NCBI GenBank assembly: GCA_958352145.1 | Contig: CATWNM010000005.1 | Location: 11,434-75,433 of the forward strand | Origin: an uncultured Eubacteriales bacterium | Lineage (GTDB): Bacteria; Bacillota; Clostridia; Oscillospirales; CAG-272 | Direction: 5' to 3' | DNA: 64,000 nt | Shown here: one piece after another, positions 1 to 64,000 of the stretch | How the letters are laid out: each line of letters starts with the position of its first letter | Position numbering within the stretch: the stretch's first letter is position 1 | Program-made: the position numbers and the translations under genes | The notes under the pieces: generated by a model | What the model was told of the DNA's origin: nothing | Databases searched by the model: none | What the model saw: only the letters and a program-made list of their open reading frames with translations

Positions 1-56
1 GGATTCTGCTGGAGGCACCGGCGATCGAATATGGCGGCATACCGGATCAGAGGGAG

Positions 57-575
57 TTGGAGCGTCTGCTGGCCGCTGTGGCAAACGGCGACCGGGCGGC
101 GTTTGGTCAGATGTACAACTGTACACGAACGGCGGTATATGGTTTGGTTTTGTCCTACCTTAAGCACGCCGACGATGCCCAGGACGTAACCCAGGATACC
201 TTTGTACGTATCTGGGACAGTGTTCCCCAGTACCGTCCCCAGGGAAAGCCTTTGGCTTGGATATTGACCGTAGCTCGGAATCTGGCTCTGATGCGCCTGC
301 GGGAGCGGGGAAAAAGTCAGACGCTGGAGGATGGGGAATGGGACGCCATTCCCGCAAGAGCTGCTGTCACGCTGGAAGATCGAGCACTGCTGCAAAATGC
401 CCTGGCGCGTCTATCCGATCGGGAGCGCCGGGTGGTGTTGCTCCACGCAGTGACCGGCCTGAAGCATCGGGAGATCGCTTCGGTTTTGCAAATCCCTCTT
501 GCCACAGTCCTGTCTCAATACCACAGAGCATTGAAAAAATTAAGAGTCCAACTGGAAGGAGAGGAACGCATGTGA
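57..575 (+). CDS. ECF-type sigma-70 family RNA polymerase sigma factor. The frame stays open to the window start, so the true 5' end may lie upstream.
   Basis: Region 2-like DVTQDTFVRIW and a region 4 HTH (LSDRERRVVLLHAVTGLKHREIASVL). The stop overlaps the downstream GTG in ATGTGA. Confidence 0.9.
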   Translation: MERLLAAVANGDRAAFGQMYNCTRTAVYGLVLSYLKHADDAQDVTQDTFVRIWDSVPQYRPQGKPLAWILTVARNLALMRLRERGKSQTLEDGEWDAIPARAAVTLEDRALLQNALARLSDRERRVVLLHAVTGLKHREIASVLQIPLATVLSQYHRALKKLRVQLEGEERM

Positions 576-2221
576 CAAAACAGGAATGGAAACAACGCCT
601 GTCCCAAGCGGTGACTCGCACGGCTCCCGACGATGTGGACGCGGTCCTCTCGCGCTGTGAGACGCGGAAAGGAACTGTGATTCAAATGACAACACACAAG
701 AATGGAAAATGGGTGCGAAATTTGATCGCCGCTTGCTTGGCTCTGATTGTGATGGGCGCAGGCGGGGGCGTATACTATCGGCAGGTCAACGCCGTGGCCT
801 CGGTGGTGTCTCTGGATGTCAACCCCAGCATCGAACTGAAAGTTAACCGAGGCGAGAAAGTTATTGTCTGCTCCCCACTGAATGCGGATGCGGAACTGGT
901 TTTGGCTGATATGGGCGGCGGCGCGGATCTGAAAGGCGCAAAGCTGGATGTGGCGGTAAATGCTATCGTAGGTGCTTTGCTGAAAAACGGCTATTTAGAT
1001 AGTATTTCTTCCGCTATTTTGATTTCAGTGGAAGATAAAGACGCGGATCGTGCTGCGCGGCTCCGGCAGGAATTGACTGCCGCTGTAGACGGCGTTTTGC
1101 AGGCCAACGCCTCCAACGCTTCGGTTTTGAGCCAGGCGCTGACTTTGGACGCGGATCTGGATCAGCAGGCCAGGACAAACAATATTTCCAGCGGGAAAGC
1201 TGCTTTAGTTAATCAAGCGCTGCAACTGAACAGTAAATTGGACTTTGAGGAATTGGCCGGTCTCAGCGTGGAGGAGCTAAAGGATTTAATTAAGATCGGC
1301 GCGCCCGCGATGCCGGTCGGAAAGACGCAGGCCGCCTGTGCGGCTGAAGAGTACGCCGGGACATTGGCAATGGATTCGGTAACCTGCGAGGTAGATTCGG
1401 AACTGGACGATCAGATGCCTCACTATGAGGTGGAGTTGAAACATCCCGCATTGGGCGAGTTTGAGTATATGGTGGATGCCTGGACAGGAAAAGTGTTCAG
1501 CGGTCGAGCCAATATTTTTGGCGGCGACACTGTTCAGACGGCGGACATCGACATTGGTATAGAGAAAGCTAAGTTGGCTGCCTTGAACCATGCGGGTGTA
1601 AAAGAGTCGCAGGCCGCCGACATGACAGTGGAACGGGACTACGAGGACGGCCGTTTGGAGTATGAGGTAGAATTCTGGGTAGGCAGCACGGAGTACGACT
1701 ACACGATCGATGCGGCTACGGGGACGGTTTTATCCTATGACGTGGAGCGGTATGAAACTTCTAGAGCCGTTTCCGGTTCCGATATCGGCGAGAGCGGAGC
1801 CAAAACCGCCGCTTTGAACCATGCGGGTGTAAAAGAGTCGCAGGTCACCGGCATGAAAGTGGAGCAGGACTATGAGGACGACCGCTTGGAGTATGAGGTA
1901 GAATTCTGGGTAGGTAGCACCGAGTATGATTACACGATCGACGCGGCTACGGGGACGGTTTTATCCTATGACGTGGAGCGGCATGAAATTTCCAGCGCTG
2001 TTTCCGGTTCCGATATCGGTGAGAGCGGAGCCAAGACCGCCGCTTTGAATCATGCGGGCGTGGAGGAGTCGCAAGTCTTTGCTATGAAAGTGGAGCGGGA
2101 CTATAAGGACGGCTGCTTAGAATACGAGGTGGAGTTTAAGTATGACGGTATAGAGTATGAGTACACCATTGACGGCTTCACCGGAGCGGTTTTAGAGCAC
2201 GAAATGGACTGGGACGACTAA
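572..2221 (+). CDS. Single-pass membrane anti-sigma factor with extracellular PepSY-like repeats
   Basis: GTG start overlaps the sigma stop (ATGTGA at 570-575). One TM helix (WVRNLIAACLALIVMGAGGGVYY). The C-terminal part holds repeated LEYEVEF...YDYTIDAATGTVL modules. The listed ORF start at 257 overlaps the sigma gene in another frame and is rejected. Confidence 0.75.
   Translation: MTKQEWKQRLSQAVTRTAPDDVDAVLSRCETRKGTVIQMTTHKNGKWVRNLIAACLALIVMGAGGGVYYRQVNAVASVVSLDVNPSIELKVNRGEKVIVCSPLNADAELVLADMGGGADLKGAKLDVAVNAIVGALLKNGYLDSISSAILISVEDKDADRAARLRQELTAAVDGVLQANASNASVLSQALTLDADLDQQARTNNISSGKAALVNQALQLNSKLDFEELAGLSVEELKDLIKIGAPAMPVGKTQAACAAEEYAGTLAMDSVTCEVDSELDDQMPHYEVELKHPALGEFEYMVDAWTGKVFSGRANIFGGDTVQTADIDIGIEKAKLAALNHAGVKESQAADMTVERDYEDGRLEYEVEFWVGSTEYDYTIDAATGTVLSYDVERYETSRAVSGSDIGESGAKTAALNHAGVKESQVTGMKVEQDYEDDRLEYEVEFWVGSTEYDYTIDAATGTVLSYDVERHEISSAVSGSDIGESGAKTAALNHAGVEESQVFAMKVERDYKDGCLEYEVEFKYDGIEYEYTIDGFTGAVLEHEMDWDD
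1553..2218 (+). repeat. Three tandem 231-bp (77-aa) coding repeats, each encoding one PepSY-like module
   Basis: TTGAACCATGCGGG recurs at 1583 and 1814, with a TTGAAT variant at 2045. The period is exactly 231 bp. Copies 1 and 2 are near identical at nucleotide level. Confidence 0.85.
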
Positions 2222-2222
2222 A

Positions 2223-2260
2223 GTTAAGCCCACTGGTAAAAACCGGTGGGCTTAACTTTT
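2223..2260 (+). terminator. Rho-independent terminator after the anti-sigma gene
   Basis: Stem GTTAAGCCCACTGG / CCGGTGGGCTTAAC followed by TTTT. Confidence 0.8.
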
Positions 2261-2311
2261 CGCTGTGGCTGCATTTATGTGCGGTTTATGTCCGCTGTTT
2301 GGTAACGGCGC

Positions 2312-3109
2312 TCAGAACAGATAGTTGGCCGATAGAATAATAAGGCCGATGAGGACCAGAATTATGCCGACCGCGCGGTTTAGCGTAGTGGGTTTGGCTT
2401 TATTGGCGAGGATTGAGCCGATCTGTGCGAAGATCAGCGTAAAAGCGACGCATAAAACCAGCGGCAGAAGGGTATCTTTCGTTGGCGTCTGTAAGGCAAA
2501 ATGAGAAATAGAACCAGTGAGTGCCGTAAAGCTCATGATAAATACGCTAGTGCCAACCGCCGTTTTCAGTTCATACCCCAGAACCGCAGTCAGAACAAGC
2601 AGCAGCATCATACCGCCGCCTGCGCCGACAAATCCGCATATAAAGCCGATGCCGGTGCCGCACAGGACTGACTGTACCGCTCGCCGCTTGGCGGATACGG
2701 TGCGCATGGTTTCTTTTGTAGTCATAACAGGTTTTAGGATAAATTTGATGCCGAGCAGCAGCGTCATAACGGTCGAGAAGCCGCTCATCGCCGCAGAAGG
2801 GAGCAGGCTGGCGATATAACTTCCTGCAAGGGTAAAGCAAAGCACCGTCAGCATCATAATAAGACCGTTGCGCACGTCCAAATTTTTATTTTTTCCATAA
2901 GTGAAAGCGCTGACGGCGCTGGCCGGGACATCCGAAGCTAACGCAATGCCGACCGCCAGATATGGGTCAATATTCAAAAAGGTAATCAGCATCGGCGAAA
3001 TGACCGCCGCGGCGCTGAGTCCGGCAAAGCCGGTGCCAAGACCGGCGCCCGCGCCGGCGATCAGACAGACAAGAATGGTTTTTAGCAGCACAACATTCAC
3101 CCCAATCAA
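2312..3109 (-). CDS. TSUP (TauE/SafE) family anion exporter-like membrane protein
   Basis: Polytopic Gly/Ala-rich hydrophobic protein with two similar halves. Its start overlaps the upstream stop (TTGA). Confidence 0.75.
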   Translation of the reverse strand: MIGVNVVLLKTILVCLIAGAGAGLGTGFAGLSAAAVISPMLITFLNIDPYLAVGIALASDVPASAVSAFTYGKNKNLDVRNGLIMMLTVLCFTLAGSYIASLLPSAAMSGFSTVMTLLLGIKFILKPVMTTKETMRTVSAKRRAVQSVLCGTGIGFICGFVGAGGGMMLLLVLTAVLGYELKTAVGTSVFIMSFTALTGSISHFALQTPTKDTLLPLVLCVAFTLIFAQIGSILANKAKPTTLNRAVGIILVLIGLIILSANYLF

Positions 3110-3882
3110 AAGATATGTCCGCGCAGTGTTTCGGAAGCAAGACCCGCAAATTCCCGTACCATGTAGTGCAGGATAAGCGAATTTTTGTGCGGAGCGGCGA
3201 TGCCTTCCACTGGCATGCCGGATAATTTTTCCGCAATTTTAACAGCGCGGAAAACATGGAAGTTGCTTGTGACGATGCCAATTGTGCTTCCCGGTTCAAC
3301 GTGTTCCAAGCTGTACTGCATGTTTTCATAGGTGCTGGTGGACTCGGCTTCCAAAATGAGGCGTGCGGGTGCAATGCCGCGTTCGGTCAGCACACGAAAC
3401 ATGCATTCCGCCTCGCTGATGTCTTCATTCGGTCCCTGACCTCCGGAAAGGATAGCTATGGTTTGCGGGTTTTGTGTCAAATAATCGTATGCGGTATCAA
3501 TGCGCCAGAGCAGGGTGTTGCTTGGGCGGCTGCCGCGCACCGCCGCGCCGAGCACGATGATATAATCAAGCCCGTCCGTCCCCGCATTGCCCATGTAGGA
3601 AATCACAAAGCTTTCAACGGCGATAAACGTAAGACTGACGAGTAGCACAGCGGCCAGCAAAATTCGAAACAGCCATTTCGGAACCGGCAGCCGGCCAAAG
3701 CGAAAAGTCAGCGCAGCAAATAGGAGGCATACGGCGCCGCCGGCGGCCCAGATCCAGATCAGCGATAGTTTAAATCCGCCAAACGCCACTGCGCATAGGT
3801 AATAACCGAGAAACAGCGCGCCAAAACACAGCCAAATCCAGGCTTTGACGCGTGCGGATTTTGAAATCATTGTTTTTTTCAT
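3106..3882 (-). CDS. YdcF/ElyC/SanA (DUF218) family membrane-anchored protein
   Basis: N-terminal TM helices followed by ILSGGQGPNEDISEAECM...STSTYENM, typical of DUF218. Confidence 0.75.
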   Translation of the reverse strand: MKKTMISKSARVKAWIWLCFGALFLGYYLCAVAFGGFKLSLIWIWAAGGAVCLLFAALTFRFGRLPVPKWLFRILLAAVLLVSLTFIAVESFVISYMGNAGTDGLDYIIVLGAAVRGSRPSNTLLWRIDTAYDYLTQNPQTIAILSGGQGPNEDISEAECMFRVLTERGIAPARLILEAESTSTYENMQYSLEHVEPGSTIGIVTSNFHVFRAVKIAEKLSGMPVEGIAAPHKNSLILHYMVREFAGLASETLRGHIF

Positions 3883-4262
3883 TCTGAGTATTCTTTCTTA
3901 TTGTTTGATTGCGCTGCCGCAGTCTGTAAGGGGCGCCTTGGCAAGCGATATGACGGAAAAACCAGCCGACGCAGAGCCGTGCGAATTTTTTCATGTGGAA
4001 TGCGCTTTCAAAATGTTCGAACACGGGGACGACGAGCGCTTTGCCTTTTTGGGCAAAGACAGCTGAAATTATTGAAAAATAGTCTTCGGTTGTGAAAAAA
4101 TATGGCCTAACTGAAAAATGGAGATGTCTGGATGTGCACACAGCAGATGAGCGCGCACTGCGTTTTCCGGTAAAACGGCATATTCTATGTCGCGTTTTGC
4201 AATGTATCCAGACATTCAGCCGGGAGCAAAGCGCCGAGCAGCAGCATAAAATCCTTCCGGGT

Positions 4263-4292
4263 AAAAAACAAGGCAGACCTTCGGTCTGCCTT
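4263..4292 (-). terminator. Terminator downstream of rpmB
   Basis: AGGCAGACC-TTCG-GGTCTGCCT hairpin. A T-run follows on the minus strand (A-run at 4263-4270 on plus). Confidence 0.8.
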
Positions 4293-4312
4293 TCTTTCGT
4301 AAGTCTGTCTTC

Positions 4313-4501
4313 TTATATAGCGCGTTCGACCTTACCCGAACGGAGACAACGGGAACATACGTAAATCGTTTTCGGTGTTCCGCCGACCACAGCCTTGACT
4401 TTGCGGATATTGGGCTTCCAGGTTCTGTTGGTTTTGCGGTTTGAATGCGAAACATTGTGACCGAATGTGACGCCCTTGCTGCATACACTGCATTTTGCCA
4501 T
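4313..4501 (-). CDS. rpmB: 50S ribosomal protein L28
   Basis: MAKCSVCSKGVTFGHNVSHSNRKTNRTWKPNIRKV matches L28. AGGAGGTG lies 7 nt upstream of the ATG at 4501. The longer ORF start at 4528 is rejected. Confidence 0.95.
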   Translation of the reverse strand: MAKCSVCSKGVTFGHNVSHSNRKTNRTWKPNIRKVKAVVGGTPKTIYVCSRCLRSGKVERAI

Positions 4502-4616
4502 GTAAATTGCACCTCCTACACTTAGCACTTCTATAGAGTCTTTTCTTATGATTCTAACACAACGACTAATATTATAGCACAGGAATTTTCAAAAAGCAAT
4601 AGAAAAACACAATTTT

Positions 4617-5315
4617 TTAAAAATTCCTTTGTGCAGTGCCGTTTTGGATTATAAGAGCCCGAACGGCCGGTTCAATATGTGACCAAAATACTTCGGCAAT
4701 TTGTTTCATGCCAAGATCGCTCGGATGATTGAATTGTCCGTGCGTTTCTTTACGGGTGACGATATCGCCGAGGCGCATAAAGGAATCCCCGTATTTTGCT
4801 GCGACCGCCAGCTTTTCGGCATCCAGCTTCGGACGGATGTAAAAGCCCTGTGAATGGAAGACGGCGGCATGATTGCCGGCGTTCAAAAAATTTCTCATTT
4901 CCTCATATGCCCTGCCGAAAGTTTTTGGCGGATTCGGATCGGTATCGTAGCTTTTGGGTACGTTAGCGCCGAAAAACATAATAAGAATGTCTGCCTGAAA
5001 TTCGGCCGCTTTGCGGTAATTCTGCTCGGGAGAAGCAGTGAACAAATTGGCTTCATAACTGCCTACCTGCGCGATGCAGTAGGCTGCATTGGCGTCGTAT
5101 TTCCATATTTTTTGCATCAAAAGATGGACATAATCCTTTTCGGGGGCAGAGGCTGCCATACCGCAGTCGTTGTGCCAGCCGATTTGCGGTTTGGGCGAAT
5201 GCTTGGTTATGGAGTTGCCGGCAAACAAAATCCGAATGCCGCTGTTTTCATGCGGAAAGACCAGCTGCTTTACTTGATTTACGGCGGGTACGATGTTTTC
5301 CTGCAAATTTTTCAT
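4617..5315 (-). CDS. SGNH/GDSL family hydrolase
   Basis: Block I ILFAGNSIT plus a C-terminal ...HPSDLG (block V-like). Confidence 0.7.
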   Translation of the reverse strand: MKNLQENIVPAVNQVKQLVFPHENSGIRILFAGNSITKHSPKPQIGWHNDCGMAASAPEKDYVHLLMQKIWKYDANAAYCIAQVGSYEANLFTASPEQNYRKAAEFQADILIMFFGANVPKSYDTDPNPPKTFGRAYEEMRNFLNAGNHAAVFHSQGFYIRPKLDAEKLAVAAKYGDSFMRLGDIVTRKETHGQFNHPSDLGMKQIAEVFWSHIEPAVRALIIQNGTAQRNF

Positions 5316-6634
5316 AAAAATTTCTCCGATTCTGTATTTATATATAACTTTCCAAACATGTAGCCGCTACGGCATTCCAAAAGCAGCACGGGCAAAAGTT
5401 TGCCGCGCAAGTCGGCCTTTTCATATACGCGCACTTCCATAAATGCGGCGGTGTGCCCGCTCCAGAAACCGTTGGTCATTTGTTCAAACAGCACTTGTTG
5501 TACCGGTTGTTTAGCCAATTCCATTTGCAAGCAGTTTTGACCGGCTGCCAGGCAGCATGCGATTAAGCGTTCGGAGCGCGCGTGCTTGAGCGCTTCGGGG
5601 ATTTGGTCGGGAAAGAGAGCGGCCGGCGTGCCCGATCTTTTTGAGTATTTAAATATGTGCGCTGACAGGAGATGCGCAGCTTCGGCGAAAGCCAATGTTT
5701 CCTCAAAATCCATCTCCGTTTCGCCGGGAAAGCCAACGATGAAATCGGCGGTTAACTGAACGCCGGGAATGGCGGCACGGAGGTTTTGAATCGCCTGCAT
5801 CGCCGTTTGAGCGGTGTATTTCCGGCGCATGGCGGCAAGCGTCTTGGAGCATCCGCTTTGCAGGGACAGATGAAAGTGCGGCGCCAGTTTTTTCAGGCCG
5901 GAAATTTGCCGGATAAATGCCGGGCGAAAGAGCGTAGGCTCCAGTGAGCCAAGACGAATACGAGCTAAACTCTCAATATTATCGCATAAATAAAGCAGAT
6001 CGCCGAGCTTTTCACCGGTGTCTGCGCCAAAAGACGCAGTTTCGATGCCTGTCAGAACAATTTCGCGTACGCCGCCTGCAGCGAGTCCCCGAATTTCTTC
6101 TAGCGCGTCCGAGATTCGCTTTGAGCGCACAGGGCCGCGTGCCGCGGGAATGGCGCAGTATGCGCAGTGGTTTTCGCATCCATCCTCGATTTTGACATAA
6201 GCGCGCGTACGCGGTGCGCGTTCAATTTTCATGGTCTCAAAGGGCGCGCCGTCAAGGGTGCGCACTTCGATCTTTGGAATTTGTTTTCCCTCGAGCAGTT
6301 CGACCGCGCGCTGGACGACGCTCAATTTATCACGCGTGCCGCAGATATAGTCCACGTTTTCAATTGCGGATAATTGTTCCGGCGCGGTTTGCGCATAGCA
6401 GCCGCAAATTAAAATTTTGGCATTCGGCGCACGGCTCGCGAGCCGTCGGATCAGCTGCCTGCATTTTCGATCGCTTTCTGCCGTAACGGTGCAGGTATTA
6501 ACAATACAGACGTCGCATTCTTTGTCGCAGGATGCAGCGGAGAATCCGCGCCGCAGCGCTTCTTCCAGTATGGCTTCGCTTTCGTACTGACTGACTTTGC
6601 ATCCGAGCGTATATACGCCGATTTTATGCTGCAT
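5312..6634 (-). CDS. mtaB: tRNA t6A37 methylthiotransferase MtaB (radical SAM)
   Basis: N-terminal YTLGCKVSQYESE, radical SAM CxxxCxxC (CENHCAYCAIP) and a C-terminal TRAM-like region. GGAGGAGGTG lies upstream of the ATG at 6634. The 63-codon upstream extension is rejected. Confidence 0.9.
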   Translation of the reverse strand: MQHKIGVYTLGCKVSQYESEAILEEALRRGFSAASCDKECDVCIVNTCTVTAESDRKCRQLIRRLASRAPNAKILICGCYAQTAPEQLSAIENVDYICGTRDKLSVVQRAVELLEGKQIPKIEVRTLDGAPFETMKIERAPRTRAYVKIEDGCENHCAYCAIPAARGPVRSKRISDALEEIRGLAAGGVREIVLTGIETASFGADTGEKLGDLLYLCDNIESLARIRLGSLEPTLFRPAFIRQISGLKKLAPHFHLSLQSGCSKTLAAMRRKYTAQTAMQAIQNLRAAIPGVQLTADFIVGFPGETEMDFEETLAFAEAAHLLSAHIFKYSKRSGTPAALFPDQIPEALKHARSERLIACCLAAGQNCLQMELAKQPVQQVLFEQMTNGFWSGHTAAFMEVRVYEKADLRGKLLPVLLLECRSGYMFGKLYINTESEKFL

Positions 6635-6708
6635 GCGCACACCTCCTCCATAGACTTTCCCATTGTAGCACAAAATCCGGCGCAAGTAAACAAAATTCGG
6701 AAAAGAAC

Positions 6709-6737
6709 TTGCAATGAAAGGATTAATATTGTATAAT
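6709..6737 (+). promoter_or_regulatory. Sigma-A type promoter for upp
   Basis: TTGCAA (6709-6714), 17-bp spacer, TGTATAAT extended -10 (TATAAT at 6732-6737). Confidence 0.6.
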
Positions 6738-6781
6738 ACCAAGAGAGTTTTTAAGATGCCGATAGGCGGATTGGAGAAAAA

Positions 6782-7411
6782 ATGAGTAAACTGCATGTGT
6801 TTGATCATCCCCTGATTACGCATAAGCTGTCGATTATGCGGCAGACAAGCACAGGCTCTAAGGATTTCCGTGAGCTTTTGGAAGAGATCGCGATGCTGAT
6901 GGGTTATGAAATCACGCGCGATTTGCCGATGGAATCCTATACGATCGAAACGCCGCTTGAGACCATGACGGCAAAGAAAATTTCCGGCAAAAAGCTTGCA
7001 ATTGTTCCAATTTTAAGAGCGGGACTTGGCATGGTGGACGGACTTTTGACGCTTGTTCCGGTGGCGAAAGTAGGACATATCGGGCTGTATCGTGATCCGG
7101 ACACCCATATGCCGGTCGAATATTATTGCAAGCTTCCGGAAGATATCCAAAACCGCATTGTCATCGTGGTGGATCCGATGCTTGCGACCGGCGGCAGCGC
7201 GATTGATGCAATTCAGATGCTGAAGGCGCGCGGAGTGACGAACATTCGTTTTATGTGTCTGGTTGCTGCGCCCGAGGGGGTAAAGGCGCTTCAGGACGCG
7301 CATTCGGATGTGGATATTTATGCGGCGGCGCTTGACCGGCAGCTGAATGAACATAAATATATCCTGCCAGGTCTCGGCGATGCGGGCGACCGTATTTTTG
7401 GTACGAAATAA
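6782..7411 (+). CDS. upp: Uracil phosphoribosyltransferase
   Basis: [20 protein letters not shown]..., PRPP-binding [13 protein letters not shown]-terminal [16 protein letters not shown]. Confidence 0.97.
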
Positions 7412-7414
7412 GCG

Positions 7415-8386
7415 ATGCGGGAACTGACGGTCGGCTGCAACGACGCCGGACAGCGGTTGGATAAATTCCTTTCCAAGACGCTCTACGGCATGCCGCCTGC
7501 GCTGATGTACCGGCTGATCCGGCAGAAGAAAATCAAAGTCAATCGACGCCGCGCCGGGAACGGGCAGATTTTGTGTGAAGGGGATATGCTGCAGCTTTTT
7601 ATCCCCGAGGAGTTTTTTTGCGGCGGGGAGAAACGGGGAGAGGCCGAGACGCTTTCTCGTGTGCATCCGGGGCTTGATATTGTCTATGAGGATGAAAATA
7701 TCCTGCTGCTCAATAAACGTCCGGGTATGCTTGTGCATGACGACGCGGCCGGGCAAAACGACACGCTGCTGCTTCATGCCAAGGCGTATCTTTATCAGAG
7801 CGGGGCTTATGATCCTGCGGCGGAGCAGTCCTTTGCGCCCGCGCTCTGCAATCGTATCGATCGCAATACCGGGGGCATTGTAATTTTGGCGAAAAATGCC
7901 GGGGCGCTGCGGGAGATGAATGAGAAGATCCGTAGCGGCCAGATCGCCAAGTTCTATTTATGCGCCGTACATGGGATTCTGCGGAAAAAACAGGGGACGC
8001 TACGCGGCTGGCTGAAGAAAGACGCAAAAACCAATACCGTCAGAATATACGATGCACAAAACAAACCAAGAGACGCCAAAAGCATTGGAACGCGGTATCG
8101 GGTTTTGGTAGAGCGGGAGGGCAATTCTCTGCTTGAAGTCGAGCTTTTGACCGGAAGGACGCACCAAATTCGTGCGCAATTCGCCGAGATCGGGCATCCG
8201 CTGCTCGGAGACGGGAAATACGGTGTGAACCGCGAGGATAAAAAGCAGGGATATCGATTTCAGGCTCTTTATTCCTATCGCCTCCGTTTCGATTTTGCAG
8301 ATACGCGCGGTGTGCTGGGCTATCTTTGCGGACGGCAATTCGAGCTTGCGCCCGAGGCGGTCTGGTTTGTTGAAAATTTTAGATAG
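7415..8386 (+). CDS. RluA family 23S rRNA pseudouridine synthase with an N-terminal S4 domain
   Basis: S4-like RLDKFLSK..., catalytic region LCNRIDRNTGGIVILAK and TGRTHQIRAQF. Confidence 0.9.
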   Translation: MRELTVGCNDAGQRLDKFLSKTLYGMPPALMYRLIRQKKIKVNRRRAGNGQILCEGDMLQLFIPEEFFCGGEKRGEAETLSRVHPGLDIVYEDENILLLNKRPGMLVHDDAAGQNDTLLLHAKAYLYQSGAYDPAAEQSFAPALCNRIDRNTGGIVILAKNAGALREMNEKIRSGQIAKFYLCAVHGILRKKQGTLRGWLKKDAKTNTVRIYDAQNKPRDAKSIGTRYRVLVEREGNSLLEVELLTGRTHQIRAQFAEIGHPLLGDGKYGVNREDKKQGYRFQALYSYRLRFDFADTRGVLGYLCGRQFELAPEAVWFVENFR

Positions 8387-8399
8387 GAGAATTGGAAAA

Positions 8400-8876
8400 A
8401 TGATTCAAATTGAAATGGAAAACGGCGGGATCATCCGGATTGAACTGGATTATTCCGCGGCGCCGGTTACGGCGGCCAATTTTGAGAAGCTAGTTCGCGA
8501 GGGCTTTTACAACGGTCTGATTTTTCATCGCGTAATTCCAGGATTCATGATACAGGGCGGCGACCCGACCGGAACCGGCTGCGGCGGTTCGGGAACCAAC
8601 ATCCCCGGTGAATTTAAAATGAACGGACACGATAATCCGCTCGGACATACGCGCGGCGTTGTTTCGATGGCACGCGCGCAGCATCCGGATTCCGCTTCTT
8701 CGCAGTTCTTTATCATGCATGGCGATGCGCCGTATCTGGACGGACAGTATGCAGCGTTCGGCAAGGTGGTCGAAGGGATGGAAGTCGTGGATGAAATTGC
8801 GGCTGTGGCCACGGATTATTCGGACAGGCCGCGCACGGATATGCGGATGAAAAAGGTTTCGCTGATTGAAAATTGA
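8400..8876 (+). CDS. Peptidylprolyl isomerase, cyclophilin type
   Basis: FHRVIPGFMIQGGDP...SMARAQHPDSASSQFFI. ATG at 8400 preceded by AGGAGA. Confidence 0.93.
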   Translation: MIQIEMENGGIIRIELDYSAAPVTAANFEKLVREGFYNGLIFHRVIPGFMIQGGDPTGTGCGGSGTNIPGEFKMNGHDNPLGHTRGVVSMARAQHPDSASSQFFIMHGDAPYLDGQYAAFGKVVEGMEVVDEIAAVATDYSDRPRTDMRMKKVSLIEN

Positions 8877-9031
8877 ACCGGTTTGAAAGCTGTGGGCAGG
8901 ACGGTTTGTTGTCTTGACCGCAGTTTTTGGCTTAAATCGAGAGCTTTTTAAGCTTTGGCTGATTATGGCCGTGAAAAATACAGCCTGTTTGTTTCCTGTG
9001 ATTTGCATCTTTGTATTTAAGGAGCAAAAAT

Positions 9032-9916
9032 ATGAGAATTGAGAGATTGAATTTGGCAGACGATGGTCGCGTCTCGCTGACCGCTTATTTGTTGGATACG
9101 AGCACCGAATTGCCTGCGCTCGACAAACGCCCCGCGGTTGTCATTTGTCCTGGCGGCGGCTACGCTTATACTTCTGACAGAGAAGCGGAACCGATTGCGC
9201 TGACTTTTTCCGCACAAGGCTATCAAACTTTTGTTTTGCGATATTCGATTAAAGAGTATGCCGCTTTTCCCAATTCACTGGTCGATCTTGCAAAGGCGGT
9301 TGCACTGATTCGCCGGCAAGCGGATGATTTGAACATTTTTGCGGAACGTATTGCGGTAGCGGGCTTTTCTGCCGGCGGGCATCTTGCCGCCTCGCTCGGC
9401 GTTTTTTGGAACGATCCGGAAATTCAGGCGCTTGCGAAATGCAGCGGAGAAGAGAACAAGCCGAATGCGCTTGTCCTTTGCTATCCTGTAATTGCGTCGG
9501 TCGGTAAAACGCATAAAGGATCGATCGATATTCTTCTTGCCGGACTAAACGGGCAAATGCGTGAAGCGCAGCAAAAACGGATCGCGCTGCACCTACATGT
9601 CGGCGCGCAGACGCCGCCTTGTTTTCTTATGCATACATATTTCGATCAGCTTGTGCCGGTTGAAAATACCCTGCTTTTTGCGCAGGCTCTTGCGGAGCAT
9701 GGTATTCCGTTTGAATTGCACATTCCGCAGGACGGCGTTCATGGACTTGCGCTGGCAAATGCCGTAACGGCGAAAACACAGGACGGCGTAGCCTCCGGAT
9801 TTGCCGAGTGGCCCGCTCTTTGCGGCAGGTGGCTGAATAATCTTTTTGACGTCTATACAATGCAGCCGAAAACATATCCGTCCGCTTTGACGCGTACCCG
9901 CCCGTTCGGGAAGTGA
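9032..9916 (+). CDS. Alpha/beta hydrolase (esterase/lipase-like)
   Basis: HGGG-like CPGGGY oxyanion motif and nucleophile elbow GFSAGGH. AAGGAG lies upstream of the ATG at 9032. Confidence 0.8.
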   Translation: MRIERLNLADDGRVSLTAYLLDTSTELPALDKRPAVVICPGGGYAYTSDREAEPIALTFSAQGYQTFVLRYSIKEYAAFPNSLVDLAKAVALIRRQADDLNIFAERIAVAGFSAGGHLAASLGVFWNDPEIQALAKCSGEENKPNALVLCYPVIASVGKTHKGSIDILLAGLNGQMREAQQKRIALHLHVGAQTPPCFLMHTYFDQLVPVENTLLFAQALAEHGIPFELHIPQDGVHGLALANAVTAKTQDGVASGFAEWPALCGRWLNNLFDVYTMQPKTYPSALTRTRPFGK

Positions 9917-9956
9917 ACGGAGTAAGACCGGTTATTTTCTAACCGCATAATCGGGC

Positions 9957-10000
9957 AAAAGCTCCGGGACCGAAAGCTAAAGTTCGGTCCCGGAGCTTTT
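9957..10000. terminator. Bidirectional terminator between convergent genes
   Basis: 18-bp stem AAAAGCTCCGGGACCGAA / TTCGGTCCCGGAGCTTTT with an A-run and a T-run on either side. Confidence 0.85.
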
Positions 10001-10018
10001 CTCCTGTATTTTTACATA

Positions 10019-11341
10019 TTATTGCTCTATATCCATGACGGTGCCGATGAAAACCGGCAGATTGGTTTCGCAGTCGATCAGCATATAGAGGAAAGGCCGG
10101 TCGAGATAAACGGTTTTGATTTCGACGGGATCGATCAAAGCGGAAGTTGCTTCCACAGCCACGACGGTCGCTGCGCCTGCTTTCGTACCCTTTTCATCTA
10201 CGGCGATAAAAGCCTTATGCAAAATGCGGCTGATGTACAGGTTGCCCTCGGTTGAAGAACCAATGCCCGAAAAATCTGCTCTGGCACCGTCAAAGGCGTC
10301 GGTTATTCCCATAGTTTTGAGGATTTTGCTCATCTCTGCGCTATATGCGCATTCAAATTTCGGGATTGCCGCGTTTACATGGCATCGCTTTGCGCCGGAA
10401 AGAAGCGCAGTCAGCTTTTCGCCGGTCAGGGACGCGGCATAGTCTTTGATGTGTACCCCTTCTTCGGGCAGAAGGGCGGCAAATGCGTATTTGCGCCCGG
10501 CATAGTATTTGATAAATCCGGCGGCCTCTTCATCGGTCAGGTACAGGTTTTCTTTTGAATACATGAACTGCGCATCCTGCGCCGTGCCTTCTTCTGTTGT
10601 AAACGTACCGTCTCGAACCTGCGTTTCCATATAGATGTCCTGCCATTCCGCGTCAAAGGCAAGTGCATTGACGAGGTACATCACGGCTTCTGGAGGGATC
10701 TCATTTAGGATATTCTGAATCATGCCGTCCGTGTGCTTGCTCACCCATGCGTTGATTTCTTTCAGTGTATCGTTATTGAACGGAGCTTTGTAGATTCCGG
10801 CGCCGTACCAATTGGCGTTAGCCTGCAGAAAATCCTGATTTGGCGTAAAGGTTCCGGTGTCTTTGAACCAGATGGAATTGGCCACGTCAAGTTTATATTT
10901 ATCGCCGACAGGCAGCGCGTGCATATAGGCATAGAGGTATTCGTTCAATTGATCGATCGGAAGCCCCAACGCCGCTTCCATTTGTGAAAGCGTTTCGCCG
11001 TTTGCTCCGTTTGCGGTCATAGCAAGGGCATAAAGAACGGAAAGCGGTGAAATCAGCGTGTTTCCATCGGTTTCCATGCTCTTTTGAAACAACTGCACGG
11101 AAAAATCCATGACGGCCTTTGTTCCGTCAGGATCTGTACGGCCTGTTTTTGTGCTGACCGCATGTGCCGTAACGCCGGACATCAGATTCACCGCGCGCGC
11201 CGCATTGCCGGCGTCGTCTGAATTTTTATCGGAAGCGTTCGTGCTGTCCGGCGCCTTTTGACTGCCGCATCCAAAAAGGAATAAAAGCGCGGAGGTCAGA
11301 AGAATTGTGCATATCGTCGTGGCAATTATCCGTATCTTCAT
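10019..11341 (-). CDS. Serpin family protease inhibitor, predicted lipoprotein
   Basis: Lipobox LFLFGC. Serpin hinge/reactive-centre loop EKGTKAGAATVVAVEATSAL followed by the PF motif (DRPFLYMLID). Confidence 0.85.
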   Translation of the reverse strand: MKIRIIATTICTILLTSALLFLFGCGSQKAPDSTNASDKNSDDAGNAARAVNLMSGVTAHAVSTKTGRTDPDGTKAVMDFSVQLFQKSMETDGNTLISPLSVLYALAMTANGANGETLSQMEAALGLPIDQLNEYLYAYMHALPVGDKYKLDVANSIWFKDTGTFTPNQDFLQANANWYGAGIYKAPFNNDTLKEINAWVSKHTDGMIQNILNEIPPEAVMYLVNALAFDAEWQDIYMETQVRDGTFTTEEGTAQDAQFMYSKENLYLTDEEAAGFIKYYAGRKYAFAALLPEEGVHIKDYAASLTGEKLTALLSGAKRCHVNAAIPKFECAYSAEMSKILKTMGITDAFDGARADFSGIGSSTEGNLYISRILHKAFIAVDEKGTKAGAATVVAVEATSALIDPVEIKTVYLDRPFLYMLIDCETNLPVFIGTVMDIEQ

Positions 11342-11360
11342 TCTGCTATCTCCTTTTGTT

Positions 11361-12362
11361 TTATTTGTCCGCCGTATGCGGCGGCTGATTTTCGGCGGCC
11401 GTCCGCTGCTTTTGCCGTCTTTTTCTTGCGTGCTTATAGCCGATTAAAATGACGGCTAGCAGAATCGCCAAAATGCAGAGGTAAGGCAGTAGGTAAAGCA
11501 GCGCGATCAGCAGTCCTTCCAAAACTTCGCCGAAATTCTCAATGGAACCGGAAACGGCGTCCGCAATGCGCTCTCCAAAGTTTTTCGGCGCGGCCGGCGT
11601 ATATTTTGTCACCTCTTCCAGCGTGACGTAAAACGTGGCATAAGCGACGTCCGTATCGATTGTGCGCTGCGTGTTTTCCAGCGCTTCGATCTGATATTGG
11701 ACGTCGGATAGGCGAGATTCGATCTCCAGCATATCGTATACGGTTTCAGCCGCTTCCAGCATTTCAAAGAGACGCTCCTCCTGAATCCGGTAGGATTTCA
11801 AGCGGTTTTCATTGTCATAGTACCGGGCCGTAAGATTCTCTACGTTGCTTTGAAGCCGGGCGACGTTATAATCGGCGGACAGTCCGTTCAGAAAGTCGGT
11901 ATACTTTTCCATGGGGATTTTGACGGTCAGATTCAAAGTGCGCGAACCTTTCGGATTGACGCCGCCGAGATTATAGGCGCTTTCTGAAATAATAATGCCG
12001 CCGGCGCCTGAAACGGTTTGATGCAGGGATTCCATCGCATTTTCAAAGGTCTCGGTTTCCAAAGCGATATCGACTGTATAAATCAGCTTTTCTTCCGTGA
12101 GAACCGTTTCCGTACCGCCGGTTTGCAGTCCGACGGCGGACGGCATGTCAGCGGTGTCTTTGTAAATGGATTCCTGTTCGTCGAAATTCGCTTCGTAATT
12201 GTACATGGCGGTCGTCTGCAAGGCCATATCGCTATTATAATACGAGCCGGCATAGTATTTCTCCGTGCCGGAATACAGCATATCGGCGTTTGAGGCCGAT
12301 TGGCAGGAGACCATGCCGGTACACAGCAAAAGTGCAGCGCTCAAGCATACAAGTTTTTTCAT
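11361..12362 (-). CDS. DUF4349-like lipoprotein with a coiled-coil region and a C-terminal TM anchor
   Basis: Lipobox TGMVSC, a central heptad-like region, and a C-terminal hydrophobic helix followed by a basic tail. Confidence 0.6.
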   Translation of the reverse strand: MKKLVCLSAALLLCTGMVSCQSASNADMLYSGTEKYYAGSYYNSDMALQTTAMYNYEANFDEQESIYKDTADMPSAVGLQTGGTETVLTEEKLIYTVDIALETETFENAMESLHQTVSGAGGIIISESAYNLGGVNPKGSRTLNLTVKIPMEKYTDFLNGLSADYNVARLQSNVENLTARYYDNENRLKSYRIQEERLFEMLEAAETVYDMLEIESRLSDVQYQIEALENTQRTIDTDVAYATFYVTLEEVTKYTPAAPKNFGERIADAVSGSIENFGEVLEGLLIALLYLLPYLCILAILLAVILIGYKHARKRRQKQRTAAENQPPHTADK

Positions 12363-12372
12363 AAAGCGGTAC

Positions 12373-12786
12373 CTACCTCTTTTTGAATATGAAAAATTTA
12401 GAGAGCACGTAATTCACAATGACCACGAAGACGGCAAGTGAAAATTTAACGATATAGGCGTTAAACCCGAGGTGTGTGACAAACAGGCCGAACCCTCCGT
12501 TCTCTATAATGCCGGACAGGCCGCGCGCGCCGAAAAAAGACAGGCATTCGAGAAACAGTCCGCGGCTTTCGGTTTCTTTGCTCTTAAACACAAATAGTTT
12601 ATTCGTCACGAAAGCGAAAAGTACGGATACCGTCCATGCGGTAAGCTGCGCGGCCAGCGCGTCCGCTTCGCATACGTCGGCAAGCAGCGCGTAGGTCAGA
12701 AAATTGACGGCGGTCGTCAACCCGCCGAAAAAAACGTAGGAAATGATTTCGCGGTATTTTATGCAAAGCTCTCTGATTTTTTCCAT
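12373..12786 (-). CDS. GtrA family membrane protein
   Basis: About 135 aa with four TM helices and FVFVTNKLFVFK-type motifs typical of GtrA. Confidence 0.7.
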   Translation of the reverse strand: MEKIRELCIKYREIISYVFFGGLTTAVNFLTYALLADVCEADALAAQLTAWTVSVLFAFVTNKLFVFKSKETESRGLFLECLSFFGARGLSGIIENGGFGLFVTHLGFNAYIVKFSLAVFVVIVNYVLSKFFIFKKR

Positions 12787-12819
12787 TTGTTTTTTAGTCG
12801 GCTGAAATCCGAAATATCC

Positions 12820-13404
12820 TCACTTTATATTTTTCTTTACGGCATCTTCCACTTCTGAAAGGCTGGCAATTAAATTCAGCGCGTCCAGCAGCGCGTTTGC
12901 GGTCATGCCCGAGGGCAGGCCGAACGCGCGCGCCAAGTCGTCTCGCCGCGCCGCGCTGTTTTGTCCACCGGAGAGGCCGAGCAGATAAAAGTCCCGTTTT
13001 GTAATTTCAATGTGTTCTTTTGCGCTGTGATCCTCAAATTTGTGAAAAAGCGCGCGCAGGCGGTCCGCGTCGATGCCCTCCACGCCAAGCGTTCCTTCTT
13101 TGGAGGGAACGCGCTTGCGTTTCTCTTTTCCCGCAATGCGCGGGATGTAGAGGTTGAATACCTTTTCGGGCGGCAGCATGCTTTTAATGTGCGACCGGAT
13201 GACTTGACCGGCGCCGTCGCTGTCGCAGAGCACGATTACGCCGCGTTCCGAGAGCCGCCGTATGATCGCTTTTTTTTCATGGCTGTTGAACAGAGCAAAA
13301 CCGCCTGTCGTGATGATTTTTGCGTCCAGTATGGACTCCAGCTTGATTTTGTCATATTTTCCCTCGACGATCACCGGCAGAGAGAGGCGTATTTTTTCAC
13401 TCAT
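12820..13404 (-). CDS. Toprim domain protein (DUF4093 / RNase M5-like)
   Basis: VIVEGKYDKIKL ... VLCDSDGAGQVIR (Toprim E and DxD motifs). Confidence 0.7.
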   Translation of the reverse strand: MSEKIRLSLPVIVEGKYDKIKLESILDAKIITTGGFALFNSHEKKAIIRRLSERGVIVLCDSDGAGQVIRSHIKSMLPPEKVFNLYIPRIAGKEKRKRVPSKEGTLGVEGIDADRLRALFHKFEDHSAKEHIEITKRDFYLLGLSGGQNSAARRDDLARAFGLPSGMTANALLDALNLIASLSEVEDAVKKNIK

Positions 13405-14441
13405 AGACGTGCCGCCTCGCAGACCAGCGTTTCGAGACGGCCGAAATCACTGTTTTCGCTTTTGATTTGCAGGTCCGCCTCTTGGCATAAAGACAGAACT
13501 GCGCTGATTTTATCAAGCGAATGTTTGGCGGCGGCCGCCGCGTAAATTTTTGCGCGGTATTCGTTCATTTTCAGGCGCTTTGCAATGTCAGGCACGCGCA
13601 TACCGTCGTCCAGGCAGACACGGATGCGATAGAGGTCGATGTATGTGCCGTATATGCCGGCGAAAGCGGCCGCAGGCCGTGCGCGTTTTTCCTCCATGCG
13701 GCAGAGGATCGCGAGCGCGCTGTCCGGATCTCCTGCAAGGATGGCGTTGGACAGACCGAACGGCTCGAGTTGACCGGTTTCGCAGCAGATCGCTTCGATG
13801 TCCGCTTCGGTGAGTTGGCTGCGTCCGTGTGTGTGCAGGTAAGCGCACAGTTTTTCGATTTCTCCCGCAAGCGTCATCATATCGCTGCCCGCAAGACTGA
13901 TCAGGGCGCGCAGTTCCGCCTCGCCGGCTTTTATGCCTTCAGTTCCGAAATGTTTGTCTGCCCATGCGTTTAGCTGGCGGAGTCCGGCGCGCGGAAAGTA
14001 GGCGGTTTTCGCCGCCGCGTCCAGCGCTTTGAAAAGTGATGAGGGGCGGTTGATCTTCCCGGATTTCGCAATGCCGTAATCCAGCGCGCCGCTTGGTATG
14101 TTTATGAGTATAACCGCGTAGTCGTAGTTTTTTGCTTCTTCGAGAAAATCGCAGAGCGCGGACGTTTCGGTCGCTTTTAATTCGTTAAAATTGAACGCGC
14201 AAAGTTCGATCAGCTTTTTTTCTTCAAAGACTGGTGGCGTGACGAGCGCGTCGGCTGCTGCGCCGGCGGTAAAGTTGTCCGGGGAAAATAAAATATGGTT
14301 GAAAGGCGCGTACGGGGAATCGCCGACTACGGCGCGGCGAATTTCACTGGCATAATATCGCTTCAGATAGTCTTCTTCACCGAACAGAAGATAAGCGCCG
14401 TAGGGGTTTTTTGCTTCTTTTTTAATATCGATCGCAGCCAT
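13401..14441 (-). CDS. holA: DNA polymerase III subunit delta
   Basis: About 345 aa with an N-terminal YLLFGEEDYL motif and delta-like three-domain length. Its stop overlaps the next gene's start (ATGA). Confidence 0.85.
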   Translation of the reverse strand: MAAIDIKKEAKNPYGAYLLFGEEDYLKRYYASEIRRAVVGDSPYAPFNHILFSPDNFTAGAAADALVTPPVFEEKKLIELCAFNFNELKATETSALCDFLEEAKNYDYAVILINIPSGALDYGIAKSGKINRPSSLFKALDAAAKTAYFPRAGLRQLNAWADKHFGTEGIKAGEAELRALISLAGSDMMTLAGEIEKLCAYLHTHGRSQLTEADIEAICCETGQLEPFGLSNAILAGDPDSALAILCRMEEKRARPAAAFAGIYGTYIDLYRIRVCLDDGMRVPDIAKRLKMNEYRAKIYAAAAAKHSLDKISAVLSLCQEADLQIKSENSDFGRLETLVCEAARL

Positions 14442-14449
14442 TTTTGACC

Positions 14450-14941
14450 TCAGTTCAAAATTGAAAGTTTCAGGTTGGTTTTTTCAGTCAGCGTGCCGCC
14501 CATCTCCACCAGATATTCTGCGGAGAAGACGCCGCCGCTGAAAGAAATGGCGTTGTTCATATGCACAGTGCTTACGCAAAGCTCGATTGGAAAATAGGGC
14601 GTTTCATACATGCAGAAATGACGCCGGCCCTGCTCGAAAACCAGCGCGGTTGAAACGGTTCCTTCCCGCGTAAGGCTTACGAGCGTGGGATTTTTTTGAT
14701 CGAAGCAGATGCGGGTTGTGGAACCTTCCATGCCGGTAATTTCAGACTCGTTGTATTCGATTTCAATGCGGCCGCTCTCCTCGGAAATTGTGCAGTCGGT
14801 GGTCAGGGTCGTGGTTTCGGACGCTGCAGCAGTGCGCGACGAGTCCGCGCCGCCGTGAAGCGTCAAACGGTCTTCTGTGTCGTATTGCAGGATAGTGGAA
14901 ACGATTTCGGCTTTCGCCGTTCTTTTTTTGATGACTGACAT
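14450..14941 (-). CDS. DUF1934 (YwiB-like) beta-barrel protein
   Basis: Size and strand-rich pattern (IEIEYNESEITGMEGSTT...LVFEQG...) resemble the YwiB family. Confidence 0.55.
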   Translation of the reverse strand: MSVIKKRTAKAEIVSTILQYDTEDRLTLHGGADSSRTAAASETTTLTTDCTISEESGRIEIEYNESEITGMEGSTTRICFDQKNPTLVSLTREGTVSTALVFEQGRRHFCMYETPYFPIELCVSTVHMNNAISFSGGVFSAEYLVEMGGTLTEKTNLKLSILN

Positions 14942-15144
14942 TTTATTTGATCCTTAAACATTTTTCAGGTTAAATATATCATATGCGCGTCTTAAAGTCA
15001 ACCGTTGCGGAATTTCTCATTATTTGCCTCGCGTGCGCGCCGTTTTTTTGCTCACACTACATATGATAACCGTTTCAACCTCTATGGAAATTTCGGCGTG
15101 ATTCCGAGGGCAAACGGTAAAATTTGAAGTATGAGGTGGATTGT

Positions 15145-15540
15145 ATGAAAAAAATCTGCGCAGTTTTGCTTTTATCCGCGGCGCTGTGCGTTGGTGCAGG
15201 CGCGGTGGCGCCCCGGGAGTACTTGGCAAAGGCCATTGCAGTAGGGACGCATGGAGAACCGTTTGTGGTCAAGGTCGCTTATGGTGAAATGCTTTTGCGC
15301 CGTATGGAGAGCGAGCTTTTTCCGGATACGCTTCCGGCGCTTGTATATGCGATGCGGCAGAGCGACGCCGTCCGCCGCGCGCTGCCTGGCGACGCTGATC
15401 TGTGTGCGGCGGATATTGCGGCGCAAAATTTGAAATTTACGGGCGGCGCTTTGTACGTTGCAAAATGGAAAGACGTAGAAAACACGCCGCTTTCCATGCG
15501 GAGCGGCGTGCGGTTTTACGATTGGTTTTTCTATTCCTGA
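15145..15540 (+). CDS. Hypothetical secreted protein
   Basis: Signal peptide MKKICAVLLLSAALCVGAGA. GAGGTGG lies upstream of the ATG at 15145. No recognisable family. Confidence 0.55.
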   Translation: MKKICAVLLLSAALCVGAGAVAPREYLAKAIAVGTHGEPFVVKVAYGEMLLRRMESELFPDTLPALVYAMRQSDAVRRALPGDADLCAADIAAQNLKFTGGALYVAKWKDVENTPLSMRSGVRFYDWFFYS

Positions 15541-17621
15541 GGCAAATTTTCTTCGGCTGGTTCCATATAGATCCGGCGGCGCAGGACATTGGCCTCGGTA
15601 ATGCAGACGCGCATCGGCTGTCCTAAGCGGTATATGGTTTTGCCGCGGCCAAGCGTCCGCGCGGCTTCGTTAAATGAAAATCCCTCTCCGAGTTTTTCAA
15701 GCGGTATCAATCCCTCGCAGGTGTTTTCCAGTTCGCAGAAAAGACCGAACGGCGTTACGGAACTGATAACTGCGTCGAATATGCCGCCGACTTCTTTCTG
15801 CATATAGATGACTTTATAGAGATCCTCTATATCCCGTTCGGCCGTCATGGCGCGCAGTTCGTTATCGCTGGAGGCTTCGGCGCTGGCTTTGGCAAAGCGC
15901 GCGTATTTGGATACCGCGGCGCCCGCACCGTTTTCTAAGGCGTATTTTAAAATCCGGTGCACGGAGAGATCGGGATAGCGGCGGATTGGGGAAGTGAAGT
16001 GGCAGTAGTAAGAAAGACCTAGCCCAAAATGATCGGCGCGTTTTTCACTGTATTTTGCTTTCATCTGCGCGCGCAGCGTCACGCGGGATACGACGCGCGC
16101 GATACCTTTTTCCTCCGCTTCGCGCAGGATCGGCGCAAACGAGGCGGTCGTCAGTTTCTTTTGCCGCAGAGACAGAATGGACAGCCCTGCATTGTGTATG
16201 AAATTTTTATATGCAGTCAGTTTGTCTTCGTCCGGCGCTTCGTGAATGCGGAAGACGCAGGGAAGCTGATGCATGCACATATAGCGCGCGACGGCTTCAT
16301 TTGCCGTCAGCATAAATTGTTCGATCAGACGCTCGGCGTCTCCCCGGCTGCGCCGGATAATATCGACCGGCATGCCCTCCTCGTTCAGAATAAATTTGGC
16401 TTCCGCGCTTTCCAGTTCCAGCACCCCGCGAGCGTCTGCACGGTGCGCCAATATTTTATAGAGCGGGTACATGGATAAAAGCTGTTTGTAGACTGGCTTA
16501 TATTTTTCATAGTAGGGAGAATGCGTGTGGTTTCTGAAAAGGTCGTTTACCTCACTGTAAACGCCGCGTACTTTGGAGCGGATAATCGTGTTCTCAATTC
16601 TGCAGTCTGTGATTGCGCCGGTATGATCCAGCGTGATCAGCGCGCTGAGCGCGTATTTGTCTGTCCCTGCATCGAGCGAGCACGCGCCGTTCGAGAGGCA
16701 TTCGGGCAGCATAGGCACGACCTTGTCCGTAAAATATATGCTCGTGCCGCGGGCAAACGCCTCTTTGTCTACCGGCGTACCGTAACGCACATAATACGAT
16801 ACGTCGGCGATATGCACGCCGAGGATGTAACCGTCGCGTGTGACCTCAAGCGAAATCGCGTCGTCCAAATCTTTTGCGTCCGCGCCGTCGATTGTAAAAA
16901 TTACGCTGTCGCGCAGATCCAGCCGGCCGCTTGTGGAAAGCGGCGTCGCGGCGGCTTTTTCCGCCGCATAAACGGCTTTCTCGGGAAATATGGTGCGTAT
17001 GCCATGTTCCAGCAATACGGCTTCGTAGTTCGCGCCCAGCGATTCTGCCCGGCCAAGTACGCGGAGAATTTCGCCTTTGGGCGCGCGCGTTTGATCCCCG
17101 TAATCGGTTATTTTGCAGAGCACTTTGTCGCCGTCGGCGGCTTCGGGATGCGCCGCGACTTTTATCTCAAAGAAAAAATGCGGATTGTCGGGACGCACGC
17201 GGCAGACGGGAGCGCCGCGCCTTGTATGTCCGCGTTCAAAGTAGGTGCCGCAGCATGTTTCGATCCCGCGCTGCTTGATCTCGCAGACGCTGCCCTCCGC
17301 ATGGTATTTTCGGTCGGGTTTTGGAATCAGATCGCGCTTTTTTACGCGGATTGCAACACGATCGCCAGTTAAGGCACCGCCGCAATTTTTTGCAGGAATG
17401 AAAATATCGTCGGTCAAGTGAAAGCCCTCATCGGCCGTCACAAATCCGAACCCCCGTTCGCTTCCCGAGAAAATGCCTTCAATGATCGTCGTACGTGCGC
17501 TATGCGCCGCTTTCCCACTTTTATTTTGATGCTTTACAGCTTCTCCCGCGGCCGCGCGTTTTTTTTCTGCGCGTTTTTCCGCATGATGGGAGAAGCTTTT
17601 TTTTGAATTCTTTTTTCGCAT
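15531..17621 (-). CDS. rnr: Ribonuclease R
   Basis: Basic N-terminus, cold-shock-like GFGFV, an RNB domain (DGADAKDLDDAIS ... HFGL...YCHFTSPIRRYPDL) and a C-terminal S1 domain. Confidence 0.95.
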   Translation of the reverse strand: MRKKNSKKSFSHHAEKRAEKKRAAAGEAVKHQNKSGKAAHSARTTIIEGIFSGSERGFGFVTADEGFHLTDDIFIPAKNCGGALTGDRVAIRVKKRDLIPKPDRKYHAEGSVCEIKQRGIETCCGTYFERGHTRRGAPVCRVRPDNPHFFFEIKVAAHPEAADGDKVLCKITDYGDQTRAPKGEILRVLGRAESLGANYEAVLLEHGIRTIFPEKAVYAAEKAAATPLSTSGRLDLRDSVIFTIDGADAKDLDDAISLEVTRDGYILGVHIADVSYYVRYGTPVDKEAFARGTSIYFTDKVVPMLPECLSNGACSLDAGTDKYALSALITLDHTGAITDCRIENTIIRSKVRGVYSEVNDLFRNHTHSPYYEKYKPVYKQLLSMYPLYKILAHRADARGVLELESAEAKFILNEEGMPVDIIRRSRGDAERLIEQFMLTANEAVARYMCMHQLPCVFRIHEAPDEDKLTAYKNFIHNAGLSILSLRQKKLTTASFAPILREAEEKGIARVVSRVTLRAQMKAKYSEKRADHFGLGLSYYCHFTSPIRRYPDLSVHRILKYALENGAGAAVSKYARFAKASAEASSDNELRAMTAERDIEDLYKVIYMQKEVGGIFDAVISSVTPFGLFCELENTCEGLIPLEKLGEGFSFNEAARTLGRGKTIYRLGQPMRVCITEANVLRRRIYMEPAEENLPQE

Positions 17622-17670
17622 GCGCTAAGTTAACCTCGTTTTGTTATGGGGGATAAGATCGAAGATGAAG

Positions 17671-17715
17671 ATAATAAAGGAATCCGCTTTTTAGTATAAA
17701 CCAAAAGCGGATTCT
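17671..17715 (-). terminator. Terminator downstream of secG
   Basis: GGAATCCGCTTT / AAAGCGGATTC hairpin with a T-rich tract on the minus strand. Confidence 0.7.
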
Positions 17716-17733
17716 GTAAACTCGTAATTTGAT

Positions 17734-18117
17734 TTATTCAGCCGGCGTGGTTGTATCTTCGGTGGCTGACGTGGTTTCGTGATCGTGATCATCTTCGGAG
17801 TCGGCCGTTGTCACAATGCCTTCATAGCCTTCTGCGCCCGGAAGGCCGAAATCCACATTCGCGTTATAATTGATGTCGGGCTGGATAGCATATACGGCAA
17901 TGACGACAGCGACAAAAACGATCGCGACCACAGTTGTCGCCGTGGAAAGCATTTTATCAATCGCTTTGCCCTTGGTTTTTCCAAAAAAAGTTTCCGCGCC
18001 GCCGGCAATCGTACCGGACAGATTTTTCGCTTTGCCATGTTGCATCAGCACCGCAATCACGAGAAAAACCGCGCAGACTAAAAGAATGATTCCCAATATC
18101 AGTTCAAAAGTACTCAT
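17734..18117 (-). CDS. secG: Preprotein translocase subunit SecG with an extended acidic C-terminal tail
   Basis: MSTFELILGIILLVCAVFLVIAVLMQHGKAKNLSGTIAGG is the SecG signature. GGAGGA lies upstream of the ATG at 18117. The upstream 40-codon extension is rejected. Confidence 0.85.
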   Translation of the reverse strand: MSTFELILGIILLVCAVFLVIAVLMQHGKAKNLSGTIAGGAETFFGKTKGKAIDKMLSTATTVVAIVFVAVVIAVYAIQPDINYNANVDFGLPGAEGYEGIVTTADSEDDHDHETTSATEDTTTPAE

Positions 18118-18377
18118 GTCCGAGCTATCCTCCAAAAATTTCAACGAAATTCTTTTTATTTCAAAGATGCATATACAAGCATGCGCTTGCAACGCAAAAT
18201 ACATTTTAGCATATGAAACGTTAAAAATCAATACCAATTTAAAAATTCTGCCAAAAATATATTTTAATATTCAAAACAAAACAGTGATTTTTTTGTATTG
18301 CCATATTTATATCAATATGGTACTATATTGCAGGAGCATTTATTTTTGTAAACTAATTTGTAAATGGGAGCGATGGG

Positions 18378-19328
18378 ATGAAAGAGCGGTTCAGAAATCC
18401 GATTACCGAAGACGGCGCGGATCCGTTCGTTGTATTTTTTGAAGGAAAATATTATTATGTTTACAGCGCGGCGGGCGGATTGTATGTCAGCAGCGCGGAA
18501 AATATTCATAAGCTGAGCCGGGACGGAAAAAATGTATTTGCGCCGCCGGAGGGTACGCCGTATTCCAAGAATTACTGGGCGCCTGAGATTCATTTGATCG
18601 GCGGCAGGTGGTATTTGTATGTTGCTGCGGACGACGGCTGCAATGCAAATCATCGAATGTATGTTCTCGAATCGGAGAACGGACGTCCGGACGGCGTCTA
18701 CAAAATGCTGGGGAAAATTACAGATCCTTCGGATTGCTGGGCGATCGACGGCACGGTGCTGGTTTTTGGCGGCAGGCTGTATTTTGTCTGGTCGGGCTGG
18801 GAGAAGGCTGGTGATGGAGTACAGAATATTTATATCGCGCCCATGTCTTCTCCGGCGGAAATCTGCGGCGAACGCGTGTTGCTTTCTGCGCCGGATCATG
18901 CGTGGGAGTGCCGGGGCGCGGGGGTATCAAAATCCGGCAAACTGCTGCCTAAGGTGAACGAGGGGCCGCAGATCTTATATAAAGACGATGCCATTCATAT
19001 TATCTATTCCGCCAGCGGAAGCTGGTGCAGGCACTATTGTCTCGGGCGACTGACGTTTCGCGGCGGAGATCCGCTGGATCCGAAATGCTGGCAAAAATAT
19101 GGCGAACCGGTGTTCAGCGAGTACGAAGGCGCTTATGGCCCCGGGCATTGTTCGTTTACGAAAAGCGTGGATGGCCGCGAAGATTTTATTATCTATCATG
19201 CGCGTCGGGACGCTGACGGCGGATGGACGGGTCGAGGCATGCGCGCCCAGCCTTTCACCTGGGATAAAGACGTGCCGGTATTCGGCCGTCCGGTTTCGCC
19301 GGAGGAATGGGTGGAAATCCCTGTCTGA
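18378..19328 (+). CDS. Glycoside hydrolase family 43-like protein
   Basis: N-terminal NPI..DGADPFVV, repeated beta-propeller blade patterns, WAPE and EGP motifs. Confidence 0.75.
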   Translation: MKERFRNPITEDGADPFVVFFEGKYYYVYSAAGGLYVSSAENIHKLSRDGKNVFAPPEGTPYSKNYWAPEIHLIGGRWYLYVAADDGCNANHRMYVLESENGRPDGVYKMLGKITDPSDCWAIDGTVLVFGGRLYFVWSGWEKAGDGVQNIYIAPMSSPAEICGERVLLSAPDHAWECRGAGVSKSGKLLPKVNEGPQILYKDDAIHIIYSASGSWCRHYCLGRLTFRGGDPLDPKCWQKYGEPVFSEYEGAYGPGHCSFTKSVDGREDFIIYHARRDADGGWTGRGMRAQPFTWDKDVPVFGRPVSPEEWVEIPV

Positions 19329-19375
19329 GGCGGGTGCCGTGATTGTTGGTTTATTGAATCAAATGAATAAATTGA

Positions 19376-20272
19376 ATGCAAGAGGGTAAGATTTTGAAAT
19401 ACATATTGGAAAATGAACAATTAAAAGTTATGGTGGATACAAAAGGGGCCGAGCTTCAGAGCCTCTATTCCAAAGCGCTGGAAAAGGAATATCTATGGCA
19501 GCCCGGCGCGGAAATATGGAATGCGCATTCGATCCTTTTGTTCCCGAATCCGGGACGCATTGCGCATGACCGCACGATTATCGGGGGAAAAGAATATCCG
19601 GCAACCATGCATGGATTTGCCAAGGACATGGAGTTTACGGCTGCGGAAGCGTCAAATGCGCGGCTTGTGCTGGAATTGGCTGCAAATCCTGAAACGCGGT
19701 TTTTCTTTCCGTATGCCTTTTTGTTCCGCGTAATTTTTGCACTTAAAGAGGACGTGCTGGAGCAGCGCCTGGAGGTTGTCAACCGGGACGATCAGACGAT
19801 CTATTTCTCCCTCGGCGCACATCCCGGCTTTTATTGTCCGATCGATCTTTCCGAAAGCGGCGACGATTATGTCCTGCGGTTTGACCGTCCTCAGGAGATC
19901 GAGCTTTTGGAAAGCGAGCCGGGAACCCGGCTGCTGACCGGCAGGAAGACGCCGCTGACCAAGGGCAGCGCCGAAATTTTCGTCGGCGAACATTTTTTTG
20001 ATAATGGTCCGATGCTGTATGGCAACGTGCAGGCGGATACGATCACGCTGCTGTCTAAAAAATCAGGACGTTTCGTCGAAATGGGTATTCGGAATTTTCC
20101 GTACATGTGTCTTTGGGGCGTAGGTTCGAAGATGCAGATCCTCTGCATCGAGCCGTGGTGCGGTATGAGTGACCTGACGCATACGGATCATGTATGGGAG
20201 ACAAAGCTTGGAATTGAAAAAGCGGAAGTGGGCGAAACCTTTGTGCGCACGCTGACCTATCGTGTCGGTTGA
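19376..20272 (+). CDS. Aldose 1-epimerase (galactose mutarotase-like) family protein
   Basis: LFPNPGRI...HGF... and GAHPGF motifs of the aldose epimerase superfamily. Confidence 0.75.
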   Translation: MQEGKILKYILENEQLKVMVDTKGAELQSLYSKALEKEYLWQPGAEIWNAHSILLFPNPGRIAHDRTIIGGKEYPATMHGFAKDMEFTAAEASNARLVLELAANPETRFFFPYAFLFRVIFALKEDVLEQRLEVVNRDDQTIYFSLGAHPGFYCPIDLSESGDDYVLRFDRPQEIELLESEPGTRLLTGRKTPLTKGSAEIFVGEHFFDNGPMLYGNVQADTITLLSKKSGRFVEMGIRNFPYMCLWGVGSKMQILCIEPWCGMSDLTHTDHVWETKLGIEKAEVGETFVRTLTYRVG

Positions 20273-20280
20273 AAAAAGTA

Positions 20281-20309
20281 TTGCATTTTGCACGGCAATG
20301 TGCTATAAT
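20281..20309 (+). promoter_or_regulatory. Sigma-A promoter of the pheST leader
   Basis: TTGCAT (20281-20286), 17-bp spacer, TATAAT (20304-20309). Confidence 0.7.
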
Positions 20310-20321
20310 TCTAATATTAAA

Positions 20322-20572
20322 GGCATAGATGAAGTTTGCTGTGTCCGGCAAAGCGTATACAGAGAGAACCGCCTGGGCTGCGAGCGGTTTTGCGTTTGGA
20401 CATGTGCGTTTCGCTTCGGAGCCGGCAGGGTGAATCAGAAGTAGCCCGGTCCGGGCGCTCCCGTTACAGAGCGGTAAAGTGTCGGCTTTATGTCGGAATG
20501 CGGGTGGTACCGCGGATATTTGTCTGAATGTCCGTCCCAATATGGTTGGGACGGACTTTTTTGTCTGCCGAA
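20322..20572 (+). promoter_or_regulatory. T-box riboswitch leader (tRNA-Phe sensing, inferred) with an intrinsic terminator
   Basis: AGAGAG box at 20361-20366. Candidate UUC specifier at 20415-20417 (or 20410-20412). Conserved T-box GGGTGGTACCGCG at 20502-20514. Terminator stem 20530-20540/20546-20556 followed by T6. Confidence 0.85.
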
Positions 20573-20662
20573 GGTTGTTTTGACCGTATAGATCGGGCTT
20601 AAACATCGGCAAGTCAATATTTTGCAGCGTAAATTTTAATTGTATAAAGAATAGGAGGCGTT

Positions 20663-21685
20663 TTGAATTTGAAAGAAATGCTGGAAAAAATCAAAGCTGA
20701 AGCGGCGGCAAAGCTGGAGGCGGCCAATGCCGACCTTGAAGCGATCCGTGTGCAGTATCTCGGGAAAAAGGGAGAACTGACTGGCGTGCTGCGCGGCATG
20801 GGGGCACTGAGCGCCGAAGAGCGTCCGAAGATCGGGCAGATGGCCAATGAAGTGCGCGCGTATATTGAGCAGCGTATTGAAGACCGGCGCGCGGCGCAGG
20901 AAGCTGAGGCACTGCAGCAGCGGCTCGACGGCGAGACGGTGGATGTGACCATGCCGGTCGAATCATTGGCGCGCGGTGCGCGGCATCCGCTTTCGATTGT
21001 GCAGACCGAACTTGAGGATATTTTTATCGGCCTTGGATTTGAGATCGCGGAGGGGCCGGAAGTCGAGTATGATTATTACAATTTCCAGGCGCTCAACATC
21101 CCGGAAAATCACCCCGCGCGGGATACGCAGGACACTTTTTATGTAACGGACAAGATTCTGCTTCGTTCGCAGACGTCTCCGGTGCAGGTGCGTACGATGG
21201 AGAAAAAGCGGCCCCCTATCCGCGTGATTTCGCCGGGGCGCGTATATCGTTCGGACGCTGTGGACGCCACGCATTCGCCGCTCTTTCATCAGCTTGAAGG
21301 GCTTGTCGTGGATAAAGGCATTACGATGGGGGATCTGAAGGGTACGCTGGAACTGTTTGCGAAAAAAATGTTCGGTGAAAATACGAAAATCCGGTTCCGT
21401 CCCCATCATTTCCCGTTCACCGAGCCCTCGGCCGAAGTGGACGTTTCTTGTTTTGTCTGCGGCGGAAAAGGGTGCGCGCTTTGCAAAGGGGAAGGCTGGA
21501 TCGAGATTCTCGGCGCGGGCATGGTGCATCCCAATGTGCTTCGGGGCTGTGATATCGACCCGGATGAATACAGCGGATTCGCTTTTGGCATGGGAATCGA
21601 GCGAATTGTTATGCGCAAATACAATATCAGTGATATGAGGCTGCTTTACGAGAACGATATTCGGTTTCTCAGGCAGTTTCGGTAA
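20663..21685 (+). CDS. pheS: Phenylalanine--tRNA ligase alpha subunit
   Basis: Class II aaRS motifs ([19 protein letters not shown]..., FGMGIERI). AGGAGG at 20653-20658. Start is TTG at 20663 or 20669. Confidence 0.97.
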
Positions 21686-21697
21686 GGAGGCGGACAG

Positions 21698-24085
21698 ATG
21701 AATCTTTCTAGAAAATGGCTTTCTGATTTTGTCGATGTCCGGGATATATCGAACAAAGACTACTGCGACCGCATGACGGCCACCGGTTCTAAAGTAGAAG
21801 GCGTTACGGTGCTTGGCGACGATATAGAGAATGTAGTCGTCGGCAGAATTCTGAAAATTTCAAAGCATGAAAATTCCGATCATTTGCAGATCTGCTCGGT
21901 CGATGCCGGTGAAGCGGTGCCCGTACAGATCGTGACCGGCGCACAAAATATTTTTGAAGGCGCCCTGATACCGGTGGCCAAAGCGAATTCGCGTTTGCCC
22001 GGCGGCGTTGTCATCAAGCCCGGCAAGCTGCGGGGGGTTGAGTCTAACGGCATGCTTTGTTCTATCGGCGAGCTTGGGCTGACGCTGCACGATATGCCCA
22101 AGGCCATTGAGGATGGCATCTGCATTTTGGACGAGTCTTTTCAGTCGATGATCGGACGCGATATCCGGGAAGCGCTGATGCTGTCGGACGACGTCGTGGA
22201 GTTTGAAATCACACCGAACCGTCCGGACTGCCTGTCAGTGATCGGTCTGGCCCGTGAGACGGCCGCATCTTTTGGCCGGCCGCTGCATGTTCCCGCTCCA
22301 AAGGTACAGGAGGCGGGCGGCAGCGTCAATGATTATTTGAAAGTAAAGATCGACGCGCCCGAACTTTGCCCGCGTTATACGGCTCGCGTCGTGCGGAATG
22401 TGAAAATTGCGCCTTCGCCGCTTTGGCTGCGCATGCGCCTGCGCGCTGCGGGCGTTCGTCCGATCAACAATATCGTGGACATCACCAATTATGTTATGCT
22501 CGAATACGGACAGCCCATGCACGCGTTCGACTATGCCTGCATAGACGGCAGCGCCATCACAGTGCGTCGTGCCGGAGAGGGAGAAGCGTTTCGTTCGCTG
22601 GACGGAAAAGACCATACGTTGGACGCGGGGATGCTCGTCATTGCGGATGATCGCAAGGCGGTCGCGCTGGCGGGCGTGATGGGCGGTGAAAATTCCGAGA
22701 TCACAGAAGGAACGAAAACGGTTGTATTTGAGTCGGCCTGCTTTAGCGGCCCGTCCATTCGCGTTACCTCCAGAAAGCTCGGCATGCGGACCGAGTCCTC
22801 CGGACGCTTTGAGAAAGGACTCGATCGGGAAAATACCTATCCTGCGCTGGAACGCGCCTGCGAGCTTGTGAATCTGCTCGGCGCGGGCGAGGTGGTCAGC
22901 GGTATTGTGGATGTGTATCCGGGCAAGAAGAAACGCACGGTTATTCAACTCGAACCGGAGCGGATCAATCGGTTTCTTGGCATCAGCGTCAGCGGAGCGT
23001 ATATGCGGCAGGTGCTGACCAACCTGTTTTTCAAGGTGGACGGCGACTGCGTTGAAGTTCCGTCTTTCCGCGAGGATGTAGCGTGTATGAACGATCTTGC
23101 GGAAGAAATCGTGCGGATTTACGGGTATAACGAGATTCGTTCTACCGGTATTTCCGGCAATATGACCCAGGGACAGCGCAATGCGCCGCAGCGCTTTGAA
23201 TATGGCCTGCATCAGGTACTTTGCGGCATGGGACTTTATGAAATTAATACATTTTCGTTTATTTCTCCGAAGTACTATGATAAAATCAATTTGCCTGTGG
23301 ACAGCAGTCTGCGGAATTCCGTTACGATTTCCAACCCGCTGGGTGAAGATACCAGCGTCATGCGAACGACGGCGCTGCCTTCTATGTTGGAGGTACTTGC
23401 GCGCAACGCCAATTTTTCCAATGAGAACGTCGGACTCTATGAAATGGCGACCGTCTATATCCCCACCGGAACGGATACGTTGCCGGATGAACGCAAAATT
23501 TTGACGCTTGGTTTTTATGGAAAAGGCGATTTTTACCGGCTCAAGTCCATGTGTGAGACCGTACTTGAGTATGCGCGTGTCCGTGCGGAATACGTGCGGC
23601 TGATCGACAATCCGTCCTATCATCCCGGACGCTGCGCGGAGATCCGTTTGGCGGATGGCGTTTGTCTTGGCGTTCTTGGCCAGATACATCCGGCAGTTGC
23701 GCAGAATTACGGCATGGATATGCCGGTATATGCGGCGGAAATCGACCTGCAGATTCTTTTTGAAAAGCGCGGAGAGGAGCCGGAATACCGTCCGCTGCCG
23801 AAATTCCCGGCATCTGCGCGTGATTTCTCCTTTGTGTGCGCTGAATCTTTGGAGATCGGCGCAATTGAGAAAGCAATTTGTTCGGGCGGCGTAAAGCTTT
23901 TGGAAAGTGTGCGTTTAGTCGACGTTTATCGCGGGCTGCAGATCGGAGAGGGCAAAAAGAGCGTGACTTTCCGTATTACGCTGCGCGCTGCTGATCATAC
24001 GCTTACGGTTGAGGAAGCGGATAAAGCGGCAAAGAAAATCCTTGGCGCGCTTGAACGCTCGCTTGGAATCACTATACGTCAGTAA
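21698..24085 (+). CDS. pheT: Phenylalanine--tRNA ligase beta subunit
   Basis: MNLSRKWLSDFVD..., tRNA-binding domain, B3/4, B5 and a C-terminal FDX-ACB-like domain. Confidence 0.97.
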   Translation: MNLSRKWLSDFVDVRDISNKDYCDRMTATGSKVEGVTVLGDDIENVVVGRILKISKHENSDHLQICSVDAGEAVPVQIVTGAQNIFEGALIPVAKANSRLPGGVVIKPGKLRGVESNGMLCSIGELGLTLHDMPKAIEDGICILDESFQSMIGRDIREALMLSDDVVEFEITPNRPDCLSVIGLARETAASFGRPLHVPAPKVQEAGGSVNDYLKVKIDAPELCPRYTARVVRNVKIAPSPLWLRMRLRAAGVRPINNIVDITNYVMLEYGQPMHAFDYACIDGSAITVRRAGEGEAFRSLDGKDHTLDAGMLVIADDRKAVALAGVMGGENSEITEGTKTVVFESACFSGPSIRVTSRKLGMRTESSGRFEKGLDRENTYPALERACELVNLLGAGEVVSGIVDVYPGKKKRTVIQLEPERINRFLGISVSGAYMRQVLTNLFFKVDGDCVEVPSFREDVACMNDLAEEIVRIYGYNEIRSTGISGNMTQGQRNAPQRFEYGLHQVLCGMGLYEINTFSFISPKYYDKINLPVDSSLRNSVTISNPLGEDTSVMRTTALPSMLEVLARNANFSNENVGLYEMATVYIPTGTDTLPDERKILTLGFYGKGDFYRLKSMCETVLEYARVRAEYVRLIDNPSYHPGRCAEIRLADGVCLGVLGQIHPAVAQNYGMDMPVYAAEIDLQILFEKRGEEPEYRPLPKFPASARDFSFVCAESLEIGAIEKAICSGGVKLLESVRLVDVYRGLQIGEGKKSVTFRITLRAADHTLTVEEADKAAKKILGALERSLGITIRQ

Positions 24086-24090
24086 TCAAG

Positions 24091-24134
24091 CAAAGCAAAG
24101 GCAGGACGGCGATTGCCGTCCTGCCTTTGCTTTG
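24091..24134 (+). terminator. pheST terminator
   Basis: 20-bp perfect stem CAAAGCAAAGGCAGGACGGC / GCCGTCCTGCCTTTGCTTTG with loop GATT. Confidence 0.8.
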
Positions 24135-24355
24135 CTCTGCAAGCGGTTCTATATTCGGATTTAGTATTGTTTTTTTGTGATGAAAGATCGCTGAATGCGG
24201 AACTCATAATGAATTGCTCCAGAAAAAAGGACAATACTTTGAATTTTGGAATACACAACTAAGCCTATACAACCAGTGATACGCTGCGTTGCTTTAATAT
24301 AATTTACAACCAAGAAATTGAGAAAAAGCACAAAATTCGCATTTTGCTGAGCGCT

Positions 24356-24898
24356 TTAATCTCCGGATGCCTGGTTTTTTTCTTCCTCATCGGGAACCCA
24401 TGCCCGGCTAAAGCCGATGTCCTTGAAAAGCGCTGCGAGTCCGGTGATCTGCTTTAGCCGCAGAATTTCGTCCTTGTCCATGCCCAGATGTTTTGAAATC
24501 CATGCGTCGCTTCTGCCCAGTTCGTGCAGTTCTTTGACAATATTGCTCATGAGTTCGACGTCGTGCGAGCCGCGGGCACGGTTGTGGCGTATGGTGCTGG
24601 CCATACGCTGATCCATCGGCTTGTCGATCACCGAAACGGGGAGCAGTCCGCGTTCGCGCTGATAGATGTCGTCGTGTTCCAGCATGACCCGGTACCGGTG
24701 AAAGCCGTCCACAATGACGTAGATGTCTTCTTTTGAACTGTAATAGCACACGATTGGCATCGTATATCCGTCACTTTTTATGCTGTCGTATAGGAGCTTC
24801 ATTTCCGGCGGGGCGACCGCGTTCGGATTGTATGTATTTGGAACGATTTTTTCGATGGGCACGGCCCGTACTGCATAAACAGGGCTGCGGTATTCCAT
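24356..24898 (-). CDS. ParB/Sulfiredoxin-domain protein, IbrB-like (DndB-analogous)
   Basis: ParB-box-like IVPNTYNPN ... VIVDGFHRYRV ... IRHNRARGSH. The ATG at 24898 directly abuts the stop (24899-24901) of the upstream gene. Confidence 0.75.
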   Translation of the reverse strand: MEYRSPVYAVRAVPIEKIVPNTYNPNAVAPPEMKLLYDSIKSDGYTMPIVCYYSSKEDIYVIVDGFHRYRVMLEHDDIYQRERGLLPVSVIDKPMDQRMASTIRHNRARGSHDVELMSNIVKELHELGRSDAWISKHLGMDKDEILRLKQITGLAALFKDIGFSRAWVPDEEEKNQASGD

Positions 24899-26260
24899 TT
24901 ACAGATCCTCCAGGCTTTTGTATTTTTGTTTGATGCGTGCAATCCTTTCCCGCTGCTTCTTGCTTTCTCCAAATCCCATCGTTTTGCAGTTATGGTCATT
25001 TTTCAGAATGCAAAGACACATGCGTTTCCAACTGGGAATATCTTTTGTGGTAAAAATATCGTCTGTATCGTCGGGGATTTTGCCGACGAATATAATCCGC
25101 GACTTCTTATCCAGTGTGTAATTGGATACGCCGTTGCGCCTGATGTTATATCCTTTTGCTGTCAGTTCCGCGATGGTATCTTCGGAAAGGCCGCCGCCGG
25201 TCTCGCGCCAGAATTGAATGGAAGCTCGGAATTTTTCGGCGTAGCGCATGCCAAGTCGTTTTGGAAGCGTTTTTAAAAGGAACTCGGTGTAGGACTGCCA
25301 GGTATGGCCCTCCGGCAAACGAATGCTTCTGTATCCTACTGCGGACGTTCGCCCATATATGGCGGCGAAGTTTGCGCCCTGTACACGCCCAAGCAGCCGC
25401 ACCCAGGTTTGCGGTTCCAGCACACGGTATAAGTTCAGACTTTCCCGTGCATAATCGTTGAACGGAGAGGCTACGCGCATTTGGTCGGGGGTCAGGCCGG
25501 CTTTGTAGTACAGGTCGTACAGCGGATTATATGCATATCCAAATTTGCAGTTTGCCGCCCATACGTCCGAAATCGTCCAGTCGTATAGCGGCGAGGCGCA
25601 CCAGACATCTTTAAAGGTTTTTGAAATCCAGCAGCAGCCTTTGTATCCGTATTTTTTATTCACAATGCTGTTGTACCGCTGCAAAGATTCTGTGGCGCGC
25701 GTACCGAGCAGGCAGATCGTTTTTCCACCGCCGTGGATTTCCCGGTACCAGCGGCCAAATTGCTTGGCCAGATTTTCCTGATGCATTTTATATTTATAAT
25801 AGTAAAACGGATTGTTTTGCAGCCGAAGCACATAGGGCTTGTTCGGAATTTCGCGTATCCAAAGCGCTTCTTTTTGGTCGTCCCAGGGGTACCAGTACAT
25901 TTCATAGCTGCCCAGCGCAGTGCGTGTCGCCATCGGCAGGCATACCCAATAAGGCTCGACCATATCGAGATGTTTTTCAAAGGTTTCCTCGACATACTTC
26001 GTTGTCATGGAGTACTGCGCTTCAAAGTCCTGATGAAAGAGGCCGATTTTGCGGGCGATGTGCCTTTGCTTGATGTAGTCTAAAACCAGATTCAGCAACA
26101 GTCCGCTGTCCTTGCCGCCGCTGAACGATACATAGATGTTCTCAAATTCGCTGAAAATAAAATTGAGCCTGCCTTGCAGGGCTTCATACACGTCGCATTC
26201 CAGGTATCGTTTGATCATTTTGTAAGTCCGCGGGTTGGTTGATATCGCTTTGAAATGCAT
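24899..26260 (-). CDS. PP-loop ATP-pyrophosphatase / PAPS-reductase-like protein with a long C-terminal extension, IbrA-like (DndC-analogous)
   Basis: PP-loop SFSGGKDSG near the N-terminus. About 450 aa. The C-terminal half resembles the DUF3440-type extension of IbrA homologues as recalled from memory; not searched. Confidence 0.75.
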   Translation of the reverse strand: MHFKAISTNPRTYKMIKRYLECDVYEALQGRLNFIFSEFENIYVSFSGGKDSGLLLNLVLDYIKQRHIARKIGLFHQDFEAQYSMTTKYVEETFEKHLDMVEPYWVCLPMATRTALGSYEMYWYPWDDQKEALWIREIPNKPYVLRLQNNPFYYYKYKMHQENLAKQFGRWYREIHGGGKTICLLGTRATESLQRYNSIVNKKYGYKGCCWISKTFKDVWCASPLYDWTISDVWAANCKFGYAYNPLYDLYYKAGLTPDQMRVASPFNDYARESLNLYRVLEPQTWVRLLGRVQGANFAAIYGRTSAVGYRSIRLPEGHTWQSYTEFLLKTLPKRLGMRYAEKFRASIQFWRETGGGLSEDTIAELTAKGYNIRRNGVSNYTLDKKSRIIFVGKIPDDTDDIFTTKDIPSWKRMCLCILKNDHNCKTMGFGESKKQRERIARIKQKYKSLEDL

Positions 26261-26351
26261 GTTTTATCTGCGCGTAGGGCATATGGAGCGATATTCTGCA
26301 TATTGAGGCGTGCAGCACCGACCCGATTATCCTTGTACTGTTACTTTTTTT

Positions 26352-26380
26352 ATTATATAGCAAGATATGGGGCGTTTCAA
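26352..26380 (-). promoter_or_regulatory. Candidate sigma-A promoter for the ibrA/ibrB-like pair
   Basis: Minus strand: TTGAAA (26380-26375), 17-bp spacer, TATAAT (26357-26352). Confidence 0.5.
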
Positions 26381-26412
26381 GGAAAATTTACATAAACATG
26401 TAAATTTTTCCA
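26381..26412. promoter_or_regulatory. Palindromic candidate operator abutting the -35 of the ibrA-like promoter
   Basis: AAATTTACAT-AAAC-ATGTAAATTT (26384-26407): perfect 10-bp arms with a 4-bp spacer. Confidence 0.45.
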
Positions 26413-26485
26413 ATTGCATACAACGTTCGGCTCTATTTTAATTGTATTTTCAAGTCAATAAAAATTAGAAAATCCGCCTGCGTGG

Positions 26486-26889
26486 TTGTGCCGCGTAGGG
26501 GGATTTATTGAAATGGAAGATGTACGCTATGGCATAAGATCGCACGCTTATTATGCAAAAGCAGTTGTTTGGGGACAGCAGAACGGAATAATCAAAGGCT
26601 ATTCCGAAACAGAATTTGTACCCGACCAAAGCATCACAAGAGAACAGATTGCGGCGATTATGTACCGCTACGCTAAGTAAAAAGATGTTGCTCCGACAGA
26701 TAATTGGGCAATTAAACTTGATTACACTGACTTTGCGGATATTTCCGATTATGCAGTGGAATCAGTTATGTACTGCAAGTTGAAAGGCATTATGCAGGGC
26801 AAGGATAATAAGAACTTTGCACCGCAGGATAATGCTACAAGAGCCGAAACGGCGGCAATACTTCAAAAATTTATTGAAGCTGACAAGTA
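26486..26889 (+). pseudogene. Remnant of the C-terminus of an SLH-domain cell-surface protein. It has no N-terminal part and carries an in-frame stop.
   Basis: Two SLH-like modules (...GIIKGYSETEFVPDQSITREQIAAIMYRY and FADISDYAVESVMYCKLKGIMQGKDNKNFAPQDNATRAETAAIL) are separated by TAA at 26678-26680. There is no signal peptide or plausible start. Confidence 0.7.
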
Positions 26890-26905
26890 GATAGCATAAT
26901 AACTT

Positions 26906-26942
26906 TCAAGGGCATACCGCTTTTTGTTGGCGGTATGCCCTT
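26906..26942 (+). terminator. Hairpin terminator after the SLH remnant
   Basis: CAAGGGCATACCGC / GCGGTATGCCCTTG stem. Confidence 0.65.
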
Positions 26943-27022
26943 GAACTATATTTACAGGAATTTTCATTCAAGGTGTATTTGTGGTTATAATAAATATAAA
27001 GACCTTGAAAGGAAGTTTAACT

Positions 27023-27862
27023 TTGAAAATTATTACTAATGAAATCATAAATCGATTTAAACTATATCTGTACGAGGACGAAAAGAGTGACAGCACCATA
27101 GAGAAATATATGCGTGATATTCGTTTCTTCCGTGAGTGGCTCGGCGGTAAAGGAGTTGACAAATCCGTAGTGGTTGAATATAAAAAGGAACTTTGTGAAA
27201 AGTACGCACCAAAGAGTGTAAATTCGATTTTATCATCGCTAAATGCTTTATTTATATATATGAATTGGTATGATTTGAAAGTAAAAACTCTAAAAATACA
27301 ACGCCGGATATTTGCCGATAAAGAAAAAGAACTGTCAAAAGCCGAATATGAAAGGCTATTGACAGCAGCTAAAAACAAAAAGAATGAAAGATTATATTAT
27401 CTTATGCAGACTATAGGCAGTACGGGCTTGAGAATTTCGGAATTAAAATATGTAACTTGTGAAGCCGTAAACGCAGGGCAAGCTGTTATAAACTGTAAAG
27501 GCAAGATACGGCAAGTGTTTCTGCCAAAACAACTATGTAAAATGTTGAAAGCTTATATCAAGCAACAAAATATAGAAAGTGGTTCGGTGTTCATAACAAG
27601 AAGCGGCAAACCTCTTGACCGCAGCACTGTATGGAAGATGTTGAAAAACTTATGCGAAAGGGCCAATGTTGCAAAGAGCAAAGTATTTCCCCATAATTTT
27701 CGTCATCTTTTCGCAAAAACATTTTACTCTCTGAAAAAGGATATCGTAAGACTTGCCGACATCTTGGGACATTCCAGCATCGAAACTACAAGGGTTTATA
27801 CTATCGAAAGCGGAGAAATCCATAAAATGCAACTGCAAAAGCTCGGTTTACTGCGGTGTTAG
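27023..27862 (+). CDS. Tyrosine-type site-specific recombinase (XerC/D-phage integrase family)
   Basis: Core-binding N-domain, R (GLRISEL), HxxR (HNFRHLFA) and the catalytic Tyr region LGHSSIETTRVYT. AAGGAAG lies upstream of the TTG at 27023; an alternative start is 26981. GC content is markedly lower than the surroundings. Confidence 0.9.
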   Translation: MKIITNEIINRFKLYLYEDEKSDSTIEKYMRDIRFFREWLGGKGVDKSVVVEYKKELCEKYAPKSVNSILSSLNALFIYMNWYDLKVKTLKIQRRIFADKEKELSKAEYERLLTAAKNKKNERLYYLMQTIGSTGLRISELKYVTCEAVNAGQAVINCKGKIRQVFLPKQLCKMLKAYIKQQNIESGSVFITRSGKPLDRSTVWKMLKNLCERANVAKSKVFPHNFRHLFAKTFYSLKKDIVRLADILGHSSIETTRVYTIESGEIHKMQLQKLGLLRC

Positions 27863-27972
27863 AAAAAATTTTGAAATAATTTTACGAATCCCCGTGACAA
27901 ATATTGTATGAAAGCGGGAATATACTACGGCAGATCATTCAGAAATTGGGGCTTTGCATGAGAATATAAAAA

Positions 27973-27996
27973 ACAACATAATTTGCATTATGTTGT
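27973..27996. repeat. Left lox-like site (IR-L): ACAACATAAT-TTGC-ATTATGTTGT
   Basis: Perfect 10-bp palindromic arms around an asymmetric 4-bp core. It is the exact reverse complement of 28202-28225. Confidence 0.9.
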
Positions 27997-28031
27997 TAAT
28001 GCTAAACTGGCTCTTACATAACTATTCCAAT

Positions 28032-28059
28032 TTTATACTATTCAACTCCGATTTGTCAA
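28032..28059 (-). promoter_or_regulatory. Strong sigma-A-like promoter inside the invertible segment, currently pointing leftward (away from the surface protein gene)
   Basis: Minus strand: TTGACA (28059-28054), 16-bp spacer, TATAAA (28037-28032). Confidence 0.55.
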
Positions 28060-28084
28060 CGGGTACTTGAATTTTCATCATTAT

Positions 28085-28143
28085 AGACATAAAAACCGGA
28101 CCAATGAGAACAACGGTTGTTCATTGGTCTGGTTTTTATGTCT
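28085..28143 (+). terminator. Long imperfect hairpin inside the invertible segment; likely terminator for recombinase read-through
   Basis: AGACATAAAAACCGGACCAATGAGAACAAC / GTTGTTCATTGGTCTGGTTTTTATGTCT followed by TTATT. Confidence 0.5.
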
Positions 28144-28201
28144 TTATTCCTAAAATACTTACATTTTCTGCGGTCAATATTCAGAATTTCTTTTGGGAAG
28201 T

Positions 28202-28225
28202 ACAACATAATGCAAATTATGTTGT
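28202..28225. repeat. Right lox-like site (IR-R): ACAACATAAT-GCAA-ATTATGTTGT
   Basis: 24/24 match to the reverse complement of IR-L; the core is inverted (GCAA versus TTGC). Confidence 0.9.
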
Positions 28226-28373
28226 GAGAAAGGGGTGCAGAAAATGAAAGATTGGTTTGAGCCGTATGAGATGCGGCTCTATTTCAGATTTAAATTCAAC
28301 AAAGTCTAACCAGTACAAACGTATCTTTGGCGGACAATTTTAGCCTGTTGACATTTTTAGGAGGTCATTTAAA

Positions 28374-28556
28374 ATGCATAAATTCATAAAGACGATAGCC
28401 GCGCTGCTGTCTTTAATAACGCTTGCGTCCGTTTTGCCGTTTTATATTTTTGCCGCTTCGAATAGTACGGTCGTTTTGCATCCGTCTATCGCGACGCCTA
28501 CGGGCGTTTTAGTAGAAGTGGGCGGCAAGATCAATGGATATACGATTACAAAATAA
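28374..28556 (+). CDS. N-terminal fragment (signal peptide region) of the SLH surface protein, separated from the body by a frameshift
   Basis: AGGAGG lies 8 nt upstream of the ATG. Signal peptide MHKFIKTIAALLSLITLASVLPFYIFA. Stop at 28554-28556, immediately after an A4 run. Confidence 0.65.
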   Translation: MHKFIKTIAALLSLITLASVLPFYIFAASNSTVVLHPSIATPTGVLVEVGGKINGYTITK

Positions 28557-28579
28557 GCGGCTATGACATTACGGTCGAT

Positions 28580-30910
28580 TTGGGAAAGTATAATGTCAAT
28601 AACAATTCCTTTCGATTGCCCTATGCAAACACTTTGTGGAGCGGCGTCGGCAGCGTAGAGTATATCAGTTGGGCGGGAAGCGGTTCGAATAAAAGAAGCG
28701 AGGGCGCGTCCGCGCTTTTGGCAAATGGAAAAAACACCGCGTATTATTATTTTAAAGCGGATCCTACGTATACATATACTTTGAATTATAATGCGAACGG
28801 CGGCAGCGGCGCTCCGGCTGATCAATCTGTAAGTACTGCGGACAGCAGCGGTGTATTTACCATCAGCAGCGAGAAGCCGTCAAGACAGGACTATGCGTTT
28901 TTGGGCTGGAGCACCGATAAAAATGCAGATTTGCCGGAGTATGTGTCCGGCGAGGCTATCCGTATTGGCCATGATCTCACAATTTATGCTGTTTGGCAGA
29001 AAATAACGCCTGAAACAAAGACAATTACCTTGACTTACCATGATAATTTCGGTGACAGCGATCACACGGCTACCGAAAGTAAAATAAGTACGCTGAACGA
29101 ATCAAAATGGTCTCCTGTTATTTTTTCTTTGATGGATTATACGGAGATCGACAGTTTTTCCATACCAAGAGACCGGCGCTTTATCGGCTGGAGTGAAACG
29201 AGAGATGGCGTAATTATCAGCGATTCGCTTTATGCTGTTTCAGAAGATTCGGATGTATACGCCATTTGGGAGGATGTGGAAACTTACACCGTGACGTATA
29301 CGGACGGCACAGGCGGGGAAGAGGTTTTTGCGGATCAGATCACGAGGGAACTGCTTGCAGGCGATGAAACGCCCAAATTTGACGGAACACCGGTACGAAA
29401 AGGATATGTGTTTGCCGGATGGACGCCCGAAGTTGCCGAAAAGGTGACCGGCACGGCGGTGTATACCGCACAGTGGAAAGAAGACCGAAACGGGAACGGT
29501 CAAGCGGACGATGAGGAAGAAACTTACACCGTGACGTATACGGACGGCACAGGCGGGGAAGAGGTTTTTGCGGATCAGATCGCGAAAGGGCTGCTTGCAG
29601 GAGATGAAACACCCAAATTTGCTGGAACACCAAACCGCGACGGGTATGAATTCAAGGGATGGACGCCGGCGATAGCGGAAACGGTAACAGAGGACGCAAC
29701 GTATACGGCGGTTTGGGAAGCCGAAGAGAAAGAATACCGGAAAAAGATCGTATTTAAAGTAGTAAACGGAACATGGGACGGTTATGACAGCGCGGACAAG
29801 GTGCTCTGGCTGACTTTAAAGGATGGAGACGGGAATAACAGTGAGGACGGTACGGCGGCAGCGGAGATTCCGACCGGAATGCAGGCAAACAGCGGATATA
29901 AAGGCGGCCGCTGGGATCCGGCGCCGGAAAATCCGATTTCAGCGTCGTCGCCTGAAGAATACACGTATAGTTTCAGCAAAAAAACAGGCGGCGGCAGCAG
30001 CACGCTGAAATATACGCTTACGTTTGAAACAAACGGCGGATCAAAAATCAGCAGTATAACGAAATCAAAAAACGCGGTTGTAGAATTGGATGCATATGAA
30101 CCGGTCAAAGCGGAGAACGTGTTTGAGGGCTGGTATGCGGATAAAGCGCTGACAGAAGCCGTGACAAGCGTGCGGATCACGGGGCATATGACCGTATACG
30201 CCAAGTGGTCCGAAATAAACAAAAGACAACCGTCATTACTGACGGATGCGCATGACGCATATATCGTCGGGCGGCAGGACGGTTTGGTTTATCCGGAGGC
30301 CAATATAACAAGAGCGGAAGTCGCGACGATCTTTTTCCGCCTGCTTACCGATGAGGCGCGGAAAGAGAATTATACAAAAGATAACGCATTTCGCGATGTA
30401 GTTACCGGCGATTGGTATAATACGGCCATTTCGACACTTGCCAAACTAAATATTCTCAAGGGCCGGGGTGAAGACCGGTTTGATCCGGATGCGTATATCA
30501 GCAGAGCGGAGTTTGCGGTAATTGCGGCGCGGTTCAGTGATGCGGCGTATGCGGGTGAAGATATATTTGGCGATATAGCCGGGCACTGGGCAGAGGAAGA
30601 GATTAACAGCGCGGCAGAGTTGGGCTGGGTGATCGGAGACAACGGGCTTTTCCGGCCGAATGATTGTATAACGAGAGCGGAAGCGATGGCGCTTGTCAAC
30701 CGAGTGCTCTGCCGGCAGCCGGAAACGGCGGCGGATATTTTAAGGGAAGATATGGTATGCTGGCCGGATAATTCGGATGAGAATGCCTGGTATTATCTGA
30801 TCGTACAGGAGGCTACCAACAGTCATAGCTATGAGATGAAGTCCGACGGCCGGCATGAAAAGTGGGCGCAGTTGAAATCGCCTAGAAACTGGACTGTGCT
30901 GGAAAAATAA
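28580..30910 (+). CDS. Large cell-surface protein body: Listeria-Bacteroides (Flg_new-type) repeats, 80-aa tandem repeats and three C-terminal SLH domains
   Basis: YTLNYNANGGSGAP...FLGWSTD...IYAVW and YTLTFETNGGSKI...FEGWYADKALT...VYAKW repeats. SLH modules ITRAEVATIFFRLL, ISRAEFAVIAARF and ITRAEAMALVNRVL. The frame is open from 28466 and overlaps the 28374 ORF. Confidence 0.85.
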   Translation: MGKYNVNNNSFRLPYANTLWSGVGSVEYISWAGSGSNKRSEGASALLANGKNTAYYYFKADPTYTYTLNYNANGGSGAPADQSVSTADSSGVFTISSEKPSRQDYAFLGWSTDKNADLPEYVSGEAIRIGHDLTIYAVWQKITPETKTITLTYHDNFGDSDHTATESKISTLNESKWSPVIFSLMDYTEIDSFSIPRDRRFIGWSETRDGVIISDSLYAVSEDSDVYAIWEDVETYTVTYTDGTGGEEVFADQITRELLAGDETPKFDGTPVRKGYVFAGWTPEVAEKVTGTAVYTAQWKEDRNGNGQADDEEETYTVTYTDGTGGEEVFADQIAKGLLAGDETPKFAGTPNRDGYEFKGWTPAIAETVTEDATYTAVWEAEEKEYRKKIVFKVVNGTWDGYDSADKVLWLTLKDGDGNNSEDGTAAAEIPTGMQANSGYKGGRWDPAPENPISASSPEEYTYSFSKKTGGGSSTLKYTLTFETNGGSKISSITKSKNAVVELDAYEPVKAENVFEGWYADKALTEAVTSVRITGHMTVYAKWSEINKRQPSLLTDAHDAYIVGRQDGLVYPEANITRAEVATIFFRLLTDEARKENYTKDNAFRDVVTGDWYNTAISTLAKLNILKGRGEDRFDPDAYISRAEFAVIAARFSDAAYAGEDIFGDIAGHWAEEEINSAAELGWVIGDNGLFRPNDCITRAEAMALVNRVLCRQPETAADILREDMVCWPDNSDENAWYYLIVQEATNSHSYEMKSDGRHEKWAQLKSPRNWTVLEK
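29279..29581 (+). repeat. Intragenic direct repeat with a 240-bp period
   Basis: 63 bp at 29279-29341 are identical to 29519-29581. The following roughly 100 bp are similar, encoding ETYTVTYTDGTGGEEVFADQI... Confidence 0.9.
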
Positions 30911-30954
30911 TTATGCGGCAAAGCGCGGAACGTTTGTCCTGATTTTCCTTCGGC

Positions 30955-30995
30955 AAAAAAGCCTCCGATATGCGGCAGCGCCGCATATCGGAGGC
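30955..30995 (-). terminator. Hairpin with its T-run on the minus strand
   Basis: GCCTCCGATATGCGGC / GCCGCATATCGGAGGC, preceded by A6 on the plus strand. Confidence 0.55.
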
Positions 30996-31073
30996 AGAGC
31001 CTGCCGGAAAGCCGTTGTTTGTTCGACGGAAAAGCTTGTGATGCGCCCGCCGCAGGAGCGGTGTCTGTAAGTT

Positions 31074-31124
31074 AAAATATGCACAAAGAGCAGTGCGCGC
31101 CCGCTCTTTGTGCATATTTTTATT
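31074..31124. terminator. Bidirectional terminator between the surface protein gene and the HTH-repeat gene
   Basis: AAAATATGCACAAAGAGC / GCTCTTTGTGCATATTTT with flanking A and T runs. Confidence 0.75.
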
Positions 31125-31186
31125 CTGCGCTCTGTTGCGTATATTTTTCGACAGGTTGTTTCGGCAGGGAGGTGTTGCGCTCCACT

Positions 31187-31891
31187 TTATCTTTCATAAT
31201 AAATATCTCTCTCGCAATGCGCTTCTCCGGTGATTGTTTTGCAGTGCAGATCCCCTGCGCAGTTTACATCTCCTCGAATATTCAAGCAGGTTACATCGCC
31301 GCCTGCGTCAAGGTCGCCTTCAATGTTTCCGCAGTTTACGTCGCCGCTTGTGTCAAGATTGCCCCCAATATTTCCGCAGTTTACGTCGCCGTTGGCGCTG
31401 AGTTTGGATCCGACGTTGCCGCAGTTTACATTGCCGTCGGCGCTGAGATTTCCACCGATGTTTTTGCAGTTTACAGCGTTGCCGGCGCGGATAGTTCCGG
31501 TAATGTCTCCGTTGATATCTGCGCAGCCCCAGATTTCTATCTGCAGCGTAAAACCTTCTGCGGCGTCGGCCGCCAGCGGAATATATTCTTTCGGGGTGCA
31601 ATTATCGCACCGCAAAAGCGTTCTGCCGCGGTATTGCAGCACGCGGAGCACGCCGTCGTCCGGAAGTTCGTCCCAGCCGTCCTTTGCCGACTCACGCCCG
31701 AGCAGAAAATCTACGGATGTATGAAACAAATCCGCGATACCCATGAGTTGCCGCACCTCCGGGTAGCAAAGATTGGTTTCCCATTTGCTGACTGCTTGTA
31801 CCGAGACGCCGCAGTTTTCAGCCAGTTGTTCCTGACTTAGGCCGGCACTTTTCCGTCTTTCGCGTAGTCTGTCGCCGAATGTTGTTGACAT
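31187..31891 (-). CDS. XRE-family HTH protein with a C-terminal Cys-containing 15-residue repeat domain (beta-helix/bactofilin-like, inferred)
   Basis: HTH_3-like LSQEQLAENCGVSVQAVSKWETN. About six repeats of (D/N)VNCGNIGGNLxxxG also give a nucleotide-level periodicity at 31250-31500. Confidence 0.8.
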   Translation of the reverse strand: MSTTFGDRLRERRKSAGLSQEQLAENCGVSVQAVSKWETNLCYPEVRQLMGIADLFHTSVDFLLGRESAKDGWDELPDDGVLRVLQYRGRTLLRCDNCTPKEYIPLAADAAEGFTLQIEIWGCADINGDITGTIRAGNAVNCKNIGGNLSADGNVNCGNVGSKLSANGDVNCGNIGGNLDTSGDVNCGNIEGDLDAGGDVTCLNIRGDVNCAGDLHCKTITGEAHCERDIYYER

Positions 31892-32131
31892 AAATTTCCC
31901 TCCGTGTTTTTTGTGTTCCGATCGGTTATTTACAGTATAGCATGGTTTTTACAGAATAACCAGCAACTTTTTGTAGAATTTTATAATTTTTTTCAACTTT
32001 AGGTTGAATTAATTGCCTCAGTTGATAAATACTTGCCGGTGTGCTATACTTTATACAAACGGTGCTGTAATTTGAGTCATATTGGTTTGATTTGGATCGA
32101 ACTGCGCGCGTTGGATAAGGAGGATTTTATT

Positions 32132-32992
32132 ATGGCAGCAAACAACTGTAAAAACAGAATTGTTCTTGCCGCTTTGACGGTTCTTGTATCCTTTTTCTCA
32201 GCCGGATGCTCGTTTGCCGGACAAAAAGAGCCGCAAGCAACGTTTCCGGAATCCCGTTTATATCAGGAGGGGCTTTATCTTCTGTGTGACAACGGCGCGC
32301 ATCTGATCGTAATCGACGATTCCGGACCGTGCGTGATGAGACCGGGGAATGATTTGGTTGCGTTTGACCATCTGACTGCCGGTGATCGCATTCGCGTAGA
32401 AATGGGCCCGGCCGATGAGTCGTACCCGATGCAGGCGACGGTGTATGGGATTGAAAAACTGAGCGACGGCGAATTTTTCGATATTGATGCGGACACGCTG
32501 GCGTCTCTTGCGGAGATGGGGTGGATCGAAGACTGGAAAAATTTTGATCCGGATGCGTTTGGTGCATATATTCCGAATGAAAGTGCGCAGGTTTTATTCT
32601 ACTATAAAATTCCTACGAGCCGGATTTACCTGTATTTTTGCTTGATACGGCAGCGAACGCCGGAGGGAAACTGCGATATGGAGGCGCCGGCGCGGGATTT
32701 TGCGGTATATTATACGGACGACGGCGGAGTATCCATTGGCAGGCTCTCGCTTAAATTGCCTAACGATCTTGCGTATGACTCCATACGTCCGATCTACGCC
32801 GGGCCGGGTGCGGGCAGCGGGGAATGCGAGTTTATTTTGGAAATGAAAAACGGCGGCGATACGTTTTATGTTTCATTTAATAATTTTTCGTACACGGGCG
32901 AAGCGGACTTTATGGAATTTAACTATGCCGGCGTTATGCCGGAAGAAACAGTAAACGAATACCGGCAATGGAATCCGGATCTGTTTCATTGA
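32132..32992 (+). CDS. Hypothetical lipoprotein
   Basis: AAGGAGG lies upstream of the ATG at 32132. Signal/lipobox VLVSFFSAGC. No recognisable family. Confidence 0.65.
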   Translation: MAANNCKNRIVLAALTVLVSFFSAGCSFAGQKEPQATFPESRLYQEGLYLLCDNGAHLIVIDDSGPCVMRPGNDLVAFDHLTAGDRIRVEMGPADESYPMQATVYGIEKLSDGEFFDIDADTLASLAEMGWIEDWKNFDPDAFGAYIPNESAQVLFYYKIPTSRIYLYFCLIRQRTPEGNCDMEAPARDFAVYYTDDGGVSIGRLSLKLPNDLAYDSIRPIYAGPGAGSGECEFILEMKNGGDTFYVSFNNFSYTGEADFMEFNYAGVMPEETVNEYRQWNPDLFH

Positions 32993-33082
32993 GATAAATA
33001 TTCAGCGGCTGCCAGCACGTTTTCGCGCTGACAGCCGCTTGAGTCTGTCAAAGAACTTATGTATACGCTTTCGGCAGTCTGC

Positions 33083-34597
33083 TTACATCAGCGTCGCTTT
33101 GGAAAGAAAATCCTGTTTTTTGTGGTAGCGGTGCATCGGCATGGGATCGCGCGTATGCGCCATGCGGTCGCAGAGCAGTTCCAGCATGCGGAAACGCACC
33201 TCCGCCATGGACGGGTCGTCGTAGAGATTCTTCGTTTCCGTAGGATCGGTGTTCAGGTCGTACAATTCCCCGTGAACGGCGCCTTCGCAGTAGCGTGCGG
33301 GGAGGGCGTGAATCTTTGTCAGTTTGTACCGGCCGTCAAACACCATGGAACTGTATGTATCCGGTTCGGCGTCCGGCGTATCGGCGTAGATTTCGGAAAA
33401 TACGCTGTCGCGGAAATGGTCGAGGGGGGCTTCTCCGGTAAGCAGTCTCAGCATGGAATATCCCTGCATGCCGGGGCAAGGGGGCAGCCCGCATGCTTCC
33501 AAAAGCGTCGGGGCGATGTCAAGCAGTTCCACCAGCGCCTCGCAGGTGACGCCCTCCAAAAAGCTGTCCGGGCGGGAGATAATCAGCGGAACACGAATGC
33601 CGCTTTCGTAAAAATACGGTCCTTTCAGATACACGCCGTGGTCGCCGAGACTTTCGCCATGGTCAGAATGGAAAATGACGATCGTGTTTTCAAGCTGTCC
33701 CGTCTTGCGTAAAGATTCCAGCATTCGGCCGACCTGCACGTCGATAAAGTCGCACATGGCGTAATAGGCGGCGCGGAGCATTCGGTGATCTCGCTCGGTC
33801 ATTTCATCGTAGACAAAATAATCTTTTTTGCCGTAAGCGCCGTAGTGATTTCGGGTTTGTATAGGCGATTTGCACGTCAGTTCCCCGACGGTGTAGTCGG
33901 GCATTGGCAGTTGATCCAGGATGGGAAGATAGCGCTCAAGGTATTCCGGAGGGGGATCGAAAGAGTGGTGCGGGTCATAGCAGTTGAAAGAAAATAGCCA
34001 CGGGCGGTCAAAATGGCTTGCGCTCTCCATGAACTCGATGGCGCGGTCGGCGCACCACTTCGTGTGGTGGTATTCGGCTGGCATACCTTGGCGGACATAT
34101 TTGCAGTCCGGGCGCGGCGGAGCTTTGTAGGATTTGCCGCAGGCGCTCAGCCAGAGGGAATATCCGTTTGTAGGCCATCGGTAACCGGGCTCATGGCTCC
34201 ATGCGAAATAGTCGTATCCGTCGTTGATGCGGTGTTCCATTACCGGCGTTACGGCCGGATTGCCGATGCCGAGGTGCAGCTTTCCACAAAGACCGCAAGT
34301 ATAGCCCGCATCGTCGCGAAGACGGCGCGGAATCAGATACTCGGCCTCACTGGCGCGCATATCCTGCCCGTTATAGCGCACGCCGCAGGTGTTTGGATAC
34401 CGTCCGGTCAAAAATGAGGCGCGGCTGGGCATACAGACGGGACTTTGCGCGTAGGCGTTGGTAAAACGGATGCCGTGCGTCGCAAGGCTATCGATATTCG
34501 GCGTGCGGACAAAGGGATTCCCGTAGCAGCCGAGCGTTTCGGTGCGCTGCTGGTCCGTGCATATCCACAGAATATTCGGGCGCTTGTTTTGTTCCAT
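33083..34597 (-). CDS. Cys-type sulfatase (arylsulfatase family) with no signal peptide
   Basis: NILWICTDQQR and the formylglycine signature CMPSRASFLTGR. AGGAAG lies upstream of the ATG at 34597. Confidence 0.9.
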   Translation of the reverse strand: MEQNKRPNILWICTDQQRTETLGCYGNPFVRTPNIDSLATHGIRFTNAYAQSPVCMPSRASFLTGRYPNTCGVRYNGQDMRASEAEYLIPRRLRDDAGYTCGLCGKLHLGIGNPAVTPVMEHRINDGYDYFAWSHEPGYRWPTNGYSLWLSACGKSYKAPPRPDCKYVRQGMPAEYHHTKWCADRAIEFMESASHFDRPWLFSFNCYDPHHSFDPPPEYLERYLPILDQLPMPDYTVGELTCKSPIQTRNHYGAYGKKDYFVYDEMTERDHRMLRAAYYAMCDFIDVQVGRMLESLRKTGQLENTIVIFHSDHGESLGDHGVYLKGPYFYESGIRVPLIISRPDSFLEGVTCEALVELLDIAPTLLEACGLPPCPGMQGYSMLRLLTGEAPLDHFRDSVFSEIYADTPDAEPDTYSSMVFDGRYKLTKIHALPARYCEGAVHGELYDLNTDPTETKNLYDDPSMAEVRFRMLELLCDRMAHTRDPMPMHRYHKKQDFLSKATLM

Positions 34598-34799
34598 TGG
34601 AGACTTCCTTTCCAACAATCAAATTTCTGTAATCTATTATAACAGAAATTTTTAGAGATGTTGGATAAAAATTCGAGTATTTTTTCATCTACTTTTTATA
34701 CTTTGCACGATTTAAGATATGTACGCAAATCAAATCAGCGGCTGCAAACGGGTTTTCGGCGTGTACAGCCGCTTTGTTCACTGCAGATTTTTTTGTTGT

Positions 34800-35669
34800 T
34801 TAAAGTTCGTCCGTATACTGGCTTTTATAGCCTTTGCCGAAAATCTCGGTCGCGCTGGAAACGATAATAAACGCGGCGGGATCGGTGTTCTTGACGACAT
34901 CGCGTATTTTGGGGAAAGTGTGCTTCTTGGCCACACACAGCATGACGTCCTTATGTTTCTGTGAGTATGCGCCTTCGCCGGAGAGCAGCGTTATGCCCAC
35001 CTGCATGGAGGAAATGATTTTTTTCGTGATTTCTGTGGATTTGTCGCTGATGATAAAGACAAGCTTCGCGCTGTCGCCGCCGTAGAGGATCCTATCCAAA
35101 AAGAAGCTGGCCGTTACCATCGCGATCGCCGAGTATATGGTCGTTTCGAAATCGCCGAAGACGAAAAATGTAGAGGCGACGACGGCGGAATTGAAAATCA
35201 AAAGCATGCCGCCGGTTCGAATATGGCGGTATTTTTGCCGCAAAAATTTAATGAGGATGTCTGCGCCGCCCGTGCAGCCTCCGGCGCGGAAAACGGTGCC
35301 GAGGCCGAGCGCGTCTAAAAACGCGCCGCAGACCGCAATGACAATCATGTCGTCGGTCAGCGGGAGCACGTGCGCGGCGAGCGGCTCTAAGAGGTTCATG
35401 AGCACGGAGGAGAGTCCGGTAGCATAGATCGTCAGAAAAACAAATTTTTTTCCAAATTTCAGAAGCGCGAGAATGAAGAGTGGAATATTCAGAAGCAGAA
35501 TCAGCGTACCGGTCGGAAGATTGGTCACATGGCTGATGATGATGGCGATGCCGGCCAATCCGCCGGGCGCGATCGACGCTGGATCATAGAAAAAAACGAT
35601 GGACAGGGCATAGACCAGTGCGCCGAGCGTGACGGCCAAAATGCTTTTAAAAATGTCGGTTCGTTTCAT
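34800..35669 (-). CDS. YitT family membrane protein (DUF2179 C-terminal domain)
   Basis: Five or six TM helices followed by the soluble DUF2179-like tail ...ITLLSGEGAYS...PAAFIIVSSATEIFGKGY. The listed 427-aa ORF start lies in the divergent gene and is rejected. Confidence 0.8.
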   Translation of the reverse strand: MKRTDIFKSILAVTLGALVYALSIVFFYDPASIAPGGLAGIAIIISHVTNLPTGTLILLLNIPLFILALLKFGKKFVFLTIYATGLSSVLMNLLEPLAAHVLPLTDDMIVIAVCGAFLDALGLGTVFRAGGCTGGADILIKFLRQKYRHIRTGGMLLIFNSAVVASTFFVFGDFETTIYSAIAMVTASFFLDRILYGGDSAKLVFIISDKSTEITKKIISSMQVGITLLSGEGAYSQKHKDVMLCVAKKHTFPKIRDVVKNTDPAAFIIVSSATEIFGKGYKSQYTDEL

Positions 35670-35799
35670 GTTTGCATCGATCTCCTTAAGACAGTCTATT
35701 TTCTGAGTGTAGTATACCCCAAGTTCTTCATTCGGTAAAGCATTTTTTCGAAAAAGGTTGTAAAAACGGCAGCAACATGCTAAAATCAGCAGGGAGTTG

Positions 35800-36759
35800 A
35801 TGATTTTGTTTTGGACGGTTGTGACTGCGGCGCTTTTTTTGGTTCTTTTTTTGCTGCTTTTGATTTTGCTTCTGGTTAGCCGTGCGCTTTTTCGGATGGG
35901 GATTGAACGAAAAGGGAATTTTAGTTCCGGTTCCGGCAATTTTGCACAACAGCTTGCCGCGCATAAAGAAATGCTTTCGCGTGGGGAGGCTTTGTATGAA
36001 AGCTTAGAAAAAATTCCGGTGGAGATCCGCAGTTTTGACGGACTTTGGCTGCGCGGCCATGCCATTTGTACCGGGGAAAGCAAAAAAACGGTGATTCTCG
36101 TTCATGGGTACCGGTCGTCCGGTATCCGCGACTTTTCCGGGATCATTCCGTTTTACTGGGATGCGGGCTTCAATATTTTGCTGATCGATCAGCGGGCGCA
36201 TGGTGAAAGTGAAGGAGATTACATCACATTCGGCGTGCGGGAGCGGCGGGACGTTCTCAGTTGGGCGCGTTTTGCCGTGGAATTTTTCGGTGCGGATCAT
36301 TCGCTGATTTTGGACGGGATTTCGATGGGGGCTACTTCCGTATTGATGGCCTGCGCGCTCGAACTGCCGGCGCAGGTGCGCGGGATTGTCGCAGACAGCG
36401 GCTTTGTCTCTCCGCATGATATTTTTTCGAGCGTGCTGAAAAACCAATTTCATCTGGGAACATTTCCGCTGTTGAATATGACGGAACGCTTGGCAGCACG
36501 CCGCGCGGGTTTTCGTTTTGGCGAGGCGTCAACGCTTACGGCGATGGCGTCGAACGCCATTCCGGTTTTGTTTGTGCATGGAGGCGCGGATGATTTTGTG
36601 CCGGTGGAAATGACGCTGGCTTCTTATGAAGCTTGTTCCGCGACAAAGGCGCTGGTGATTGTGCCAGGCGCGGCGCACGCATGCGGATATCTGATCGACC
36701 CTGTGCGTTGCGAGACCGCATTGCGGGAATTTTTTGGCCGCATTTTTAAAAATGAATAA
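35800..36759 (+). CDS. Membrane-anchored alpha/beta hydrolase
   Basis: N-terminal TM helix, HG motif (LVHGYRSS), nucleophile elbow GISMGA, C-terminal GAAHA. Confidence 0.8.
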   Translation: MILFWTVVTAALFLVLFLLLLILLLVSRALFRMGIERKGNFSSGSGNFAQQLAAHKEMLSRGEALYESLEKIPVEIRSFDGLWLRGHAICTGESKKTVILVHGYRSSGIRDFSGIIPFYWDAGFNILLIDQRAHGESEGDYITFGVRERRDVLSWARFAVEFFGADHSLILDGISMGATSVLMACALELPAQVRGIVADSGFVSPHDIFSSVLKNQFHLGTFPLLNMTERLAARRAGFRFGEASTLTAMASNAIPVLFVHGGADDFVPVEMTLASYEACSATKALVIVPGAAHACGYLIDPVRCETALREFFGRIFKNE

Positions 36760-36777
36760 GAATTGCCACCTTTGCGG

Positions 36778-36826
36778 AAAATCCTGCAAAAACTGCCCTG
36801 CAGAAGACTTTTTTTGCAGGATTTTT
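36778..36826 (+). terminator. Terminator after the alpha/beta hydrolase gene
   Basis: 15-bp stem AAAATCCTGCAAAAA / TTTTTGCAGGATTTT followed by a T-rich tract. Confidence 0.7.
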
Positions 36827-36827
36827 G

Positions 36828-36855
36828 TTGACTTCCTGCAATATTGTGGTATACT
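36828..36855 (+). promoter_or_regulatory. Sigma-A promoter for the rpiR-like operon
   Basis: TTGACT (36828-36833), 16-bp spacer, TGGTATACT extended -10 (36850-36855). Confidence 0.6.
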
Positions 36856-36909
36856 GATTTGTGGCTGAAGCAACTTACATCATCAACATGAATTGAAAAG
36901 AGATAGAAT

Positions 36910-37773
36910 ATGAGAAAAGATCTGATCCGTGAGATCGAGGAGCTTCTCCCGACGTTCTCCAAAGGCCAGAAAACAATCGCGAATTATCTGATTCATAATT
37001 ATGATAAAGCGGCTTATTTGACGGCTTCGAAACTAGGGCGGGAAGTCGGCGTTTCGGAGTCCACGGTAGTGCGCTTTGCGATAGAACTCGGCTTCGACGG
37101 CTATCCGGGGCTGCAACATACTTTGCAGGAAATTATCCGTACGCGGCTTACGACCAAGCAGCGTATGGAAGTGACCAATACGCGTATCGGAAACGGCGAT
37201 ATTCTGAACAGCGTTTTGGAATCGGATATCGACAATATCCGCCGGACGCTGGACGAGATCAGCCATGCGGATTTTTCGGAGGCTGTGCGCAAGATCATCG
37301 GCGCGAAGAATATCTATATTATCGGTATGCGTTCCTCAAGCGCGCTGGCTAGTTTTCTGACGCATTATTTCCGTTTGATGTTCGATAACGTGCGGCTGGT
37401 TCAGACCACCAGCGGCAGCGAGATGTTTGAACATATATTCCGGATCAATAAAGACGACGTAATGATCGCGATCAGCTTCCCGCGCTACAGTGCGCGGCTG
37501 ATTAATGCGGTCACATATGCCAAGGAGCAGGGGACCAATGTCATTGCGGTGACCGATAGCAAACTTTCCCCGATTGCCCCGTATGCCAGTCAGATTTTGG
37601 TATGCCGGAGCGATATGGCCTCCATTGTGGATTCGTTTGTAGCGCCGCTCAGTATCCTGAACGCGCTGGTGGTGGCTATTGCGAAAGAAATACAGCCGGA
37701 ACTAAACGTAGTGTTTGACAAACTGGAGCGAATCTGGGACGAATATAACGCATACGCCAAGGTGCACGAATAA
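36910..37773 (+). CDS. MurR/RpiR family transcriptional regulator (HTH_6 + SIS)
   Basis: N-terminal HTH (LTASKLGREVGVSESTVVRFA) and a SIS domain (IYIIGMRSS...). Confidence 0.9.
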   Translation: MRKDLIREIEELLPTFSKGQKTIANYLIHNYDKAAYLTASKLGREVGVSESTVVRFAIELGFDGYPGLQHTLQEIIRTRLTTKQRMEVTNTRIGNGDILNSVLESDIDNIRRTLDEISHADFSEAVRKIIGAKNIYIIGMRSSSALASFLTHYFRLMFDNVRLVQTTSGSEMFEHIFRINKDDVMIAISFPRYSARLINAVTYAKEQGTNVIAVTDSKLSPIAPYASQILVCRSDMASIVDSFVAPLSILNALVVAIAKEIQPELNVVFDKLERIWDEYNAYAKVHE

Positions 37774-38999
37774 TGGAGATCGCAGTCATTGGCGGCGGCG
37801 CGGCAGGGCTTATGGCGGCGGGACGCGCGGCCGAACTTTCAGGGCATGTGACTTTGTTTGAAAAAAACAGCTTGCCTGGGCGCAAGCTGCGTATCACCGG
37901 CAAAGGACGGTGCAATGTCTGCAACAATTGCGATATCGAGACCGTGATCGCCAATGTACCGAAGAATCCCCGGTTTTTATACGCCGCGCTGCATCGTTTT
38001 TCCCCGTCGGATACGATGGCCTTTTTTGAGGCGCTGGGCGTACCGCTGAAAACCGAGCGGGGAAACCGCGTGTTTCCTGTATCCGACCGCGCCGCGGATA
38101 TTGCGGAGACTTTGGTACGGTTTGGCGATCGTAACGGCGTCCGGAGGCTGCACGCGGCGGTACGCCGCGTTTCGCCAGATGAGGACGGCCGCTTTGATTT
38201 GGAAACGGAGAGCGGCCGCTTTACTTTCGATCGCGTGATCGTGGCTACCGGCGGCGCGTCTTATCCCCTGACCGGTTCAACCGGAGACGGCTATCGCTTT
38301 GCACGGGAAATGGGGCTATCGGTTGCCCGAATAGTCCCTTCGCTGGTTCCGCTCGTGACCGAGGAACGCGATCCGGCCGAAATGCAGGGGCTTTCTTTGA
38401 AAAATACGGCGCTTCGCGTTTTCGATACGGAAAGCGGGAAGATCGTTTATACGGACTTTGGTGAAATGCTGTTCACGCATTACGGCGTCAGCGGTCCGAT
38501 GATCCTCAGCGCTTCTGCGCATCTTAGTGGTATTGAGCCGGGGCGGTATAGGCTGTCTCTGGATCTTAAACCTGCACTGGATGCGCAAACGCTGGATAAA
38601 CGTCTGCTTTCTGATTTTTCGAAGAATCAGAATCGTGATTTTGCAAATGCTTTGACCGCACTGCTTCCGCAAAAGCTGATCCCGGTTATTGTCCGCCGGT
38701 CGGGGATCGATCCGAAAAAAAAGGTCAATCTTGTGACGCGGGAGGAGCGGCGCGTACTGGTATCGCTTTTGAAGGATTTTACGCTGACGGTTCGGTGCGC
38801 GCGTCCGGTGCGTGAAGCGATCGTCACCTCGGGCGGCGTGGATGTGCGGGAGTTGTCGCCGAAGACGATGGAGGCGAAAAAAGTGCCAGGGTTGTATTTT
38901 TGTGGCGAAGTGATCGACGTGGATGCCTATACCGGCGGGTTTAATCTTCAAATCGCGTTTTCCACCGCGCGTCTGGCGGCGGAAAACGCAGTGCTTTAG
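37773..38999 (+). CDS. BaiN/YhiN (HI0933-like) family NAD(P)/FAD-dependent oxidoreductase
   Basis: GxGxxG IAVIGGGAAGLMAA ... GKGRCN ... C-terminal GEVIDVDAYTGGFNLQ. Confidence 0.88.
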   Translation: MEIAVIGGGAAGLMAAGRAAELSGHVTLFEKNSLPGRKLRITGKGRCNVCNNCDIETVIANVPKNPRFLYAALHRFSPSDTMAFFEALGVPLKTERGNRVFPVSDRAADIAETLVRFGDRNGVRRLHAAVRRVSPDEDGRFDLETESGRFTFDRVIVATGGASYPLTGSTGDGYRFAREMGLSVARIVPSLVPLVTEERDPAEMQGLSLKNTALRVFDTESGKIVYTDFGEMLFTHYGVSGPMILSASAHLSGIEPGRYRLSLDLKPALDAQTLDKRLLSDFSKNQNRDFANALTALLPQKLIPVIVRRSGIDPKKKVNLVTREERRVLVSLLKDFTLTVRCARPVREAIVTSGGVDVRELSPKTMEAKKVPGLYFCGEVIDVDAYTGGFNLQIAFSTARLAAENAVL

Positions 39000-39008
39000 G
39001 AGGATTCA

Positions 39009-40361
39009 ATGATAGGAATCGCGATTGACGGGCCAAGCGGCGCGGGCAAGAGCACGATCGCAAAGGCGCTTGCGGAGCGACTTGGCTTTGTATACGTGGA
39101 TACGGGGGCGATTTACCGCACGGTCGGGCTGTATATGCAGCGCGCAGGCGTGTCTTTAGAGGACAGCGCGGGCATCGAAGCGCATTTGCCGGAGGTTGTG
39201 CTGGATCTCCGGTATGAAGACGGCGTTCAGCGTATGTATCTTTGCGGAGAGGACGTCACGGAGAAGATTCGGACGCCCTTGATTTCCAAGTATGCCTCGG
39301 TCGTTTCAGCAGTGCCGCGCGTGCGTGCGTTTTTGTTTGATATGCAGCGGCAGATGGCGAAAAAAAATAACGTTATTATGGACGGGCGCGACATCGGCAC
39401 GGTGATTTTGCCAGATGCGGACGTAAAAATTTTTTTGACCGCATCAGCGCAGGCCCGCGCCGGGCGCCGCGTGGCGCAGTTGGCTGAAAAGGGAGAGACT
39501 GTCGGTTTTGCCGAAACGCTGGCCGCGATTGAGGAGCGGGATGCGCGGGACAGCGGGCGGGACGTCGCCCCGCTTTGTCCTGCCCCGGATGCGGTCACGC
39601 TGGATACGTCTGAGCGGACGCTTGAGGAAAGTATCAGCGCTGCGCTTGAGATCGTGTTTCAAAAGCTGCCCGCTCTCCGGATAGACGCCGTGCCCGCGGT
39701 GCATGCAGCTGGCGTAAAAAAAAACGCGTTGAGCGCGGATAAAAACCGCCGCGGGTTTTATCTGTGGCTCCGTCGGTATGCCGCGGGGGCGATCCGGTTT
39801 TGCATGCGCGTCCGCGCGACCGGCGCGGAGCATGAGCCCGCGGACGGCCCGCTGATCGTGTGCTCGAACCATACGGCGCTGATGGATGTGCTTGCGCTGG
39901 CCGTTTCTCTGCGGCGGCAGCTTCGGTACCTTGCAAAGTCTGAGTTGTTTCGTATACCGCTGCTCGCACCGCTGATTCGCGCGCTTGGCGCTTATTCGGT
40001 CGATCGCGGAAAAGGCGACGTAGCCGCAATCAAAAAAACGCTCTCGCTTTTGAGTGCCGGTGAAGTTGTGGCCATGTTTCCGCAGGGGACGCGCCGTCCT
40101 GGGATCGATCCGGCAAAAACGGAGGTTAAAAGCGGAATCGGCATGCTGGTTTATCGATCCGGCGCGCCGGTGCTTCCTGTGTATATTCGGGTCAAAAATT
40201 ATCGGTATCGTTTTTTACGCAAGAAAGAAGTCATTATCGGGGAGCCGATCCGTTATGAAGAATTTGGGTTTGTTTCGGGCGGAAAAGAAGAATATGCGCG
40301 CGCAGCGCGTTTGGTATTTGACCGGATTCTCGCGTTGCGGGAGAGGGAGATAGACCGATGA
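39009..40361 (+). CDS. cmk: Fusion protein: cytidylate kinase + lysophospholipid (1-acyl-sn-glycerol-3-phosphate) acyltransferase
   Basis: N-terminal half carries IAIDGPSGAGKSTIAK...DTGAIYR (Cmk). C-terminal half carries NHTALMD (HX4D) and FPQGTR (PlsC motifs I and III). Confidence 0.88.
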   Translation: MIGIAIDGPSGAGKSTIAKALAERLGFVYVDTGAIYRTVGLYMQRAGVSLEDSAGIEAHLPEVVLDLRYEDGVQRMYLCGEDVTEKIRTPLISKYASVVSAVPRVRAFLFDMQRQMAKKNNVIMDGRDIGTVILPDADVKIFLTASAQARAGRRVAQLAEKGETVGFAETLAAIEERDARDSGRDVAPLCPAPDAVTLDTSERTLEESISAALEIVFQKLPALRIDAVPAVHAAGVKKNALSADKNRRGFYLWLRRYAAGAIRFCMRVRATGAEHEPADGPLIVCSNHTALMDVLALAVSLRRQLRYLAKSELFRIPLLAPLIRALGAYSVDRGKGDVAAIKKTLSLLSAGEVVAMFPQGTRRPGIDPAKTEVKSGIGMLVYRSGAPVLPVYIRVKNYRYRFLRKKEVIIGEPIRYEEFGFVSGGKEEYARAARLVFDRILALREREIDR

Positions 40362-42385
40362 AAATCACGGTAGCGGGGGAAGCCGGTTTTTGCTTTGGCG
40401 TCAAGCGTGCGACTGATTTTGTCGAGCGTGCGCTGACAGACGGACATTACCGGGTTTTCCTTCTTGGAAATTTAATTCATAACAGCGTGTATAATGCCGG
40501 CCTTGCCAGGCGTGGCGCGCGTGTGATTGAAGCGGGCGGCGCGGAACGAATTGCCGAAGACGGCGCACCGGTCGGTATCGTGATTCGCGCGCACGGAATC
40601 CGCAGGCAGGATGAAGCATGCCTGCGCGCGCTCCTTAAACGGTATCCGAATCTGCGTTTGGAGGATATGACTTGTCCGTTTGTCAAAAAGATCCATCGGA
40701 TTGTAGAGGAAAACACGGATGCGGATACGACGCTTTTTGTAATGGGGGATTCCGCGCATCCGGAAGTGCAGTCTATCGTCAGCTACGCAAAGGGACCGGT
40801 TGTGGTTTTTTCCGACGAAGCGGATTTGGATGCACATATTGAAAAAGATGCGGACACGCAAAAAAGGGTTATTTTGGTTGCGCAGACGACTCAAAATAAA
40901 GCGCTTTGGAAAAATTGTGAGAAAAAATTCAAAAAAGTATATACAAACGCGATAATTTTTGATACAATATGTAATGTTACGGACAAACGTCAGCGGGAAG
41001 CTGCGGCTCTTGCGGCTCAGTGCGACGGGATGATCGTAATTGGCGGAAAGGAAAGTTCAAATACAAAAAAACTGTTTGAAATTGCGTCTTCCCGGTGTGA
41101 GAACTGTGTGTTAATCGAGTGCGCAGCCGAGCTTGAACCGGACGTCTTTTCCGGATGCCAGCATATCGGTATTACTGCCGGGGCTTCCACGCCGCGCGGT
41201 ATAATAGAGGAGGTATATAAAACCATGAACACAGAAGCGGAAAACTTCGAACAACTGCTTGATTCTTCATTCAAAACTTTAAATACAGGAGATACCGTAG
41301 TCGGCACAGTAATGTCGGTTTCAAACAATGAAATCCGTCTTGACCTTGGCACGAAAGCCACTGGCGTAATTACATACGACCAGATTACCGACGAGGCGGG
41401 CGTTGATCTGAACAAACTGTTCAAGATCGGCGACGAGGTAGAGGGGTTTGTAATTAAAGTCAGCGACCTTGACGGCATTGCCATGCTGTCCAAAAAGCGT
41501 GTGGATTCGGATAAAAACTGGAAGCATATCGTAGAAGCGAAAGAGAATGACGAAACGCTAGAGGGCAAGATCGTAGAAGCTGTCAAGGGCGGCGTTTTGA
41601 TCTCGCTGTTGGGTGTGCGCGTATTTATTCCTGCGTCGCTCAGCGGCGTTCCGAAAGGCGGCGATCTTTCTGCGCTTGTAGGAACGACGCAGCGCGTCAA
41701 GATCATTGACCTGAACGAGCAGCGGCATAGAGCCTACGCGTCGATCCGCGCGGTGCTTCGGGAAGAGCGCAAAGCAAAAGAGGACGCGTTCTGGGCGGAC
41801 GTGGAGGTCGGTAAGCACTATATGGGCACAGTCAAAAACCTGGCCACGTACGGCGCGTTTGTCGATCTTGGCGGCGTTGACGGCATGGTGCATAATTCCG
41901 AACTTTCCTGGAAGCGCATCAAGCATCCTTCGCAGGTGGTTAAAGTCGGAGATGTGATCGACGTTTACGTTAAGGAGTTCAATCGAGAGACCGGTAAGGT
42001 CTCGCTTGGCTACAAAACCGACGAGATGAATTCCTGGTTTGTGTTTAAAAATAAGTATAGCGTCGGCGATGTTGCAACCGTGAAGATCGTCAGCTTTACG
42101 CCGTTCGGCGCTTTTGCTGAGGTTGTTCCTGGAACGGATGGCTTGATCCATATTTCTCAGATTTCAAGGACAAAGATTGCGCAACCTTCCGATGTATTGG
42201 AAATCGGGCAGGAGGTTGAAGCAAAAATCATCGATATCGATGATGAAAAGCAGAAGATCAGCCTTTCGATTCGGGCGCTGATCGAGGATGCGGAAAAAGC
42301 GGATGCTGCCGCAGCAGAGGAGCCTGCGTCCGAGCCGGATGTGGATGCGCCGGCTGAAGCAGATGCCGCAGCGGATGCGGAATAA
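40358..42385 (+). CDS. ispH: Fusion protein: 4-hydroxy-3-methylbut-2-enyl diphosphate reductase (IspH) + ribosomal protein S1 repeats
   Basis: N-terminal GFCFGVKRA, LGNLIHN and TICNVT (IspH). The C-terminal part has four S1 domains and an acidic tail. Confidence 0.92.
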   Translation: MKITVAGEAGFCFGVKRATDFVERALTDGHYRVFLLGNLIHNSVYNAGLARRGARVIEAGGAERIAEDGAPVGIVIRAHGIRRQDEACLRALLKRYPNLRLEDMTCPFVKKIHRIVEENTDADTTLFVMGDSAHPEVQSIVSYAKGPVVVFSDEADLDAHIEKDADTQKRVILVAQTTQNKALWKNCEKKFKKVYTNAIIFDTICNVTDKRQREAAALAAQCDGMIVIGGKESSNTKKLFEIASSRCENCVLIECAAELEPDVFSGCQHIGITAGASTPRGIIEEVYKTMNTEAENFEQLLDSSFKTLNTGDTVVGTVMSVSNNEIRLDLGTKATGVITYDQITDEAGVDLNKLFKIGDEVEGFVIKVSDLDGIAMLSKKRVDSDKNWKHIVEAKENDETLEGKIVEAVKGGVLISLLGVRVFIPASLSGVPKGGDLSALVGTTQRVKIIDLNEQRHRAYASIRAVLREERKAKEDAFWADVEVGKHYMGTVKNLATYGAFVDLGGVDGMVHNSELSWKRIKHPSQVVKVGDVIDVYVKEFNRETGKVSLGYKTDEMNSWFVFKNKYSVGDVATVKIVSFTPFGAFAEVVPGTDGLIHISQISRTKIAQPSDVLEIGQEVEAKIIDIDDEKQKISLSIRALIEDAEKADAAAAEEPASEPDVDAPAEADAAADAE

Positions 42386-42431
42386 TTCTAAAGTAAAAAG
42401 AAGCAAGAATTCTCATGCTTCTCAATCTTGC

Positions 42432-42461
42432 AAAAAAGTCCAGCTTTTGCTGGACTTTTTT
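42432..42461. terminator. Bidirectional terminator
   Basis: AAAAAAGTCCAGC-TTTT-GCTGGACTTTTTT. Confidence 0.85.
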
Positions 42462-42520
42462 GCATCAAGGAGAGAAAAAAGGTATGCGCTATCGTTATGC
42501 ACAGATTATATTACAACGCT

Positions 42521-43330
42521 TTATTTGCTGCTTCTGTATTCGCTTGGAGTTTTGCCGGTCTCTTCCTTGAATGCGCGGTTGAAGTTGCGTATACTGCCAA
42601 ATCCGCAGTCGAGGGCAATTTGCGTAATGTGCTTATCGCCTCTGAGCATCTTTTTTGCATCCTCGATGCGCATTAAGGTTATGAATTTTGAAAAACCGAT
42701 TTTTAATTTGTTCGCAAAAAGATGCGAAAGGTGTGTAGGCGAATAGCCCAGCATATCAGCTACTGAGTTAAGCGTTATCGGCTCTCTGTAATGCGCCGAG
42801 CAGTATTTTATCAGTTTCTCTTCTTTTGAGACTTCGTTTGGGTTTGCGGAGATAAGGTGAAGAAGGGGAAGAAGCCGGCCGAGAATTAGCGATATGTACC
42901 CTTGGACAATCCCCTTTGAATACGGCGATGGCATTTTGTTCGCCTCTGAAGCCTTGCGGAACAATTCATCGGTTTCTTCATCTATCGCATTGCAAAGCAT
43001 GGGACTTTGGGGTATCATATTGCAAAAAACTCCGTCGTATATCGGCAGATTCTTCGGGAAGAGCAGGGCTATGTTTTCATAATTTGTTGATTCATGACCA
43101 TGTATCTGCCCTGGAAATGCGAAAATGATATCGCCCTTGTTTAATTTATACTCTTTAAAATTAATATAACAGGTCCACGCTCCGCCTCGTGCGTATAATA
43201 TTTCTACATAGTCGTGTGCGTGCAAATGCATGAAACTGGATTTTTGTCTGCGCCATGCGTGGATACCGCTCCATTTCGTCTCATATGTAATGGCCATATT
43301 GCTCTCCAAATCGCAAAAAAATTCTACCAA
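42521..43330 (-). CDS. AraC family transcriptional regulator (cupin sensor + HTH)
   Basis: N-terminal cupin-like HAHDYVEILY. C-terminal AraC HTH (ITLNSVADMLGYSPTHLSHLF ... GFGSIRNFNRAFK). Confidence 0.9.
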   Translation of the reverse strand: MVEFFCDLESNMAITYETKWSGIHAWRRQKSSFMHLHAHDYVEILYARGGAWTCYINFKEYKLNKGDIIFAFPGQIHGHESTNYENIALLFPKNLPIYDGVFCNMIPQSPMLCNAIDEETDELFRKASEANKMPSPYSKGIVQGYISLILGRLLPLLHLISANPNEVSKEEKLIKYCSAHYREPITLNSVADMLGYSPTHLSHLFANKLKIGFSKFITLMRIEDAKKMLRGDKHITQIALDCGFGSIRNFNRAFKEETGKTPSEYRSSK

Positions 43331-43405
43331 TTTGCAGCATTTTTCTTTTATTATATCATATTCTTGCTATAATACAAGTAGAAGATTATGTTTTTGGAGG
43401 TATAT

Positions 43406-46400
43406 ATGAAATTGCGTTCAATTATCGGTATATTGATCGTAGCATGGCTTGTATGCGGTGTACTGCCTGTTTCGGTAGGCGCATATGTCGTTGCAGATGG
43501 AGCAGACAAGTCATATGCAGCGGCAGCGGAGGCCATGGTGCTTTTGAAAAACGAGAATCACGCGCTTCCGCTCACATCGGCCGACAAGATCGCAATTTTT
43601 GGCGATGGTCAGGTTTACACCGATGGAAAAACCGGCGGCTTTTTCCTGATGGGACGCGGAAGCGGTTATTTTGTGCCGTCCGAAACGCCGAAAAATCCTT
43701 GTGATGTACTTGCATCTTATGTAAATAACGGCAAACTTGGCGGAGTTTATACTGCACTTTCGGAGTCGTATAAGGCTGCGGCGGTTACAGGCAAGGACTT
43801 CACATATTCGCCAACAGACGAAGAATATGCTGCAGCGGCAGAATATGCAGACAAAGCAGTTTTTATTGTCAACCGCACTTCTTTTGAGGGCAGCGACAAT
43901 TCCAAGGCATCTTTTTTCCTTACCACTGCCGAAAAGGTAGAGCTAAAAAAGGTATGCGCAGCATTTAATGGCAAGCCCGTTATTGTTGTTCTCAATTCAG
44001 GCAGCATGATAAATTGTGGCTTTGCAAATGGACGTGTTGACGGCGTTTATGCTGATGCGGTAATCACGGCGACATATCTTGGCATTCGCGGTGTTGATGT
44101 GCTTTGCCAAACGCTTGTCGGCGATATAAATCCGTCGGGTAAAACCGTTGATACGTATGCCAAGGTACTTGAAGATTACCCAAGCTATAAGAGCTTCCAT
44201 GAGAATAAAGACTTCGCAAACTATTATGAGGATATATATGTGGGCTATCGCTATTTTGAAACCTTCAACGTAGATGTAGACTATCCCTTCGGATACGGCC
44301 TGTCTTATACTACATTTGATATCTCCGATGTTACATATACAGAAGGAAACGGTAAAATTACCGTTACCGCTAAAGTCACAAATACAGGTGGCGTTGCGGG
44401 CAAAGAGGTGCTTCAGGTATACTTTTGCGCCCCTCAAAAGGGAAGCGGCAATGCCGTTCTTTCCAAGGCGTCAAAGGAACTTTGCGGCTTTGCCAAGACG
44501 TCGCTTTTATCCGCAGGTGAGAGCGAAATTCTCTCCGTCTCCTTTGACATTGACACCATGGCATCTTATGACGATCTAGGTACGACAGGATATAAATCCG
44601 CATATGTTATGGAAGCGGGCGCTTATATTGTTTACGTAGGCAACAGCGTTAAAAATGTTGTTGTGGTAGGCACGCACAACGAGGCGGAACTCCGTGTAGT
44701 AAAACAACTCACCCAACTTTGCGAACCTACGACTTCTTTTGAGCGCATGACATTTGACGGCACTGAAACGGTAGGCGAAACCTCTGAATTCCGTAGTGAC
44801 CTTTTGCATACCCCCGTTTACAAAGCGCAGACGGATGTTACAGAACCGTATCAGTTTGCCGAGGTAATGAACGGTGAGATTACGGTTGAGGAATTTCTTT
44901 CTCAGATGTCAAACGATGAGCTTTGCGACATTGCCGTTATGACGCATCAGGCATCTACCTCCACAAAGGCGTGGGGCGGCACCGAAGAAATGGTTGAAAA
45001 ATACGGTATTCCGATTGCGACAAGCAGCGACGGACCCGCAGGCATTCGCATTTCCACCAAGGGCACGGGACTTCCGTGTGCAACTGCACAGGCATGTACA
45101 TGGAATATAGATGTTATGGCAGTCCTCGGCGACGTTATCGGCCGTGAATGTTTACGCTCCGAAGTTGATGTATGGCTTGCACCGAGCGTAAACATTCACC
45201 GCTATCCTCTGTGCGGACGTAACTTTGAGTACTATTCTGAAGATCCGCTGATTTCTGGCATTATGTCGAGCGCACTTATTAAAGGTGTTGAAAAGCACGG
45301 CATTGCTTGCTCAATTAAGCACTTTGTTGCAAATGAAAAGGAATACAAACGCAGCGAAATGTCCTCTAACGTGTCCGAGCGCGCGCTTCGTGAAATCTAT
45401 CTCGTACCCTTTGAGATGGGGGTTGAGGCGGGGGTCAGCATGGTAATGACCTCGTATAATAAGCTCAATGGCACTGAAACCGCAGAAAGCGCAGAGCTTC
45501 TCCGCGGAATTTTGCGCGGTGAATGGGGCTTTGGAGGCATGGTTACTACCGACTGGTCAAATGATTCCAGTCTTGTAAATGAGGTAATCGCAGGCAACAA
45601 TGTAAAATCTTCGGGTTCGGAAGATAAACTTGATTCCACTCCGCTTAAAAAAGCTGTGGCAAATGGAACAATCAGCCGTTCACTGCTTATAGAAAACGCA
45701 ACCTATGTGATGAATTTGCTTGCAAAGATGCCTGATGGACAAAGGCTTATTGACGATTCTCTTGTTGTGACTGTTGACGGCACAACTGTATTTGAGGCAG
45801 AGAATTATACGCACAAGCATGGCTATGCACGTCCTGAAATCAGTAAAAGCCGTACGGTAATGGCATATGTACGTGCGACTGACCGCTGGACTCCCTATCT
45901 CACATATACGCTTGATGTCAAGGAAGCGGGGATATATATACTCGCCGCAGGTGTTGCAAATGCATCCTCGGATCCCAATTCAAACGCACTTCATGTTTAT
46001 GTGAACGGCGTAGAACAGCTTTCAAACTTTAATGCTGTTTTTACAGGCGGTTGGTCTTCTGTAAATGATATGGAAATAGGCGCAGTCGTGCTTCCGAAAG
46101 GCAGAGTAACGTTAAAAGTAAAGAGCGCCGTGAATCGTTCTTGCGGCAATTTTGATTATTTTACACTTACGCCTATTAAAGATGCGTATACCGCAATTTC
46201 TACCGCTGATGCACTTATCGCACTTATGGGCGACAGCAAAAAATGGCGCGGCAAATACTATCTCACCACGGATATTGATCTGACAAACGTAAGCGGACAA
46301 GGTCCTATCGGTACAAATGCGACCAACTTTACGGGTGTATTTGACGGTATGGGACATACGATAAAAGGACTTTCTCTTACCACTTCTACCGAGCAGGATT

Positions 46401-47533
46401 ACGGCCTTTTCGGAAAGGTGAAGAATGCCGTGGTGCGCAACCTTACGGTTTACGGCGATGTTTCCTCTTCAAAGGCGGGTGATGCGGTCGTAGGCGGCAT
46501 CGTCGGTACGCTTGATCCCAACTCCTTTATTGTAAACTGTACAAGTCATGTCGATGTAACATATAACAATACGACAAAGTCCGCTAAAGGCGTAGGCGGA
46601 ATCGCAGGTTATCTTTATGCCGGCAGTACCAATGCGGGTACTGTTATAAAAAACTGTACGAATTACGGTGCGGTTTCCTCTTTTAGCGGTGGAAACGAAG
46701 CTGCTGTCGGCGGTATTGTCGGTATCGTTCATGACAGCGGAGCAGGTATTTGCGAGGTGGTTTGTTGTAAAAATTACGGCGAAGTGTCCGGCCAGGGAGT
46801 CAAGGTAGGCGGAATCGCAGGCTGTCTTAATCAGGCTAAATCAGGCGGCGGCGCTGAGATTGTAAATTGCATGAACTGCGGCGATGTGACCTCTACTATG
46901 GGACGCATGGGCGGTATTGTCGGATATGTTTATTCGCTAAGCGCTACTGACGGCAAGGAGCCGAACATCCGCTTCTGCCTCAATAAAGGAGATGTAACCA
47001 CGGATGTCGGATATGAATCGGGCGGCATTGTCGGATTGAATGCAGGTGCTAATCTTGATAATTGCGTAAACCTTGGCACTATCACTACAACTGGCAAAGA
47101 GGAAATGGGCGGTGTTGTCGGCAAGACTTATACAGCCACAAATACGCTTGTATTTGAGATAGCCAAATGCTATACCGTAAACGGCGACGTGATCCCTCCG
47201 GCAAATTATGAGAAGCCGGATTACTTCACTTTCATCGATTGCTCCACTGTGACCGGAAGCGACCTCGGAAGCGAAAATACTGCACTTACCTACGGTGACG
47301 GCGGCTATATCGTCAAGGATGGTGAACTTACTCTTGCAACGTTGATTCCCGTTTCGCTCAAGGGCGATGTTAACTTTGACGGAAAGATTACCGCGATTGA
47401 TTTGCTCATCGTTTTAAGGGGCGTATTCAATTCGGATGCTGCCGTAAGCGTACATACAGCGGATATGAATGGCGACGGAAAGATCAATCTTTTGGATGTA
47501 TTATTGATTTTATACAAACTTTTAGTCAAGTAA
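43406..47533 (+). CDS. Secreted multidomain GH3 glycosidase with permuted domain order, a CBM6/35-like module, GLUG-motif repeats and a C-terminal dockerin
   Basis: Signal peptide. The GH3 C-domain-like LLKNENHALPL comes first, then KHFVANEKEY...SERALREIYL and TTDWS (GH3 catalytic domain). GGIVG/GGIAG repeats follow. Dockerin F-hands are DVNFDGKITAIDLL and DMNGDGKINLLDVL. GGAGG lies upstream of the ATG at 43406, with TGCTATAAT at 43365-43373. Confidence 0.88.
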   Translation: MKLRSIIGILIVAWLVCGVLPVSVGAYVVADGADKSYAAAAEAMVLLKNENHALPLTSADKIAIFGDGQVYTDGKTGGFFLMGRGSGYFVPSETPKNPCDVLASYVNNGKLGGVYTALSESYKAAAVTGKDFTYSPTDEEYAAAAEYADKAVFIVNRTSFEGSDNSKASFFLTTAEKVELKKVCAAFNGKPVIVVLNSGSMINCGFANGRVDGVYADAVITATYLGIRGVDVLCQTLVGDINPSGKTVDTYAKVLEDYPSYKSFHENKDFANYYEDIYVGYRYFETFNVDVDYPFGYGLSYTTFDISDVTYTEGNGKITVTAKVTNTGGVAGKEVLQVYFCAPQKGSGNAVLSKASKELCGFAKTSLLSAGESEILSVSFDIDTMASYDDLGTTGYKSAYVMEAGAYIVYVGNSVKNVVVVGTHNEAELRVVKQLTQLCEPTTSFERMTFDGTETVGETSEFRSDLLHTPVYKAQTDVTEPYQFAEVMNGEITVEEFLSQMSNDELCDIAVMTHQASTSTKAWGGTEEMVEKYGIPIATSSDGPAGIRISTKGTGLPCATAQACTWNIDVMAVLGDVIGRECLRSEVDVWLAPSVNIHRYPLCGRNFEYYSEDPLISGIMSSALIKGVEKHGIACSIKHFVANEKEYKRSEMSSNVSERALREIYLVPFEMGVEAGVSMVMTSYNKLNGTETAESAELLRGILRGEWGFGGMVTTDWSNDSSLVNEVIAGNNVKSSGSEDKLDSTPLKKAVANGTISRSLLIENATYVMNLLAKMPDGQRLIDDSLVVTVDGTTVFEAENYTHKHGYARPEISKSRTVMAYVRATDRWTPYLTYTLDVKEAGIYILAAGVANASSDPNSNALHVYVNGVEQLSNFNAVFTGGWSSVNDMEIGAVVLPKGRVTLKVKSAVNRSCGNFDYFTLTPIKDAYTAISTADALIALMGDSKKWRGKYYLTTDIDLTNVSGQGPIGTNATNFTGVFDGMGHTIKGLSLTTSTEQDYGLFGKVKNAVVRNLTVYGDVSSSKAGDAVVGGIVGTLDPNSFIVNCTSHVDVTYNNTTKSAKGVGGIAGYLYAGSTNAGTVIKNCTNYGAVSSFSGGNEAAVGGIVGIVHDSGAGICEVVCCKNYGEVSGQGVKVGGIAGCLNQAKSGGGAEIVNCMNCGDVTSTMGRMGGIVGYVYSLSATDGKEPNIRFCLNKGDVTTDVGYESGGIVGLNAGANLDNCVNLGTITTTGKEEMGGVVGKTYTATNTLVFEIAKCYTVNGDVIPPANYEKPDYFTFIDCSTVTGSDLGSENTALTYGDGGYIVKDGELTLATLIPVSLKGDVNFDGKITAIDLLIVLRGVFNSDAAVSVHTADMNGDGKINLLDVLLILYKLLVK

Positions 47534-47542
47534 GGAAAAATT

Positions 47543-49828
47543 ATGGAAAACAAAATCAGAGAACTGCTTTCGCAGATGACAGTTGAGGAGAAAATCTCCT
47601 TTTGCTCGGGACATGATGCATGGCATGCAGAGTATCTTGAAAGACTCGGTATACCCGAGATTATGATGTGTGACGGACCGCACGGACTTCGTAAACGCGC
47701 AAAAAACGAAAACGGAGAGTATTACACCGTAAAGGCTACCTGTTTTCCGCCTGCGTGCGCAATTGCAAATTCATGGGATCCCGAGCTTGCCGGTAGAGTT
47801 GGCAAATATATAGGTGAGGAATGCCGCGCCGAGCAGGTTTCTATTCTCCTCGGCCCCGGTATGAATATCAAGCGTTCACCCACCTGCGGACGCAACTTTG
47901 AATACTATTCCGAGGATCCGCTACTTTCGGGCAGGATTGCGGCAGGTTTTATCAAAGGACTTCAGGGAGAGGGCGTTGCCGCTTGTGCAAAACATTTCTG
48001 CGTAAACAATCAGGAAACACGCAGATTCTCCACGAGCGCGAATGTAAGTGAAAGAGCACTTCATGAGATTTATTTGCGTTCATTTGAAATAGCGGTAAGA
48101 GAAGCAAACGTGCAGACTATTATGCACGCCTACAACCGAGTTAACGGTAAGTACGCAGGAGAGGATAAAGAGCTTATCACCGACCTTTTACGTGGCAAAT
48201 GGGGCTTTGAAGGCTATGTAATGAGCGATTGGAACGCAATCAGCGACCGTGTTGCGGCATATAAAGCCGGCACCGATGTCGAAATGCCGCCCACGGCGGG
48301 TGTGCGCGATGCCGAGGTACTTGAGGCGTATAAAAACGGTGTGATTACCATAGAGGAAATTGATAACTCTGTTGCCAATGTTCTCCGCGTTATTTTCCGT
48401 CATCTTCCTGCAGATATAAAGGGAACGTTCTCGGCAGACGAGCATCATGCTGCGGCGGCAAAGGCGGCTGAAGAATGCATGGTGCTTCTGAAGAATGAAA
48501 GAAATCTTCTTCCGTTTGAGAGCGGCAAGCCGCTTGCGGTTATCGGAACTTTTGCCAAAGCACCTCGTTTCCAAGGCGGCGGCTCCAGTCATGTAGAACC
48601 TCTGAGAGTCGATGATATTACGGAGTATCTCAATGCCGAAAATGGCATGGAGATTACCTATGCTATGGGCTATGATGAAAAGCATGAAACAACGCCCGAA
48701 CTTATAGAAGAAGCAGTTGAAGCGGCGAAGAAATGCGGCCGGGCGGTGATATTTGCAGGTATTCCAAATTCCTATGAAACCGAAGGTCGTGATCGCAGGC
48801 ATATGAAGCTTCCTCCTGCGCATAATGAACTGATTGAAGCTGTGTGCGGCGTTTGCGGAAAGGTAGCTGTAGTGCTTATGGCAGGAAGCCCGAATGAGCT
48901 TCCGTGGGTAGATAAGGTTCCGGCGATTCTTCATGCATATCTCGGAGGTCAGGCTCTCGGCGGCGCAGTTGCGAGAATCCTTTTCGGCAAGGTTAATCCT
49001 TCGGGTAAACTTGCGGAAACGCATCCGATTCGCTTTGAGGACAATCCTGCTTATCTCAACTTCCCGGGCGACGGCGATGCGTGCTTCTACGGAGAGGATA
49101 TTTATGTAGGCTATCGTTATTACGATAAAAAGAAGATGGATGTCCTGTTCCCGTTTGGGCACGGACTTTCGTATACAAAGTTTGAATATACCGCAATCAA
49201 GGCAGAAAGAAGCACAGTTACCGTTACTATTAAGAATGTAGGGGACAGAGCGGGTAAGGAGATCGTCGAGCTTTATGCCTCGGCCTGTCCTCACCCTGTT
49301 ACATCGACCTTTATAGGCGAAAGTTCATTTAATTTTGCAAGACCTGAAAAGTGGCTTTGCAGCTTTGACAAAGTAGAGCTTGAAGCAGGTGAAGAAAAAA
49401 CGGTTGTATTCCATGTTGATGACCGCGCTTTTTCTGTATACGATGTAAAGGTCGGCGACTATCGTGTAATCAGCGGCGATTATGAGATGAAAGTGGGCGC
49501 GTCCAGCCGCGACATTCGTCTTTCTGCGGTTGTAAGCGTAGAAGACGACACACGCTTTGTTCCCGTTATAACCAAAAATACGGTTTACGAGGAGCTTATT
49601 TTGGACACCCGCTATCCAAGAGAGATTGTCGCAGAGTTGTTTCGCGATATTTGTCCTATTAAGGATGCAGATTTTGGCGAGGGGCTCAATTTTGACGGAA
49701 TGCGCCGCCGCAACGGATATGTGCTTCGTCAGCTTATTACCTCACGCGGCGGTGAAATCACTTCGAAGCAGCTTGACGATGCAATAAAAAAAGCGAATGC
49801 CGCCATTCGTGAATACTATAAAAAATAA
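47543..49828 (+). CDS. GH3 beta-glucosidase/beta-xylosidase-like enzyme, cytoplasmic, canonical domain order
   Basis: KHFCVNNQETRR, SERALHEIYL, MSDWNA (nucleophile region), LLKNERNLLPF and an Fn3-like C-terminus. No signal peptide. Confidence 0.92.
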   Translation: MENKIRELLSQMTVEEKISFCSGHDAWHAEYLERLGIPEIMMCDGPHGLRKRAKNENGEYYTVKATCFPPACAIANSWDPELAGRVGKYIGEECRAEQVSILLGPGMNIKRSPTCGRNFEYYSEDPLLSGRIAAGFIKGLQGEGVAACAKHFCVNNQETRRFSTSANVSERALHEIYLRSFEIAVREANVQTIMHAYNRVNGKYAGEDKELITDLLRGKWGFEGYVMSDWNAISDRVAAYKAGTDVEMPPTAGVRDAEVLEAYKNGVITIEEIDNSVANVLRVIFRHLPADIKGTFSADEHHAAAAKAAEECMVLLKNERNLLPFESGKPLAVIGTFAKAPRFQGGGSSHVEPLRVDDITEYLNAENGMEITYAMGYDEKHETTPELIEEAVEAAKKCGRAVIFAGIPNSYETEGRDRRHMKLPPAHNELIEAVCGVCGKVAVVLMAGSPNELPWVDKVPAILHAYLGGQALGGAVARILFGKVNPSGKLAETHPIRFEDNPAYLNFPGDGDACFYGEDIYVGYRYYDKKKMDVLFPFGHGLSYTKFEYTAIKAERSTVTVTIKNVGDRAGKEIVELYASACPHPVTSTFIGESSFNFARPEKWLCSFDKVELEAGEEKTVVFHVDDRAFSVYDVKVGDYRVISGDYEMKVGASSRDIRLSAVVSVEDDTRFVPVITKNTVYEELILDTRYPREIVAELFRDICPIKDADFGEGLNFDGMRRRNGYVLRQLITSRGGEITSKQLDDAIKKANAAIREYYKK

Positions 49829-50096
49829 TTGAAAGGAATGGTCAAAAGGCTCAGATAACAAAAAGACTACCGCCTCTTTTTTGAGGCTGTAGTCTGAGTC
49901 TGTTGAAAAACCTTTGGTGAAAGGGTTTGGTGCGCTCGCGCCGCGCGTTGCCGCGCGGCACTTGCCAAACCATAATGTGTATACAGAGCGGCATATGTCC
50001 GCTCTGTATGCGCATTTTTATTTGGTATAAAGCGGTTACAATAATAAAAAGCTTGCGAAAGTGCAGCAGAGCAGGCAGCGCCGCTTCCCGCCGGCT

Positions 50097-51074
50097 TTAA
50101 TGATAGGCGTCTGCAATTTTTTTCAGAGAATTCTGAAACTGCGTGATGATTTCATCCGGAGAAACGATTTTGACAAGATCGCCGAGCCCAAATACCCACG
50201 CGAAAAACTGCGGGCTGGCACACACACGTACGGATACGTCGAAGCATCTGTCTTTTCGCGTGATAAACGCCGGATCAGTTCCAAACCGGTCGATGATCGC
50301 GCCAGCCGCTTCGTTTTTGCAGCGCAGTGTCACGATCGTTTCGTCGCCGCCGAACATACCGAACATTTTTCGTCCGTAGAGACCCGCGTCAAAGTTTTGA
50401 AATCGCTCCTTGCCTTCCCGCGGTGTGCGGAGAATGTTCACGCTGCCCATTCTATCCACGCGGTAGTGCCGGATGTCTTTCGCCTCCTCCGAATAGGCGA
50501 TTAAGTAATAGTTTTCATCATCCCAGAGCAGTGCCCATGGGCTGACGGTATACAGCTTGTGCTTTTGCCGTTCGACCAGATTTTTATATTCGTCGAAATG
50601 GTAATAACGAAAGGAAATGCAGCGGTTGTCACGAATGGCTGTGTGCAGGGCGTCTACCGTGTAGTAAATGGTTTCATTCGGCGTTTTTACGCGGGACACG
50701 TAGATCTGCCGGTTAAGCTCCGCTTCGCCGTATCTGCTGGTTTGGCTGCAGAGCTTGCGGATCAGTTCTTCACTTTTTTTAGGCGTCAGAAATTTTGCGG
50801 CCAGGATGATATCGGCCAGCGTTTTGAGTTGTGCCAGTTCATAGTCGCGTGTGCCGATGTAATATCCTTTGCCCGGCAGGCTTTCGATATCTGTGCCGTA
50901 CTCCGTCAAGGCGCGGATATCGTCATATATCGCCTTTCGTTCGGCATGGATTCCGCGCTCTTCGAGGCGCGCGATCATCGCTTTGACCGGCATCGGATGC
51001 GTTCTATCGGTTTCCTTGCGGAGAATGTCTAAAAGATAGAGAATCCTCAATTTTTGATTCCAAGATTTTGGCAT
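50097..51074 (-). CDS. WYL-domain transcriptional regulator (wHTH + WYL)
   Basis: N-terminal wHTH (RILYLLDILRKETD...) and a central WYL-like block (SPWALLWDDENYYLIAY). Confidence 0.8.
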   Translation of the reverse strand: MPKSWNQKLRILYLLDILRKETDRTHPMPVKAMIARLEERGIHAERKAIYDDIRALTEYGTDIESLPGKGYYIGTRDYELAQLKTLADIILAAKFLTPKKSEELIRKLCSQTSRYGEAELNRQIYVSRVKTPNETIYYTVDALHTAIRDNRCISFRYYHFDEYKNLVERQKHKLYTVSPWALLWDDENYYLIAYSEEAKDIRHYRVDRMGSVNILRTPREGKERFQNFDAGLYGRKMFGMFGGDETIVTLRCKNEAAGAIIDRFGTDPAFITRKDRCFDVSVRVCASPQFFAWVFGLGDLVKIVSPDEIITQFQNSLKKIADAYH

Positions 51075-51084
51075 GGAGGATTTT

Positions 51085-51789
51085 TCAGGCGATCTCGAGC
51101 GCCAGGCGCATCATTTGCGTAAAAGTTGATTCCCGTTCTTCTGCGCTGCATTCTTCGCCGGTACACAGAGAATCTGAAATCGTACAAATAGAAAGCGCAT
51201 TTTTTTCGGCGCGCGCTGCGTTCATATACAGCGCGGCGCATTCCATTTCTACAGCCAGTACGCCCATTTTCTGCCACTCGAGCGTGCTTTGCGCGTCGTC
51301 GTAAAACAAATCATTTGACAAAATATTTCCGATTTTTACATCGATGCCCATTTCTTCAGCTTTGTCCACCGCCTTTTTCAGCAGTGTGTAACTTGCGGTT
51401 GGCGCGTATGTGCCCGGCAGCTTGAATTGCGCAGCGTAGACGCTGTTATAGCTCGCACTCATGGCGATGACAATATCGCGCAGGCTAAGAGTGGGCGATA
51501 TTGCGCCGGCGGAGCCGATACGGATAATGTTGTCTACATGATAAAAGTTAAAAAGTTCATAGGAATAGATGCCGATGGACGGCATACCCATTCCGCTGGC
51601 CATGACCGATACAGGGGAGCCGTGGTATGTGCCGGTATAGCCCTGTACGCCGCGTATATTGTTGACAAGCACAGGATTTTCAAGAAATGTGTCCGCGATA
51701 AAACGAGCGCGCAGCGGATCGCCCGGCATTAAAACGGTTTTTGCAAAGCTGCTGTCTTTTGCGGAAATATGCGGGGTTGGTATGGGCAT
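51085..51789 (-). CDS. deoD: Purine nucleoside phosphorylase, DeoD type
   Basis: TPHI...VLMPGDPLRA...GMGMPS..YSYEL...VEMECAALY. Confidence 0.95.
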   Translation of the reverse strand: MPIPTPHISAKDSSFAKTVLMPGDPLRARFIADTFLENPVLVNNIRGVQGYTGTYHGSPVSVMASGMGMPSIGIYSYELFNFYHVDNIIRIGSAGAISPTLSLRDIVIAMSASYNSVYAAQFKLPGTYAPTASYTLLKKAVDKAEEMGIDVKIGNILSNDLFYDDAQSTLEWQKMGVLAVEMECAALYMNAARAEKNALSICTISDSLCTGEECSAEERESTFTQMMRLALEIA

Positions 51790-52031
51790 GTTGTCTACCT
51801 CCTAAGCAGAGCCATATCGAAAATCTGGTTTTTTGTATGTATATTTTAACATATTTTTACTTCAAAAACAAGAGGCACAACAAAAAAGCAGCGCCGCAAA
51901 GACATAAGAATAAATCGGTTGTGATATAAATCATGTGAACCGCGGCGCATGGTTGTTAAAGAAATAACAAAAAGTTCAAATTATAGGTGTAAACTGTTTC
52001 TAAATTTAGTAGAAAAGAACCTTTTGGACTC

Positions 52032-52061
52032 TTGACTTACTTTGAGAAGGCGCGCTATAAT
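52032..52061 (+). promoter_or_regulatory. Sigma-A promoter upstream of kdgK
   Basis: TTGACT (52032-52037), 18-bp spacer, TATAAT (52056-52061). Confidence 0.55.
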
Positions 52062-52121
52062 TATGCTGTAAAGCAATGGGCGGCGGTCCGCCCGAACAAT
52101 TTTGTATCGAGGTAAACAAAA

Positions 52122-53156
52122 ATGAAAAAAGTGGTTACTTTCGGTGAACTGATGCTCAGAATCACGCCTCCCGGCCGGGAAATGATTCTTCAGACGCCGA
52201 ACATGGTCTGCACCTTCGGCGGGGCGGAGGCGAATGTCGCAGTAGCGGTCAGCGCGTATGGCGATTCTGCGAAATTTGTCACGGCGCTCCCGAACAACGA
52301 TTTGGGACGTGCAGCGATCAATGAACTGCGCCGCTTCGGCATTGACACCAGCGCAATTAAAACTTCCGACAAGCGCCTCGGTCTGTACTTCACGGAGACC
52401 GGCTCCAACATGCGTCCCTCCAAGGTTATCTATGATCGCGACAACACGGCGATTGCCGCTGTAAAGCCTGGCGATTTCGACTGGGACGAGATCCTCGCGG
52501 ATGCAGACTGGTTCCATGTGACCGGCATTACGCCTGCGCTTTCCGAATCTCTCTGTGAGGCTACGCTTGAGGCTTTAAAAAAGTGCAAGGAAAAGGGCAT
52601 CACGGTTTCCTGTGACCTTAACTACCGCAAAAAGCTTTGGAAATGGGGTAAGGAACCGATCGAGGTCATGCCGGAACTCGCAAAGTACATAGATATTATG
52701 ATCGCTAATGAAGAGGACTGTCAGAAGTGTCTGGGCATTCAGATGGAGACAGGCGTCGATTCCGGCAAACTGAATACCGAAATGTATAAAGATCTCGCCA
52801 AGATCGTGATGGATACATATCCGAACGTCAAGGCGCTTGCGGTCAGCTTGCGTGAAAGCGTCAGCGCCGATCACAATAACTGGTCGGGCGTGCTTGCGTT
52901 CCGCGACGGCGATTTCCATATCAGTCGCAAATACAGCATCACGAACATTGTTGACCGTATCGGCGGCGGCGACAGCTTTGGCGGCTCGCTTATTTATGCG
53001 TTCCGTCATTTTGGAGAAGATCGTCAGAAGATCATTGAGTACGCGATCGGCGGCAGTGCGCTGAAGCATACGATCTACGGCGACTTCGTCCGCTTTACCA
53101 AGGACGACGTTGAGAATTTGATCGCGGGCAGCGGCAATGGTCGTATCCAGAGATAA
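52122..53156 (+). CDS. kdgK: PfkB family sugar kinase, 2-dehydro-3-deoxygluconokinase-like
   Basis: VVTFGELMLR, GGAEANVA and a C-terminal DRIGGGDSF (PfkB signature 2). Confidence 0.85.
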   Translation: MKKVVTFGELMLRITPPGREMILQTPNMVCTFGGAEANVAVAVSAYGDSAKFVTALPNNDLGRAAINELRRFGIDTSAIKTSDKRLGLYFTETGSNMRPSKVIYDRDNTAIAAVKPGDFDWDEILADADWFHVTGITPALSESLCEATLEALKKCKEKGITVSCDLNYRKKLWKWGKEPIEVMPELAKYIDIMIANEEDCQKCLGIQMETGVDSGKLNTEMYKDLAKIVMDTYPNVKALAVSLRESVSADHNNWSGVLAFRDGDFHISRKYSITNIVDRIGGGDSFGGSLIYAFRHFGEDRQKIIEYAIGGSALKHTIYGDFVRFTKDDVENLIAGSGNGRIQR

Positions 53157-53181
53157 AGATTATTGAAAAGAGGAATAGATC

Positions 53182-53841
53182 ATGGAGATTTTGAAGCATC
53201 AAGTGATTCAGAATATGCATAAGAACGGGCTGATCGGTATCGTCCGCGACAATAACGAGGCGGATGCTATGACGCGCACACGCGCGATCATGGACGGCGG
53301 CGTTACCATTCTGGAAATTTCGATGAGCACGCCCGGTGCGCTTCATATCATTGAAACCATTTCGCAGGAAATTAAAGAGAAGGGGCTCGACGTTTATGTC
53401 GGCGCTGGCACTGTGCTGGATCCCGAAACCGCAAGAGCGACGATTCTTGCAGGTGCTTCTTTCATTCTGGCTCCGAACTTCAATCTGGAAGTTGCCAAAA
53501 TGTGCAATCGCTACTGCATTTGCTATATGCCCGGCGTACAGACTTTTACCGAGATCGTCGCTGCAATGGATGCGGGCTGTGACATCGTAAAAGTATTTCC
53601 GGCAAGCGCGGTCGGCATCGGCTTTATCAAAGCAGTTATGGGACCTCTGCCTCAGGCAAGATGCATTCCTGTCGGCGGCGTGAATATTGATAATATTGAG
53701 GCTTGGTTCAACGACAACGCCTATGCTGTATCGCTTGGCTCTGGTTTGACTCATCCGACAAAGGGCACATGCGATTATGAGGAAATTAAGGCGCATGCGC
53801 AGGCGGTCGTTGCAAAAGTCAAAAGCTGCAAGAGAAAATAA
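53182..53841 (+). CDS. eda: KDPG / 4-hydroxy-2-oxoglutarate aldolase
   Basis: GLIGIVR, LEISMSTPGA, GAGTVLD and VKVFPA (Schiff-base Lys region). Confidence 0.88.
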   Translation: MEILKHQVIQNMHKNGLIGIVRDNNEADAMTRTRAIMDGGVTILEISMSTPGALHIIETISQEIKEKGLDVYVGAGTVLDPETARATILAGASFILAPNFNLEVAKMCNRYCICYMPGVQTFTEIVAAMDAGCDIVKVFPASAVGIGFIKAVMGPLPQARCIPVGGVNIDNIEAWFNDNAYAVSLGSGLTHPTKGTCDYEEIKAHAQAVVAKVKSCKRK

Positions 53842-53870
53842 CGGCGCAGAAAAACCTTTTAGGAGGCATT

Positions 53871-54740
53871 ATGTGCGGATTTACGGAGATTTGCCGCGGC
53901 GTACATCTTCTGCGCGTGCCGTTTGGCGGTACGACAACCGGCGTGATTTTGCTCCGCGGCAAAAAAAATTATTTGATCGATTCGGGCGGCAGCGCTGCGC
54001 TCGTCAATTCAGTGATTCTGCCTGCGCTTGCCGCGCTTTCGCTTCGTCTTTCGGATATAGATTGCCTGCTTTGCACACATACGCATGGTGATCATATCGG
54101 CGGCTTTGCCCGGCTGCGGGAACTGGGGATTTTGCAGATCGCGGTATACGAGAAATCCGAGCTAAAACTTGCGGATCCACTGCGCTTCAATATTGAGATT
54201 CGCCGTGCTTTTCCAAAGTACAGTCCGCCGCCCTCGGCGGGTCTTGCCGGTGTTCGTCCCGACTGCATTCTGCGGGACGGCGATATTTTGGATGGCCGCA
54301 TTCGGCTTGTGGCATCCCCAGGGCATGACGATGACGCTGTTTGTATATTGGATATGGAGACCGGAACGCTGATCTGCGGCGATTCGGTACAGCATAACGG
54401 AACGCTGGTGCAGGGATGCGGCGCGTATATGTATTTGAACGATTATCGCGCTTCGATGCAGAAATTGCTGGCGCTTGACGCAGAGAACGCCGTGCTTGGA
54501 CATCCGTTTCTTCCTTACGGCGATGTGATTCTGGGCCATGCGGCGGTGCGTTCTTTTTTAGAAGACGCGCTTACATATACGTATCGGTACCGCGACTTTG
54601 TTCATACGCAGTACGCGGCCGGCGCGCGCGATCTTGCTGTGATTGCGGAAAAGTTGGTATGCTGGACCGGCGGCGTCATGCCTGAATATTTGTTCCTGCC
54701 GCTCTATACGGTGCGGGAACATATGAGGGAATGCATATGA
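53871..54740 (+). CDS. MBL-fold metallo-hydrolase
   Basis: HxHxDH motif THTHGDHIGG, plus a later PGHDDD. Confidence 0.85.
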   Translation: MCGFTEICRGVHLLRVPFGGTTTGVILLRGKKNYLIDSGGSAALVNSVILPALAALSLRLSDIDCLLCTHTHGDHIGGFARLRELGILQIAVYEKSELKLADPLRFNIEIRRAFPKYSPPPSAGLAGVRPDCILRDGDILDGRIRLVASPGHDDDAVCILDMETGTLICGDSVQHNGTLVQGCGAYMYLNDYRASMQKLLALDAENAVLGHPFLPYGDVILGHAAVRSFLEDALTYTYRYRDFVHTQYAAGARDLAVIAEKLVCWTGGVMPEYLFLPLYTVREHMRECI

Positions 54741-55900
54741 ACGGCGCGGCGGTGCAGATTATGGATACGATCCGGTGCGGAAAAGGGAACGTTTCCAAAA
54801 AGGACATTCAGCGTCTGACCGGTCTTTCGTGGGGAACGATGTGCAAATGCACGGATCAGTTGATCGAAAACGGCTATATCTTTGCGCGGCGCGAAAAGGC
54901 GCAGGGGCGTGGCCGCCCGACGATTCCACTTTGCGTCAACAGTGACGCCGCCTATTATATCGGCGTCGATATCGGCGCGGCGAGCACGCGCGCGGCCGTC
55001 TGCAATTTGTCTTTCAATACGGTCTATATGCACGAAACGGCGACGCCGCGTTTCGAAGGAGAAGCGCAGTTTAACGTTTTTCTTAAGCGAATCCTTGATA
55101 CGGCGATCCGCGTTTCGCGGATCGAGCGGAGTCGCATGGAGGGAATCGGGCTCGCCGTGTCCGGTAACGTGGATTTTGAAAACGGTATTATCGTGTCGGG
55201 ACGCAATTTCGGCATTCCCTGGGGAGCGAATTTGCGGGTTGCCGATTTTATCCGCGCGGAATACGCTTCTTCTGTCTATGCGATGACCACGCAGGCGGCC
55301 GCCTCCGCCGCCGAATACCATTTCGGCGAAGAGGCGGGCTGCGAGAATATCCTAACAGTTGGACTGGGTGTGGGCATCGGTTCCGGCGTCGTCTCCGAAG
55401 GACAATTGCTCATTAGCCGTCCCGGGAGGCCTGTCGGGCACATCGGCCACATGCTGATTACGGGCAATAAGTACATATGTACTTGTGGCTTTCGGGGATG
55501 CCTCGAGGCGTATACCGGCGGGAACAATCTGGTTCGCGCTGCGCGGGAACGTTTTCCTGAACGAACGGATTTTGACAGTGCGCAGGCATTGGATCGGCTG
55601 GCGGCGGACGGAGACGCGCAGGCTCGTGAAGTTTTGGATACGGCTGCGGTATACAATGCCTCCGGTATTGCAAGTATGATTCAGTTGTATATTCCGAACG
55701 CAATTATTTTCGGTGGCGGGCAGTGCCGTGAGGACGGATATTTGTTTTGCCGTACGCTGGAGGAAATTCGAAATATTCTGCCGCTTGAGCGGCTGGAGCA
55801 TATTCGGATTCGTATCAGCGCGCTCGGCGCTTATCAATCGGCGCTTGGCGCGGCGCGTCTGGTTTATGAGCAGAGCTTCGGAAAAAATGAAAATGGATGA
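54731..55900 (+). CDS. ROK family transcriptional regulator
   Basis: N-terminal wHTH, ROK glycine-rich GVDIGA and Zn motif CTCGFRGCLE. Confidence 0.88.
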   Translation: MHMNGAAVQIMDTIRCGKGNVSKKDIQRLTGLSWGTMCKCTDQLIENGYIFARREKAQGRGRPTIPLCVNSDAAYYIGVDIGAASTRAAVCNLSFNTVYMHETATPRFEGEAQFNVFLKRILDTAIRVSRIERSRMEGIGLAVSGNVDFENGIIVSGRNFGIPWGANLRVADFIRAEYASSVYAMTTQAAASAAEYHFGEEAGCENILTVGLGVGIGSGVVSEGQLLISRPGRPVGHIGHMLITGNKYICTCGFRGCLEAYTGGNNLVRAARERFPERTDFDSAQALDRLAADGDAQAREVLDTAAVYNASGIASMIQLYIPNAIIFGGGQCREDGYLFCRTLEEIRNILPLERLEHIRIRISALGAYQSALGAARLVYEQSFGKNENG

Positions 55901-55940
55901 ACTGTAAATATGAATTTATAAATTGTTTTGGAGGAAACGC

Positions 55941-56819
55941 ATGAGCAGAAATGTACTGGTTACGGGCTCCTCGACCGGTATCGGCGCGGCGGCAGTCGTC
56001 GCGTTCGCCAAAGAGGGCTGCAATGTAGGCATTACCTACAACAAAAATCCAGAGGCGGCGGAGAAAATTGCCGCGAAATGCCGCAGCTATGGCGTGCGCG
56101 CCGAGCTTTTCGGCGGGGATATTTCCCAGCACGACGTGTGCCGGCGTATGATGGAGGAGTTCCTTGAAAAATTCGGAACGATCGACGTATTGGTCAACAA
56201 TGCGGGCGGCGCGCTGAAAATGCCCGAAGGCGGCTTTGAGAAAATGCCGATGGAATACTGGGAGAGTCAGATCAACTTGAATCTGAACGCGCCTGCTTAT
56301 TTTGCGCATTATGCTATGCAGAATATGATCGAGCACGGCACGAAGGGCTCAATCATCAATATCAGTTCGGTGCATTCGCAGGTGACGTGGGTCAGAAGAA
56401 AAACGCTGCCCTATACCGCGGCAAAGGCTGGTCTGAACATGTTCACGAAAAATCTCGGCATCGAAGCGATTCATTACGGGATTCATGTCAACGGCATCGC
56501 GCCGGGCTTTATCGCCACCAAGGCGACGGACCGGTATGATCAGTCGGATCTTGAGCGTGGTTTCCTGCGCAAGATCCCGGCTGGTTTCCTCGGCAATGTA
56601 GACGATATTGTGCCTATGATTTTGTTCCTTGCGAACAATGATACCAACCGTTTCCTCGTCGGTGAAACGATCGTGATCGACGGCGGGCAGTCGGTGGACG
56701 GCGCAATTGACAAGATGCTGGATGACGGGAATCCCGTGAATGCGTTCGATATAAAAGTGGATATGGAAAATTACATAAAGCCGACGAAAGCGGAGCTTGA
56801 GGAAAAAGAAAAAAAATAA
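55941..56819 (+). CDS. SDR family oxidoreductase with a roughly 40-aa C-terminal extension
   Basis: TGSSTGIGAA, NNAG, YTAAK. GGAGGA lies upstream of the ATG at 55941. Confidence 0.9.
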   Translation: MSRNVLVTGSSTGIGAAAVVAFAKEGCNVGITYNKNPEAAEKIAAKCRSYGVRAELFGGDISQHDVCRRMMEEFLEKFGTIDVLVNNAGGALKMPEGGFEKMPMEYWESQINLNLNAPAYFAHYAMQNMIEHGTKGSIINISSVHSQVTWVRRKTLPYTAAKAGLNMFTKNLGIEAIHYGIHVNGIAPGFIATKATDRYDQSDLERGFLRKIPAGFLGNVDDIVPMILFLANNDTNRFLVGETIVIDGGQSVDGAIDKMLDDGNPVNAFDIKVDMENYIKPTKAELEEKEKK

Positions 56820-56867
56820 CTTTGGCTGAAACGGCAAATAAATATTTTCTTAAAGGAGAATAGAATA

Positions 56868-58553
56868 ATGTTGAAAAAGAAGAAATATGAGGACATGCGC
56901 AGCTGCTGGGAATTCGGCGAGGCTGAAGAATGCCGCCGCGGTTTGATGTACGGCATGGGCTATTCCAAAGAGGAAATCGACCGTCCGCTGATCGGCGTTG
57001 TCAACTCCTGGAACGAGTACAACCCCGGACATGTACATCTCGATAAGCTTGCACAGCGCGTTAAACAGGGCGTTCGTGAAGCGGGCGGCCTGCCGCTTGA
57101 GGTCATGACGACCGGCATTTGCGACGGTATGGTTTTGAAAGATCCGAAATACATAGAGGTTCCGTCCCGCAATTCGATTGCCGACCAGGTTGAAATGACG
57201 GTTGAAGGTAACTTCTTTGACGGTATGGTTCTCCTTTGCACCTGCGACTCAATTGTTCCCGGACATCTTATGGCGGCGGCGCGTCTGGATATTCCGGCGA
57301 TCATCGTTACCGGCGGTTATATGCCGCTCGGCATCCACGGCGGCAAGGAAGTGCTGCACATCCATGCGCAGGATAAGGTCGGCACGGCGGCTAAGGGGCT
57401 GATGGATATGGATGAGTACAACGGACTGATCGAGCATTCCTGGGGGATTTGCGGCGGATGTACTTCCATGACTACGGCAAACAGCATGTGTATGATCGCA
57501 GAGGCGCTTGGTATGACGATGCCGAACAACTCTTCGACCTGCGCGATCAGCAGCCAGATTTATCTGATCGCGTATCAGGCGGGCAAACAGATCATGAACC
57601 TGGTTGACGAGGGCATCACCGCGCGCCAGATTATGACGGTGGAAGCGATCAAGAACGCGATCAAAGTCGATATGGCGGTTGCCGGTTCCGCAAACCTGAT
57701 TCTGCATATTCCTGCGATTGCAAACGAGGCTGGCTATACCGATATTTCCTGGTGGAAATATTTTGACGAAGCTTCCAATCAGATTCCGCTTTTGTCGCAT
57801 CTTGCGCCGAGCGGTATGTATACGGTGAAAGACTTCGATATGGCGGGCGGTATGACTGCGCTTCAGATGAATCTCTCGTCTCAGCTTGATCTGGACGTGA
57901 TGACGGTCACCGGCAAAACGCTCCGTGAGAACATCAAGGGTGCTAAAGTCTATAATCCGGACGTTATTCATACGCTGGACAATCCGGTTATGACCGAGCC
58001 CGGCATCGGCGTTCTGTACGGAAATCTTGCGCCCGAAGGCGCGATCATCAAGATCGCGGCGGTGCCGTCCCACCTGATGACCTATAAGGGCAGAGCAAAA
58101 GTGTTCAATTCGCTGGATGAGTCTCTGGAAGCGCTGCGTACCGGTAAAATTCAGCCCGGCGATGCGTGCGTCGTTCGTTTCCTTGGTATGAAAGCGCGCT
58201 TCGGCACCACGGCGTTTACTTTCCAGGAGGAACTGAAAGGCCACGCGGAACTCTTTAACTCCTGTGCCATTATTACCGATGGCCGTTTCTCCGGCGGCAC
58301 TTCCGGTTTGTCTGTGGGGTATGTGTCTCCTGAAGCAGCGCTTGGCGGCCCGCTTGGCATTATCGAGGACGGCGACGAGATTCTCATTGATATTCCAAAC
58401 CGGAATATTACGCTGAACATTTCCGATGAGGAAATGAACAAGCGGCTCTCCGAATTTCATTGGGAATTCCCCGCGAGCGATTATCATAGATTCCTTAGAT
58501 TGTTCGTCAAGAACGTTGGTTCGATGGCGCACGGCTGCATCTGGGATTGCTGA
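56868..58553 (+). CDS. IlvD/Edd family dehydratase (sugar-acid dehydratase-like)
   Basis: PLIGVVNSWNE..PGH, CDSIVPGHLMAA, ITDGRFSGG. Confidence 0.9.
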   Translation: MLKKKKYEDMRSCWEFGEAEECRRGLMYGMGYSKEEIDRPLIGVVNSWNEYNPGHVHLDKLAQRVKQGVREAGGLPLEVMTTGICDGMVLKDPKYIEVPSRNSIADQVEMTVEGNFFDGMVLLCTCDSIVPGHLMAAARLDIPAIIVTGGYMPLGIHGGKEVLHIHAQDKVGTAAKGLMDMDEYNGLIEHSWGICGGCTSMTTANSMCMIAEALGMTMPNNSSTCAISSQIYLIAYQAGKQIMNLVDEGITARQIMTVEAIKNAIKVDMAVAGSANLILHIPAIANEAGYTDISWWKYFDEASNQIPLLSHLAPSGMYTVKDFDMAGGMTALQMNLSSQLDLDVMTVTGKTLRENIKGAKVYNPDVIHTLDNPVMTEPGIGVLYGNLAPEGAIIKIAAVPSHLMTYKGRAKVFNSLDESLEALRTGKIQPGDACVVRFLGMKARFGTTAFTFQEELKGHAELFNSCAIITDGRFSGGTSGLSVGYVSPEAALGGPLGIIEDGDEILIDIPNRNITLNISDEEMNKRLSEFHWEFPASDYHRFLRLFVKNVGSMAHGCIWDC

Positions 58554-58621
58554 CCGAATACAAAAGGCAGGGAATTGCGTAAAAGGCGCAATTCCCCAAT
58601 GCCTTTCAAGGAGAATTTTAA

Positions 58622-60256
58622 ATGGATTATTCCGTAATGACAACCGACGCGCTGGTTATCGGCACTGGGCTTTCGGGTTTGATGGCGGCGCGTGCTTTGA
58701 GCAAAAAAAAGCCGGATGCAAAGATTTTAATGATCGGCAACGGACTCGGCGCTTCGCCGTATGTACATGGCTTCAATATGCCGCTGCATCCCGAGGACAG
58801 CGTGGACTGTTTTCGTAAAGATACTTTTGAAGGCGGCCGGGCGCAGAGCAAGCCGGAGCTTGTGGATGCGCTTTGCGAGGGTGCGCTGAAGCTTCGGCCG
58901 GTACTGGAAGAACTCGGCGTTGAATTTAACCGCAAGGACGGGCAGTATTCGCTGCTTCGTCCGCTTGGTTCCAGTTGTCCGCGCGTGGCCAGCGTCGGCA
59001 ATCATACGGGCGTCGCCATTATGAATGCCGTCCGGCGGGAGTTTTCAGAAAATCCGAATATTTCCGCACTGGAGGATACGCGCGCGCTCCGGCTTTTTCG
59101 GTATGACGGGCGAGTTTTCGGCGCGCTGGTTTATCGGATTCGAGAGGGAAAATATGTGCTGATTCTTGCCGCTGTGACCATACTTGCCTGCGGCGGATTC
59201 TGCAATATTTACCCTTTTTCTACGAACATGTCGGATATCGGCGGCGACGGCATTGCCATGGCGTTTGGAGCCGGCGCAGACCTGTGTGATATGGAATTTG
59301 TGCAGTTTGAACCTTCGGCGGCCGTCGCGCCTGCCGCGATTCGCGGCAAGAGCGTCATTACGACGATGTTTTATGAGGGCGCGGTGCTCCGCAATGCGCA
59401 TGGCGAGCGGTTTATGCTGAAGTATGGCGAAGAAGGCGAGTGTGTCAATAAGGATGTGCAGGCTAAGTACATTTTTAAGGAAATCAAAGAAGGGCGTGGG
59501 ACGGAAAACGGCGGCGTTTATTTTGACGCAACCGGCGTCGGCCGCGCGCGCTTGAATGAACAGTATGATTCCTATGTCAAGCGGTATGCCGACGTGGGGA
59601 TCGATATCGCCGTGACGCCGTTTGAAATTGCGCCAGCGCCGCACACTTCTCTCGGCGGCGTTGCTGTGGATGAAAACTGCGGTACCGGCGTCGAAGGCTT
59701 GTATGCCTGCGGAGAGGTGACCGGCGGCCTTCACGGAGCCAATCGTCTCGGCGGCAACGCGGGACTTGAGACGATGGTGTTCGGCGGGATTGCCGGAAAA
59801 AGCGCGGCGGACTATTTGGAGACGGTCAAAGCGCCGGATATCGCCGTTGCGGATATGGAGGATTTTGTCTGCGACACGCTTTCACTTTCAGGTCATACCC
59901 CGGTAACGGAGGAACTGCTTGCGTCATGCCGCGCGCGGCTTTCGCAGATTTTAATGGATAAGCTGAATGTTTTGCGCTGTAAAGACGAACTTTCCTCGGC
60001 CGTAGATGAAATCGGCGGCATGCTGAATGCATTGGATGATTCGTCGCTTGATGGCGTTTCTCCTGCGCTTGCGTTTCAAACGATCCGAATGGCCAATGAT
60101 TTGCAGACGGCTTATTTTTTGGCGCTCAGTGCGTATACGCGTACGGGATCCATAGGGTGTCATGTGCGCACGGATTCGGACGATGCGGATGAAAAATACC
60201 GTGTGGTCATCCGCAATACGCCTGCCGGCGCACAAATTATAAAAGAAACGATTTGA
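58622..60256 (+). CDS. FAD-dependent oxidoreductase of the L-aspartate oxidase / fumarate reductase flavoprotein family
   Basis: DALVIGTGLSGLMAA dinucleotide fold, later GLYACGEV..GLHGANRLGGN, and a helical C-terminal domain. Confidence 0.85.
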   Translation: MDYSVMTTDALVIGTGLSGLMAARALSKKKPDAKILMIGNGLGASPYVHGFNMPLHPEDSVDCFRKDTFEGGRAQSKPELVDALCEGALKLRPVLEELGVEFNRKDGQYSLLRPLGSSCPRVASVGNHTGVAIMNAVRREFSENPNISALEDTRALRLFRYDGRVFGALVYRIREGKYVLILAAVTILACGGFCNIYPFSTNMSDIGGDGIAMAFGAGADLCDMEFVQFEPSAAVAPAAIRGKSVITTMFYEGAVLRNAHGERFMLKYGEEGECVNKDVQAKYIFKEIKEGRGTENGGVYFDATGVGRARLNEQYDSYVKRYADVGIDIAVTPFEIAPAPHTSLGGVAVDENCGTGVEGLYACGEVTGGLHGANRLGGNAGLETMVFGGIAGKSAADYLETVKAPDIAVADMEDFVCDTLSLSGHTPVTEELLASCRARLSQILMDKLNVLRCKDELSSAVDEIGGMLNALDDSSLDGVSPALAFQTIRMANDLQTAYFLALSAYTRTGSIGCHVRTDSDDADEKYRVVIRNTPAGAQIIKETI

Positions 60257-60285
60257 ATTTAGTATAGTTAGAAGGGAACAAGAGA

Positions 60286-61818
60286 ATGAAAAAGGTTGTT
60301 ATCAAACAAAACCGTTATGTTGACTCGGTTTCTCTGATGGCTGTCGGCGATAAGGTAACAAAGCTGGAGGGCATTTCCAATGCGGAAGCGCAGATGTGTA
60401 CGCCCGCAAACCTGGAAGTGCTGGCGGATCTTGGCTATGAAATGCCGAAAGATATTACCGCCAACGACCTTGCGCTTGCCGTCACCGGCGAGACCGAAGC
60501 GCAGATTGAAGCTGCGCTTCAGATGATTATGGACATCATCGATCACAAAAACACGAGCGGCGGCGTCAGCTACAAGTCGCTTTCGGAAATCGATCTGCGA
60601 GAAGACGGATATGACCTCGTGCAGATTTCGCTCCCCGGCGAATATGCGGCGGCAGAAGCGAAAAAAGCGCTTTCTATGGGGCTTGATGTCTTTATTTTCA
60701 GCGACAATGTCACGCTGGAAGAGGAAGCGGACATTAAAAAATACGGCAATGAGCGCGGCAGATTGGTTATGGGACCTGATTGCGGTGTCGGTCTGATCCA
60801 GGGCGTGGCGCTGGGCGCGGGCAGTATCGTCCGTCATGGTCCAGTGGGCATTGTCGGCGCTTCCGGTTCCGGTGCGCAGGAAGTTGCCTGCATCATTGAG
60901 CGTCTGGGGCTCGGCGTTTCTTCGATCATCGGTACCGGCGGACACGATTTGCTGCCGGAAATCGGCGGCATCACGATGCATGCCGGGATGCGCCGCCTCG
61001 ACGACGATCCGGATACGAAAGTGATCGTGCTGGTTTCAAAGCTGGCAAATCTTGACGTTATGGCTAAGATTCTCGGCGCGGCGGACCGGCTGTCAAAGCC
61101 TGTGGTTGCTATTTTCCTTGGCGCGGATGAAAAGCTGTTTGAAGGGCACCGCGTGTATGGCACATACAGCTTGGAAGAAGCGGCCGTAAAAGCCGTGGAA
61201 CTTTGCACTGGCAAGACGCCGAGCGTCGGCTTTACTGCGGAAGAGATCGCCGAAATCGTCAAGGAAAAGGTTGCGGCGCTTCGACCCGAGCAGAAGTATG
61301 TTCGCGGCTTGTTCAGCGGCGGTACCTTTACCGAAGAGGGCATGATCTACTATACGCAGCACAACAAGGGCGTCAAGCTCCATTCCAACCTGAGCACAAA
61401 ATATGCGGTTCAATTGGCGGATCATTCGGTCAGCGAGGGGCATTGCATACTTGATCTCGGCGCGGAGGATTTTACGGCGGAGGCGCCGCATCCCGTATTC
61501 GATCCGATGCTAAAACTCCGCAGGTTCAAAAAAGAAGTTGCAGATCCCACAGTCGCCGTTGTTACGATGGACTTTATCATGGGGCCGGGTGTTGCCGCCG
61601 ATCCAGTTACGCCGTTTGCCAAGGAGTGCAGAGCGCTAAAGGACGCTGGCAGCAATCTGATCTTTATCTCCAATGTCTGCGGTTCGCTGGAAGATCCGCA
61701 GGATACGCTAGCGGCGGAAAAAATGCTTGCAGACGCCGGTGTAATCGTGACCAGAAGCAATTATGAAAGCACTAAGCTCGCAAGCGCGTTCCTTGCGGCT
61801 CTGGAAGAAAGGGGTTGA
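60286..61818 (+). CDS. fdrA: FdrA family protein (succinyl-CoA synthetase alpha-like CoA-binding/ligase domains)
   Basis: N-terminal YVDSVSLM... plus GPVGIVGASGSGAQEV and GTGG blocks resembling SCS-alpha. Confidence 0.8.
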   Translation: MKKVVIKQNRYVDSVSLMAVGDKVTKLEGISNAEAQMCTPANLEVLADLGYEMPKDITANDLALAVTGETEAQIEAALQMIMDIIDHKNTSGGVSYKSLSEIDLREDGYDLVQISLPGEYAAAEAKKALSMGLDVFIFSDNVTLEEEADIKKYGNERGRLVMGPDCGVGLIQGVALGAGSIVRHGPVGIVGASGSGAQEVACIIERLGLGVSSIIGTGGHDLLPEIGGITMHAGMRRLDDDPDTKVIVLVSKLANLDVMAKILGAADRLSKPVVAIFLGADEKLFEGHRVYGTYSLEEAAVKAVELCTGKTPSVGFTAEEIAEIVKEKVAALRPEQKYVRGLFSGGTFTEEGMIYYTQHNKGVKLHSNLSTKYAVQLADHSVSEGHCILDLGAEDFTAEAPHPVFDPMLKLRRFKKEVADPTVAVVTMDFIMGPGVAADPVTPFAKECRALKDAGSNLIFISNVCGSLEDPQDTLAAEKMLADAGVIVTRSNYESTKLASAFLAALEERG

Positions 61819-63248
61819 GCGTCGTGGCACAAAAGGAATATAAAAGCGATCTTCGCGTCATCAATATCGGTACGCAGTTGTTTTATGATGCGCTGGTTGC
61901 GCAGGGCGTAAAGGCGGCGCAACTGGATTGGAAGCCGCCGGTGAAGCAGAGTGCCGAGGTGCTCGATGCGCTGAACGCGGTCGCTTCCGCCGATATCAAA
62001 GCGAAAGTGGAAGCCGCGAATGAAAAGGCCGCCGGCTATATCGTCAATTCTCAGCCGTATCTTGTCGATATTCTGCCGGCCGGCGATGTGATCGAGGGGC
62101 TTGAGGATTATACGATCATTCATTCCGGTCCTCCGATCGATTATGAAGATATGGTCATGCTGCATCAGCGCGGCTTGGTCAGTGCCTGCCGTTTTGAGGG
62201 GTGGGCGGATAACGACGAGGACGCTGTCAAGCTGATTAAATCCGGCAAGATTAAGATCATGTCCGCGCTGGACACCAATACGGTCGGTGCGGGAACCGGG
62301 ATTATCACAAAGAGCGTCGCCATGTTTATCGAAGAGGACAGAGCGACCGGAAAACGCGCCGCCACGTTCCCGGCGGAGGGACCAAATCAAGGCGGTTTCT
62401 GTGGCTGGGGACTGTATTCTGAAGAGATTGCAAATTATCTGCGCAGAATGCGCACGGAGTTTTTCCCGGTGCTCCGTCAGGTGCTCAAAAACATGGGCGG
62501 CTTGGCTATTAAGCCGATTTTGGCGGAAGGTATGCAGATGGGGGATGAAAACCATACCCGCCAGACCGCAGCCGACCTGCTGTTTGACAAAAAGATTTTG
62601 CCGGAACTGTTTAAGCTCGAGGGCTTTGACCGCCAGCAGATTTTGGATACGCTGGATTATGTGGTGGAAACGCCTCGTTTCTTCCATTGTATCGGACAGG
62701 GCGCAAGCCGTTCCGCCATGCTTTCTGCGGTTGGAACTGAATATTCTACGATGGTGACGGCGGTATGCGGCAACGGCGTGGAATTCGGCATCAAAGTGGC
62801 AGGACTCGGAGACGAGTGGTTTACGGCGCCCGCGCCGATGATGAAGGGACGCTATACTTCCTCGAAATATACCGAGAAGGATCAGCTTCCGTGGATCGGC
62901 GACAGCTGCGTTGTTGAGTGCGCTGGTATGGGCGGTATAGCCGCTGCAGCCAGTCCGATTGTGTGCAGCCTGCGCGGTTTGAAGCTGAAGGATGCGATTC
63001 ACATCACGCGCGAAATGGAAGAAATTTGCATTACACATAATCCCGCTTTTCCGATTCCGAATCTTGATTTTGATTTTCTGCCGGTTGGTATTGATATTCG
63101 TAAGGTTATTGAGACGGGTATCTGCCCCGAGATCCACGGCGGTATGTTTAATTACCAGGGCGGCCTGATCGGCGCGGGCTCTGCGCGCGTTCCGATGCTT
63201 TGCTTTGAAAAAGCAATCAAGGCTTTTGCCAAAAAATACGGAAAATAA
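61815..63248 (+). CDS. DUF1116 (YlbE-like) protein
   Basis: Translationally coupled to the fdrA-like gene (TTGA overlap; alternative GTG at 61824). Size and conserved blocks resemble YlbE as recalled from memory; not searched. Confidence 0.65.
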   Translation: MSVVAQKEYKSDLRVINIGTQLFYDALVAQGVKAAQLDWKPPVKQSAEVLDALNAVASADIKAKVEAANEKAAGYIVNSQPYLVDILPAGDVIEGLEDYTIIHSGPPIDYEDMVMLHQRGLVSACRFEGWADNDEDAVKLIKSGKIKIMSALDTNTVGAGTGIITKSVAMFIEEDRATGKRAATFPAEGPNQGGFCGWGLYSEEIANYLRRMRTEFFPVLRQVLKNMGGLAIKPILAEGMQMGDENHTRQTAADLLFDKKILPELFKLEGFDRQQILDTLDYVVETPRFFHCIGQGASRSAMLSAVGTEYSTMVTAVCGNGVEFGIKVAGLGDEWFTAPAPMMKGRYTSSKYTEKDQLPWIGDSCVVECAGMGGIAAAASPIVCSLRGLKLKDAIHITREMEEICITHNPAFPIPNLDFDFLPVGIDIRKVIETGICPEIHGGMFNYQGGLIGAGSARVPMLCFEKAIKAFAKKYGK

Positions 63249-63653
63249 TTTATTTAAAAAGGGCGGTATGTGAGGTAGCTACTCATAAACAGTATTCATC
63301 AACAAACTGAATTAGGGTAGTTGCCTGCCATGCGGGGGCGAAGAAAGACGAGTGAGAAGCGATTGTTTTTTGCCCGTCTTTTTTCTTCCTGTCATGCAGT
63401 AGAAACGCCATTTGGAGAATATGGTATAAAATTCTTATCTTGCTTTGACTGCACTCTAAAAACCGCATAAAATTAAGGAATTTTCATAATGGATAGACCG
63501 CTTGCGCTCTCTTGGTTGCCTATCAGCAAAGTGGAAAATGCCGTCAAGGAGATGAAGCGCAAAGTTTATTCTAGACGGCATTTTTTGTTTTCGCTATTTG
63601 CTCAACAAATTTGATATCTATTCAATCCTCTGAAAGTCCTGTATTTTTAGGCT

Positions 63654-63998
63654 TTATGCCTTTCTTTTGGTTACGAATTGATTTCCTTGATTTCTTTTTT
63701 TCAAATGCCAAATGTTATGTGCCAATAACAGACCGCTATACAGTAAGACGGATATAAAAACAATAAGGGAGAAATCACGAGGCAACGAATAAGAAATCGC
63801 GCTTATACCAGATACGATACAATGGCTGATAATGTAGGCAATCGGGTACAAGCCAATACGCTCTACCCAAATACGCAATTCTGCTTTCTTTCGTGTCAGA
63901 AACCATACAATTCCCAAAGCAACGAATGCTGCTACTGCGAGTATGAGATAATAGCCGAGGGAAAGCCTCGGTAATGTAATCCCTCTGTCATTATTCAT
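63654..63998 (-). CDS. Small hypothetical membrane protein (three or four TM helices)
   Basis: Hydrophobic segments LGYYLILAVAAFVALGIVWF, IGLYPIAYIISHCIV and LIVFISVLLYSGLLL. The start lies at the window edge. Confidence 0.5.
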   Translation of the reverse strand: MNNDRGITLPRLSLGYYLILAVAAFVALGIVWFLTRKKAELRIWVERIGLYPIAYIISHCIVSGISAISYSLPRDFSLIVFISVLLYSGLLLAHNIWHLKKRNQGNQFVTKRKA

Positions 63999-64000
63999 AT

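Follow-up and report, generated by a model that had tools for sequence, protein, structure and literature searches.

The locus examined here raises the question of what two tightly coupled genes beside pheST encode, and whether they act on nucleic acid or on the surface-protein locus next to them. An earlier note on this DNA had assigned the pair to the IbrA/IbrB type, and had proposed either a minimal nucleic-acid modification or conflict module or a regulator of the neighboring phase-variable surface locus. The pair was analyzed within a stretch of 64,000 nucleotides from an uncultured Eubacteriales bacterium (the window), and was compared with related loci in bacteria, phages, and plasmids. 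It proved to be an unremarkable chromosomal representative of IbrAB/YbdNM, a two-gene module that is highly conserved and very widely distributed. It belongs neither to sulfur metabolism nor to any known defense system, and it has no tie to the neighboring surface-protein locus. The reach of this family includes core y-genes of E. coli K-12, hundreds of plasmids (725 plasmid records), and many gut and dairy phages, with approximately 1,900 clusters at 50% identity. In E. coli the pair is accessory, being encoded in 2,133 of 5,426 complete genomes (39%). The features of the locus are listed in Table 1.

Table 1. Features of the ibrAB-like operon and its borders, in positions of the window.
Feature	Position	Strand	Description
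ibrB/ybdM-like gene	24356..24898	-	180 aa + stop; ParB/Srx-like N-terminal domain, HTH-like tail
ibrA/ybdN-like gene	24899..26218	-	439 aa + stop; PAPS_reduct N-terminal, DUF3440 C-terminal
In-frame upstream extension of the longest ORF	26219..26260	-	14 codons; most likely untranslated leader
Gene junction	24896..24911	-	GGAGG Shine-Dalgarno 24911-24907, TAA 24901-24899, ATG 24898-24896
Sigma-70-type promoter of the pair	26352..26380	-	TTGAAA 26380-26375, 17 nt, TATAAT 26357-26352
Perfect palindrome	26383..26408		11-4-11, AAAATTTACAT-AAAC-ATGTAAATTTT; candidate operator
Perfect long hairpin after pheT	24088..24138		Boundary of the convergent pheST and ibrAB units; outside the module

The small open reading frame was found exactly where it had been placed (24356-24898 of the minus strand, 180 aa), and the motifs quoted for the two proteins were all present in the translations, with SFSGGKDSG in the large protein and both VDGFHRYRV and RHNRARGSH in the small one. 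The large gene had been read as encoding 453 aa; while 24899-26260 of the minus strand is indeed the longest open reading frame, its start was revised to Met15, which leaves a protein of 439 aa. This start is used by the homologues, which range from 439 to 443 aa in length, and by the public gene call (439 aa), and the 14-codon extension is absent from both. The extension is also poorly conserved in the closest other species (L086, a species-level relative with 81% nucleotide identity), where similarity picks up again at ATGATYAARCGATACCTGG. Met15 is taken as the real start.

No base separates the two genes, as previously described: the stop codon of ibrA abuts the start codon of ibrB in the same frame. 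The junction reads CTG GAG GAT CTG TAA ATG, with the Shine-Dalgarno sequence of ibrB inside the last codons of ibrA. Abutting or overlapping junctions were found at 62 of 78 related loci, where the commonest overlap was 11 nt. Because translation of the genes is coupled, a putative IbrA:IbrB complex is plausible. No natural fusions of IbrA and IbrB were found among the longer family members, whose extra regions were unrelated or chimeric.

The proposal that the pair has its own promoter was borne out by a match to the consensus at 11 of 12 positions, and the site scored best within 24000-27000. The palindrome reported beside the -35 element is perfect, although its extent had been understated: it is 11-4-11 rather than 10-4-10, with arms at 26383-26393 and 26398-26408, and it lies 2 nt upstream of the -35. 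Its 8-4-8 core pattern has one exact occurrence within the window. Conservation in the closest relative covers the promoter, the inverted-repeat core TTTACA-N6-TGTAAA, and ~25 bases from the start of the transcript, but does not extend to the remainder of the leader. The leader RNA itself had no Rfam match, and its folding showed no advantage over shuffled controls (z=0.54). Among the 80 bacterial loci compared, no universal operator was shared upstream of ibrA, and the palindrome of the window type was found in the closest relative only. A different palindrome, TTWCCA-N5-TGGWAA, occupies the same place in other clades at about nine of 78 loci, and one further match, the tenth, is shorter in its spacer. 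The operon is a self-contained and translationally coupled unit of two genes with its own promoter; it is chromosomal and belongs to the IbrAB/YbdNM family.

The earlier note had located the pair immediately after the pheT terminator, at the start of an accessory patch. The hairpin (~24088-24138) does lie downstream of the pair, where it drew the only Rfam-level matches in the region, all of them spurious miRNA ones, but the pair is backbone bordering an insertion rather than island cargo. The closest relative lacks the 5.7 kb patch of recombinase, SLH, and HTH genes (~26422-32139), and its ibrA and promoter adjoin the counterpart of the window gene at 32033-32992. Since the patch is missing while ibrA is kept, its 5.7 kb are an insertion alongside the pair. 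As judged from this comparison, the pair appears to be part of the genome backbone next to pheST and unrelated to the inserted surface-protein patch. A role as regulator of the neighboring phase-variable surface locus was contradicted by the wider comparison as well, where neither a conserved neighbor nor a recurrent recombinase or SLH gene was found in 80 other species.

The linkage of the two genes, in contrast to that of their neighbors, was nearly universal. The pair was kept in 78 of the 80 bacterial loci, each from a different species, and no other conserved chromosomal neighbors were found at these loci, which lie among housekeeping genes and not in defense islands. It was also kept on plasmids, and at least 66 of 80 viral loci carried an IbrB-like gene no more than three gene positions from IbrA (directly downstream in 36 of 80, by BLASTP assignment). 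The A-then-B order is common to E. coli, phages, plasmids, and the window pair. Hence, the IbrA and IbrB genes stay together across bacteria, phages, and plasmids alike. In comparison with three Lachnospiraceae genomes, IbrB was 77-80% and IbrA 66-68% identical, while PheS was 64% and PheT 46% identical; at the level of sequence, both proteins thus match or exceed an essential aminoacyl-tRNA synthetase subunit in conservation. The identity of IbrB to phage copies was 60-70%.

The assignment to the IbrA/IbrB type was confirmed by full-length homology to E. coli YbdN and YbdM, with the same gene order and coupling. The large protein shares 29% identity with YbdN (K-12 b0602) over residues 6-436 (E=3e-63), and the small protein 52% identity with YbdM (K-12 b0601; E=4e-57), while the IbrAB-like copies on E. 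coli plasmids are about 30-32% (IbrA) and 48% (IbrB) identical to the window pair. In all of these, a large protein with PAPS_reduct and DUF3440 domains precedes a small ParB-like protein at an overlapping or abutting junction. Differences were found in the surroundings. The window pair belongs to a chromosomal clade of Clostridia, carries a different promoter palindrome, and has no visible link to eib-type genes. It also has no neighboring LysR regulator, unlike ybdNM, which has CitR adjacent (PMC9068703).

In the large protein, the Pfam domains PAPS_reduct (E=1e-9, 38.9 bits against a cut-off of 22.5) and DUF3440 (E=3e-82, 275 bits against a cut-off of 25) were identified, and the match to the phage family phrog_2302 (8e-98) was far beyond chance. 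The N-terminal PAPS-reductase fold holds an intact PP-loop, SFSGGKDS, which marks the IbrA-like protein as an enzyme of the ATP pyrophosphatase (adenylating) type. A sequence search of the PDB with IbrA returned nothing significant. In an AlphaFold2 model (pLDDT 84), residues ~1-250 matched the folds of CysH, FAD synthase, CysD, TtuA, TilS, and LarE. The best structural matches (CysH, FMN adenylyltransferase, TilS, TtuA, and LarE; E from 1e-6 to 1e-3) share the core only, and the sequence scores are far below all family cut-offs. IbrA differs from these enzymes in its extra DUF3440 domain and in having neither the catalytic Cys of CysH nor Fe-S cysteines. Among 27 diverse members, the PP-loop and other catalytic-type residues were invariant or nearly so, while C93 was the single nearly invariant cysteine and no Fe-S-type set was present; therefore, sulfur chemistry of the Dnd kind is not indicated. 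The IbrA-like protein is accordingly predicted to combine an adenylating ATP pyrophosphatase with a family-specific DUF3440 domain.

For the DUF3440 domain alone, fold searches gave no significant match (best E=0.21 in the PDB and 0.29 in BFVD). Several winged-helix/HTH proteins were among the non-significant fold matches (E>=0.2), which is a hint only, and DNA binding by IbrA is thus no more than a possibility.

In the small protein, the ParB_N domain was recognized at E=2.6e-5 with 24.6 bits, slightly under the 26.3-bit Pfam cut-off, and the match to phrog_2159 (5e-81) was far beyond chance. Its motifs include NxYNPN and DGFHR in the N-terminal domain, the family motif RHNRARGxH, and the HTH-like tail GMDKDEILRLKQITGL, all of them invariant among chromosomal, phage, and plasmid copies. 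A profile of IbrB matched Noc (3e-6), ParB (7e-5), SbnI (0.014), and SerK (0.08) in the PDB over residues 9-73 only, and an hhalign alignment with Spo0J spans residues 9-102. Like the CTP-dependent clamps ParB, Noc, and KorB, IbrB has a homologous N-terminal domain followed by an HTH-like segment. It differs from partition ParB in ending right after that segment, at 180 aa, with no C-terminal dimerization domain, in having DGFHRYR in place of GERRxRA, and in having no ParA partner; the parB_part model gave 19.1 bits against a cut-off of 58.45. IbrB is best described as a minimal protein of the ParB/Srx fold, with a DGFHR motif and a helix-turn-helix-like tail.

The phage copies provided further insights into the likely substrate. 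These copies sit among replication genes, and their carriers include virulent dairy phages. An SNF2 helicase was encoded upstream on the same strand at 23 of the 80 viral loci (directly adjacent in 20), and a 140-aa partner was found at 28 of the 80; the two are mutually exclusive. Further phage neighbors included a YqaJ exonuclease, a ResIII helicase, and PD-(D/E)XK proteins. The 140-aa partner had no match in Pfam, PHROG, or the PDB, and neither the window nor any of the 80 bacterial loci encodes a homologue of the SNF2 helicase, c5, or the 140-aa partner.

Together with the ParB-like N-terminal domain and HTH-like tail of IbrB, these phage neighbors favor a reading of the pair as an ATP-dependent, DNA-directed module for modification or remodeling, to which we give an even chance. 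IbrB would bind nucleotide and DNA and would recruit or gate IbrA, which would consume ATP in adenylating a DNA group; AMP would then be displaced by a nucleophile, and a covalent mark would remain on the DNA. Such an arrangement would be analogous to DndB/DndC of DNA phosphorothioation and to DpdB/DpdA of 7-deazaguanine DNA modification, where a ParB-like NTPase accompanies a DNA-modifying enzyme. ParB-like proteins that work with DNA modifiers have precedents in DndB and DpdB, and in the DpdA/DpdB system the ParB-like NTPase assists the DNA-modifying enzyme (PMC12839542), although here catalysis would fall to a PP-loop enzyme and not to a TGT-family transglycosylase. Phages would add the SNF2 translocase or the 140-aa protein, and there the role may be genome protection or takeover. 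In cells, the mark or the complex may affect the expression of genes, which would agree with the activation of eib genes that has been reported. Some observations stand against this reading. No unexplained DNA modification is known to have been reported in E. coli K-12, a carrier of ybdNM, although the operon is repressed there under laboratory conditions (PMC9068703). Neither the helicase nor the 140-aa partner accompanies the chromosomal copies, and the ParB/Srx fold includes small-molecule and protein kinases (SerK, SbnI, and sulfiredoxin), of which SerK and SbnI were weakly matched by the IbrB profile.

A more specific and more tentative proposal is that IbrA and IbrB write an undescribed covalent DNA mark by ATP-dependent adenylation, with a minimal ParB-like nucleotide switch for targeting, in a system common to phages, plasmids, and cells. 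Phages might mark their own genomes with the help of the SNF2 translocase or the 140-aa partner, and cells might use the mark as an epigenetic regulator. The mutually exclusive phage partners offer a concrete experimental handle toward DNA as the substrate. For experiments, the window copy gives nothing that the copies of E. coli or phages do not. Literature searches turned up no biochemical work on IbrAB/YbdNM, and the name 'IbrB' is shared by many unrelated acronyms.

Alternatively, the pair could be purely a transcriptional co-activator or regulator, with IbrB as a site-specific HTH DNA binder and IbrA as a ligand-sensing or accessory subunit whose enzyme fold serves regulation only. The only genetics available concern Eib expression, which is enhanced by IbrB in an account that cites Sandt 2002 (PMC7649339). 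Regulation would also agree with the HTH-like tail and with the conserved palindrome at the promoter of the pair, here and in different form in other clades. UniProt predicts YbdM to be a transcription factor, as cited by the YbdO/CitR study, in which CitR represses ybdNM (PMC9068703). However, the invariant or nearly invariant PP-loop and catalytic-type residues of IbrA argue for catalysis, no conserved target locus adjoins the pair, and the retention of the pair by virulent dairy phages, with replication genes around it and an SNF2 helicase next to it, fits a regulator poorly. The HTH of IbrB is invariant whereas the promoter palindromes vary by clade, which makes IbrB a poor candidate for the palindrome binder. 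A purely regulatory pair is thus considered unlikely.

Distinctly unlikely is a substrate other than DNA, whether tRNA or rRNA (as for TilS, TtuA, and ThiI), a small molecule, or a protein, with IbrB as a ParB/Srx-type kinase that would produce or prime the substrate on which IbrA acts. The fold neighbors of IbrA do include tRNA-modifying PP-loop enzymes and FMN adenylyltransferase, the weak matches of IbrB to SbnI and SerK extend to an NCBIfam SerK match (E=5e-4), and the housekeeping-like conservation and chromosomal contexts would fit. Yet the matches to tRNA enzymes are confined to the PP-loop core and fall far under the family cut-offs (for example, 17.1 bits against 93.6 for the TilS N-domain, over residues 42-88 only), double-stranded DNA is suggested by the SNF2 partner and by the location within replication modules of phages, and IbrB keeps a ParB-type HTH-like segment that a small-molecule kinase would not need. 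A queA-ibrA-ibrB arrangement in one lineage would also suit an RNA substrate, but it amounts to a single lineage of three loci. Linkage to queA or pheST, confined to that lineage plus the window in another orientation, was rejected as a functional clue.

The conflict module suggested in the earlier note, acting as a minimal anti-phage or anti-plasmid defense of a Dnd-like modification-only or abortive kind, is very unlikely. Its basis is the domain analogy to DndB/DndC and BrxP (PMC12839542), along with the frequency of the pair on plasmids and its accessory status in E. coli. A DGxHR-type ParB/Srx protein and a PP-loop enzyme of the PAPS-reductase fold, with presumed DNA-directed action, are indeed shared with DndB/DndC, SspD, and BrxP. 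IbrA is set apart from DndC by its DUF3440 domain and its single conserved Cys, and its matches to these systems were partial and far below threshold: 25.8 bits against 290.4 for DndC TIGR03183 (residues 177-252 only), 27.9 bits for the PADLOC DndC model, and 13.6 bits over 24 residues for BrxP, the component relevant to Ssp and type 4 BREX. IbrB matched nothing in PADLOC, and thus no DndB model, and the pair had no system-level match. The gene list with Pfam domains contained no desulfurase, DndD/E, dndFGH restriction, SspABC, BREX, dpd, or parA genes, nor any other effector or restriction partner, within 10 kb on either side, in agreement with the earlier view that the arrangement departs from those of standard Dnd, Ssp, and BREX systems and that desulfurase and restriction-type genes are missing nearby. 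The housekeeping context of the 80 chromosomal loci, the carriage of the pair by phages themselves, including virulent ones, and an extreme sequence conservation atypical of defense genes also argue against defense.

A toxin-antitoxin pair, with IbrA as the toxin and the ParB-like IbrB as the antitoxin, would agree with a two-gene operon of coupled translation and with the guilt-by-association listing of Listeria lmo1309/lmo1310 in TASmania (PMC7020466). It is highly improbable, as the two proteins resemble enzymes, are of large size, and show high conservation, and in E. coli the deletion of ybdM with ybdN intact is viable with a fitness change of only ~1-2%, while over-expression of YbdM costs ~10% of growth (PMC8764527).

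By family models, the large protein fell in no characterized PAPS/APS reductase or tRNA-modification family, the latter covering the PP-loop enzymes TilS, TtuA/TtcA, ThiI, and MnmA. The catalytic motif of CysH is ECGLH, and it has no counterpart in IbrA, where no conserved Cys follows the YNxLYD motif at the place of the CysH catalytic Cys. An assimilatory PAPS/APS reductase is therefore barely credible despite widespread annotation as such, phage genes included, and the treatment of viral 'CysH' clades with DUF3440 as sulfur auxiliary metabolic genes (AMGs) (bioRxiv 10.1101/2021.01.05.425418; PMC12323421), given that no CysH or APS-reductase NCBIfam model matched at E<=0.01, the PP-loop is intact and of the ATP type, and the obligatory partner is a ParB-like protein instead of cys genes. 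Annotation routinely makes the large subunit a PAPS reductase and places it among the sulfur-metabolism genes of viruses, a practice that the present evidence argues against; if the pair does write a covalent DNA mark, many viral DUF3440 'CysH' sulfur AMGs would be mis-assigned. The PGAP names for the IbrAB island are 'phosphoadenosine phosphosulfate reductase' for the large protein and 'IbrB-like domain-containing protein' for its partner.

The window pair ibrA-ibrB, which encodes a large PP-loop and DUF3440 protein and a small ParB-like protein, has the same gene order as ybdN-ybdM of E. coli K-12, where the junction overlaps. IbrA aligned with YbdN over its full length (29% identity, E=3e-63), and IbrB was 52% identical to YbdM (E=4e-57). 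A second E. coli pair, named 'phosphoadenosine phosphosulfate reductase' and 'IbrB-like domain-containing protein' by PGAP, was also related. With its plasmid copy as a query (identity to the window IbrA and IbrB about 32% and 48%, respectively), a search of 5426 complete E. coli genomes found an IbrAB-like pair, separate from the core ybdNM, in 2133; its large gene carried the PAPS reductase label throughout. Judged by this homology and gene order, the window pair is a new member of the known, named, uncharacterised IbrAB/YbdNM family, in agreement with the earlier note. At 50% identity, the family comprised 1,899 clusters with E<=1e-3 and 293 with E<=1e-30, and its records included 223 from phages and 725 from plasmids. 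Identity to three Lachnospiraceae genomes was 77-80% for IbrB and 66-68% for IbrA; there, PheS was 64% and PheT 46% identical. Identity of the window IbrB to phage copies was 67-70% for Streptococcus and Lactobacillus phages and 60% for mycobacteriophage Gaia. Conservation of the pair is unusually high.

Both open reading frames, their abutting junction, and the motifs reported for them earlier were found as described. The junction reads ...CTG GAG GAT CTG TAA ATG GAA..., where TAA is followed by ATG without a gap, so the ibrA stop (24899-24901) abuts the ibrB start (24896-24898), and the GGAGG ribosome-binding site of ibrB is embedded in the final codons of ibrA. The length first assigned to IbrA holds for the longest reading frame only: homologues have 439-443 aa, a 100%-identical protein is called at 439 aa in the public annotation, and conservation starts at MIKRYLE..., so the true start is placed at Met15 (26218).

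Features of the ibrA-ibrB pair and the adjacent segment (window coordinates)
Feature	Position	Strand	Size or sequence	Remarks
ibrB ORF	24356-24898	minus	180 aa	
ibrA, longest ORF	24899-26260	minus	453 aa	
ibrA promoter	26380-26352		TTGAAA-17-TATAAT	top-scoring sigma-70-like site of the region
Palindrome upstream of -35	arms 26383-26393 and 26398-26408		11-4-11	perfect
Inserted segment	~26422-32139		5.7 kb	missing from related species L086
SLH-fragment ORF	26486-26680			in 5.7 kb segment
Hairpin	26905-26945		17-bp stem	in 5.7 kb segment
Tyrosine recombinase	26981-27862			in 5.7 kb segment
Flg_new/SLH surface-protein gene	28374-30910	plus		in 5.7 kb segment
HTH_3 protein	31187-31891	minus		in 5.7 kb segment; C-terminal run of GNxNCGNxG-like repeats

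A survey covered 80 genomes drawn from different species (among them Lachnospiraceae, Oscillospiraceae, Ruminococcus, Erysipelotrichaceae, Anaeroplasma, and C. difficile), in which IbrA was 65-92% identical to that of the window. In 78 of them, an IbrB-like gene lay directly downstream of ibrA; one of the two unpaired loci was cut by a contig end. The genes abutted or overlapped in 62 of these 78 loci. Clustering of all flanking proteins in the 80 loci revealed no further conserved neighbour: the next commonest clusters, namely ABC ATPases (18 loci), MATE (10), and chemotaxis receptors (nine), were generic, and neither a recombinase nor an SLH protein recurred beside the pair. In L086, the closest other species (IbrA 92% identical), the ibrA promoter region was followed after 223 nt by a homologue of window gene 32033-32992. 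This junction shows that the intervening 5.7 kb of the window was inserted next to the pair. The pair thus belongs to the backbone rather than being island cargo, and its supposed link to the neighbouring surface locus was not supported.

In one Lachnospiraceae lineage (L048, L052, and L056), pheS-pheT-queA-ibrA-ibrB lie on one strand. The pheS-pheT genes (20663-24085) also adjoin the pair in the window, but convergently; this proximity in both may be due to chance or left over from an older synteny.

IbrA matched the Pfam families DUF3440 (E=3e-82) and PAPS_reduct (E=1e-9), as well as PHROG 2302 (8e-98). When 27 diverse members (30-78% identity) were aligned, the PP-loop SFSGGKDS was nearly invariant, further motifs were D64xE66, WxPW, GxRxxES, DW...DxW, and YNxLYD, several invariant residues fell within DUF3440, and C93 was the only nearly invariant cysteine. 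Residues ~1-250 of an AlphaFold2 model (mean pLDDT 84) matched PAPS/APS reductases, FAD synthase/FMN adenylyltransferase, CysD, TtuA, TilS, and LarE (Foldseek E 1e-6 to 1e-3), which places IbrA among the adenine-nucleotide alpha-hydrolases of PAPS-reductase type. Since its ATP-type PP-loop is intact, we infer that its chemistry would be adenylation (ATP to AMP + PPi), not PAPS reduction. NCBIfam and PADLOC models gave partial matches to DndC, BrxP, TilS, and LarE, all far below threshold, and zero matches to CysH; the view that this is not a Dnd, Ssp, or BREX system was upheld. DUF3440 modelled alone (pLDDT 84) had no significant structural relative in PDB or BFVD; its top matches (E=0.2-0.3) included several winged-helix proteins, a resemblance that is only a hint.

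The Pfam ParB_N match of IbrB was marginal (E=2.6e-5), while PHROG 2159 matched at 5e-81. A profile of the family matched Noc (3e-6), ParB (7e-5), SbnI (0.014), and SerK (0.08), in each case over residues 9-73, and hhalign against Spo0J supported residues 9-102 only. The motifs NxYNPN, DG[F/Y]HR, LPV, RxAxTxRHNRARGxH, and GMDxDExxRxKQxxGLxxLF were invariant across chromosomal, phage, and plasmid copies, and the last appears to resemble the ParB helix-turn-helix.

Enterobacterial plasmids carry the pair by itself, in settings unrelated to one another, where virulence loci adjoin it; for example, it lies next to fae fimbrial genes and, on a virulence plasmid of Klebsiella, has fecIRA on one side and iroBCDN on the other (L006 and L007). 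Phage copies occupy early, replication, or moron regions. An SNF2-type helicase precedes the pair in Streptococcus phage Bsingle and Lactobacillus phage AQ113; in Gaia, it is preceded by a PD-(D/E)XK protein, and the ParB-like gene carries a cupin fusion. The pair was also present in Faecalibacterium phage Taranis and in a virulent Moineauvirus of S. thermophilus. Among 80 IMG/VR viral loci, an IbrB-like gene lay within three gene positions of IbrA in at least 66, directly downstream in 36 of those by BLASTP assignment. An SNF2 helicase was found upstream on the same strand in 23 loci (directly adjacent in 20) and a 140-aa protein beside IbrA/IbrB in 28, the two being mutually exclusive (together in 0 of 80). 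YqaJ exonuclease and ResIII helicase also recurred. None of these phage partners was found near the chromosomal copies, and the 140-aa protein was found neither in the window nor in the 80 bacterial loci.

The 140-aa family (within L091-L170, e.g. L144:6570-6989; alignment A6) had no match in Pfam, PHROG, or PDB sequences; its invariant residues are W11, E12, W57, N71, G77, and A110, within the motif WE..G[MF]Y...NRxAWxGQAA. In 12 viral loci (L104, L110, L112, L122-L126, L129, L130, L132, and L141), the last ~45 residues of DUF3440 (PSY[KR]R.C..IL.ND) form a separate ~86-aa ORF near the pair, and several loci encode two tandem IbrB-like genes.

The SNF2 dsDNA translocase as a dedicated partner, the ParB-like HTH subunit, and the placement among replication genes point to DNA as the substrate. 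We give about an even chance to an ATP-dependent, DNA-directed modification or remodelling module, in which IbrB would be the targeting subunit, binding nucleotide and DNA, and IbrA the adenylating catalytic subunit, an arrangement analogous to DndB/DndC and DpdB/DpdA (PMC12839542). IbrA shows neither an Fe-S nor a multi-cysteine signature, which argues against Dnd-like sulfur insertion. IbrB enhances Eib expression (PMC7649339, citing Sandt 2002), ybdNM is repressed by CitR (PMC9068703), and YbdM deletion and over-expression had mild fitness effects only (PMC8764527). These genetics fit a DNA-level effect on transcription without proving it; that the pair is purely a regulator is rather unlikely. 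A substrate other than DNA (RNA, a small molecule, or a protein), with IbrB serving as a kinase of the Srx/SerK kind, is distinctly unlikely. No defence gene recurred beside the pair in the 80 bacterial loci, and a defence module is improbable. A toxin-antitoxin role, for which there is a TASmania listing (PMC7020466), is contradicted by the viable ybdM deletion and highly improbable. A true PAPS reductase or sulfur auxiliary metabolic gene, as assumed for viral 'CysH' with DUF3440 (bioRxiv 10.1101/2021.01.05.425418; PMC12323421), is scarcely credible. The IbrAB/YbdNM family is a real and widespread unknown for which the phage-partner pattern is a useful lead; the window copy is ordinary, and E. 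coli or dairy phages are an easier place for the same questions.

The palindrome noted earlier beside the -35 was present, though larger than the 10-4-10 first described. Conservation in L086 extends to the promoter, to the TTTACA-N6-TGTAAA core of the inverted repeat, and to the initial ~25 bases of the transcript, but not to the remaining leader of ibrA. Another palindrome, TTWCCA-N5-TGGWAA, was common to nine Lachnospiraceae-type loci (L018, L019, L021, L030, L037, L038, L043, L050, and L054), 34-101 nt upstream of ibrA and, in L021, between the -35 and -10; it differs from that of the window despite the invariant HTH-like segment of IbrB. A tenth regex match, in L075 (TTGCCAAAATGGTTA, -152), has a shorter spacer and falls outside this consensus.

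The 5.7 kb segment resembles an inserted cassette for a surface protein, associated with a recombinase. Contig CAYBYN010000009.1 of an uncultured Clostridia genome (GCA_964313445.1) shares 99.7% identity with the window and carries the Flg_new/SLH gene as a single gene of 926 aa. In the window it is broken into ORFs of 60 and 776 aa, with A4 instead of A5 at ~28548-28552 and one 243-nt repeat unit fewer, a difference that could stem from strain or phase variation or from a mistake in assembly.

Follow-up and report, generated by a model that had tools for sequence, protein, structure and literature searches.

A candidate self-contained invertible promoter with its own tyrosine recombinase, oriented OFF toward a surface-protein gene in an uncultured gut Clostridia bacterium

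Phase-variable surface proteins decide the encounters of gut bacteria with phages, antibodies and mucus, and, to our knowledge, the mechanisms of such variation have been worked out almost entirely in Bacteroides, E. coli and C. difficile. The E. coli switch fimS, a segment of 314 bp with 9-bp repeats, is acted upon by two recombinases, FimB and FimE, and requires IHF and Lrp. In C. difficile, RecV is encoded apart from its several targets, the repeats of which are about 21 bp in length and not dif-like; at cwpV, the promoter is located outside the switch, and a terminator that forms in the leader RNA brings about the OFF state. The streptococcal invertase PsrA (CreX/IvrR) inverts hsdS coding segments (type I shufflons) and thereby changes the methylation specificity, while Hin and Gin, from Salmonella and phage Mu, are serine recombinases that require an enhancer and Fis.

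The locus described here is located within a 64-kb stretch of DNA from an uncultured Eubacteriales bacterium (in the following, the window). As judged from its sequence, it probably represents a self-contained phase-variation cassette, in which an invertible promoter with its own recombinase is in the OFF orientation toward a surface-protein gene. An initial annotation had proposed a recombinase-driven invertible promoter, currently OFF, at this position, and this proposal is now supported by about 40 conserved modules, by the inverted centres of their sites and by segments which are found reversed in relatives. The kind of switch is already known; the family is large and barely described, and it occurs in uncultured gut Clostridia.

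Similar to fimS, the locus would comprise a short invertible promoter segment for a surface-structure gene which is ON or OFF by orientation, and in both systems tyrosine recombination functions are encoded directly upstream, with the transcript running into the switch. It differs from fimS in that a single recombinase is present, the sites are dif-like palindromes of 24 nt and a predicted two-way terminator is built in; its recombinase reaches 32.2 and 25 bits with the FimB/FimE models NF007370 and NF007371, compared to cut-offs of 221 and 222. With the RecV switches of C. difficile (cwpV, flgB), the locus shares the Gram-positive anaerobic host, a tyrosine recombinase, a segment in front of a surface-protein gene (about 150-200 bp in C. 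difficile) and a terminator that takes part in the OFF state; unlike these, it is accompanied by a neighbouring recombinase of its own and carries the promoter internally. PsrA is likewise a Firmicutes tyrosine DNA invertase encoded beside its inverted repeats. The relationship is distant, the recombinase of the window being 35.7% identical over 89% to the product of a gene annotated as 'tyrosine-type DNA invertase PsrA', and it is a promoter, not a coding segment, that would be inverted. Three members of the family (L042, L045 and L047) resemble Hin/Gin in carrying the recombinase gene and an outward promoter within the invertible segment, as do hin and the fljBA promoter, whereas the recombinase gene of the window is located outside the segment.

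In the portion of the 2025 hCom2 survey that concerns the Clostridia inverton group 139 and the tyrosine 'invertase group 35' (PMC11892184), flipping is documented at read level in gut Clostridia, a tyrosine recombinase is located within 5 kb of nearly every inverton of the group, and the coordinates for Clostridium sp. D5 correspond to repeats of 26 bp separated by 205 bp. The geometry matches that of the window, which also has 205 bp between its repeats; group 139 may belong to the same family. The invertons in this part of the survey were obtained from defined cultured strains, whereas the species of the window is known here from metagenome assemblies alone, and an anatomy as that of the window is not described in the portion of the survey considered here.

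The recombinase gene, its sites and the predicted switch

The recombinase gene (27023-27862, plus strand) starts with TTG and encodes 279 amino acids; Pfam, NCBIfam and structure alignment mark its product as the presumed invertase. The open reading frame, which had been annotated as directly adjacent to the sites, is intact, and the product matches the Pfam family Phage_integrase (PF00589) at 1.4e-28 with 100 bits compared to a cut-off of 27, in addition to an N-terminal SAM-like domain. The best NCBIfam matches are XerA (136.8 versus a cut-off of 220) and XerD (134.8 versus 329.6), each remaining under its cut-off, as does XerC (111.7 versus 335). Alignment to the XerA-like structure 4a8e places the catalytic motifs GLRISEL, CKGK, HNFRH, LGHSS and RVYT in the corresponding positions, and the protein is predicted to possess the Arg, Lys, His-x-x-Arg, His/Trp and Tyr nucleophile that define the tyrosine recombinase superfamily. 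An integron was considered and rejected, as the integron integrase models scored far below their cut-offs (51.8 versus 265 and 28 versus 435), and as the cassette exchange suspected at P0085, where the same upstream sequence is followed by different downstream sequences, turned out in longer flanks to be a mobile element inserted variously, which has a recombinase at its end. A possible promoter of the recombinase gene, TTCATT-17-TATAAT (26963-26991, plus strand), was read by eye; it matches three of six positions at -35, is below the threshold of the scan and is of low confidence.

The end of the recombinase gene is separated from the left site by 110 bp. This spacer (27863-27972, plus strand) consists of a conserved 'tail' of about 55 nt, which extends from the stop codon to about 27918, and a decayed copy of the recombinase C-terminus at about 27904-27969, where residues 262-276 were matched by tblastn at 27910-27954. 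Homology to other recombinase units stops abruptly at 27918, and the spacer aligns with a similarly arranged stretch in five family loci. Tentatively, the 3' end of the recombinase gene may serve as the target into which an element with a large serine recombinase, a relaxase and its own copy of the recombinase gene inserts; the spacer of the window would then have been left behind as a scar.

The two sites, IR-L (ACAACATAATTTGCATTATGTTGT, 27973-27996) and IR-R (ACAACATAATGCAAATTATGTTGT, 28202-28225), neither of which is assigned to a strand, are 100% reverse-complementary over 24 nt and 205 nt apart, which bears out the earlier claim that they are exact reverse complements of each other; they can be written as ACAACATAA / TTTGCA / TTATGTTGT and ACAACATAA / TGCAAA / TTATGTTGT, respectively. 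The pattern ACAACATAAT-N4-ATTATGTTGT with up to three mismatches occurs twice in the 64 kb, at IR-L and IR-R, and gave no match in 100 shuffles of the sequence. The pair is also the sole perfect inverted repeat of at least 18 nt in the window with arms more than 24 nt apart. Other inverted repeats in the window are hairpins or imperfect. The sites had initially been likened to lox and FRT. While the asymmetric core in opposite orientation stands, the sites look dif-like with a 6-bp centre, TNNNNA, rather than similar to lox or FRT, and the inner arm bases CATAA and TTATGTT are shared with E. coli dif, GGTGCGCATAA-TGTATA-TTATGTTAAAT (PMC3025954). The resemblance to Xer/dif systems, including those with the single recombinases XerA, XerH and XerS, concerns both the recombinase, which matches XerA and XerD best in sequence and structure, and the sites, whose 6-bp centre is enclosed by arms that end in CATAA and TTATGT. 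Different from Xer/dif, there are two inverted sites 205 bp apart and not a single site near the terminus, the modules are many and differ in their centres, the Xer cut-offs are unreached, and the outcome would be inversion rather than dimer resolution. At the site edges (indicated by a slash), the native junctions are GCATTATGTTGT/TAATGCTAAACTGGC and TTTTGGGAAGT/ACAACATAATGCAAATTATGTTGTGAGAAAG; after flipping, the left junction would read ...ATTATGTTGT/ACTTCCCAAAAGAAATTC (in a longer form AAAAAACAACATAATTTGCATTATGTTGT/ACTTCCCAAAAGAAATTC) and the right junction ...CAGTTTAGCATTA/ACAACATAATGCAAA (also written CAGTTTAGCATTA/ACAACATAATGCAAATTATGTTGTGAGAAAG). A literature search with the site strings returned unrelated primers only.

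As is the case for invertons, the inverted repeats bound a short intergenic segment with a recombinase gene nearby, and the internal promoter is predicted to face a gene in one orientation alone. This sigma-70-type promoter (28030-28059, minus strand) was predicted by the promoter scan with 11 of 12 consensus matches; TTGACA at 28059-28054 is followed either by 16 nt and TATAAA, the form given in the initial annotation, or by 18 nt and TAAAAT. As found, it points leftward through IR-L to the 3' end of the recombinase gene, and in-silico inversion moves it to 28139-28168, in agreement with the position proposed before. The weak plus-strand match TTACAT-17-CAGAAT (28159-28187), which had also been pointed out, is present in the sequence with 8 of 12 matches; it was not returned by the promoter scan and could allow basal expression. 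Folding and family conservation further identify a long hairpin (28082-28146, no strand assigned), which is bordered by an A-run on one flank and by a T-run on the opposite one; the plus strand folds at -36.1 kcal/mol with z = -8.8, the minus strand at -32.3 kcal/mol with z = -6.7. A hairpin had been noted at 28085-28143 as an element that would move upstream of the promoter upon inversion; its existence holds and its role is amended. Whichever way the segment faces, the recombinase gene is on one side of the hairpin and the cargo gene on the other; the hairpin is best read as a two-way intrinsic terminator or insulator which would keep read-through from the recombinase gene away from the cargo gene. 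Rfam gave no match anywhere in the window. The GC content of the patch from 26200 to 28400 is 33-40% compared to 45-59% in the flanks, and the region is thus AT-rich as described.

The leader of the surface gene (28226-28373, plus strand, 148 nt) contains the ribosome-binding site AGGAGG (28359-28364) and an upstream open reading frame of 21 codons (28245-28310). The ribosome-binding site had been recognized before; the accompanying statement that no convincing -35/-10 precedes the gene has to be qualified, as TTGACA-16-TAAAAT (11 of 12 matches) is found at 28348-28375 between IR-R and the surface gene. However, its -10 overlaps the ATG, so that it would be unable to serve the surface ORF. The cargo gene itself (28374-30910, plus strand) encodes a signal peptide, four Flg_new repeats and SLH domains (Pfam, 1e-31 for Flg_new and 2e-25 for SLH). 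The identification as an SLH surface gene is correct, and what went unmentioned is a frameshift: the ORF from 28374 encounters a stop after 60 codons, and the body resumes in another frame at 28580-30910. The frameshift site is an A-run at 28548-28551, which is A4 in the window, and in assemblies with an A5 run the cargo is intact with 845-846 amino acids. Due to this 1-bp frameshift, even the ON state would give no full protein in the strain of the window. For annotation, the surface gene is best regarded as silent and, in the strain at hand, also as broken.

According to the mechanism that we propose, the recombinase would pair IR-L and IR-R, and strand exchange within the 6-bp centre (T-TTGC-A / T-GCAA-A) would invert the 205-bp segment. 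In the present orientation, the promoter would fire leftward and antisense into the recombinase gene, the terminator would stop read-through from that gene, and the surface gene at 28374 would be left without a promoter. In the ON orientation, transcription from the promoter at 28139-28168 would cross IR-R and the 148-nt leader and enter the surface gene, with the terminator now located upstream of the promoter. The function of both promoter and terminator is predicted.

Inversion in relatives and orientation within the species

The family was sampled as 47 loci fetched from other genomes and further loci from metagenome samples. The relatives are MAGs labelled Clostridia or Oscillospiraceae. 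Homologous loci that share the recombinase family and the site motif occur in both orientations. At one locus represented by L130 and L128, the flanks are collinear at 99.0-99.3% and positions 1104-1361 align reversed to 1358-1101 at 98.5%; in 28 of the 29 samples the promoter is directed toward the recombinase, and L130 alone has the segment, exactly bounded by the sites, reversed. Similarly, the recombinase DNA of L036 is collinear with that of L032, L035 and L051 (88-92%) with the inner segment reversed (77-85%), and relative to the window the segment is reversed in L023 and collinear in L013. Seven contigs begin or end within a site, as would be expected if both orientations coexist in a sample; repeats could also cause such breaks. 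At P0061, a flip was suspected from a downstream ORF of 465 versus 429 amino acids across samples and was rejected, the cause being a 1-bp indel.

Within the species, all 19 assemblies, the window and 18 others, have the orientation of the window. The 18 further assemblies were found by contig look-up with the exact recombinase or the exact 60-aa product, and none of them has the flipped form. When viral contigs were scanned for the flipped junction, there were 0 matches, and a scan of a metagenome collection for the 24-nt site returned three loci, namely the same species in the same orientation, an unrelated module and a contig starting at the site. As consensus assemblies report the majority state alone, a minority flipped state is neither shown nor excluded by the 19 assemblies.

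This uniform orientation is what would be seen if the switch were locked or decaying, with no meaningful flipping in the species and a permanently silent surface gene on its way to a pseudogene, which we regard as unlikely. In the same direction point the A4 frameshift of the cargo gene in 6 of 12 assemblies that were not selected by allele, within an otherwise identical haplotype, and the recombinase gene split by a frameshift in a single assembly (L065); the former might also mean that the switch is under weak selection in the species. Against a locked switch, the recombinase ORF is intact, at least 18 other assemblies encode a 100% identical product, and the two sites match each other perfectly. 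Since the strains of the species are near-identical, with 0-1 differences in 3.85 kb, intact recombinase and sites say little either way. However, the homologous locus at which flipping was observed is also OFF in 28 of 29 assemblies, and an orientation shared by 19 of 19 thus fits a switch that is active and biased to OFF. We infer from the compared sequences that the copy of the window flips in its species as well, with an active promoter and with strand exchange at the position proposed.

Shared anatomy, output and spread of the module

About 40 homologous modules, the recombinases of which are 48-90% identical, share a common order with the recombinase followed by the two sites. The sites of the family have the consensus ACATAAT-NNNN-ATTATGT, and the pair is 190-280 bp apart and begins 10-170 bp after the recombinase stop codon. 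The central 4 bp vary among modules and are reverse-complementary within the pair in 40 of 40, and multiple modules in one genome each have their own centre. A near-consensus TTGACA-17-TATAAT is found in about 35 of the 40 modules; its -10 is separated from one of the sites by about 38 nt, and it is directed outward through that site. No other feature of the segment is as strongly conserved as this predicted outward promoter with its fixed spacing to the site. In 20 family members, the hairpin core, GACCAATGA...TCATTGGTC, occupies a conserved position and shows compensatory changes; 79.6% of the cells pair, a fraction that is inflated by the choice of these hairpins through a hairpin search, and the covariation score is 0.367 compared to 0.176 in shuffles, with 0 of 500 shuffles reaching 0.367.

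It might be argued that the segment inverts but that its inversion serves mainly to control, instead of the internal promoter, the recombinase, by antisense transcription or through a different 3' end of its mRNA, or read-through into the cargo gene, as in switches of the terminator type. In the commoner orientation of the family, the promoter faces the recombinase and is sent antisense into its gene, the hairpin is located between recombinase and cargo gene in both orientations, and in many relatives a T-run follows the hairpin solely on the strand that would block read-through from the recombinase gene in the OFF state. As an account of the main output, we nevertheless consider this very improbable, given the conserved near-consensus promoter, always outward and at a fixed distance. 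In addition, in the three members with the recombinase gene inside the segment, the promoter is located between two divergent paralogous genes, where it could apparently only work as a promoter toggle, and the terminator of the window is predicted to be two-way and would block read-through in both states. Both readings, with and without the internal promoter as main output, are mutually compatible. Finally, it is hardly credible that the sites serve for Xer-type or mobile-element attachment or resolution, or as operator palindromes of a regulator, as would fit their likeness to dif, the highest scores of the recombinase on Xer models and the insertion scar in the recombinase unit, but not the inverted copies 205 bp apart next to a recombinase in about 40 modules, the mutually inverted centres in every pair, the intervening segment found reversed with breakpoints at the sites, the several modules per genome and the widely missed Xer cut-offs.

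For the invertible promoter with its own recombinase, it might be speculated that recombinase, dif-like sites, promoter and terminator form a portable cassette which spreads among gut Clostridia, with the 3' end of the recombinase gene as a target of mobile elements and with antisense feedback; we put this forward tentatively. The cargo of such a cassette may be surface proteins, TetR-led operons, MmeI-like methyltransferases, or TIR and helicase genes. The promoter may, in the OFF state, silence the recombinase by antisense transcription, which, if real, would explain the strong bias to OFF. Because every copy possesses a 4-bp centre of its own, the many switches of a genome would not affect one another, in the manner of engineered lox variants. 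The family occurs in Clostridia that are mostly known from metagenome assemblies and are at present beyond genetics, and with the fixed site motif, the fixed promoter position and the conserved terminator, its switches can readily be detected and scored in metagenomic reads. Being compact and self-contained, the cassette is also a possible genetic tool for Firmicutes.

More than 120 protein clusters share at least 77% identity with the recombinase, and thousands more are related. In a plasmid collection, records named Monoglobus pectinilyticus and Subdoligranulum variabile contain the same module, the latter with the site motif, and a record of Pusillibacter faecalis strain MM59 in a plasmid collection has a sister-type module upstream of an SLH gene.

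The proposed invertible segment and its recombinase

The initial annotation had proposed an invertible promoter, currently OFF (directed toward the recombinase gene), upstream of a surface protein gene, and this is essentially right, on the basis of the anatomy of a family of homologous modules and of inversions among homologues. This kind of system is already known, and the window locus is not a new kind; what is added here is an outline of the family, the recognition of dif-like sites whose centres are private to each module, and corrections concerning a frameshifted cargo (the gene after the second site), a putative two-way terminator, and the finding of no flipped copy among assemblies of the window species.

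The two sites, ACAACATAATTTGCATTATGTTGT at 27973-27996 (IR-L) and ACAACATAATGCAAATTATGTTGT at 28202-28225 (IR-R), are, as originally described, 24-nt sequences with 100% complementarity and 205 nt between them. They form the sole perfect pair with arms more than 24 nt apart among the window's inverted repeats of at least 18 nt, the remainder being hairpins or imperfect, and no third copy was found in the 64-kb window with up to three mismatches allowed (0 of 100 shuffles had a match). IR-L can be divided into ACAACATAA, TTTGCA and TTATGTTGT, as in a dif site; in E. coli, dif consists of GGTGCGCATAA, TGTATA and TTATGTTAAAT (PMC3025954), and the two sites have CATAA and TTATGTT in common as inner arm bases. 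Given this layout, the exchange region likely comprises 6 bp (TNNNNA) and is asymmetric in the middle four only. The asymmetric centre held up, but the suggested likeness to lox and FRT did not, as a dif layout better suits a Xer-like recombinase.

An adjacent tyrosine recombinase is indeed encoded at 27023-27862 (279 aa, Pfam Phage_integrase at 1e-28), with a SAM-like domain (Pfam) at the N-terminus. Its top-scoring models are XerA and XerD, although their cut-offs are missed by far, and it also scores far under the cut-offs of FimB/E-type invertase models. All catalytic motifs are kept in an alignment to the XerA-like structure 4a8e, and the protein shares 35.7% identity with an annotated PsrA gene ('tyrosine-type DNA invertase PsrA').

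The expected minus-strand promoter is present between the sites, with TTGACA at 28059-28054 followed by 16 nt and TATAAA or 18 nt and TAAAAT (11 of 12 consensus matches). Next to it, the hairpin at 28082-28146 has a folding energy of -36.1 kcal/mol on the plus strand (z -8.8) and -32.3 kcal/mol on the minus strand (z -6.7), and an A-run borders it on one flank and a T-run on the opposite flank, so that it reads as a terminator acting in both directions. The patch is AT-rich, as noted before (33-40% GC at 26200-28400 versus 45-59% around), and the plus-strand match TTACAT-17-CAGAAT was again rated weak. The claim that no convincing promoter lies between IR-R and the ATG has to be qualified: a plus-strand TTGACA-16-TAAAAT at 28348-28375, the sole match downstream of IR-R, scores 11/12. 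As the ATG at 28374 falls within its -10, however, any transcript from it would lack the ribosome binding site, and the match probably arose by chance in AT-rich DNA.

The surface gene would be without a promoter of its own in the OFF state, in which the promoter of the segment is predicted to fire leftward and enter the recombinase gene from its 3' end, and the terminator would block read-through from that gene. Inversion would, as proposed, place the promoter before the surface gene (computed position 28139-28168) and the hairpin upstream of the promoter (28052-28116), and the ON transcript would then run through IR-R and a 148-nt leader. It might be speculated that, in the OFF state, antisense transcription of the recombinase gene reduces switching and explains an OFF bias.

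A family of modules with one anatomy

More than 120 protein clusters are 77-99% identical to the window recombinase, with thousands more at E <1e-20; nearly all stem from metagenomes of gut and rumen, and named relatives are few and labelled Clostridia or Oscillospiraceae. We compared 47 loci from species-representative genomes and further ones found by exact-protein look-up. About 40 modules share one anatomy, in which the recombinase gene is followed by two sites of the consensus ACATAAT-NNNN-ATTATGT, usually extended to (A)C(C/A)ACATAAT...ATTATGT(G/T)G(T). The first site begins 10-170 bp past the recombinase stop codon, and the sites are spaced 190-280 bp apart. The centres are mutually reverse-complementary in 40/40 pairs, while the central 4 bp vary between modules (TTGC, CCGT, ACGA, CAAC, CGAA, GCGG, CGAT, TACA, TTTG, GGAT, TCTC and others).

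Most segments contain TTGACA-17-TATAAT directed out through one site, which lies about 38 nt from the -10. Most also have, at a conserved position, a hairpin with a conserved GACC...GGTC base. In an alignment of 20 members, 79.6% of cells pair, a fraction biased upward because the hairpins were picked by a hairpin search, which has no effect on their shared position and base sequence. Double compensatory changes occur mid-stem, and the covariation score was 0.367 versus 0.176 in shuffles (0/500 as high). The promoter points toward the recombinase in roughly 34 of the 40 modules and toward the cargo in six.

The cargo is diverse and includes TetR regulators followed by giant proteins; SLH, dockerin, FIVAR and beta-helix surface proteins; MmeI-like methyltransferases, a ResIII helicase and a TIR-TPR protein; and Band_7/zinc-ribbon proteins, a methyltransferase and a transporter. 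In four loci (L032, L051, L035 and L025) the switches precede genes typical of phage defence (MmeI-like methyltransferase, TIR-TPR protein, ResIII helicase with HA domains). Records in a plasmid collection extend the site motif to Monoglobus pectinilyticus and Subdoligranulum variabile (recombinase relatives 53% and 48% identical); in the record of Pusillibacter faecalis strain MM59 (51%) the repeats differ and the cargo is an SLH gene.

Several loci depart from the simple arrangement. Two or three tandem site copies, 29-41 bp apart, occur on one side of the switch in L020, L026, L031, L048, L075, L077 and L079, and could permit alternative inversions. In L016 and L037, a copy of the C-terminal half and one site come after a full-length recombinase gene. 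In L015 the full gene precedes a shorter fragment (residues 140-203), and no site was found there, whereas in L038 it precedes an entire second module arranged in tandem. These variants suggest frequent duplication and deletion among modules.

Inversion in homologues and orientation in the window species

Inverted segments were observed directly among homologues. The recombinase gene of L036 is collinear with those of L032, L035 and L051 (88-92% DNA identity), and the segment between the L036 sites is reversed, aligning at 77-85%. Similarly, the segment of L023 is reversed relative to the window, and L013 is collinear with it throughout. A comparison within one and the same locus comes from that comprising a giant SLH gene, a recombinase 79-80% identical to that of the window, sites with the centre CGTA and a Band_7 gene. 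In 28 of its 29 sample contigs the promoter points toward the recombinase; in L130 it is reversed, 1104-1361 aligning in reverse to 1358-1101 of L128 at 98.5% between flanks matching at 99.0-99.3%, and the promoter therefore lies ahead of the cargo. Nine Logan contigs of this locus (L117, L119, L122 and L125-L130) start 250 nt upstream of the recombinase gene and two (L116, L118) at 273 nt, which may reflect a break at a long palindromic terminator like that of L032 (4802-4845).

Contigs start or end inside a site in 6/47 representative-genome contigs and 1/3 metagenome matches; an assembly graph breaks at a site when one sample holds both orientations. In a 2025 survey of a defined gut community, an inverton group (n=33, 32 from Clostridia in 17 strains) is tied to adjacent tyrosine invertases, with flipping shown at read level and, for Clostridium sp. 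D5, coordinates giving 26-bp repeats with 205 bp between (PMC11892184). Judged by its geometry, this group probably represents the same family.

In L042, L045 and L047 (about 4800-6150 in each), the recombinase gene and an outward promoter are both enclosed by the two sites, a layout like that of Hin, and the segment lies between two divergent genes with a common ribosome binding site and signal peptide (MKKLMALC...). Judged from this arrangement, the segment would be a two-way toggle between paralogous secreted proteins, which works only if the element is a movable promoter and thus supports the promoter reading.

The window and 18 other assemblies of its species from human-gut samples (most with 0-1 differences in 3.85 kb) include no flipped copy; being consensus sequences, they are compatible with an active as well as a locked switch. 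A locked switch would give one orientation throughout, but such uniformity also fits an active, OFF-biased switch, since the flipping homologue shows a ratio of 28 to 1.

The surface gene and the left flank

The surface gene at 28374 has the good ribosome binding site and the SLH domains ascribed to it, and also a signal peptide, but not an intact reading frame, as a stop follows after 60 codons and the remaining 776 codons, with four Flg_new repeats and the SLH domains, lie in another frame. The break is an A4 run at 28548-28551; other assemblies have A5 and an intact gene of 845-846 aa. Among the 12 assemblies not chosen by allele, six carry A4 and six A5, within a haplotype otherwise differing at 0-1 positions per 3.85 kb, which means either that slippage recurs or that a young loss-of-function allele is drifting while the gene is silent. 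In a second lineage of the species (L002, L059; 99.3-99.4% identical), compared over a single alignment piece ending at 28866, the differences cluster at 28810-28862, and the match to L059 resumes, with about 160 nt inserted. Near 29309, within repeated ETYTVTYTDGTGGEEVFADQI units, several Logan contigs stop.

The 110 bp between the recombinase stop codon and IR-L (27863-27972) consist of a conserved tail of about 55 nt (...GTGACAAATATTGTATGA) and a decayed copy of a recombinase C-terminus; the stretch aligns to an equivalent arrangement in L074, L013, L017, L021 and L028. The same tail follows recombinase P0085, the last gene of a mobile element (L074-L083, L093-L102) that encodes a large serine recombinase, ALP_N, a MobA/MobL relaxase, agr-like genes and a sigma/anti-sigma pair. 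Upstream of P0085 the copies are 99-100% identical, whereas the downstream sequence differs and, in eight of ten contigs, consists of the final ~17 codons of a different recombinase paralogue together with the switch belonging to that paralogue. The element looks to insert into the 3' end of switch recombinase genes, and the window seems to carry the scar of such an insertion.

Upstream of the recombinase gene lies a remnant of an SLH-domain gene (26486-26890; two SLH repeats, an in-frame stop and no 5' part), which ends at a strong terminator hairpin (26905-26945). On its left, the AT-rich patch is abutted by a minus-strand gene pair (24356-26260) for DUF3440/PAPS-reductase-like and ParB_N proteins, which resembles the IbrA/IbrB pair.
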